From contig CAYWJO010000060.1 of the NCBI GenBank assembly GCA_964458565.1, positions 1-18,205 on the forward strand: a DNA stretch of 18,205 bases, given 5' to 3'. The notes below the pieces were generated by a model. It had not been told where the DNA came from and ran no database searches. It was given only the letters and a program-made list of their open reading frames with translations. Of this stretch, positions 1 to 18,205 are shown piece by piece (the stretch's first letter is position 1; the number at the start of each line of letters is the position of its first letter). The position numbers and the translations under genes were made by a program. Origin of the DNA: an uncultured archaeon (GTDB taxonomy: Archaea; Asgardarchaeota; Thorarchaeia; Thorarchaeales; Thorarchaeaceae).

Positions 1-1
1 A

Positions 2-553
2 AGAGATGATGTTTCTATTGACACATTACGAAAGGATCTCATTCGAGATATCTGTGATCAGATCGATAACGGTGGTCCTACGATTGGACTAGTCGTTGAG
101 ATGATGACCGAGTATAGTGAACTTGCAAAGCGAATCCAAAAAGTAATTGAGATGCGGAAAGAAGAGATGTCACGAGCCCGGATTCCGGTGATTGACAAAG
201 TCATTAAGAAACAGCTGGTTCGGATTCCGACGTTTGATAAAGTCATTAAGAATCCAGAAGAGTGGGGAAGATGGGAAAAGATAGAGGAGGAAAGAAGGGA
301 GAAAAGGTATGACCTTCGACCACTCGCACTCACTGCTTATGGGTTTGAAGTTCTGCATATACGTCCAAGGGATCTCACTTTGAAAGAAAAGGGGCTGTCT
401 TTTCTTCAAAAGAAGTTCAAAGAGATGGGCTTTGAAATCAAAACTACAGAAGAGAAGGATATTCCAGACCCTGTGCAGATGTCCGATGCCCTGAAGGAGT
501 ATATATGGAAACTAGTGAGGTACGATCCTGGTGTCGACCAGGTTTATTCCTGA
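2..553 (+). CDS. 3' part of a hypothetical protein, 5'-truncated by the window edge
   Basis: The frame of ORF 101..553 is open back to position 2 (RDDVSIDTLRKDLIRDICDQIDNGGPTIGLVVEMMTEY...), so the real start lies upstream of the window. The stop TGA at 551-553 abuts the convergent gene ending at 555. No family recognised. Confidence 0.75.
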   Translation, partial: RDDVSIDTLRKDLIRDICDQIDNGGPTIGLVVEMMTEYSELAKRIQKVIEMRKEEMSRARIPVIDKVIKKQLVRIPTFDKVIKNPEEWGRWEKIEEERREKRYDLRPLALTAYGFEVLHIRPRDLTLKEKGLSFLQKKFKEMGFEIKTTEEKDIPDPVQMSDALKEYIWKLVRYDPGVDQVYS

Positions 554-554
554 A

Positions 555-980
555 TTATTTTCTTCCTGTGATTTCATCCCCAAGTAAATCCATCCAGAGA
601 TCCAACAATAGCAGATTCTCTTCAGTCCTCACAACAGCCAATAACTTGTCCCTGAACAACCCGATCCGCCTGTATGCCTTCTCTGAGACCTCAATCGTTC
701 CATCATATCTCATCTCCACCACCTCAATGACATCATCGTGAATTTCATCCTCAGTAGGAACAAGCAGATACCTTCCTAACCATATCTGTGGTGGATTTGC
801 ATCGATGAGCATGAACCTGTCGCCCTCTCTGAGGTTTAAATCCAGAATCAGCTCAGGAGGTAGTTGGAATGTGCCATGTGAGCTTGTCCTTACCTTTCCG
901 TAGTTCTTCATCGGTCTCAGAACCAAAGTTCTCATCCTCGAATAATATGTAGATATTCTCCAGCTCATCCCTGCTGCCAT
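555..980 (-). CDS. Tandem AbrB/MazE/SpoVT-like (swapped-hairpin) DNA-binding protein
   Basis: Two AbrB-like units: GKVRTSSHGTFQLPPELILDLNLREGDRFMLI and EVVEMRYDGTIEVSEKAYRRIGLFRDKLLAVV. The true start may be a downstream Met (MRTLV or MKNYG). Confidence 0.65.
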   Translation of the reverse strand: MAAGMSWRISTYYSRMRTLVLRPMKNYGKVRTSSHGTFQLPPELILDLNLREGDRFMLIDANPPQIWLGRYLLVPTEDEIHDDVIEVVEMRYDGTIEVSEKAYRRIGLFRDKLLAVVRTEENLLLLDLWMDLLGDEITGRK

Positions 981-1277
981 TTGGAGTGTCAGCTAGGAGA
1001 ACGCTTCTCCTCAACCCACGCGCTAGACGCACATGCAGTCCATACCTTCCCATGTTCTATCCAATAGAACTAAACAATTCATGGCTGTCTCTGTGACCCA
1101 CTGCCCTCTCGAACGAACTCCAGCGTCAGACGGAGATTCCCGAAACTAAGTTTGCTCAGGAAGTGTCTCTTTTCATGGAATTTTTGCCGCTCATTTATTC
1201 TCTGACAGTATATTAGGTGACACCCACGTGATACTGGAAATCACACCCGAACAGCACTGTTGGTGTAGACGCGGATA
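981..1277. promoter_or_regulatory. Divergent promoter region containing several short inverted repeats
   Basis: AGGAGAA-cgc-TTCTCCT at 995-1011, GTTCTAT-cca-ATAGAAC at 1054-1070, CTCC...GGAG at 1118-1135, and TTCCcGA AACtaaGTT..TCaGGAA at 1137-1162. Confidence 0.5.
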
Positions 1278-2975
1278 GTGTCAAAGATGAGCTATAAGAC
1301 CTCTCGAATCTACGACTTCAAGCCCCTTGAGACCACATTCGATTTCAGCACACTTGTGAATGAATCCATACATGCCCTTTCAGCATTCAATACTTCACAA
1401 CAAGCTGAAGGCTACATCGGATGTGATCTTATCCTCATCTATCCCGACCTCAACATGGTTGATAGTAGTAAGGGTGGATGGTCCGACAGAGTGGAACGAC
1501 TCACCGAAAAGATTCACAAGCGGTTCAGTGATGTGGACTGGGAATTGACCACACTAAGAGGTAACATGTTCAACGTCCTCGATTTCAGACATGACCTCTT
1601 TCCGCACAAGATAACAACTGCCGTGCGAAAGGGGAAATATCAACTCCAGCGGAGTATCCAGATTTCTGTCCCATTACGAGAGTCGTTTCTCTCAACCACA
1701 CTCATTCTCCGGATGTTACTTCAGATGATCACTCCTGATTGGTTTCAGTATGCTGACAGTGCTAGACTTCGTACATGGACTCTAACTCCAGACGGTACTA
1801 ACGAAGTGGTCGTCCATGACGACACTGCCAAGAGAGTTTCGTGGCAATACTGGTTATGGATTGATAATTACAGTGAAGCAATGGAGTACTTCAGAACAGA
1901 AGGTGTGGCAAAACTTGTCGCTGATGAGTGTCGTGGATACTTCATGAACGCTGACAAGGCTGAGTTTGGTGAGAGGAGGGTGAGAAGATACCTCTATCCT
2001 GATGGAAAAAAGACAGTTCTCTCTGTAAACACAGCAGATGATGTAATCCAGCTTGTGGAAGATGAGAACTTCCATGCCTTCTATTCATCAAGTGAGAGAT
2101 TGGACGGGACACTGGGAAAGGTCTGCCTTGATATAGATGCAAGGTGGATGCTCTCAACAATCTTAGGTCCTGATGAGACATGGAACTTCGAGTGTGCCTT
2201 AGTGGATGCATTTCTTGCTATGGCTTTCAGGTTAGGATTACCAATTCCTGCGATTAAGTTCTCTGGAGCCAGAGGTATTCATGTCTACTGGCTTATCGAA
2301 CCTGATGCCATCGATGCTGAATGGATTGACATTGAACCCTATGTTGAGACCATGTTCAGAGTTGATAGGCTGATCGACAAGAAGAAGACCACCGAAGAGT
2401 TCCTTCGCCCATTTCAAGGGATGAAAACGCTGCTTCAGGCTTTTGTACTAGCAAGTAAGAACCGGTTGATGGACTGGTCGCGAATCAACCTGACAAAGAA
2501 CACTCTGGCAGCAATGGGTATTCAACATCCAACTCAATTGGTCACAATGGGTGGAATGGAGGACAGGTACATGGCAAAGATTGCAGTGGATGTTCTCTCT
2601 CAGCGAAAAGGGGTCTTCAGGTCGATAATGAGTCCACACTACAAGTCTGGTCTTGTATCTAGGAATATTAGGAATGAACTCGGTCAAATAGGGACACAAT
2701 TCAGAGTGTGGTATAATATGAGGCAGTTGGCTAGTATCAGACAAGCGATGAACGATATGCTCATGGAACCTACTCAGCTATGTCCAGATCCAGGCACACT
2801 CGACAAGGTTCATCTCACACAGATGGCTGATACGCTGAGGTCAGAGGTGTATATGGTAGTAAAGTTCTCACCTGCTAGTGCCTCAAAGATACTTCCAGAG
2901 TATTATGAAAAATACAGATTCAAATACTCCCACCAAGCCAATATTGACACCTCACCAACCGTTCCGAATATTTAA
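1278..2975 (+). CDS. Archaeo-eukaryotic primase (AEP) superfamily primase-polymerase, LigD polymerase-like, with a ~200-aa N-terminal extension
   Basis: Motif I KVCLDID (DxD), motif II KFSGARGIHVY (SGxxGxH) and motif III AVD...VFRSIMSPHYKSG. The segment before motif I (VLSVNTADDVIQLV...FYSSSERLDG) resembles LigD-type Prim-Pols. Start is GTG 1278 or ATG 1287. Confidence 0.85.
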   Translation: MSKMSYKTSRIYDFKPLETTFDFSTLVNESIHALSAFNTSQQAEGYIGCDLILIYPDLNMVDSSKGGWSDRVERLTEKIHKRFSDVDWELTTLRGNMFNVLDFRHDLFPHKITTAVRKGKYQLQRSIQISVPLRESFLSTTLILRMLLQMITPDWFQYADSARLRTWTLTPDGTNEVVVHDDTAKRVSWQYWLWIDNYSEAMEYFRTEGVAKLVADECRGYFMNADKAEFGERRVRRYLYPDGKKTVLSVNTADDVIQLVEDENFHAFYSSSERLDGTLGKVCLDIDARWMLSTILGPDETWNFECALVDAFLAMAFRLGLPIPAIKFSGARGIHVYWLIEPDAIDAEWIDIEPYVETMFRVDRLIDKKKTTEEFLRPFQGMKTLLQAFVLASKNRLMDWSRINLTKNTLAAMGIQHPTQLVTMGGMEDRYMAKIAVDVLSQRKGVFRSIMSPHYKSGLVSRNIRNELGQIGTQFRVWYNMRQLASIRQAMNDMLMEPTQLCPDPGTLDKVHLTQMADTLRSEVYMVVKFSPASASKILPEYYEKYRFKYSHQANIDTSPTVPNI

Positions 2976-3062
2976 ATTCCAAACATATGCTCAAAAAACA
3001 GAGGATGTGTAACTGTAGTGCTCAAGTCTTGTACAACGTGTATCTATGGAACGCAGACAAAG

Positions 3063-3083
3063 ATGATGAATGGCATTCATTAT
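3063..3083. other. Imperfect inverted repeat between convergent genes (possible terminator or protein-binding site)
   Basis: ATGATGAATG-g-CATTCATTAT, with arms 9/10 complementary. Confidence 0.3.
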
Positions 3084-3170
3084 GTTCATTGTAAGGATCC
3101 AACTAATACTAGGGGATGGCAGAGAGCCAAGCAAGGGATGGACTGTTGGCGTGAAAGGAAGGATTGAATA

Positions 3171-4040
3171 TTAAAGTGGTGCGCCGCAATTAATACAGGT
3201 TGTTCTACCCTGTTCGTTTCTGTGATTGCAGCTTGGACATACTATGAGATAGACAACTCTAAAATCTGGACTCTCAGGTAGTTCCACAATTGCTTCGAGA
3301 CCAAAGTCGGGGTCCTTGCAGACATAGATCATCTCATCTTCGATTATTGTGTCGTCTTCAGACATATGATTACGAGAAATCTGTGCTACAGCTGGAAGAC
3401 GTATACCTAGAACCTTAGCAACCTCACCAAGTGGGGTTCTTAGTCTAGAGTTAACTATATCCAGAACAAGTTTTTCCCAACCCTCACGGATTCCTCTATT
3501 CAATACCGAAAGGGCAAAGAACTCAGGTAGTGCTATGTTGCATCTAGCCAATACCCACCAATCAACTCGCTCATCTCTATCTATGTCTTTATCAGCCCTT
3601 CTAAACCATACATCTCCGTCATTCATTTCCTTGTCCATGCAATTTCTGTGATCATCCCACACTCCACCATACTTCCTAAGGAAAGCATAGGAAAATCCCA
3701 TTGTATCTGACATTTCCCAGAACCATTGATATTTCCTGATTTCTTCTTCATCATACCATTCATGATAAAATGGTGGATATCCCTCATTCTTCAGATTCTT
3801 GAATGTGTAGAAACAAGGCTCATACTCTCCTGAACACATCCTTCTTTTCAGAATTTCTTCAAGATCATTTTCTTTCAATCCAGATAACCTACGATTTGCA
3901 TGAATCAAATGCTCCTCTAGATATCCATCATTCGGATTATCGATGAACTCTCTTATGCAATTCCTCTCCCCATCAAGGAATTGTTTCTCTATTTGTCGAA
4001 GTTCATTCATCAACGACCTCAGTTTCTCTGGCGAACTCAT
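3171..4040 (-). CDS. Hypothetical protein with a possible HTH segment and C-terminal zinc ribbon
   Basis: C-terminal CPSC-x10-CINCG zinc-ribbon pattern. TPLGEVAKVLGIRLPAVAQI is HTH-like. A purine-rich GGGAG lies upstream of the ATG on the minus strand. Confidence 0.75.
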   Translation of the reverse strand: MSSPEKLRSLMNELRQIEKQFLDGERNCIREFIDNPNDGYLEEHLIHANRRLSGLKENDLEEILKRRMCSGEYEPCFYTFKNLKNEGYPPFYHEWYDEEEIRKYQWFWEMSDTMGFSYAFLRKYGGVWDDHRNCMDKEMNDGDVWFRRADKDIDRDERVDWWVLARCNIALPEFFALSVLNRGIREGWEKLVLDIVNSRLRTPLGEVAKVLGIRLPAVAQISRNHMSEDDTIIEDEMIYVCKDPDFGLEAIVELPESPDFRVVYLIVCPSCNHRNEQGRTTCINCGAPL

Positions 4041-4332
4041 TTATTCTCCCTTCATTACATCGACGAGTAAATACTGTGCTCAATTGTATCAAATTTAATA
4101 TCTCAAGAAACACACAAATATCTTTTCAGAAACTAGTAATTGGTGGTGGAGACCATAAAGAAAAAATTGTTCGTGTGTATTATTTTAGTTCTGACCCTAG
4201 TTCCAACGTCTTCCGCAACAACAAGAACACCAGACGTTCGAAAACCTTTGACAGATTTCAATTTCACACTGACTCCTCTTCAAATAAGAAACTACCAATC
4301 TTGATAGTTGACAATTCCGAATCTTAGGGTTT

Positions 4333-4632
4333 CTAGCTATAGCGTGCAATATTTCGCTCTCTAATCAGGTTTCCAAAATCATCGTTATCGAGCTTGTTAT
4401 GCAATCTACAGACATGACATTGCCGATCTGGATCAAGCTCGTCATACTCATGTACACAACTCCAACACAATTTCGTGCGAAAGCACTCCATGAGCATACC
4501 TGACCGAGTTAAATCATGGACATGACCTTCCTGCTGCATAATACTGGCGATGACACATCCCTCAATGGGTTCTGACATGGCTTTGATGTACCAGTCCGTG
4601 CGTGAGGTCTGTCGCTGATTCTGGCTGTTCAA
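4333..4632 (-). CDS. Small Cys/His-rich protein, putative zinc-binding
   Basis: CWSC...CHVC pairs plus additional Cys/His residues. Co-oriented with 3171..4040. Start uncertain (TTG 4632 or an internal ATG). Confidence 0.55.
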   Translation of the reverse strand: MNSQNQRQTSRTDWYIKAMSEPIEGCVIASIMQQEGHVHDLTRSGMLMECFRTKLCWSCVHEYDELDPDRQCHVCRLHNKLDNDDFGNLIRERNIARYS

Positions 4633-4691
4633 TTATTATCCCATTGTTCTATCTTGGTTTTGAGTTAATAACCACCTATAATCTAGGAGAA

Positions 4692-4831
4692 TTTATTACA
4701 AACCTCGGATATTGTCTAGGATGGTAGGATGCGGACATTGATTCCTACTCTACTCTAATTAGGATCCGATAGGAGTGATGTGGAGGGTCTGCATCTGCCA
4801 CTTCCTTTACGATTGATATGGTGGTAGGAAT
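4692..4831 (+). promoter_or_regulatory. TATA-like box followed by a structured 5' leader of the beta-helix gene
   Basis: TTTATTA at 4692-4698. A long helix pairs AGGA-TGGTAGGATGCGGAC (4718-4736) with GTCTGCATCTGCCA-ct-TCCT (4787-4806), with G-U pairs on the + strand. Confidence 0.45.
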
Positions 4832-6058
4832 ATGAAACGATGGATAATTGTAAGTATAATCCTTGTTCAGATGCTTGTCATGATGTCTATAACTACCTCA
4901 AGTATAATTGAATCAAGACACAGTAGTATTCTCGATGATAATCATCTATCTGTGGACTATATCCCACATGACCCAATTCTCATCATGTCGGATAGCGATC
5001 TCATCAATCAAAGTTGGCTAGGGATGGGAACTAAAGAACAACCATACGTTTTGGAAGGAATGAGTATCAATGGAAGTGGAGACCTTCCATGTATTAAAAT
5101 TGGAGAAACTAGTGCCTATTTTGAAATCAGGAATTGCTATCTATTCGGAGCTAATGTCATCGATTCAATGAGTCCTGATAGGTCAGCAATTTATTTAGCA
5201 AGATCACTGCCTACCAAAATAATTGATTGTAAGATTGAAGACTGCTATTATGGTATTTATTGTATATCCGAAGGGAGTACAGATGATTCCTTAATTATTG
5301 GAAATACGATATCAAGTGATGCCGAGAACATTAACATTGATGGAAGGACATGGAATTTCATCATATCAGACAATGTCGGTACAGGGACTCTTTCTGTTGA
5401 GTGGCCAAGAGATTGTGTAATCTCTGGAAACCATTTTAATGAGGTAGTAATTAACGGAAGAGAGACTGAACAAAGTTCTGCACTTATCAAAAATAACGTT
5501 GTGGCTCAACTTGATGTTCTTGATAGCACAGACTTTCATGTGGATGAATATATCATACACAACAACACTATAACATTCAGATTAAGAATACGTGAAACTA
5601 ATTGGTGTAATGTAACATATAATGACATCTTTGGAAAGACCCTCATTCTTGATGCTCACAATAACTCATTCACATGGAATATCTTTGATGATGAGATTTC
5701 TCAGAGCGATGAAGAACAAGACAACAGTTTCGATTATAATTGGTATTTCGACTATCAAGGAATCGATGCAGATCAAAATGGTATCGGGGACACTCCATAC
5801 GAAATATCTGACGCAATCGATATGCACCCCTTAATGGGTCTTCGTGGATTCTCCCATAATCGAACAACCAGTTCAACTGTATCTATCACATCATCATCAA
5901 ATACAACCTCCACAATATCAACAACACGTCATACTGAAATCAGTACTGTAGATATGACGCCAGACAGGTTTTTTGAAGCGATATATGTGATACTTGTGAT
6001 CGGTATTCCTGTATTATCCATCTTGATTGTTTTCATTGTCATTATGAGAAGAAGATGA
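4832..6058 (+). CDS. Membrane-anchored right-handed parallel beta-helix (NosD/CASH-like) surface protein
   Basis: N-terminal signal peptide (MKRWIIVSIILVQMLV), the GMGTKEQPYVLEG and FEIRNC segments, Asn-ladder repeats (IIGNTI, ISGNHF, IKNNV, IHNNTI), a YNW..DY.G.D..NGIGDTPY...D.HPL cap, a Ser/Thr-rich stalk, and a C-terminal TM helix ending in RRR. Confidence 0.88.
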   Translation: MKRWIIVSIILVQMLVMMSITTSSIIESRHSSILDDNHLSVDYIPHDPILIMSDSDLINQSWLGMGTKEQPYVLEGMSINGSGDLPCIKIGETSAYFEIRNCYLFGANVIDSMSPDRSAIYLARSLPTKIIDCKIEDCYYGIYCISEGSTDDSLIIGNTISSDAENINIDGRTWNFIISDNVGTGTLSVEWPRDCVISGNHFNEVVINGRETEQSSALIKNNVVAQLDVLDSTDFHVDEYIIHNNTITFRLRIRETNWCNVTYNDIFGKTLILDAHNNSFTWNIFDDEISQSDEEQDNSFDYNWYFDYQGIDADQNGIGDTPYEISDAIDMHPLMGLRGFSHNRTTSSTVSITSSSNTTSTISTTRHTEISTVDMTPDRFFEAIYVILVIGIPVLSILIVFIVIMRRR

Positions 6059-6313
6059 CTAAAAATAGTCTTCTGGTAAATGAGAAATATTCTCCAATGG
6101 AATCGTGGGGTCTAAACGCTTATTGTGTCAGATACTCAAATAAGAAAGCCCTATTTCTTTTATTCAAATGTTTATCTATTTCTACTGAAGTGTTATAATA
6201 TATCGAAATAAAATATCATTAACAAGATAGGTAATATAGAAAAACAGCTGCTAATGATCACTCATGAATAGCTCAGGTCAGTTACCATCTTTTGGATATG
6301 AATTATTAATTAG

Positions 6314-7063
6314 GTGACAAGATTGTCAGTAACAGAATTTTACGAAAAAGGGAAGAAATTACTCATCTACTTCCAAAATCATTTGGATGTGTCTGTTAAT
6401 AAAGGTTGGAGATATTATGATGATTGGTTTGCTCCTGGATTTTTGCTTGATTTCCTGTGGAGGACCATTTCTAATCACTGCAAGGAAAAAGCTCGAAGAA
6501 GTCTGGTCCACTTTCGGATGCTAGATGCACGACAAGCAACACAATGGCTTACTCTGGCTGCGTATGCTGGTGTGTATGAGTCTATTGCTCGGAATCTACG
6601 ATTTATCCTTGAAGACATCGCACAAGCATTACATGCTGATCAGAAGTTGATTGATGTTTCTATTGATGATAAGTTTGAGTACTTGAAGAAAATGGAAACC
6701 GAGTCTAGGAAAAAGATACGAGGAACAAATTTAATATTCAGTCTTGATGTTTGTGATAATTTAAAAACATCGTCAAGTACATTATACAATGAATTATGTG
6801 ATTATATTCACCCATCGATAAAATCTATGCGTGGGAGATTAAGATCTGCTCTATTGGAACTAAATTCAATATATGATGAAGCGAAGTTTCAAAGATTTCT
6901 AGAATTGTATAAGCGAACCTATGATGTGATTCTATCACTTATTTTATCACAATATTCTGAATCGATTCCAATATTCCTGGGAGATGCAATTAAGGAATAC
7001 TTAAAGAAAGCAGGATATAGTTGTACTTTAGAGTTCGCTAATGGCCACTCAAATGTTGAGTAA
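6314..7063 (+). CDS. AT-rich hypothetical protein, all-helical, possibly HEPN-like (DUF5677-type)
   Basis: ARNLRFILED (RxxxE) and LYNELCDYIHPS (YxxLxxxxH) pattern. GTG start. Gene and flanks are visibly more AT-rich than the 1-3 kb genes. Confidence 0.6.
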   Translation: MTRLSVTEFYEKGKKLLIYFQNHLDVSVNKGWRYYDDWFAPGFLLDFLWRTISNHCKEKARRSLVHFRMLDARQATQWLTLAAYAGVYESIARNLRFILEDIAQALHADQKLIDVSIDDKFEYLKKMETESRKKIRGTNLIFSLDVCDNLKTSSSTLYNELCDYIHPSIKSMRGRLRSALLELNSIYDEAKFQRFLELYKRTYDVILSLILSQYSESIPIFLGDAIKEYLKKAGYSCTLEFANGHSNVE

Positions 7064-7350
7064 TCTGCATACAATTCACAGAATTCATTTTGATGAGTTC
7101 TACTTATCGGACACTAAGAAAAATGAACTGACCCTCATAACGTTTCTTTCTTTGCATATGAATTTTTGAGCAGCATTGAAAAATGGGGAAATCTTGAAAA
7201 TCTTTTATTTTTTCCAAATCGGTCTATCTGTTTGTTTCAGGTTCTCTCGTAACATCTAAGGTTCAGAAATCTAAGATACTTCTTACTACTAGAGAGTAGG
7301 GCTCATAGATTGTGGGAGCTTAATACTCATCACAACAACAAGATAATGGA

Positions 7351-8202
7351 GTGTGTAAGGTCATGAATGCATTGAATATTGATATGAAAATACAGCAAGC
7401 CCTCAAGAACCTGACAACAATGGAACGGAACAAGGGGTACAGCGCATGGGAATTGGAGTTTCTCAGATATTATGGGAGTAGGATACCAGAACTATACAAG
7501 GAGAATGGAGAAGTGGAATCTCTATTTAATCGGGTCTTACTGAACAAAGAAGTCGCTCACATGTTCTGTGCCACTCTAAGTAGGATTCATGAACTGTGGC
7601 ATATCGAGGAAATCCAACATGTCTTTGCAGATGCCCTGCGTAACGGTGACACACTACTCATTGATGCCATCTCCTTCATCCCTTTCTATCGAAATATTTC
7701 GACCATTCAGGAAGCAATCGCATTCAACATTGCGACCTGTCCAAGTATGCTTTTTCAAATCCATATAGCAACAGGGATTGGTCTGAGTGAACATCCATTG
7801 GTGAAGAGAGCGATACTTGATAGGAGAGAAGATATTCTTGAACAGATTCGAGAGAATTGGCATAATGTCGTTATGGCTCTCTGGACGCCCTATCTCAGAA
7901 ATGATGCTGACATTGTTCGTGTGATTGAAGAAGCAAAACCACTCATTCTTGAAGAAATCAACGAGAGGGACAGCATGGTTGATGTATGTGCTCTTCTTTT
8001 ACAGCTCGACTGGATTAGAGATGATTCCGATATTCTGGATGCACTTCTAAAAAGAATCAGAGACAAGACAAAATCTAACCATCTTCTTCTAGAGAAAATG
8101 AGTGAAAGCAACATGTTTGAGAGTCATACTAGATTAATAGACGGTCTGTCTGTGTATCGAAAAGAGTATAGAGATTGGATTCTTGGGTTGAGTTCAGGAT
8201 AA
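7351..8202 (+). CDS. Hypothetical alpha-helical repeat (solenoid-like) protein
   Basis: Recurring ~33-37 aa units: LWHIEEIQHVF, FYRNISTIQEAI, LSEHPLVKRAI, YLRNDADIVRVI, WIRDDSDILDAL, FESHTRLIDGL. The start may be ATG 7363. Confidence 0.7.
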   Translation: MCKVMNALNIDMKIQQALKNLTTMERNKGYSAWELEFLRYYGSRIPELYKENGEVESLFNRVLLNKEVAHMFCATLSRIHELWHIEEIQHVFADALRNGDTLLIDAISFIPFYRNISTIQEAIAFNIATCPSMLFQIHIATGIGLSEHPLVKRAILDRREDILEQIRENWHNVVMALWTPYLRNDADIVRVIEEAKPLILEEINERDSMVDVCALLLQLDWIRDDSDILDALLKRIRDKTKSNHLLLEKMSESNMFESHTRLIDGLSVYRKEYRDWILGLSSG

Positions 8203-8213
8203 TTCACCACCAG

Positions 8214-8260
8214 TTGTCATTGACAGCTCAAACTAAGTTTCAACATTGTCATTGACAGCT
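8214..8260. promoter_or_regulatory. Tandem palindromic operator array upstream of the membrane/ATPase operon
   Basis: Exact 15-bp direct repeat TTGTCATTGACAGCT at 8214-8228 and 8246-8260 (32-bp period). Each copy contains the palindrome TGTCA-t-TGACA, and the palindrome AAACT-a-AGTTT lies between them at 8230-8240. Confidence 0.7.
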
Positions 8261-8342
8261 ATATTCATTTACAATGACAACTTTTCTCTCACCGCATACT
8301 TATGTAATAATTCAGGAACATCATCTTCAGGTGATACCTAAG

Positions 8343-8657
8343 ATGGTGTTTGATATCGTCCAATTCTTGCTGGGTCCTGCAGAGATTCTGACTCAGGGCA
8401 TAACTGGTCTCATTATGGGTCTTGGTCTGAATGCTCTGCAGATCTGGCTAATGTATGAAATTGTGGTCATTGTACCACCACGAGCAAAGAATCTCATTGA
8501 TGTGATTGACATGGAACTCGGTCAATTACAGTACTCAGGTGGAATGAAGTATCGAGTATATTCAGCAGTCCTGCAAGTGTTCCTTCCACTAATTTTAATC
8601 AGTGTCTGTTACCTCTCATTCTGTCTATTCACAGGTACTGTATCGAGTCTGTTCTGA
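8343..8657 (+). CDS. Small (104 aa) two-TM membrane protein, pilin/VirB2/CedA1-sized; first gene of the operon
   Basis: ATG 8343 is preferred over 8274 because AGGTGA (8329-8334) precedes it and an AT-rich TATA-like stretch lies at ~8298-8311. Two hydrophobic segments: GITGLIMGLGLNALQIWLMYEIVVIV and VLQVFLPLILISVCYLSFCLF. Confidence 0.7.
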   Translation: MVFDIVQFLLGPAEILTQGITGLIMGLGLNALQIWLMYEIVVIVPPRAKNLIDVIDMELGQLQYSGGMKYRVYSAVLQVFLPLILISVCYLSFCLFTGTVSSLF

Positions 8658-8674
8658 GGGTGTGAGGGGAGGTC

Positions 8675-9319
8675 ATGAATGGAATAGATTGGAGAATCGG
8701 TCTAACTATTTTGATGTTGTGTATAGTAGGAGATAGTTTACCTATTTGCATCGCTGAGAGTGTAGAGAGTCCCTCTTGCATCATCCTAGCAATTCCCAAT
8801 GAAACTTATGTTCTATCTCTTGAATCGATTGATACTGAGGCAACATTCGAAATCAGTCTGACCTTTGACCGGTTTCTGGATTCATCAGATCGATTGGAGG
8901 TAATTGGTGAGTTTGATATTGTCCAAGACACATGGAATACTAATTTCTACTACATCCTTTCCTCCGGTGAAATTTTGTGCACAATACAATTCAAGGGCAT
9001 TGAGAATGTCTATCTAGGTGAGGAACGTTCCAGGCTTGAAATAACCAGCTCTGACTACTTCGTCCATTTGAGGCACATACAAATGGAAACTACACCGGAT
9101 GCTTATGACATATCTCCAGCATTCCAGATAGTGTTGGCGTTGTGCAGCCTGATCCCCTTCTTTCTTCTCACTCCCGATACAGTTGAAGAACTTCAAGAGA
9201 TACTTGAGATTGATATGCAGACTCGGGGAGTCTATGGAAGAATTCTAGTCATTCTCCTACCTCTCCTCTCGATTGCAATAACCGTTCTACTTCTTGAGAG
9301 TCTGACTGTGGTGGTATAG
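8675..9319 (+). CDS. Membrane protein with signal peptide, beta-rich ectodomain and two C-terminal TM helices
   Basis: G-rich RBS (GAGGGGAGGT) just upstream. Hydrophobic N-terminus, alternating polar/hydrophobic strands, and TMs AFQIVLALCSLIPFFLL and ILVILLPLLSIAITVLLL. Confidence 0.8.
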   Translation: MNGIDWRIGLTILMLCIVGDSLPICIAESVESPSCIILAIPNETYVLSLESIDTEATFEISLTFDRFLDSSDRLEVIGEFDIVQDTWNTNFYYILSSGEILCTIQFKGIENVYLGEERSRLEITSSDYFVHLRHIQMETTPDAYDISPAFQIVLALCSLIPFFLLTPDTVEELQEILEIDMQTRGVYGRILVILLPLLSIAITVLLLESLTVVV

Positions 9320-9321
9320 AA

Positions 9322-10119
9322 ATGCAGGAAGAAAAGGAACCCACAAGCCCCCTCTCTGAATATTATCGTAGAAAAGCGAACAGAGCCTATGTGAAATACA
9401 ATCCTCGAAACACAGAGTGGCATAGTTCTGGGGCATCACTAAGAGGATGGATTGAGAGACTAGGGTTTGTGACAGATATGCCTTTCAAGTCTATAGCTCT
9501 CTTTGTCGGGTGTTGGATTACACTGGAGATTGGTTGGCCTCTTCTTGTTGTCCTTGGAGTGACTACAGCTGGTTCGGTATGGAGTGTTCCAAGTGCAATT
9601 CCTTGTATGTTCATTATCGTATATGGACTGCTGATGACTGGAGCAGTCAACATGGTAAGGGGATTGATAGTTCATTTTTCTATGAAACGTGATAACTTGG
9701 TCAAAGCACTCTTTCGCGGATACTTTTGGAGTCTACTCTCAATAGGTTTGATTGTGCTGATACACACTTATTTCCACACAAATCTACCTCAAATGTTCAT
9801 CCTTCCAATATTGTACCTACTACCTATTGATGTTGCAGGGACAACACTACCAATCCCAATTCCCCTAGGAATTACCGGCCTCTATATGGATCTCATAATT
9901 ACTATACTTGTCTATGTTGTGGGTATCATAGGGAGTTGTGTTGGTGGTCTAGAGATCATCAAATACTTGAATGAGAGCTCAAAAAGGAATGGGAGTTATG
10001 GAGCTATTCTCTCTGTACTTATACTGGCTACATTTCCTGCATTCAATATCTGTTTCTCTCTCGTCTTTCTTAATACCACACTTGATCTTATAGGGAGGTT
10101 ACTTTCAATTGCAGTCTGA
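9322..10119 (+). CDS. Polytopic membrane protein (about 5-6 TM; CedA/VirB6-like or Yip1-like topology)
   Basis: Starts 2 nt after the previous stop. Soluble ~55-aa N-terminus followed by 5-6 hydrophobic segments. Confidence 0.8.
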   Translation: MQEEKEPTSPLSEYYRRKANRAYVKYNPRNTEWHSSGASLRGWIERLGFVTDMPFKSIALFVGCWITLEIGWPLLVVLGVTTAGSVWSVPSAIPCMFIIVYGLLMTGAVNMVRGLIVHFSMKRDNLVKALFRGYFWSLLSIGLIVLIHTYFHTNLPQMFILPILYLLPIDVAGTTLPIPIPLGITGLYMDLIITILVYVVGIIGSCVGGLEIIKYLNESSKRNGSYGAILSVLILATFPAFNICFSLVFLNTTLDLIGRLLSIAV

Positions 10120-12913
10120 AATTGTGAATATTCTAGATATTGCTATCAACTTGATTATCATAATCGGAGCTAGCATTCTAACAATGACTCTGACTCATAT
10201 CCTGCTGTCTGTGAGAAGTAATCGGTTTGCTACCGAAATCTGCTGCGCTCTTGGTTTTGGAGTCTATATAATTCTGGATATTCTTCTTGGCACATTTGAG
10301 ATGTATCGGATTCTGATTGCGTTTTTCATCCTCACTCCAGTCATGATTATTGAGGTTGTACGACCATCAACGGAAACCGGATCCAACTCTATTCAATTAG
10401 TCGAATCTGTGGAAGGTGGGATTCCTGAAGATGCTCTCTGTTTTTCATGGAAAAGGGGATTCTTGGCAATCACAGCATTAGAAGGAACCGGATTTCCCTT
10501 TTCGAATCAAGTATCTCATAAAGAACCCGATTCGGATTCATCTCTCAAAAGCCTCTACCCACTTTGGATTGCTGGTGAGAGAACAAAAACTGTCTATACA
10601 ATTGAAATAACACTTCAGAATGGACTTGCTAGATATTACCTATATCTCATCAATCACCACAAAAATTACTCAACAGCGTTGGAAAATGTGCGAAAGGCAA
10701 GACATACTGCTACCAGGTGGTTTGAAGAGTGGAACTACGAGTTTAAAATTCTTGATTCTAGGCAGCTTTGGAAAAACTACAAGAGTATACAACTTGAAGA
10801 AACCGATTCTTCTCTGGATCATACAAACGGTCCAGATGTAATTACAATTACAGAATTTCCAACTGAGTGTGCAGATGATTTGAGTGGACTAGTGAACTCT
10901 CTTCTTGATGCAAAGATGATTGGTAGACTTCAAATCTCATTCAAATCCATGAAGAGCCCTATTCTGAAGTACTCGACACCTGAATCGTCAGATCAGAATG
11001 ATACGAAAGTTCCTTTCAAAGTTGAGGACCATCATCTCCGTGATATCTACAAACAGATTGCTGAAATCGAGGCTTGTGAGGAAACTGGGGCCTTCAAATG
11101 CAATATTTTGGCAATATCAGAAACTGAGTCAGACGAGATATTCAGTGTAATTCAAAGCATCTGGCCGGAAACTGATGTATCTAAAATTCCCAAGAAGTAT
11201 CTTAGAAGAACATGGGATTCTATCCAAACGCGTCAATACTTTGTGAGCAAGTCTAACACAATTAGTGGTGCTACTTTGTCAGCACTTTTACAAATGAGTG
11301 AACCTGTTCCAGGTCTTCCAAATCGGATTGTACCACCTAAATTCGCACTTCCAAGACATAATCTGATTGACGACCATTCTGTTCAGGTTGGTAGAGTTTT
11401 GAATAGTGGGAAAATCACTGAACAAGACTACACGATTCCTGTCAATGCTTTTTGTTTCCATACCGGTATCTATGGGAATCCTGGTAGTGGCAAAACTAAC
11501 ACTGCAATGCATATCGTAACTCAGCTGGCTGAGAGGGAGATCCCATTTCTTATCATAAGTCCTGCAAAGACTGAGTGGAGACAGCTACTAAATCTTCTTT
11601 CAGATGTTAGAATATTCACAGTTGGTGATGAGCAAGTTGCACCGTTTCGATATAACTTCCTCATTCCTCCACCTAATGTTTCTATTAACACCCATATCAA
11701 CAATATAGCAGACTGCTTCATAGCAAGCTGGCCAAGTGAGGGTATCATTACTGAACATATAATCAAGATATTCAGACGAGCTTATGATAACGCCGGCTGG
11801 AATCGACTCACTAACGAACGTGGCGAACCTATTCTCATCTCGGATCTTTATACTGCCATGGAGCAAGTATCGTCCGAGTTGAGCTACGGTCGGTTACAAC
11901 AGGATTTCATTGGGGCTCACAAGTCACGATTTGGCTCACTCTTGGATGATGTAGTAATGGCTGTGACTCTGAATACTGAACACGGTCTCACAATACCTGA
12001 GTTGCTTGAACACAGAACAGTCATTGAAATACGGAACATGAACTCCTCACAGGTTTCACTCATCACCAGTCTGATCACAGTTGCAGTTGCAGAGTATCTT
12101 GAGTCGCAACCACAGGGATTCGAACAAGAGATGAAGCATCTCCTTGTATTAGAGGAGGCTCATCATGTACTAAAACGATCCACAACTTCATTAAGCATCA
12201 ATGAAGGACACTCCAGTAAACAGATGGCAATAGACACAATCGTGAATCTACTTAGAGAAGCACGAGGGCTAGGGCTAGGACTCATTCTAATAGACCAGCT
12301 GCCTGGGGAGATGGCTGATACCGCAGTGAAACTCCCCGGAATCACTATTATCCATCAGATAAAAGACCCACGTGAACGTGTATTAGTAGGAACTCAGGCA
12401 GATCTAAATAAGGAGCAGATCTCACACATTGGATCTTTGAATATTGGCGAGGTGATAGTCCACCGGAATCTTGACCTTCATTCTAACTTTGCAGTAAACT
12501 GTCAGGTTTCTCACTGTTTCGACAGTGGCAGGCATTGGAAAAATGAGGATATCGTTGAAGCAATGGATTCCTACTACAAGGAACGGCCGTACTTATTGAT
12601 TCAGCTTCTTCCTTCTACTATGCAGTGGGAGCCTGACCCTCATATATTGAGGAAACTATTACTTCTAACAGAGTCACTTAATTTTCTCAAGAACTTCAAG
12701 GCATGTCTAGTCCTCAATCATGATACTGCTGCCAGTGCATATGTCCGAGAAGTTGTTGAAACTATGGTCCAACAACCAACCGAAATTGATCTATATACGA
12801 CATTGATTTTTCCAGTCCTCGTGAGGAATATGAGGGGGGAAGCTGAGAGCACTTTGAAATGGAACGAAATTATGGATAGCAAAGATTCCAAGGGGGTAGA
12901 GGGTCATGGATAA
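10109..12913 (+). CDS. Membrane-anchored HerA/FtsK/VirB4-superfamily ATPase
   Basis: Three N-terminal TM helices. HTGIYGNPGSGKT Walker A (11474-11497), LLVLEEAH Walker B (EEAH 12152-12163), and REARGLGLGLILIDQLP (arginine finger / sensor-Gln motif of this superfamily). TTG start supported by GGAGGT at 10094-10099. Overlaps the upstream gene by 11 nt. Confidence 0.9.
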   Translation: MQSEIVNILDIAINLIIIIGASILTMTLTHILLSVRSNRFATEICCALGFGVYIILDILLGTFEMYRILIAFFILTPVMIIEVVRPSTETGSNSIQLVESVEGGIPEDALCFSWKRGFLAITALEGTGFPFSNQVSHKEPDSDSSLKSLYPLWIAGERTKTVYTIEITLQNGLARYYLYLINHHKNYSTALENVRKARHTATRWFEEWNYEFKILDSRQLWKNYKSIQLEETDSSLDHTNGPDVITITEFPTECADDLSGLVNSLLDAKMIGRLQISFKSMKSPILKYSTPESSDQNDTKVPFKVEDHHLRDIYKQIAEIEACEETGAFKCNILAISETESDEIFSVIQSIWPETDVSKIPKKYLRRTWDSIQTRQYFVSKSNTISGATLSALLQMSEPVPGLPNRIVPPKFALPRHNLIDDHSVQVGRVLNSGKITEQDYTIPVNAFCFHTGIYGNPGSGKTNTAMHIVTQLAEREIPFLIISPAKTEWRQLLNLLSDVRIFTVGDEQVAPFRYNFLIPPPNVSINTHINNIADCFIASWPSEGIITEHIIKIFRRAYDNAGWNRLTNERGEPILISDLYTAMEQVSSELSYGRLQQDFIGAHKSRFGSLLDDVVMAVTLNTEHGLTIPELLEHRTVIEIRNMNSSQVSLITSLITVAVAEYLESQPQGFEQEMKHLLVLEEAHHVLKRSTTSLSINEGHSSKQMAIDTIVNLLREARGLGLGLILIDQLPGEMADTAVKLPGITIIHQIKDPRERVLVGTQADLNKEQISHIGSLNIGEVIVHRNLDLHSNFAVNCQVSHCFDSGRHWKNEDIVEAMDSYYKERPYLLIQLLPSTMQWEPDPHILRKLLLLTESLNFLKNFKACLVLNHDTAASAYVREVVETMVQQPTEIDLYTTLIFPVLVRNMRGEAESTLKWNEIMDSKDSKGVEGHG

Positions 12914-15900
12914 GAACATCGAAGAGTTCGATTCAGCTATCTCTGAGATTAAGAGAGAGCTTGACGAAACTGATCAATCAATAATTCAGGAAGTAGATGA
13001 GATAGTCCAAGAGATTGACAACGCTATATTCTCCGAGGATGAACGCGAACAAATCATCACCAAGTGTAATAAGGAGTCATCAACACTACAAAAGATCCAG
13101 GAAGACATTGAATTCTTCTTGGGAGAAGATTACACTTGTGAGGATATTGATGCATTTGTCGCATCAATTCATCGATTTGATACTAATGACATAAAAACGA
13201 ACCCAGTTGCTTTTCAGTACAATACAAACATAGACCATATTCTACAAATGATAGATGGAATACAAAACACCCATCATCTCTCAAAATGGAGCACTCAGGT
13301 TTTATCTAAAGGATATGATAGAGCTCTTCATTCTAGTAGACAAAAGTACTCAACACTAGATGTTTTTCTACATACATTGAGTCGAATTTATCTTGAAGAT
13401 AGAGGACATCAATCTTGGAATCTTGAAGACTTCTTTAATAATGCCAAAAATCTTCTGAACTCCACTTCTAATGACAAATTCGTGAGCTTGTCGAAATTTC
13501 TAGATCAACTAACTTATTCCACAATTGATGAGGTAATAAACTCACTAACCAGAGATTCCTGGAAAGGACTCTATTGCGATTTGATAAGCGATCTATCAAC
13601 CGAATATGGTGATTTTTCCGATGTTATTCGAGTAGCATTCAATTCTCTTTTACAAGACACTTCGAATCTTGCATTATCTCCTTTCCTTGTTGAATCTCCA
13701 TCTTTAGATGTAATACGTGCAAGATATCTAGATGAACTATATGTAGTATTAACCGAATTTCGAAGATATACTTCAAAAACACAAAAACAAAAAATCGCAT
13801 ATATCCCCTTAATACTTGGATCTTCACATCCAACAATTTGGACCAATGAGGAGGTTTTTCTTCATCCTAAAGCGAATAAATCAACACGTATGAAACTAGA
13901 ACAAGGTATTCTCTCACGTCCTCTAATTTTACAGGTTGCAATAGATTCTACAGCAACTAAACTAGAAATCCTGCAAACAATGATGCTTGATGAGAATAAA
14001 TGGAATATGTTCAAGAAATTATATGAAACAGAAGGTGATATCTCTTTCTCATCAGCTTGGAAATACATCAAATCACATTTACTCTTATTTCCTCTAACAA
14101 AGGAGAAAGCTCCCACATCCAAAACACCTCTTAGTCACTGGTCACCAGAATTCCGAGAAGCAGCATTATTATTCTCATTTTTTCTTAAAGGAAACAAGAA
14201 GAACTCCGGGCCATATCTTGATGTAGCGTTGCGTCATCTTATACATGGCTCTGCTGAAATACCAATTAGTTGTGGAATTGTCCAGGGGAAGGGGAGATAC
14301 TACCATATATCACACAATTTACAGATAGACAATTCAACTAATCCTTTTTGGGTTCCATATTTTGTACCATTTAACAGATCTTCATCTAGCTTCAACCGTA
14401 TTGAGAGTGCTCTAAGGGGAATATCTGCTGAATTTCTCCAATACGCACGAGATAATTCACCTTTAATAAAATGGAATCTAGTTCGTTTCGGTGAAGATGA
14501 AAACAGTAAGACTAGAAAGGATAAGACACATAATCAAGAATCTAATGATGTGTTTGAGTCCTCCTATGTTGAAATCGAAGGCACCCTAGATTCAATTCAG
14601 GACAACAAATCCATATTATCATATGCAGAGATGTTATGCAAATACTTGACCAATGATATTGTAGAACTAATAAACTCCAGTCCAAAAGATGTCATTGGGA
14701 GATCTCGATTAGCACCGAGTGCAAACCCTCATGGAAATGACTTTATTGAATATCAAGAGAGGTTCCTTGGAAGAGATGCAGTGGTTCTTTCTATTTTGGA
14801 CTCGATAGCTAGTGTACTCGAGTACTTTGGTGTGCGAATCCCTGAGAAAGGTGGTTTATCTGGTGAGAAAGTGGTATGTGTTAAATCACTCAACCATGCA
14901 ACCACAAAAAAAACACTAACAATCAAAGATACCGGAGTTCAAATGCGCATAACCGACTCTATTGAGAAGAATCGTCCATCAACTACGACTTTTTCATCAC
15001 AAAAGGAAAGATGGCAAGAAATACCATTTACTCATGTTGAGATTGTTTTAGATGATGGAACAACTAAATCATATCCTCTCCTTGCAGTTTTCGCAATTAG
15101 TAATACTGCTTACAAGATTATTCCATATCCAGAGTTGTTATGGGACATTGATAACATGCTCCTCGAAATAGGAGATAAAGAACTTCTTTATAAACTCAAT
15201 AAATTGAGAAACAAAGCTGATTGGTCCTCAGCTTCAGAATTGATTATATCCTTTCTAACGGAGCACTACATATTTTCAGAGAAAACTACAAATCTTAGCC
15301 AAGGGTTCAAGAACCTAATTCTTGAAATCGATCCACTTCGAATCACAAAACATATTGTGAATTACAATTGCATAGCAAAAGAAGCTCTGTTTACAGCCCA
15401 AATGCGTAAGTATTCAGAACAAGGAATTCCTTTGACAATAGATACTTCTTGGTTTCCTCATTCTATTGAATGTCTTTCTGGATATCTTGCTCAAGTTTTC
15501 GGAGGAATACTATGTAAACGCGAGCTCGAAAATGTTGCTGATGCATTAGAAATGTTCGGAGAAGGCGAACTCAAGTTCAATATTGTAGCAGTGTTTCCTT
15601 CAAAGAACACGGGAAAAGACCCCAATACCACAAGTGCAGATGCTTGGGTTTTACTTTGGCGTCAACATCAGTACGACATTACCGATAAAAGAGTGCTGAA
15701 GATTATGTACAAAGCAAAGACAGAACAAGCATTGTTTTGGTCCGATTTCGCTGAATTAAATTCCGCCTTGTCTATAGAAAAGCATAGTGAATCCATACCC
15801 GTACTTGGCGTTTTGGATATATCATCTAAATCCGAATGTGGACAACTAGCTATTAGAAGAACAACTCGATTGAATCAACCCCATCTAGATATAGAAAGAC

Positions 15901-16169
15901 ATACATCCATGTTTGATATTTGGATTCGTCGAATTTCCAAATGGATTGATAGCTCAATTCTACTATCTGGATCTACTAGCATATCTAAAGACAATCTTGA
16001 ATTAAAAAGAAAATTCACATTTTGCAATGATGAATCATTTACGGTTGCACACAATCTTAGCAGTAATATTACTAACCTAAAGGAGCGGCTCCATCGTACA
16101 GGTTTCATGTATAGGCAAATTGAACACTTCAAAGAAGTTCTCATTCAATTAGATTCGAAGAATCGTTAG
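12906..16169 (+). CDS. Large (1087 aa) hypothetical protein with an acidic helical N-terminus and a possible degenerate PD-(D/E)xK fold near the C-terminus
   Basis: Long uninterrupted ORF overlapping the ATPase stop by 8 nt. N-terminus is an acidic amphipathic helix (MDKNIEEFDSAISEIKRELDE...). No TM or signal peptide seen. TSADAWVLL...LKIMYKAK lies at ~15630-15720. Confidence 0.8.
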   Translation: MDKNIEEFDSAISEIKRELDETDQSIIQEVDEIVQEIDNAIFSEDEREQIITKCNKESSTLQKIQEDIEFFLGEDYTCEDIDAFVASIHRFDTNDIKTNPVAFQYNTNIDHILQMIDGIQNTHHLSKWSTQVLSKGYDRALHSSRQKYSTLDVFLHTLSRIYLEDRGHQSWNLEDFFNNAKNLLNSTSNDKFVSLSKFLDQLTYSTIDEVINSLTRDSWKGLYCDLISDLSTEYGDFSDVIRVAFNSLLQDTSNLALSPFLVESPSLDVIRARYLDELYVVLTEFRRYTSKTQKQKIAYIPLILGSSHPTIWTNEEVFLHPKANKSTRMKLEQGILSRPLILQVAIDSTATKLEILQTMMLDENKWNMFKKLYETEGDISFSSAWKYIKSHLLLFPLTKEKAPTSKTPLSHWSPEFREAALLFSFFLKGNKKNSGPYLDVALRHLIHGSAEIPISCGIVQGKGRYYHISHNLQIDNSTNPFWVPYFVPFNRSSSSFNRIESALRGISAEFLQYARDNSPLIKWNLVRFGEDENSKTRKDKTHNQESNDVFESSYVEIEGTLDSIQDNKSILSYAEMLCKYLTNDIVELINSSPKDVIGRSRLAPSANPHGNDFIEYQERFLGRDAVVLSILDSIASVLEYFGVRIPEKGGLSGEKVVCVKSLNHATTKKTLTIKDTGVQMRITDSIEKNRPSTTTFSSQKERWQEIPFTHVEIVLDDGTTKSYPLLAVFAISNTAYKIIPYPELLWDIDNMLLEIGDKELLYKLNKLRNKADWSSASELIISFLTEHYIFSEKTTNLSQGFKNLILEIDPLRITKHIVNYNCIAKEALFTAQMRKYSEQGIPLTIDTSWFPHSIECLSGYLAQVFGGILCKRELENVADALEMFGEGELKFNIVAVFPSKNTGKDPNTTSADAWVLLWRQHQYDITDKRVLKIMYKAKTEQALFWSDFAELNSALSIEKHSESIPVLGVLDISSKSECGQLAIRRTTRLNQPHLDIERHTSMFDIWIRRISKWIDSSILLSGSTSISKDNLELKRKFTFCNDESFTVAHNLSSNITNLKERLHRTGFMYRQIEHFKEVLIQLDSKNR

Positions 16170-16175
16170 AATCAT

Positions 16176-16190
16176 CGAAAGGTTCATATC
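16176..16190 (+). promoter_or_regulatory. Putative BRE/TATA promoter of tRNA-Trp
   Basis: CGAAAGG-TTCATATC ends 30 nt upstream of the mature tRNA 5' end. Confidence 0.45.
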
Positions 16191-16220
16191 GCTAGATAAG
16201 AGGTTCAATCATAATCATAC

Positions 16221-16386
16221 GGGGCGGTGGCCTAGTCAGATATTTGGAATTCTCAAATATTCTGGAACGGTATGGCGACGGGCTCCAGATCTAGATTCAT
16301 CTCGAATCTAAAACTGTAGGGTCAACAAAGGCCGTCTGCCAGGCGAAACTCGTCGATCGTGGGTTCGAATCCCATCCGCCCCACCA
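16221..16386 (+). tRNA. trnW: tRNA-Trp(CCA) with two introns: D-loop intron 16238-16267 (position 17/17a) and anticodon intron 16289-16347 (37/38); encoded 3' CCA
   Basis: Acceptor stem GGGGCGG/CCGCCCC + A + CCA. D arm GCCT-AGTC|CGGTA-TGGC after splicing. Anticodon stem ACGGG/CTCGT with loop CT-CCA-G|A (CCA at 16285-16287). T arm GTGGG-TTCGAAT-CCCAT. Confidence 0.93.
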
Positions 16387-16432
16387 TACTAGCTAGATTT
16401 CAAGTGAATTATCAATAATCTACACAGTTAGC

Positions 16433-18148
16433 ATGTATTCGAGAAGGAGGGAATCAAAACTGGATATTCATCCGTTATTATTGCGTGAAATCAATGATAG
16501 GAAGGTTTTCCCTTTTATAGGTGCTGGCTTCTCATTGAATGCGAAGCTGCCCGCTAATCAGAGAATGCCTAATTGGAACACTTTGGTCAATGAAATGGCA
16601 TCTCAAATAGGAGCGCCATCTGATTTTGGACATATGGAGATTGCCTCTTTGTATATAGAGGAAAATGGAAGACGAGCAATGGTAGAATTTCTGCGGAATA
16701 AACTACATCACCAAACAGCAGAACCCGGTGAAGTCCACAAATCACTCGTGAAACTATCATTTCCGATTATGTAAACTACGAACTTTGATACATTATTAGA
16801 AGATGCTTGTAGATTAACAATAGGGCCAGCAAACGTGATAAAGAATTGTGATGATCTTTCGTTGGACATCCCACCACATTCCACAAGGATTGTAAAGATG
16901 CATGGTTGTCTCAATGCTCCAAATAACATAGTGATATCTGTCCAGGATTATGATGAATACCTTAGTAAAAATCCCATATTTGTTACTCATCTTGCGAATC
17001 TCTTCATTACACGAACGCCGTTATTTGTTGGATATAGTAGGAGAGATCCACACTTTAGACACATTAGATGGTTAGTTCGGCAGCAATTAGGAAGTTTTGC
17101 TAGACAAGCATTTCTTGTGAACCCAAATATGAGCGAATGGGAAGAAAAAATTCTTAGAGCGGATGGAATCACTCCAATCAATTTACCATTAGAACAAGGT
17201 GAACAGTATGGAGAGGTACTGAAAATTTACTTTGATAGAGTATCTGAAGAATTAGAAAAGAGTGGAGCAATAGAAAGCGTTAGGAAGGAGAGCCATCATG
17301 AAGAACATGGTGATGACGAGGACTCAAAGAAACTGATTCAGCAAGCCTCACCAGATACAATCTCATCAATTCTAATTGCTACTTCTAACTACTGTTACGT
17401 ATCAGGATCAGAAGACGAATCAGAAAAACTTGTTGAAAAAATAATCAAGCCATCAATTGACGATATGGGTTTTGATATTAAATACCCAAGTTCATTTGTT
17501 TCATCCATTGATGAAATTAGGATTTTGATACAACAAGCAAAACTTGTAATCGCGATTATCAAAACAGAAAACAAAGCAACAGCATACGACACAGGAATTG
17601 CGGTAATGCTAAAGAAGCCCTTGGTAATAGTTGCAATGAAAGGGATTAGATTAGATAGTTTGCTACCCAAAGATGTTTACGATGCCATAAAAGCAAATCG
17701 AATACCAGTAGTTCGAGTATCCACAATCTTCAAGCCAAGTAAACTAATAGACGAGATTTCAAAGGCAGTAAAACAAGTGTTTGCTCCATTTAGCTTGCTG
17801 GGAATTGAAAGAGAGTTGGACGAACAGAATTATCTTGATGTGACTCTCCGTTTGGTAATAGTACTAGACTTCCTGATAAGAAGCCTTGGGAAAAAGCATG
17901 ATATTATCCAAAAAAGAGTTGATGTCTTTCCAAAAATAGTACACAAATTACAGCGGTTGGACATTATTACTCATGATGAGTTAGAAAGTCTTCTATGGGC
18001 AAGAAAACTGAGAAACGGGATAATACACAATAACAAAATACCAAGCGAAGAAAGCACTAGAAGGTTGATGGAATTCTCAAAACAATTCATTGAAACTCAT
18101 TTTCAAGATAACTACTCGGAAATTATTATTCAAAAACAAGAGATTTGA
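16433..18148 (+). pseudogene. SIR2-family (SIR2_2) NADase fused to an NDT/TIR-like domain and a HEPN domain, interrupted by one in-frame TAA at 16772-16774
   Basis: ORFs 16433..16774 and 16835..18148 are in the same frame and read FIGAGFS...MPNW...FPIM*TTNFDTLLEDA...KMHG...LFVGYSRRDP. The middle domain is IIKPSI...IQQAKLVIA...YDTGIAVMLKKPLVIV. The C-terminus has RNGIIH (Rx4H) at 18011-18028. Confidence 0.85.
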
Positions 18149-18150
18149 AC

Positions 18151-18170
18151 CCGGACTAGGCCACGTCCCC
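18151..18170 (-). other. Intron-less tRNA-Trp-like 5' fragment (acceptor 5' strand plus D-arm start)
   Basis: The minus strand reads GGGGACG-TG-GCCT-AGTCCGG and then GTTCAAATC. GTGGCCTAGTCCGG is identical to the spliced form of the upstream tRNA-Trp. No anticodon arm follows. Confidence 0.6.
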
Positions 18171-18205
18171 GTGTGATATCACAATGAAAACCGTTTTTGA
18201 TATGA

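Follow-up and report, generated by a model that had tools for sequence, protein, structure and literature searches.

A conserved operon with a membrane-anchored HerA/VirB4-clade ATPase and an exchangeable tagged fifth gene as a candidate translocation machine in Thorarchaeota

Do three membrane proteins, a membrane-anchored ATPase and a giant partner protein form a transport machine in an Asgard archaeon? Asgard archaea are the closest prokaryotic relatives of eukaryotes. To our knowledge, no dedicated protein- or DNA-export system has been described in them, and little is known of how they exchange DNA or fight competitors and viruses. We analyzed an 18,205-nt stretch (the window) of contig CAYWJO010000060.1 from an uncultured Thorarchaeaceae archaeon, in which the ORF list places five plus-strand genes, A to E, at positions 8343-16169. 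With four conserved proteins, a defined tag and a natural diversity of cassettes, this operon is a compact candidate for such a machine.

Gene A (8343-8657) encodes a two-TM hairpin membrane protein of 104 aa. Its longest ORF begins at 8274, and the start was set at 8343 because all homologues in the alignment begin at that Met. The product of gene B (8675-9319, 214 aa) has an ectodomain between a signal-like N-terminus and a C-terminal hairpin of two helices. Gene C (9322-10119, 265 aa) encodes a polytopic membrane protein, and gene D (10109-12913, 934 aa, TTG start) a membrane-anchored HerA/VirB4-clade ATPase. The last gene, E (12906-16169, 1087 aa), consists of a tag (12906-13124) and a body (13125-16169). 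A and B are 17 nt apart and B and C 2 nt, while C overlaps D by 11 nt and D overlaps E by 8 nt, exactly as given in the first-pass annotation. Hydropathy likewise reproduced its topologies, with two TM helices in A, six in C (five or six had been proposed) and three in D, and a soluble E except for one weak hydrophobic stretch. B showed the described ectodomain and a signal-like N-terminal helix, and two C-terminal TM helices, unmentioned before, were added by hydropathy. When every window ORF of 100 aa or more was scanned with Pfam, none matched NurA, Mre11, Rad50, relaxase or integrase, whose absence had been noted earlier.

Upstream of A, two 15-bp direct repeats of the inverted-repeat operator GTTGTCATTGACAGC lie on the plus strand at 8213-8227 and 8245-8259. 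Sites of this type occur three times in the whole genome, and two of these are the pair upstream of A. The pair forms the left edge of the conserved block, as DNA homology to locus L033 starts exactly at 8213. In most related loci that were checked, lineage-specific repeats precede the start of A by about 128 and 96 nt, and some loci have a third copy. The plus-strand segment 8298-8334 is a putative promoter and ribosome-binding region, judging from a TATA-like box rich in A/T (about 8300-8312) and, closer to the ATG at 8343, GGTGA (8330-8334). In other loci, similar TTTAAGTAAA/TTATGTAATAA-type boxes and GGTGA or TGTGA were found at an equal distance from A.

The operators, genes A to D and the first 73 codons of E constitute one block, which is 74% identical at the DNA level to the nearest relative, L033, over 4,975 nt (window 8213-13124). 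All related loci of sufficient length have A-B-C-D in this order; they come from one Hermodarchaeota genome and from Thorarchaeota. In most loci measured, the start/stop overlaps of C with D and of D with E were kept. The operon is therefore real, and its gene order recurs far beyond chance. The membrane genes are conserved beside orthologous ATPases, and no described conjugative or Ced module matched the locus gene for gene, so that neither outcome named in advance as refuting the proposal was observed. No paper describing the operon was found in the literature. It occurs only patchily, in 12 of 400 Asgard genomes (about 3%), and genome G029 contains a decayed copy. In most loci, a giant signal-peptide/TM-anchored Ig-like surface protein and a KaiC-like/HTH trio are encoded beside the core; in the source genome, both are located on a different contig, C70. 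No recombination genes were linked to the core in the window ORFs or related loci, and no relaxase or coupling protein (VirD4/TraG) was present among the window ORFs or the called genes of related loci. Locus L067 has BREX and an integrase as neighbors. Together with the patchiness and the SIR2 pseudogene in the window, these BREX neighbors fit defence islands, which speaks against translocation.

A is the most conserved component, with a mean column identity of 84% in the alignment of its homologues. These form 59 clusters, mostly of about 104 aa, and 58 of the 59 are at least 53% identical. A basic loop connects the two TM helices. A had no match in Pfam, NCBIfam, PADLOC, PHROG or PDB and no sequence similarity to PDB pilins, and from its sequence it is pilin-like in size and predicted topology only; the predicted N-out/C-out arrangement resembles that of conjugative pilins. 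In B, an ectodomain of about 115 aa lies between the signal-like N-terminal helix and the C-terminal hairpin. The alignments of A and B matched each other over 42 columns in hhalign (E 3.6e-5, probability 71%), a match that takes in the loop and last helix, and the HMM of A matched B-like proteins of loci L066 and L067. The C-terminal hairpin of B is thus probably a paralogue of A. No PDB or protein-family match was obtained for B. C combines its six helices with a beta-hairpin at residues 162-184 (structure model pLDDT 75), and only nine representatives were found among 1.84 billion proteins. Its sequence matched neither VirB6/CedA/TedA nor other families in Pfam and NCBIfam, and its fold searches (Foldseek E > 0.1, VIA-wide best Z 8.2, atlas TM at most 0.36) gave no match, although helical membrane folds are poorly resolved by such searches. 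Judged by these searches, A, B and C are three novel membrane proteins with no known relatives outside their own family.

In D, the TM helices fall within residues 1-85. An alpha/beta N-domain spans about residues 96-415 and is followed by the ATPase domain at about 416-830; residues 831-934 form a variable helical C-domain. Walker A (G456-T463, nt 11474-11497) and Walker B (L678-E683, nt 12140-12157) are intact, as reported earlier, and are invariant in the alignment of 27 homologues. D scored 30.7 bits against Pfam DUF87 (PF01935; cut-off 23.2), which together with the intact motifs places it in the HerA clade, and its PDB profile matches were almost all HerA-type proteins (best 1.4e-13). 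In the structure model (pLDDT 80.8), the VIA-align Z scores of the ATPase domain were 33.4 for DndH-C (DndH/DptH-C), 31 for VirB4, 27 for HerA, 26 for TrwB and 18 for FtsK, so its fold is VirB4-like but equally DndH- and HerA-like. Foldseek aligned D with full-length TrwK/VirB4 over about 900 columns. D is therefore an intact HerA/VirB4-clade ATPase with a single ATPase domain and three N-terminal membrane helices.

Membership of D in the VirB4, CedD or FtsK families was considered and rejected. The Pfam models CagE_TrbE_VirB, AAA_10 and FtsK (PF01580) gave no match at E <=0.1. CedD (NF053655) was the best named NCBIfam match, behind one uncharacterised family, at 57 bits and 1.4e-15; its cut-off is 600 and only the Walker regions were aligned. 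The NCBIfam antiphage HerA model scored 26 bits (cut-off 800), and the best PADLOC matches were mad8 (4e-12) and defence HerA models. A tblastn search of D against 72,556 plasmids returned 42 records, and the 15 listed were all annotated only as DUF87 or ATP-binding. These missed thresholds and plasmid annotations count against translocation. The nearest relatives of D outside Asgard archaea are soluble bacterial ATPases, whose genes adjoin an HNH endonuclease, dynamin-like genes or DUF2357. These neighborhoods look like defence and are likewise unfavorable to translocation.

The leader encoded by the first 73 codons of E is acidic and helical, carries the motif L-[ST]-E-[DE]-E-R-x-x-I-[IV] and is the only portion of E in common with relatives. 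Its N-terminus is 53% identical to the first 98 aa of the L033 fifth gene and 31% identical over 87 aa to that of L041, and DNA homology to L033 ends at 13124, directly after codon 73. The tag occurs once in the source genome. Across loci, the fifth-gene products combine this constant tag with unrelated bodies of 403-1367 aa; the tag is common to products of 403, 445, 471, 764, 788, 1087 and 1135 aa. Behind it, relatives encode an HTH array and an HNH or LAGLIDADG-like nuclease. In the E of this window, HTH and nuclease motifs were absent. Its body of about 1,014 residues (G+C 0.36, compared with 0.415 in the core) had no homologue among 5.8 billion clusters and no match in the atlas, Pfam or PDB, and no PADLOC defence model matched E. 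The label of giant orphan therefore holds for the body and fails for the whole protein, because the first 73 or so residues are a family tag. A constant N-terminal region joined to unrelated C-terminal modules is the layout of polymorphic effectors, and the constant four-gene core with a variable fifth gene is the pattern that the first-pass annotation had named as favoring effector export. Although exchangeable, the fifth gene remains coupled to D in all cases. No immunity gene directly follows E, where a tRNA gene starts after 52 nt, and none was seen after the fifth gene of L037, where, as in L033, a serine hydroxymethyltransferase gene comes next.

Among known systems, the DNA importers Ced of Sulfolobales (CedA/CedA1/CedA2/CedB/CedD) and Ted of Thermoproteales (TedA/B/C) are similar in their parts (PMC9905601, PMC11868833). 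Like the operon, they combine a HerA/VirB4-clade ATPase with a polytopic membrane protein and a small protein of two TM helices, and have no outer-membrane parts list. CedD and D both have TM segment(s), an N-domain and a C-terminal HerA-like ATPase domain. The components have diverged too far to be recognized by sequence, and the resemblance is only architectural, as had been claimed. The operon also has B, a probable A-paralogue with an ectodomain, and a partner gene that is tagged and exchangeable, and it is patchy whereas Ced/Ted are lineage-wide. One reading would nevertheless make it a Ced/Ted-like importer of chromosomal DNA, with A as a CedA1/VirB2-like pilin, C as a CedA/VirB6-like pore, D as a CedB/CedD-like motor and E as a DNA-processing accessory. 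The equal parts list, the CedD match and shared layout, the long TrwK/VirB4 alignment and the pilin-like predicted topology of A are consistent with it, and HTH-array nucleases could prepare DNA. However, CedD membership falls far below its cut-off, neither sequence nor fold searches linked A to VirB2/CedA1 or C to VirB6/CedA, and recombination genes are not linked. Import conserved for repair would also be unexpected in so few genomes or with a hypervariable partner. We regard this reading as improbable. The missing VirB2/CedA1 and VirB6/CedA links weigh against translocation too.

The Gram-positive-type T4SS of pCF10 has an adhesin (PrgB), a VirB6-like PrgH, a VirB4-like PrgJ and a relaxase with a translocation signal. 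The operon is comparable in its surface adhesin gene near membrane proteins and a VirB4-fold ATPase, and in the sequence-specific nucleases of its relatives, whose tag may act as the recognition signal. Unlike conjugative T4SS, it has no Pfam VirB4, coupling protein, relaxase or conserved replication/integration genes, it is not self-transmissible, and its tag is N-terminal and acidic. Type VIIb secretion uses the EssC motor and LXG polymorphic toxins. It is similar in combining a membrane-anchored FtsK-HerA-superfamily ATPase and small membrane partners with downstream polymorphic proteins, which have a constant helical N-terminus and variable, often nuclease, C-termini. In contrast, D has one HerA/VirB4-clade ATPase domain instead of the three FtsK-type domains of EssC, and the operon lacks an FHA domain, a WXG100 protein, an immunity gene and a PF01580 match. 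The earlier T4SS/Ced-like or type VII-like assignment is thus retained for the conserved core and varying fifth gene, and dropped for VirB4/CedD/FtsK membership, while a VirB6-like fold of C is not supported.

The analysis establishes the conserved architecture, the class of the ATPase and its intact motifs, the relationship of A to B, the tag with its exchanged cassettes, and the operator repeats. From these, we read the operon as a tag-directed translocation machine, T4SS/T7SS-like in logic and outside those families, with a probability of about 0.45. A divergent or remote HTH regulator would act on the paired operators. The membrane part would consist of A as a small, probably oligomeric hairpin subunit, B as an A-like hairpin with an external domain, and polytopic C, and the motor would be D, a ring ATPase held at the membrane by three helices. 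The fifth-gene product may dock to D through its acidic N-terminal tag of about 73 residues and be handed to or through the membrane complex. HTH-array nuclease cassettes would carry bound DNA along, and the target would be neighboring cells or DNA.

All TM-anchored ATPases of the FtsK-HerA superfamily known to us (FtsK/SpoIIIE, TraB, VirD4, EssC, CedB/CedD) are membrane translocases, so the membrane anchoring of D and its VirB4/HerA/DndH-like domain support translocation. CedB and CedD are documented as such ATPases (PMC11868833). The A-B-C-D order with its kept overlaps also argues for this reading, as do the external domain of B and the hairpin it shares with A, a layout of major and decorated subunits. 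The constant tag on unrelated bodies is as in the substrate families of secretion systems, and the Ig-like surface proteins and KaiC-like/HTH trio near most cores point the same way. Furthermore, the relatives' cassettes are sequence-reading nucleases, parallel to relaxases, which are nucleases bearing a translocation signal. The missing immunity genes are awkward for secreted nuclease toxins. If the operon translocates, a membrane transport machine would have arisen independently on the HerA/VirB4 scaffold, which would bear on the origin of T4SS, Ced and T7SS motors. Its boldest version, a first dedicated Asgard effector-export system of a new HerA-clade secretion class whose portable acidic tag delivers interchangeable sequence-specific nucleases or nuclease-bound DNA into neighboring cells through adhesin contact, appears doubtful.

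Defence remains a strong rival to translocation because outside Asgard archaea the closest relatives of D are soluble ATPases encoded beside nucleases in defence-like contexts. In such a membrane-sited system against viruses or plasmids, D would assemble with E as a tagged nuclease or effector, while A, B and C would hold it at the membrane and detect invasion, as in Zorya or Kiwa, with no export. The PADLOC matches and the DndH/DptH-C fold of D, the hypervariable, nuclease-bearing fifth genes of relatives and the patchy, partly decayed distribution agree with this, as do the many paralogous pairs of an ATPase and a large variable partner in Thorarchaeota, the SIR2 pseudogene, and BREX and the integrase near L067. 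HerA-effector systems (SIR2-HerA, DUF4297-HerA), HerA-NurA and DndH/DptH also share a HerA central domain above the Pfam cut-off and include the closest PDB sequences and folds. The close coupling of the ATPase to a partner gene is shared as well, and in the operon's relatives these partners are nucleases. However, known HerA-effector complexes are soluble, with ATPases of about 500-700 aa, whereas D has 934 aa, three TM helices, an extra N-domain of about 320 aa and three membrane-protein partners, and the operon's partner carries a portable tag and is replaced wholesale. Defence leaves unaccounted for three dedicated membrane proteins, one with an external domain and another, A, more conserved than the ATPase, as well as the linkage to a giant adhesin; A, B, C and E match no known defence family. 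We consider a defence role less likely than translocation; it would make the operon the first membrane-embedded HerA-nuclease system. Membership in HerA-effector defence as described was rejected, given the antiphage-HerA score, the membrane anchoring of D, the unmatched E and a separate SIR2 gene, broken by a stop codon and located downstream of E past the tRNA gene. Under either the translocation or the defence reading, the tag of about 73 residues is a molecular handle and A an unusually conserved small membrane protein.

The genes might also form no single functional unit. In that case, homing-endonuclease-type genes (HNH, LAGLIDADG) acting as selfish elements, and other cassettes, would have entered repeatedly at the 3' end of a membrane ATPase operon to which they are unrelated, leaving the tag as an insertion scar. 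The homing-endonuclease-type domains among the cassettes, the abrupt homology break past codon 73, the lower G+C of E and the tRNA gene after it, tRNA genes being common integration sites, would fit such insertions. We hold this for very unlikely, because the tag is read in frame, shows protein-level conservation across distant loci and keeps its overlap with the D stop, which argues for selection on a coupled, tagged product.

The analysis establishes that the operon is regulated and encodes a membrane complex whose HerA/VirB4-clade motor is intact, and that its exchangeable partners carry a portable tag. The window is the entire 18.2-kb contig out of a 3.7-Mb Thorarchaeota assembly. ORF calls placed the five genes A (8343-8657), B (8675-9319), C (9322-10119), D (10109-12913, with a TTG start) and E (12906-16169) where the first-pass annotation had put them, with gaps of 17 and 2 nt and overlaps of 11 and 8 nt. 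Hydropathy profiles bore out the two TM helices of A and the three N-terminal helices of D, and gave six TM helices for C, for which five or six had been proposed. B had been described as a signal-peptide protein with an ectodomain; the signal-like helix was confirmed, and two C-terminal TM helices that the description lacked were found besides. The reported absence of NurA, Mre11, Rad50, relaxase and integrase from the window held in Pfam searches of its ORFs.

The core genes A, B, C and D were found in the same order and orientation in all loci long enough to show them. A constant four-gene core with a variable fifth gene, one of the outcomes foreseen for a collection of homologous loci, was observed in these loci. 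In the alignments A had the highest mean column identity (84%), ahead of C (60%), D (53%) and B (51%). Two distant loci, in which C is merely 27% identical, retain A-like, B-like, C and D genes, and C-D is present on a Hermodarchaeota contig. D orthologues of about 900-960 aa occur in many Thorarchaeota metagenomes, with 43-78% identity over residues 400-934, the part searched. The window and its nearest relative, locus L033, share a single uninterrupted DNA block (window 8213-13124, 74% identity), which runs from the first operator repeat through the first 73 codons of E; the flanks are unrelated on both sides, and the 8 kb that precede A in the window have no relation to any other locus. C was detected in 12 of 400 Asgard genomes, including 9 of the 85 in its own family and one each in two other families (among them the Hermodarchaeota genome G057), and has nine representatives in total among 1.84 billion proteins. 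The copy in genome G029 carries stop codons. The system is accessory.

The ATPase D matched the HerA central domain alone in Pfam (30.7 bits against a cut-off of 23.2). In NCBIfam, the best model was an uncharacterised 'serine-rich' family (1.5e-26), followed by CedD (1.4e-15, 57 bits against a cut-off of 600) and then the HerA models, while mad8 and HerA models matched in PADLOC. PDB matches of a 27-sequence D profile were almost exclusively HerA-type proteins. In the AlphaFold model of D (pLDDT 80.8), three TM helices lead into an alpha/beta N-domain, which is followed by the ATPase domain and then by a helical C-domain. The ATPase domain was compared by VIA-align, and was closest to the C-domain of DndH/DptH (Z 33.4), followed by the C-domain of VirB4 (Z 31), HerA (Z 27), TrwB (Z 26) and FtsK (Z 18); the class of D was assigned from the family-model scores and this fold ranking. 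The best Foldseek matches of D were full-length TrwK/VirB4 proteins, with about 900 columns aligned (E 4.5e-16), and VIA-align superposed about 600 residues at a high rmsd. The TrwK alignment and the VIA-align result hint that the N-domain may also be VirB4-like. A VirB4-like N-domain has been reported for CedB and CedD (PMC11868833). Conservation is highest in the ATPase domain (55% mean identity to the window D), with 30-35% in the TM, N- and C-domains.

No matches to A, B or C were obtained in Pfam, NCBIfam, PADLOC, PHROGs or the PDB sequences. A falls into 59 clusters, mostly of about 104 aa; in 58, identity to the window A is at least 53%, even where C is at 27%. With deeper alignments, hhalign detected similarity between A and B, covering the loop plus the second helix in A and the loop plus the last helix in B (probability 71%, E 3.6e-5), and a G-x-Y-x-R ... 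LPL pattern is common to both. B accordingly resembles a hairpin of the A type that bears an external domain. No such relationship was found between A and C. From the positive-inside rule we infer that the hairpins of A and B would place their loop in the cytoplasm and both termini outside, as conjugative pilins do in the membrane. The model of C (pLDDT 75) shows six helices and a beta-hairpin; no fold match rose above noise in PDB Foldseek, VIA-wide or atlas searches, VirB6 did not stand out, and a protein-atlas feature search with C gave no lead.

In every complete locus a coupled gene lies 3' of D, and in two loci an additional gene sits between D and the tagged gene. The products have unrelated bodies (403-1367 aa), and their common part is an acidic N-terminal leader with the motif L-[ST]-E-[DE]-E-R-x-x-I-[IV], the tag. 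In L033, L034 and L037 the tag is followed by four to six sigma-70-region-4-like HTH repeats (40-70 bits) and a C-terminal HNH module (CxxC...H-K-K-D-G...N...CxxCH...H), and in L048 the HTH repeats precede a LAGLIDADG-like motif. By these motifs, the tagged proteins of the relatives are predicted DNA enzymes. The tag of E, which occurs once in this genome, is 53% identical to that of L033; the proteins align to about residue 100, and DNA homology ends after codon 73. The remaining approximately 1,014 residues of E are orphan, with a G+C content below that of the core. No homologue of this body was found among 5.8 billion clusters, E gave no family, PDB or atlas lead, and neither an HTH nor a nuclease motif was found in it. 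No immunity-like ORF follows E in the window, where a two-intron tRNA gene begins 52 nt downstream.

Large variable proteins also follow the paralogous ATPases of other Thorarchaeota in most loci, whether or not these ATPases have TM helices, and a protein of about 200 aa often comes next. HTH arrays occur in some of these large partners and a LAGLIDADG_3 domain (31.5 bits) in one. HMMs of A, B and C found no relatives beside these ATPases. The paralogous module, a HerA-like ATPase of 852-1180 aa with a large variable protein, is widespread in other Thorarchaeota (loci L013-L032), where each genome has several copies; small two-TM ORFs frequently lie close by, and none of its partners could be assigned to a named family.

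The inverted repeat GTTGTCATTGACAGC is present in two copies 5' of A, 32 bp apart. Most related loci checked have their own lineage-specific repeat, in two or three copies at matching distances from the start of A, and an A/T-rich box and GGTGA follow it. The window motif occurs three times in total in the whole genome. The sole other near-match (contig C5, 74501-74515, minus strand, one mismatch) lies beside a gene for a 505-aa HerA-like protein, on a contig that also has a 1255-aa VirB4-like gene; one extra site is about the chance expectation. At nearly all of the other loci, three further genes flank the operon. This trio encodes a winged-helix protein of about 177 aa (HTH177), a protein of about 203 aa with no family match and a KaiC-like ATPase with a single domain. 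Often these loci also encode a giant Ig-like surface protein, which has a signal peptide and is anchored at its C-terminus. In this genome trio and adhesin are intact yet on a separate contig (C70, 4275-10382, minus strand), in an operon for the 1424-aa adhesin, HTH177, the 203-aa protein and the KaiC-like ATPase; this trio is 65-80% identical to that of L033.

The nearest relatives of D outside Asgard archaea are bacterial, mostly about 900-1050 aa and about 25-31% identical, and nearly all are without N-terminal TM helices. In the plasmid contexts, the relative on Lactococcus pB26B has an HNH endonuclease gene directly downstream and two dynamin-family genes upstream; that of Photobacterium is preceded by a gene for a DUF2357 protein, with Csm6 close by; that of Oscillatoria lies with FHA and pilin-like genes. 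No mating-pore annotation occurs among the plasmid matches listed for D. The Oscillatoria cluster (L047, 4526-12273), with FHA/YscD-like, TPR and Pilin_GH-domain proteins, may be a different, uncharacterised machine.

The tag would direct swappable partner proteins to translocation by the membrane complex, a reading to which we give a probability of about 0.45. Translocation is favoured because every TM-anchored member of the superfamily of D is, to our knowledge, a translocase, because the layout around D combines a polytopic protein with two hairpin proteins, one small and one decorated with an external domain, and because the adhesin linkage and the tagged, swappable partners resemble secretion and conjugation systems. 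Relaxases are sequence-specific nucleases with a recognition signal, and the putative sequence-specific nucleases of the relatives, carrying the tag, are similar to them. The strongest rival, somewhat less probable, is a membrane-sited defence system; the soluble bacterial relatives in defence-like contexts, the HerA- and DndH-like fold of D, the partners that are nucleases, the missing immunity genes, the patchy distribution and the island-like neighbours speak for it.

DNA import of the Ced type is improbable: the parts list fits, but the variability of the partners and the distribution do not, and no feature of Ced membership could be established. Still less probable is that the fifth gene is a 'selfish cassette', against which stand the conservation of the tag at the protein level and the retained overlap with D. 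A virus packaging module was rejected, with no capsid or portal genes, two unannotated matches in the phage collection and chromosomal housekeeping genes in the flanks of the relatives. No published description of the system turned up in full-text searches combining Asgard or Thorarchaeota with conjugative elements, VirB4 or HerA. Newly described here are the repeats at the operator, how A relates to B, where exactly the conserved block begins and ends, and the frequency of 12 in 400; new as well are the soluble bacterial relatives of D beside nucleases, the orphan cassette of the window and the window's lost adjacency to trio and adhesin.

The tRNA gene downstream of E (16222-16388, plus strand) combines a perfect acceptor stem of 7 bp with a T-arm and an encoded CCA; its two introns caused both ARAGORN and Rfam to miss it. 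After trial removal of a D-loop insert of about 29-30 nt, ARAGORN called tRNA-Trp(CCA) with a 59-nt anticodon-loop intron. The SIR2_2 (ThsA/Dsr2-like) gene that follows (16433-18148, plus strand) is interrupted by one in-frame TAA (16772-16774) immediately ahead of a conserved T-T-N-x-D motif, and is a pseudogene or an assembly error. A SIR2-HerA pairing of this gene with D was rejected: it lies beyond the tRNA gene, is interrupted by the stop and is absent from all related loci.

Upstream of the operon, a 565-aa ORF (1278-2975, plus strand) has an archaeo-eukaryotic-primase-like motif, S-G-A-R-G-I-H-V-Y-W, and matched no family in Pfam, PHROG or NCBIfam. This ORF and a gene for a zinc-ribbon protein (3171-4040, minus strand) suggest that these 8 kb are an inserted mobile element. 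A 408-aa surface protein with a signal peptide and TM anchor (4832-6058) has homologues near paralogous HerA-like ATPases in other Thorarchaeota, and so do the ORFs at 2-553 and 3171-4040 (loci L022, L023, L026 and L016).
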